A stretch of DNA of 6,198 bases, taken from positions 1-6,198 of the forward strand of contig NW_021829423.1 in assembly GCF_006345805.1 (NCBI RefSeq), written 5' to 3'. Under the pieces are notes generated by a model that searched no databases, was not told the origin of the DNA, and worked only from the letters and a program-made list of their open reading frames with translations. This stretch comes from Octopus sinensis (lineage: Eukaryota). Numbering within the stretch: position 1 is the first letter of the stretch; each line of letters opens with the position of its first letter. Of this stretch, positions 1 through 6,198 are shown in pieces. The translations under genes and the position numbers were made by a program.

Positions 1-239
1 GTGCAATCAACAACATAGTAAAAAAATCTCTGCCATTAATTTGTGTGGGTGGGTAATATCAATAATTCAATCACAATCACACATATATTAAATTAAACTA
101 AAGAAAAGAATGAAATATTATCATCACTTACATGGAAAATTGAAATATTATCTTTCAGTATTTTTATAAGGTAAAATCTTAAATTATTATTGACACATTA
201 TTAATTATCTTATAACAAAAATGCCTGGAAAAATCATGG

Positions 240-716
240 ATTACATTGAAAAATGTGAGCACGAAAAGTAATATTCTTAAGATTATAAACCTGGAAAAGT
301 ACAGAACAAGGTATTACACCTGTAAAAGTATAGGACAAGCTATTACAAACTAGGACAAGTAAAGTAAAGAATAAGGAACTTTTTACTTAAAATATTGCAG
401 CAAAGAATGCCAGTTCTTCTAATTTATCACTCTTTACAGTTCTCATCTTTTAAATTTATTGTACAAAAATGTTCAGCTAATTAGTAAGTTTGTCTAATTA
501 GTCACTTTTTTCTGTATTTAAGGTAGTAAATTAGCCAAATTCTACTTAAATAAGTATAGTATTATTTGCAAACTATAATAAAATAAGTTTTAATATTCAA
601 ATTTTAATTTTAGTTGCAATATTTTAAGTAAAAAGTTTCTTAGCTTGTCCTGTACTTTTCCAGGTTTAGAATCTTAAGAATATGACTTTTCATGCTAAAA
701 AAATGTTCAATGTAAT
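240..716. repeat. Long imperfect inverted repeat (foldback/MITE-like): arms 240-399 and 615-716, 215-bp spacer
   Basis: By hand, 258-313 matches the reverse complement of 641-696 at 51/56. 372-399 matches the reverse complement of 615-642 at 27/28, and 240-250 matches that of 706-716 exactly. The left arm has about 58 extra bp (314-371). Confidence 0.9.
289..360 (+). repeat. 29-bp tandem repeat, two copies plus a partial copy, inside the left arm
   Basis: ACCTGGAAAAGTACAGAACAAGGTATTAC (289-317) vs ACCTGTAAAAGTATAGGACAAGCTATTAC (318-346), 25/29 identical. A partial copy, TAGGACAAG, lies at 351-359. Confidence 0.85.
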
Positions 717-922
717 ATAAGTAGAGAATAATGTAAAAAAAACATTAGGGAGGATATAGTATAAATAATTAAGATTATTTATGAATATATGAATGGCCAA
801 ACATGTTATCATATATATATATGCACCGTGTTTGTGTCTGCATGTATGTAGGTAGATGCGTGTGAGCCTATTAATGATGTTAATACTAAAATAACATTGG
901 AAATATATTATAAGTACAACAA

Positions 923-957
<35 letters not shown>

Positions 958-1002
958 TACTACTACTACTAGCACTACTACTTCTACTACTACTACTAAT
1001 AT

Positions 1003-1034
<32 letters not shown>

Positions 1035-1035
1035 G

Positions 1036-1067
<32 letters not shown>

Positions 1068-1157
1068 GCACTACTACTTCTACTACTACTACTACTAATA
1101 TCACTACTACTACTACTACTACTACTAGCACTACTACTACTACTACTACTACTACTA

Positions 1158-1209
<52 letters not shown>
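923..1209. repeat. (CTA)n/(TAG)n trinucleotide microsatellite with interruptions
   Basis: Directly visible. It accounts for the poly-T/L/Y ORF at 897-1334. Confidence 0.98.
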
Positions 1210-1211
<2 letters not shown>

Positions 1212-1315
1212 ATCGTCCTCATCACACCGTTCCCCACAAAATTAAAAAAGGCTGTAAGTTGTTTCTGGTACAAAAAAAAAAGAATCTATTGGACTTTGTT
1301 GTTGAGTGTTTTTAG

Positions 1316-1330
1316 TGAAAAAGGCCCGAG
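1316..1330 (+). other. Weak 15-nt microexon candidate
   Basis: gtttttAG|TGAAAAAGGCCCGAG|GTGAGC. The donor is near-consensus and the length is a multiple of 3, but the pyrimidine tract is short and interrupted by G. Confidence 0.15.
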
Positions 1331-1455
1331 GTGAGCAACTGGCCCGGCTGAAGAGGAAGGAGAAACGAAGCGCTAAGATAATTTCAAGGACCTTCAGAGG
1401 GTCGAGAGAGCCATTGGTTTGTACTCTACTAACGACGAGGTCTTATTAGCTACAT

Positions 1456-1565
1456 AACAACAACAGCAACAACAACAACAACAACAACAGCAGCTCAGTA
1501 GTAGTAGAAGCAGCAGCAGTAGTAGTAGAAGCAGCAGCAGCAGCAGTAGTAGAAGCAGCAGCAGC
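1456..1565. repeat. Compound microsatellite: (CAA/CAG)n, then three (AGT)2-3-AGA-(AGC)3-5 units
   Basis: CAA/CAG run at 1456-1493, with higher-order units at 1497-1517, 1518-1544 and 1545-1565. Confidence 0.95.
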
Positions 1566-2189
1566 TGAGATGAGATGACTTGGGAGGAGGAGGAGCTAAA
1601 CAACAGCAGTAATTGCGAGCCATCAAAGGGAGTTAAACCAGAGCATGGCAGCGCCACCTAACATGCTAGAAATAGCAACCAAGCAACCTCAGGCAAGCCT
1701 TGTACTGAGGTCAAGTCCCTCCCCTCAAAAGTGTTTACCTTGTACTGAAATTGTAACGCTTTTTATTTGTTTACTTATTGAATTGTTTTTATATTTATTT
1801 CATGAAAGGAAATGTAAAGTGGCTCGGTTAGAACCTCGGCCTGCCGCTCACATCATCAAGTAGGCAAACTGTCAAAGGTAAAAATGTTTTTAACCCCCCC
1901 CCCCCAAAAAAAAAAACAAAGAAAACATTAAGGGTACATTGAAAGTGAAACCCTGCGGGGCTCGAACTCAGAGCAACGTTGCATCAAAAGAAGATATCAT
2001 TAGATGTTGTAAAGGATGTAGTCCGGTGCATTACTCGACAAGCAACAGCGGCAGCGAAGTTACCGTGATTTTTAACCAAAAGTTTGTTCGTTGATTCGCG
2101 TGGCGTGGGTTTGGATGGGTGTTGGGGCGATGGTGGGGGCACCCTTACCAAAATATAACTATCTTCACTGTCTGAAATATATGTAGCAT

Positions 2190-2291
2190 GTATACACACA
2201 TGCGCAGACAGACAGACGGATAAACACACATACACACACGTTTATATGCAATATGTGTGTATACACGCACACGTATATGTATGTATGTATA
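2190..2291. repeat. Degenerate (CA)n/(GACA)n/(TATG)n simple repeat
   Basis: Directly visible low-complexity tract. Confidence 0.8.
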
Positions 2292-2719
2292 TCTCTTCTG
2301 CATTTAACCATTTAATTTCTTCCTCTGGGAAAGGAGTTGGTTTCTAACAAAGATACAAAGCTCCAATTCTGGAATGTAGATAGAAACAATGCCACATTTT
2401 AAACATTAGAAAAGTTTTGCAGAATTTTACTGTTCCTCTTACACATCGTATTTGTAATGTGCGAGTCAGTTGGTTGGTTTCTTTTTCTGAAAATCCAAGC
2501 TTATCCAGACTGACAATTAGGCATTTACTTACAAAACCAAGTGCTCCAAATATTTTTGGCATAAACGTAAATTTGTAATTCGAACATAGAAGCTGGAGGT
2601 TTCGAAACCATTCTCCATAGTAATCTTCTTTCTCTTTGATTTTCATAGAGATATTCACATCAGCAGGACGTTGTGACGGTACATACTTTTCCTTGTCTAT
2701 CCCAAACAATATTCGGCCA
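2292..2719 (-). mobile_element. 5'-truncated, decayed non-LTR retrotransposon 3' end: restriction-like endonuclease (PD-(D/E)xK) domain plus putative 3' UTR, probably R4/Dong clade
   Basis: The minus strand at 2719-2663 reads WPNIVWDRQGKVCTVTTSC. After a frameshift, 2667-2395 reads PADVNISMKIKEKEDYYGEWFRNLQLL...FTFMPKIFGALGFVSKCL...LDKLGF...LQIRCVRGTVKFCKTF. This fits the RLE pattern RPDxxxxD...(E/D)xxxP...EKxxxY...PxxxGALG...LQ...GT, with the catalytic PD mutated to PN. The 3' boundary is placed at the start of the simple repeat and is approximate. Confidence 0.8.
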
Positions 2720-2799
2720 ATGTATGTATGTATGTATGTATGTATGTACGTACTATGTACGTACGTATGTATGTATGTATGTATGTATGTATGTATTTA

Positions 2800-2830
<31 letters not shown>

Positions 2831-2875
2831 ATGTATGTATGTATGTATGTATGTATGTATGTATGTGTGTGCGTG
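2720..2875. repeat. (TATG)n tetranucleotide microsatellite with (TG)n inserts
   Basis: Directly visible. It accounts for the MYVC and HTYI ORFs. Confidence 0.98.
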
Positions 2876-2967
2876 CACGTTTTTATCTCTCTCTATATAT
2901 GTATACAGAAACCGTCCAATAATCCATAAATGAAAAATATGCACCCGTATATTTGTCAATAGAGTGG

Positions 2968-3125
2968 GTATATTAATCGAAGAGTACAGTCGCCATATTT
3001 CTCTGAAGAGCGCATGGTTACATAATCGAGCTGTTACTTAACACTCCGTTGAACCCCTAGGGCGAAACCGATTAGTAAGATCAGCCGTATTGGATATATG
3101 ATATCGTACACTGCGATTAATATGT
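2968..3125 (+). ncRNA. Type I hammerhead ribozyme motif (minimal stem III, Penelope/retrozyme-like)
   Basis: Core boxes CTGAAGA (3003-3009) and GAAA (3064-3067). Stem II is closed by G3010-C3063 and C3011-G3062. Stem III is A3067-T3076 and C3068-G3075, the cleavage triplet is GTA (3075-3077), and stem I is TCT 3000-3002/AGA 3078-3080. Stem I is extended by CATAT/ATATG, GTAC/GTAC and a perfect 10-bp ATATTAATCG/CGATTAATAT. Confidence 0.7.
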
Positions 3126-3222
3126 ATATGGAGGTATAACAAAGAAATGCTTGTTCTCAGATCGTTCAGCTTTCGGTTCTTATAAAGGAACACCAAGTTC
3201 AAACTCTTGTTCTTTTCTCTCA

Positions 3223-3645
3223 TGTGTGTGAGAGAGAGAGAGAATGTATGTGTGTGTTTGTGTGCGTGTGTGTATATGAGTGTGCGCGTGTGTGTGAGAG
3301 AGAGTATGTTTGTGTGAGTGTGTGTATGTGGTTGTGCATATGTGTGAGAGAGTATGTGTGTGTGAGTGTTTGTGTCTGTGTGTGTGAGTGTTTGTGTGTG
3401 AGTGTGTGAGTGTGTTTGTTAGTGTGTGTGTGTGAGTGTGTGTGTGTTAGAGTATGTGTGTGAGTGTGTATGTGTATGTGAGTGTGTGCGTCTGTGTGTG
3501 TCTGTGTGTGAGTGTATGCATTGTGAGTGTGCGTGTGTGAATGTGTGTTGTGAATGTGTGTGCTGTGAGTGTGTGCGTGTATGTGTGTGTATGTGTGTGA
3601 GTGTGTGAATGTGTATGTTGTGTGTGTGTGTGTGCGTGTGTGTGT
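3223..3645. repeat. Long degenerate (TG)n microsatellite with GA interruptions
   Basis: Directly visible, about 420 bp. It accounts for the CV- and HT-rich ORFs. Confidence 0.98.
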
Positions 3646-3986
3646 AGATGACGATGATTGCCGTCTCTTTGAGCTTCCTTATCGTCAATGGTGTGTCCCT
3701 GCATTTTACATCTGACCCTAACCCCTCAGCTCGCTGTTCCCGTCTCTTTGCCGATTCTTTTTCGGGATAACCTCTTCCCCCGTGAAAGTTTCAAGCGTTT
3801 TCGCCAGTTGAACCTTCTTCACTAATCGGATCCGCACACGTGGACACTCTTTCATCGCCTCGGGACTTTCAGTGGACGGAGTGACACATGAGGTTACCAC
3901 AAAGAGCAGCACATCTGTACGTCACTGGATTATAATGATGAACGCTTGCACAACACCAGGACCGTTGGCCGAGGCTTCATTGGCCT

Positions 3987-4433
3987 GGCTCCCTGTCGGT
4001 TACGATGACGAGGGTTCCCGTTGATTCGATCAACGGAGCAACCTGCACGTAAGATTAACGTGTAAGTGGCTGAGTACTCCACAGACACGCGTATCCTTAA
4101 TGCAGTTCTCAGGGAGATTCAGTGTGACACAGAATGTGACAAGGCCGACAACTTTGGATTACAGCTACATCTCATTTTTGCCAGCTGGAGCAACGTAACA
4201 GAAAGTGTCTTGCTCAAGGACACAACGCACGGCTGGGAATCGAACTCACGAATATCCACCGTGAACCGAATATCCAAACCTATTTTTTTATTACCCACAA
4301 GGGGCTAAACATAGAGGGGACAAACAAGGACAGACATAGGTATTAAGTCGATTACATCGACCCCAGTGCGTAACTGGCACTTAATTTATCGACCTCGAAA
4401 GGATGAAAGGCAAAGTAACTCCCTCGCGCCTTC
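3987..4433 (-). mobile_element. tRNA-derived CORE-type SINE (octopus-like), head interrupted by a nested insertion
   Basis: The minus strand has a Pol III B box, GAGTTCGATTCCC (4247-4235), followed by GTTGTGTCCTTGAGCAAGACACTT (4226-4203), which resembles the CORE/MIR motif TGTGACCTTGGGCAAGT. The body to about 3987 resembles an abundant octopus repeat as I recall it. A probable 5' start, GAAGGCGCGAGG, lies at 4433-4422. Ends are approximate. Confidence 0.7.
4279..4416 (-). mobile_element. 5'-truncated SINE (body and A-rich 3' end) nested in the CORE-SINE head
   Basis: The minus strand reads ACTTTGCCTTTCATCCTTTCGAGGTCGATAAATTAAGTGCCAGTTACGCACTGGGGTCGATGTAATCGACTT...CTTGTGGGTAATAAAAAAATAGG. I recall this as the 3' part of a very abundant octopus SINE. 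It ends in an AATAAA/A-rich tail. Confidence 0.7.
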
Positions 4434-4645
4434 TCTGAATCTTTTCAGTTAGTGCCTCGTGACAGACCGAAGTGACCAGTAGTCATACGAAACTTCGTGT
4501 TTTACACTAGTTTCACTTTCCTAGAAGAGAGAGAGAGAGATTTTCTTATTATCAATAACCATATCGTGTTTTAATTTACAATTAGTGATCCCTTAATTTT
4601 TTTAATTAGATATTACGCTTTTTCTTTTTTTCTTTTCATTTCCAG

Positions 4646-4657
4646 AGCCCCATGTCA
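4646..4657 (+). other. Candidate 12-nt microexon (AGCCCCATGTCA)
   Basis: A 26-nt, almost pure pyrimidine tract (4618-4643) ends in CAG (4643-4645). Branch-like CTTAAT and TTTAAT lie at 4592-4606, and donor GTAAGA at 4658-4663. The length is a multiple of 3 with no internal stop in any phase. Confidence 0.45.
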
Positions 4658-4865
4658 GTAAGAGTATTATTTTTTAAAAAAAATAAATGTTTTCCATGTC
4701 TAAAAGTTAAAATGCTTTTCCTTTGCCAAAAGTGGGATAGCTTTATTTCGTTACAGTAAAATGAACGTGCCTTTGGAGATTTCGTTATTTTAGTGCAAGC
4801 TATATCATAACGCTCATTAATACAAGGCCTCCATCGGTTGTGGAAGGGAGAGATTTACTTGAAAA

Positions 4866-5086
4866 TACGAGGGGGCGCTGAAAAGATCCTGGTTTTAAAG
4901 GTATCGCGAAAAGCTTGGCTAGGGGTCCTACTTTCCGAATTCTTTTACAGGGCTTAGAAAAACTGAAGCACCGCTGCAATAACTGCGTGAATCTGAGAGG
5001 AGAATATGTTGAATAAAATCATAATTAACTGATCCTCTTGTATTTTGTTTTACCCAAAGCCAGGAACTTGTCAACCCCCCCCCCTA
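4866..5086 (+). mobile_element. Non-autonomous mariner (Tc1/mariner) deletion derivative / MITE
   Basis: TA at 4866-4867 and 5085-5086, with 29-bp TIRs at 4868-4896 and 5056-5084 (22/29). Internal 4942-5016 encodes LLQGLEKLKHRCNNCVNLRGEYVE*, matching the mariner transposase C-terminus GIxKLxxRWxKCxxxxGxYxE*. Confidence 0.88.
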
Positions 5087-5165
5087 TATGCCCAGACCTG
5101 TGTAGACAACAACCATATTTCGCTCACGCTAATAAAGAATTTATTGAAATATTTAGCGGGTGTAA

Positions 5166-5257
5166 GGTGGCGAGCTGGCAGAATCGTTAGCATGCCGGGC
5201 GAAATGCTTAGCGGTATTTCGTCTGCTGTTACGTTCTGAGTTCAAATTCCGCCGAGG
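5166..5257 (+). mobile_element. SINE tRNA-related head only (3'-truncated)
   Basis: A-box-like TGGCAGAATCG (5176-5186) and B-box-like GAGTTCAAATTCC (5238-5250). I recall this as the 5' end of the same abundant octopus SINE as 4279-4416. Confidence 0.72.
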
Positions 5258-5397
5258 AAGTGAAATTACACCGAAACATTGTGTCTGATTGTCCGCTAAC
5301 GTCAGAGCTTGTCTCCATGTGTTTTTACACACAAAGTATATACAGAGAAACCCTAAACGAATATACACATATATACATAATACATACGAACGTACGT

Positions 5398-5443
5398 AGT
5401 GTGTGTGTGAGAGAGAGTGAGTGAGAGAGAGAGAAAGAGAGAG
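5398..5443. repeat. (GT)n-(GA)n compound microsatellite
   Basis: Directly visible. Confidence 0.9.
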
Positions 5444-5502
5444 ATCTGAATCGGCAGAAATTCTATTTATAGGCCAAGTTCGATATTCATCGCCACAGGG
5501 AA

Positions 5503-5645
5503 TAGGAGAGGAGTTATCGACGTTTCGGAAAAAAAAGAGATGTCTTGAAGAGGAAGAAAACGTACTTTTCTCTGCTCTATGTCCACGAGAACGCTTTGAT
5601 ATTAAATCAGAGAGTTTGGTCACTGAATACAAGTTCTCTTCCTCC
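5503..5645 (-). mobile_element. Possible highly decayed Penelope-like element 3' remnant
   Basis: The minus strand gives RRKR and, after a frameshift, ELVFSDQTL*FN, loosely like the PLE GIY-YIG C-terminal ExxxIxxLxTLxPxGLN. It is followed by CCGAAACGTCG (5529-5519), the half-hammerhead typical of PLE terminal repeats. The similarity is weak. Confidence 0.2.
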
Positions 5646-5724
5646 TGAACTAAACACAAAAACTGGAACTACATGAACTTTTCGATACATACAGTTTCTA
5701 AGCAGTTTTCTCTGTTGTCAACCA

Positions 5725-5851
5725 TTTTTACTTTCTTTCTGTTTTCCTTTCCGTGTTTCTTCCTTTGTTCTGTTTTCCTCCTTTCTCTCTTTCTTCTTTC
5801 CTCTCGCACTCTGTCTCTCCCTCCCTCCTTCTCTCTCTCTCCCTCCCTCCT

Positions 5852-5884
<33 letters not shown>
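5725..5884. repeat. Polypyrimidine (TC-rich) tract ending in (TA)n
   Basis: Directly visible. Confidence 0.9.
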
Positions 5885-5988
5885 GTTACTTTGGTCTATT
5901 TTACTGTCGTTGTTAGAACGTTCCCTCTACCCACCCAATATACCTTACCTACACCTCTTCCATTCCAACAAATACGATTTGTTGTTGC

Positions 5989-6029
<41 letters not shown>

Positions 6030-6142
6030 ATATCGTCGTCGTCGTCGCCATCATAATTATTTTCCTCATCACCACTATCATCATCGTCGTCATTGATAGC
6101 ATCATCTTCACACTCACACTGAATCGTCGTCATCATCATCAT
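5989..6142. repeat. (TCA)n/(TCG)n trinucleotide microsatellite, degenerate
   Basis: Directly visible. It accounts for the poly-S, poly-M and poly-D ORFs. Confidence 0.95.
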
Positions 6143-6198
6143 CCTCCTCTTCCCCTCCTCCTCCTCCTCTTCCCCTCCTCCTCCTCCTCTTCCCCTCC
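6143..6198. repeat. Pure pyrimidine (CCT)n-derived repeat with a 20-bp period, running off the window
   Basis: The unit CCTCCTCTTCCCCTCCTCCT repeats about 2.8 times. Confidence 0.9.

What the first reader, a model, noticed from the sequence alone, without database searches (positions are those of the whole stretch)
2968..3125. Solitary type I hammerhead ribozyme with intact core and long stems I and II, on an island between two microsatellites
Seen: all conserved core positions are present in order (C3-A9 CUGAAGA, G10.1-C11.1, GAAA, U16.1, H17=A), with predicted cleavage after A3077. Stem II is a long imperfect hairpin: GC/GC, a G.G mismatch, GGTT/AACC, AATcGAG/CTCcGTT, TGTT/AACA and loop ACTT. 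Stem I has 3 bp, a 15-nt asymmetric bulge (3081-3095), then an extended helix to 2968/3125 that includes a perfect 10-bp match. That independent pairing makes a chance motif less likely. Stem III has only 2 bp, and AACCGATT (3066-3073) is one substitution from the palindrome AACCGGTT. Known: type I hammerheads with minimal palindromic stem III are typical of Penelope-like element terminal repeats and metazoan retrozymes, and often cleave as dimers. Inference: the ~340-bp island (2880-3222) is a solo PLE terminal repeat or retrozyme monomer of a possibly undescribed family. It is on the same strand as the putative host pre-mRNA, so it could act as an intronic self-cleaving element. Mismatches suggest partial decay.
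Basis: partly seen in the sequence, partly recalled or inferred. Interest (0 to 1): 0.75.

Follow-up and report, generated by a model that had tools for sequence, protein, structure and literature searches.

The report
Decayed long-armed hammerhead of Hydra retrotransposon
This is the broken-off, back-to-back end piece of a Penelope-type jumping gene whose predicted self-cutting RNA has an unusually long, conserved arm, but this particular copy has lost half of one stem and likely no longer cuts.

Summary
The hammerhead core letters are there (0 of 1000 shuffles give them), but the motif is not solitary and the long stem I is an artefact. It is one copy of a dispersed family (roughly several hundred arms) forming the 3' end of a Hydra-clade Penelope-like retrotransposon, in what is likely an octopus. 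The copy is two-armed: 2904-2990 is the inverted 3' end of the same element, which explains the 'independent' 10-bp helix. The true stem I 5' strand is deleted (17 nt), so the '15-nt bulge' is its orphaned partner. A3074 breaks the family's 10-nt self-complementary stem III. The active fold is predicted to cost 12.7-15.6 kcal/mol (family majority 2.1), so this copy is likely dead. No host gene is evident. The family motif looks selected: core positions vary about three times less than the rest, and the 54-nt stem II stays paired across two subfamilies differing at 12-14 sites. Published Hydra hammerheads have 12-26 nt there; a spike-moss PLE has 54. Cleavage is untested. The scan has noted long-armed Hydra hammerheads before, on other DNA of this and other genomes.

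The parts
2904..2990 (-). Inverted arm: the last ~87 nt of the element's 3' end, running to the distal fixed end (site 2, includes the ~65-70 nt tail); carries no hammerhead core
   Evidence: Reverse complement aligns with the 3' ends of L004, L005, L012, L016, L017, L020, L029; nhmmer model positions 136-224, E 1.2e-16
2987..2990 (.). 4-nt microhomology (CAGT) at the junction of the two arms
   Evidence: Letters fit both the inverted arm and the family's forward sequence; junction spanned by single contigs in runs X7 and X8
2987..3125 (+). Forward arm: 5'-truncated 3' UTR / pseudo-LTR piece ending at the proximal fixed end (site 1)
   Evidence: nhmmer model positions 33-158, E 5.9e-42; 8% from the subfamily majority
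3000..3001 (+). Site of a ~17-nt deletion that removed the 5' strand of the family's distal stem I
   Evidence: Alignments; 3 of 61 aligned copies have such a gap
3003..3009 (+). Hammerhead core C3-A9
   Evidence: Sequence; all core positions intact in 20 of 61 copies including this one
3010..3063 (+). 54-nt stem II domain, weakened here (-9.0 kcal/mol against -17.0 and -19.8 for the two subfamily majorities)
   Evidence: substitutions at 3015, 3029, 3030, 3038, 3061 relative to the majority
3064..3077 (+). GAAA core, stem III and predicted cleavage triplet (after A3077); A3074 breaks the family's 10-nt self-complementary stem III
   Evidence: Self-duplex -12.4 kcal/mol for the family majority, -1.3 for this copy
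3078..3095 (+).
   Evidence: helix 1: 14 pairs, 83% of cells paired in the family
2897..2905 (.). Candidate target-site duplication, left copy of a 9-nt TA-rich word repeated at 3120-3128; low complexity and overlapping the arm ends, so uncertain
   Evidence: The word occurs exactly twice in the window

Best explanation
The stretch 2904-3125 is a two-armed, 5'-truncated end piece of a Hydra-clade Penelope-like retrotransposon; it carries the family's type I hammerhead motif with a 54-nt stem II, and this copy is likely inactive because it has lost the 5' strand of distal stem I and the stem III palindrome. How it arose (inferred by analogy with the Anolis PLE studied in vitro): the element's GIY-YIG endonuclease nicked a TA-rich tract, reverse transcription started at two fixed sites in the RNA's 3' region, one per strand, and the two short cDNAs were joined head to head at a 4-nt microhomology. 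What the motif does in the parent (inferred, not shown): it likely cuts tandem precursor RNA about 45 nt before the proximal end, as a dimer through the 10-nt self-complementary stem III, possibly helped by the element's protein.
For: Family. Link to coding sequence: RT-thumb-like and endonuclease frames upstream in L017 and L024; of 40 loci picked by protein alone, 30 carry the motif downstream on the same strand, 1 only on the other strand, 9 none (24 of 34 after dropping the two query loci and four duplicates or overlaps). Hydra diagnostics of Craig et al. 2021: CxCX5C linker, no cysteines between the GIY and YIG equivalents, CxxC before E and CxH after N, RWK and DKT in L089, DKT in L048. 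A 716-aa one-frame homologue (38% identity over 98% of the query) has as best structural match the I-TevI GIY-YIG domain (Z 6.8, rmsd 3.0, 83 of 92 residues). Two fixed 3' ends: 35 and 25 of 72 arms; in 8 of 11 head-to-head loci one arm ends at each site, none has both at the same site. Selection on the family motif: core 12/265 (4.5%) against non-core 245/1941 (12.6%) in protein-picked copies, base-matched permutation p 0.0025; stem II stability kept across 12-14 subfamily differences, 0 of 2000 random placements as stable. Decay of this copy.
Against: No cleavage assay exists for any copy. Pair covariation over the 61-row alignment is not clearly above shuffles (score 0.165 against 0.158 +/- 0.005, 47 of 500; pairs changed on both sides 14, 444 of 500 shuffles as high). 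In 0 of 61 copies do all three junction-closing pairs exceed probability 0.5, and even the majority sequences prefer a stem I slipped by two letters, 2.1 kcal/mol below the active fold. One of the four stem II chimeras was not destabilised (-18.1). Pfam finds neither RT nor GIY-YIG in these proteins, the model has mean pLDDT 44, Foldseek found nothing and Z 6.8 is below the level the tool calls clear, so the RT assignment rests on motifs that I recall and on the paper's description. No intact frame of this family was found and no tree with published Hydra sequences was made. This copy's core letters are all intact, as in only 20 of 61 copies.
Confidence: 0.86

Rival explanations
1. This copy still cleaves: the inversion supplies a substitute outer stem I, and the motif acts as a solitary, possibly intronic, self-cleaving element.
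For: Core intact; the inversion helix forms with probability 0.998 and closes the domain; the same junction is present in runs under two organism labels.
Against: Junction-closing pairs have probability 0.0; the active fold costs 12.7-15.6 kcal/mol in four contexts against a median of 4.8 for the 32 of 60 other copies that could be scored; dimer helix -1.3 kcal/mol; no second core in the contig; no host gene seen.
Confidence: 0.07
2. The unit is a monomer of a non-autonomous, tandemly repeated retrozyme that moves through circular RNA.
For: Type I core, short palindromic stem III and a size of a few hundred bases resemble metazoan retrozymes (PMC7229834); most copies are short.
Against: No short-period same-strand repeat in 60 loci; 5' ends vary and run continuously into RT/endonuclease sequence in long copies.
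Confidence: 0.03
3. The parent is a PLE of another clade (Nematis or Neptune), or the long stem II is a neutral insertion without function.
For: The Hydra linker is described as most like that of Nematis; no phylogeny was run; alignment-wide covariation is weak.
Against: CCHH and CX2-5CxxC are absent and all five Hydra motifs are present; the subfamily comparison favours kept pairing.
Confidence: 0.04

Closest known systems
Hydra clade of Penelope-like elements and their hammerheads (Craig et al. 2021, PMC8557442; passages, section 11 and supplement part 2 of 59 read)
   Same: C-terminal GIY-YIG without CCHH, CxCX5C linker, CxxC/CxH, RWK, DKT, 3' hammerhead with palindromic stem III, TA-rich targets, inverted 5'-truncated arm, tail on one arm only.
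   Different: Stem II domain 54 nt against 12-26 nt in the 26 Hydra rows of File S2 (my count); tail about 65-70 nt against 30-40 nt described; 547 nt between stop codon and core in L086.
Hydra-1_oBim of Octopus bimaculoides (same paper, Files S1 and S2)
   Same: Same clade; a family whose hammerhead reads almost letter for letter like the File S2 row lies in this genome too (L080, L085, compared by eye).
   Different: Different family: 43-45% amino-acid identity to the parent of this motif, 23-nt stem II, not matched by this family's model.
PLE-X1_sMoe hammerhead of spike moss (same File S2, marked as deviating from the canonical structure)
   Same: A PLE hammerhead with a domain II of 54 nt by my count, so long arms in PLE ribozymes have a printed precedent.
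   Different: Plant, endonuclease-less, rDNA-targeting element; no sequence relation tested.
PAc / Poseidon of Anolis (Frangieh et al. 2024, PMC11167929; passages and second half of the main text read)
   Same: Two fixed 3' ends separated by a tail, AT-rich targets, hammerhead in the pseudo-LTR.
   Different: Other clade, short hammerhead; there cleavage needed the protein and was dispensable for insertion in vitro.
Minimal dimeric PLE hammerheads (Cervera and de la Pena 2014, PMC4209133; parts 1-2 of 4 read) and non-LTR retrozymes (PMC7229834, passages; bioRxiv 10.64898/2026.07.22.740005, passages)
   Same: Type I topology, palindromic stem III suited to dimer cleavage, mostly single motifs from truncated PLEs.
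   Different: Helix II of 4-8 bp there against 19-22 bp here; retrozymes are tandem and non-coding.

Membership tests
Type I hammerhead ribozyme | Conserved core C3-A9, G10.1-C11.1, G12-A15.1, U16.1, H17 in order | tested here: met
   0 of 1000 shuffles
Type I hammerhead ribozyme | Three stems able to close the junction (family) | tested here: met
   Subfamily majorities: z -3.4 and -5.4 against mononucleotide shuffles, active fold 2.1 kcal/mol above the minimum; 79-89% of cells paired per helix
Type I hammerhead ribozyme | Three stems able to close the junction (this copy) | tested here: not met
   Pair probabilities 0.0; penalty 12.7-15.6 kcal/mol
Type I hammerhead ribozyme | Match to an Rfam hammerhead model | tested here: not met
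   None among 34 rows up to E 10 for the window; intact family copies were not scanned
Type I hammerhead ribozyme | Site-specific self-cleavage | not testable with these tools
   Only contigs, no raw reads, were offered
Hydra-clade PLE | C-terminal GIY-YIG endonuclease after the RT | tested here: met
   structural match to I-TevI for homologue P0001, Z 6.8
Hydra-clade PLE | CxCX5C linker; no CCHH in the endonuclease; CxxC and CxH around E and N | tested here: met
   L034/L086, L087, L090
Hydra-clade PLE | RWK and DKT motifs at the RT N-terminus | tested here: met
   Both in L089 (64-71% identical to L086, but no hammerhead core in the stretch held); DKT and a broken RWK in L048, which has the motif
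Hydra-clade PLE | Hammerhead near the 3' end; insertion in TA-rich repeats | tested here: met
Hydra-clade PLE | Single intact frame, element under 3 kb | tested here: inconclusive
   Longest open stretches in this family 254-338 aa; the one-frame form is seen only in homologue P0001
Hydra-clade PLE | Groups with published Hydra RTs in a tree | not tested
Hydra-1_oBim family | Same hammerhead and near-identical protein | tested here: not met
Neptune / Nematis PLE | CX2-5CxxC linker and CCHH motif | tested here: not met
Naiad PLE | N-terminal endonuclease | tested here: not met
   Endonuclease follows the RT thumb
Metazoan non-LTR retrozyme | Tandem monomers of 150-450 bp without coding capacity | tested here: not met
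   0 of 60 loci tandem at that spacing; coding sequence upstream

The most novel reading that the evidence does not exclude
The 54-nt stem II is a selected functional module of animal Hydra-clade hammerheads, a docking arm for the element's own RT/endonuclease that switches on dimer cleavage; such long-armed ribozymes are a widespread class in octopus genomes that standard covariance models miss, and their long two-site tails record a variant of PLE internal priming.
Probability: 0.3. Interest if true: 0.55.

Novelty: new variant of a known kind. Interest (0 to 1): 0.3.

Why it matters
The copy itself is an ordinary fossil, and a caution: PLE inversions manufacture convincing 'extended stem I' helices. 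The family matters modestly. Hammerheads in Hydra elements and Hydra elements in octopus are published, but a stem II twice as long as any listed for the clade, kept paired through subfamily divergence, suggests a function beyond cleavage. The role of PLE hammerheads is an open question (the Anolis one needs protein and is dispensable in vitro), and a large removable arm gives a direct handle to test protein assistance.

Tried and rejected
Rfam scan: no hammerhead, only microsatellite-driven miRNA and snoRNA rows below gathering score. Pfam: no RT or GIY-YIG match for six family or relative proteins and P0001. PDB sequence search with a profile: one unrelated row at E 0.77. ESM Atlas gave no result for either protein. 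Foldseek on the low-confidence model: nothing at E 0.001; the RT part has no structural support. Alignment-wide covariation: not above shuffles, as expected if most differences are decay after insertion. Expression: of 24 runs listed, RNA-type runs hold 0.00-0.09 of the words; the one laid (X1, RNA is a guess) has no contig on 3121-3300 and only short family pieces elsewhere; this is no evidence either way. An empty orthologous site was not seen in the four runs laid. A possible micro-exon at about 2650-2680 was rejected: it lies in a high-depth repeat. 'RNA viruses ... translation initiation' (PMC13725137, passages): its 'long helix II' is 6 bp, not comparable. Literature searches for a description of this family or of long-armed animal PLE hammerheads found none; Repbase, Dfam, subscription journals, 58 of 59 parts of the Craig supplement, the Cervera supplements and bioRxiv supplements were not seen and may hold it. 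Look-up of earlier findings by sequence found nothing.

Full report
OBSERVATION. A descriptor with these, two pairs of stem II, the stem III closure and three pairs of stem I hits once in the window and in 0 of 1000 dinucleotide shuffles. Rfam shows no hammerhead among 34 rows up to E 10. The free fold of 2960-3130 is not a hammerhead and is no more stable than shuffles (z -0.70).

FAMILY. The window is the whole contig C5894 of a 2.72-Gb genome. A search with 2880-3222 gave 52 matches from 40 scored of 1191 candidates, nearly all over window 3000-3129 at 80-89% identity. An exact 23-letter word occurs 32 times in the genome and in 4 of 61 aligned copies, which points to very roughly 500 arms. 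Aligned copies share about 17 nt just before the core that the window lacks; these pair with 3081-3095. The two arms meet at CAGT (2987-2990), which fits both. Single contigs from runs X7 and X8 span 2953-3210 with 0 other letters plus one gap, and 3 other letters, so inversion and deletion are not assembly errors; X7 may be the sample behind the assembly, X8 bears another organism label. 3126-3222 matches none of the other loci held and has single-copy depth in X7, so it is flank.

PARENT. Long copies run upstream into frames that read like a PLE RT thumb (L017) and endonuclease (L024) (recognised from recall, Pfam gives no match). Searches with these two pieces gave 8520 and 11717 candidates, several families together. 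Of the 40 best loci, 30 carry the motif downstream on the same strand, 1 only on the other strand and 9 none; 24 of 34 after dropping the two query loci and four duplicates or overlaps. In L086 the core lies 547 nt after the stop codon. The protein has every diagnostic that Craig et al. [quoted passage not shown] The one longer homologue found, P0001 (716 aa, 38% identity, 1 hit of 701 candidates), has all of these in one frame; its model is poor overall (pLDDT 44), but residues 587-691 match the I-TevI GIY-YIG domain as the top row (Z 6.8, rmsd 3.0, 83 of 92 residues). The paper's File S1 lists Hydra-1_Obim from Octopus bimaculoides; its hammerhead row reads almost letter for letter like L080 and L085, which is my ground for calling this genome likely an octopus. 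That family is only 43-45% identical in protein and has a 23-nt stem II, so ours is another family. No tree with published sequences was made.

INSERTION ANATOMY. Of 72 arms in 60 loci, 35 end about 45-50 nt after the predicted cut (site 1) and 25 about 65-70 nt further (site 2, the end of my model); 12 end elsewhere. In 8 of 11 head-to-head loci, including this one, one arm ends at each site; in 3 one end is unclear; none has both at one site. A further case appeared (L101). Ends mostly abut TA- or CA-rich repeats. This matches the inverted 5'-truncated arm and one-sided tail described for PLEs and the two start sites of reverse transcription shown in vitro for the Anolis element (PMC11167929). 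That the same mechanism made this insertion is inference.

IS THE FAMILY MOTIF SELECTED? Two subfamilies (35 and 18 of 61 rows; 8 rows, the window among them, left out) both fold into three-way junctions (z -3.4 and -5.4 against 200 mononucleotide shuffles), with the active register 2.1 kcal/mol above a slipped one. Stem III is 10-nt self-complementary (duplex -12.4 kcal/mol), which suits the dimer cleavage described for metazoan PLE hammerheads (PMC4209133). Non-CpG core positions differ from the subfamily majority in 12 of 265 cells against 245 of 1941 for other positions among the 27 protein-picked copies (base-matched permutation p 0.0025), and 6 of 320 against 163 of 2317 among 32 DNA-picked ones, which are biased towards the window. 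The 54-nt stem II keeps 19-22 pairs and -15 to -20 kcal/mol across 12-14 subfamily differences; 0 of 2000 random placements of the same changes were as stable; three of four chimeras were destabilised (-11.4, -6.1, -0.4), one was not (-18.1). Against: pair counts on the whole alignment are not clearly above shuffles, the subfamily contrast is one evolutionary comparison, and no copy has all three junction pairs above probability 0.5 (0 of 61). By my count from File S2 the 26 Hydra rows have 12-26 nt between the core halves; the spike-moss PLE-X1_sMoe row has 54.

IS THIS COPY ACTIVE? Probably not. It is 8% from its subfamily majority. Besides the deletion it has changes in stem II (-9.0 kcal/mol) and A3074, which leaves a self-duplex of -1.3 kcal/mol. 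Forcing the active fold costs 12.7-15.6 kcal/mol in four contexts, against a median of 4.8 for the 32 of 60 other copies that could be scored, of which 4 lie at 14 or above. The inverted arm holds no core and there is no second core in the contig. The 41 frames of 60 codons or more look like microsatellite or repeat read-through (my reading), and the contig ends with the window, so the host pre-mRNA cannot be supported or excluded.

NOVELTY. Hammerheads in Hydra elements and a Hydra family in octopus are in print. Five searches found no description of this family or of long-armed animal PLE hammerheads; repeat databases and most supplements were not seen. The scan's own notes report long-armed Hydra hammerheads on other DNA of this and other genomes (11 findings, 8 shown); these are unchecked notes, and the docking-arm idea in my novel case comes from one of them. 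Verdict: a new variant of a known kind at family level, a likely dead copy at this locus; interest 0.3.

Noticed in passing
window 258-313 and 641-696: 56-nt inverted repeat, 91% complementary, 327 nt apart, with a second pair inside (342-404/610-672): looks like a miniature inverted-repeat element.
   Followed up: no
window ~4250-4450 and ~5150-5300: Two pieces of a very abundant repeat, each matching 20-23 of the other loci held; recalled as an octopus SINE, not checked.
   Followed up: no
window 2500-2710: High-depth repeat fragments in DNA-like runs; the AG...GT-bounded 30-mer near 2650-2680 lies inside one and is unlikely to be an exon.
   Followed up: partly
L080, L085; L073, L074, L077, L078; L071, L072, L075, L076: At least three further Hydra-type families in this genome: one like Hydra-1_oBim, one with a very short hammerhead-like motif (seen in L073, L074, L078), and one with open frames up to 474 aa in which my pattern found no convincing hammerhead in the stretch held.
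   Followed up: partly
L098/L099 (G000:C5:76435978 and 76436741): Two copies with identical ends facing each other tail to tail about 0.7 kb apart, unlike the usual head-to-head layout; possibly a later inverted duplication.
   Followed up: no
alignment A1, columns 124 and 126: C11.1-G12 form a CpG and are the most often lost core positions in genomic copies, so methylation-type decay would inactivate copies quickly.
   Followed up: partly
P0001, L071, L086, L088, L089: Pfam recognises neither RT nor GIY-YIG in these Hydra-type proteins, even a full 716-aa one; domain-based annotation will miss the clade.
   Followed up: partly
L089: The frame after the linker runs into sequence that reads like a Tc1/mariner transposase fragment (recalled motif), probably a nested insertion.
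   Followed up: no
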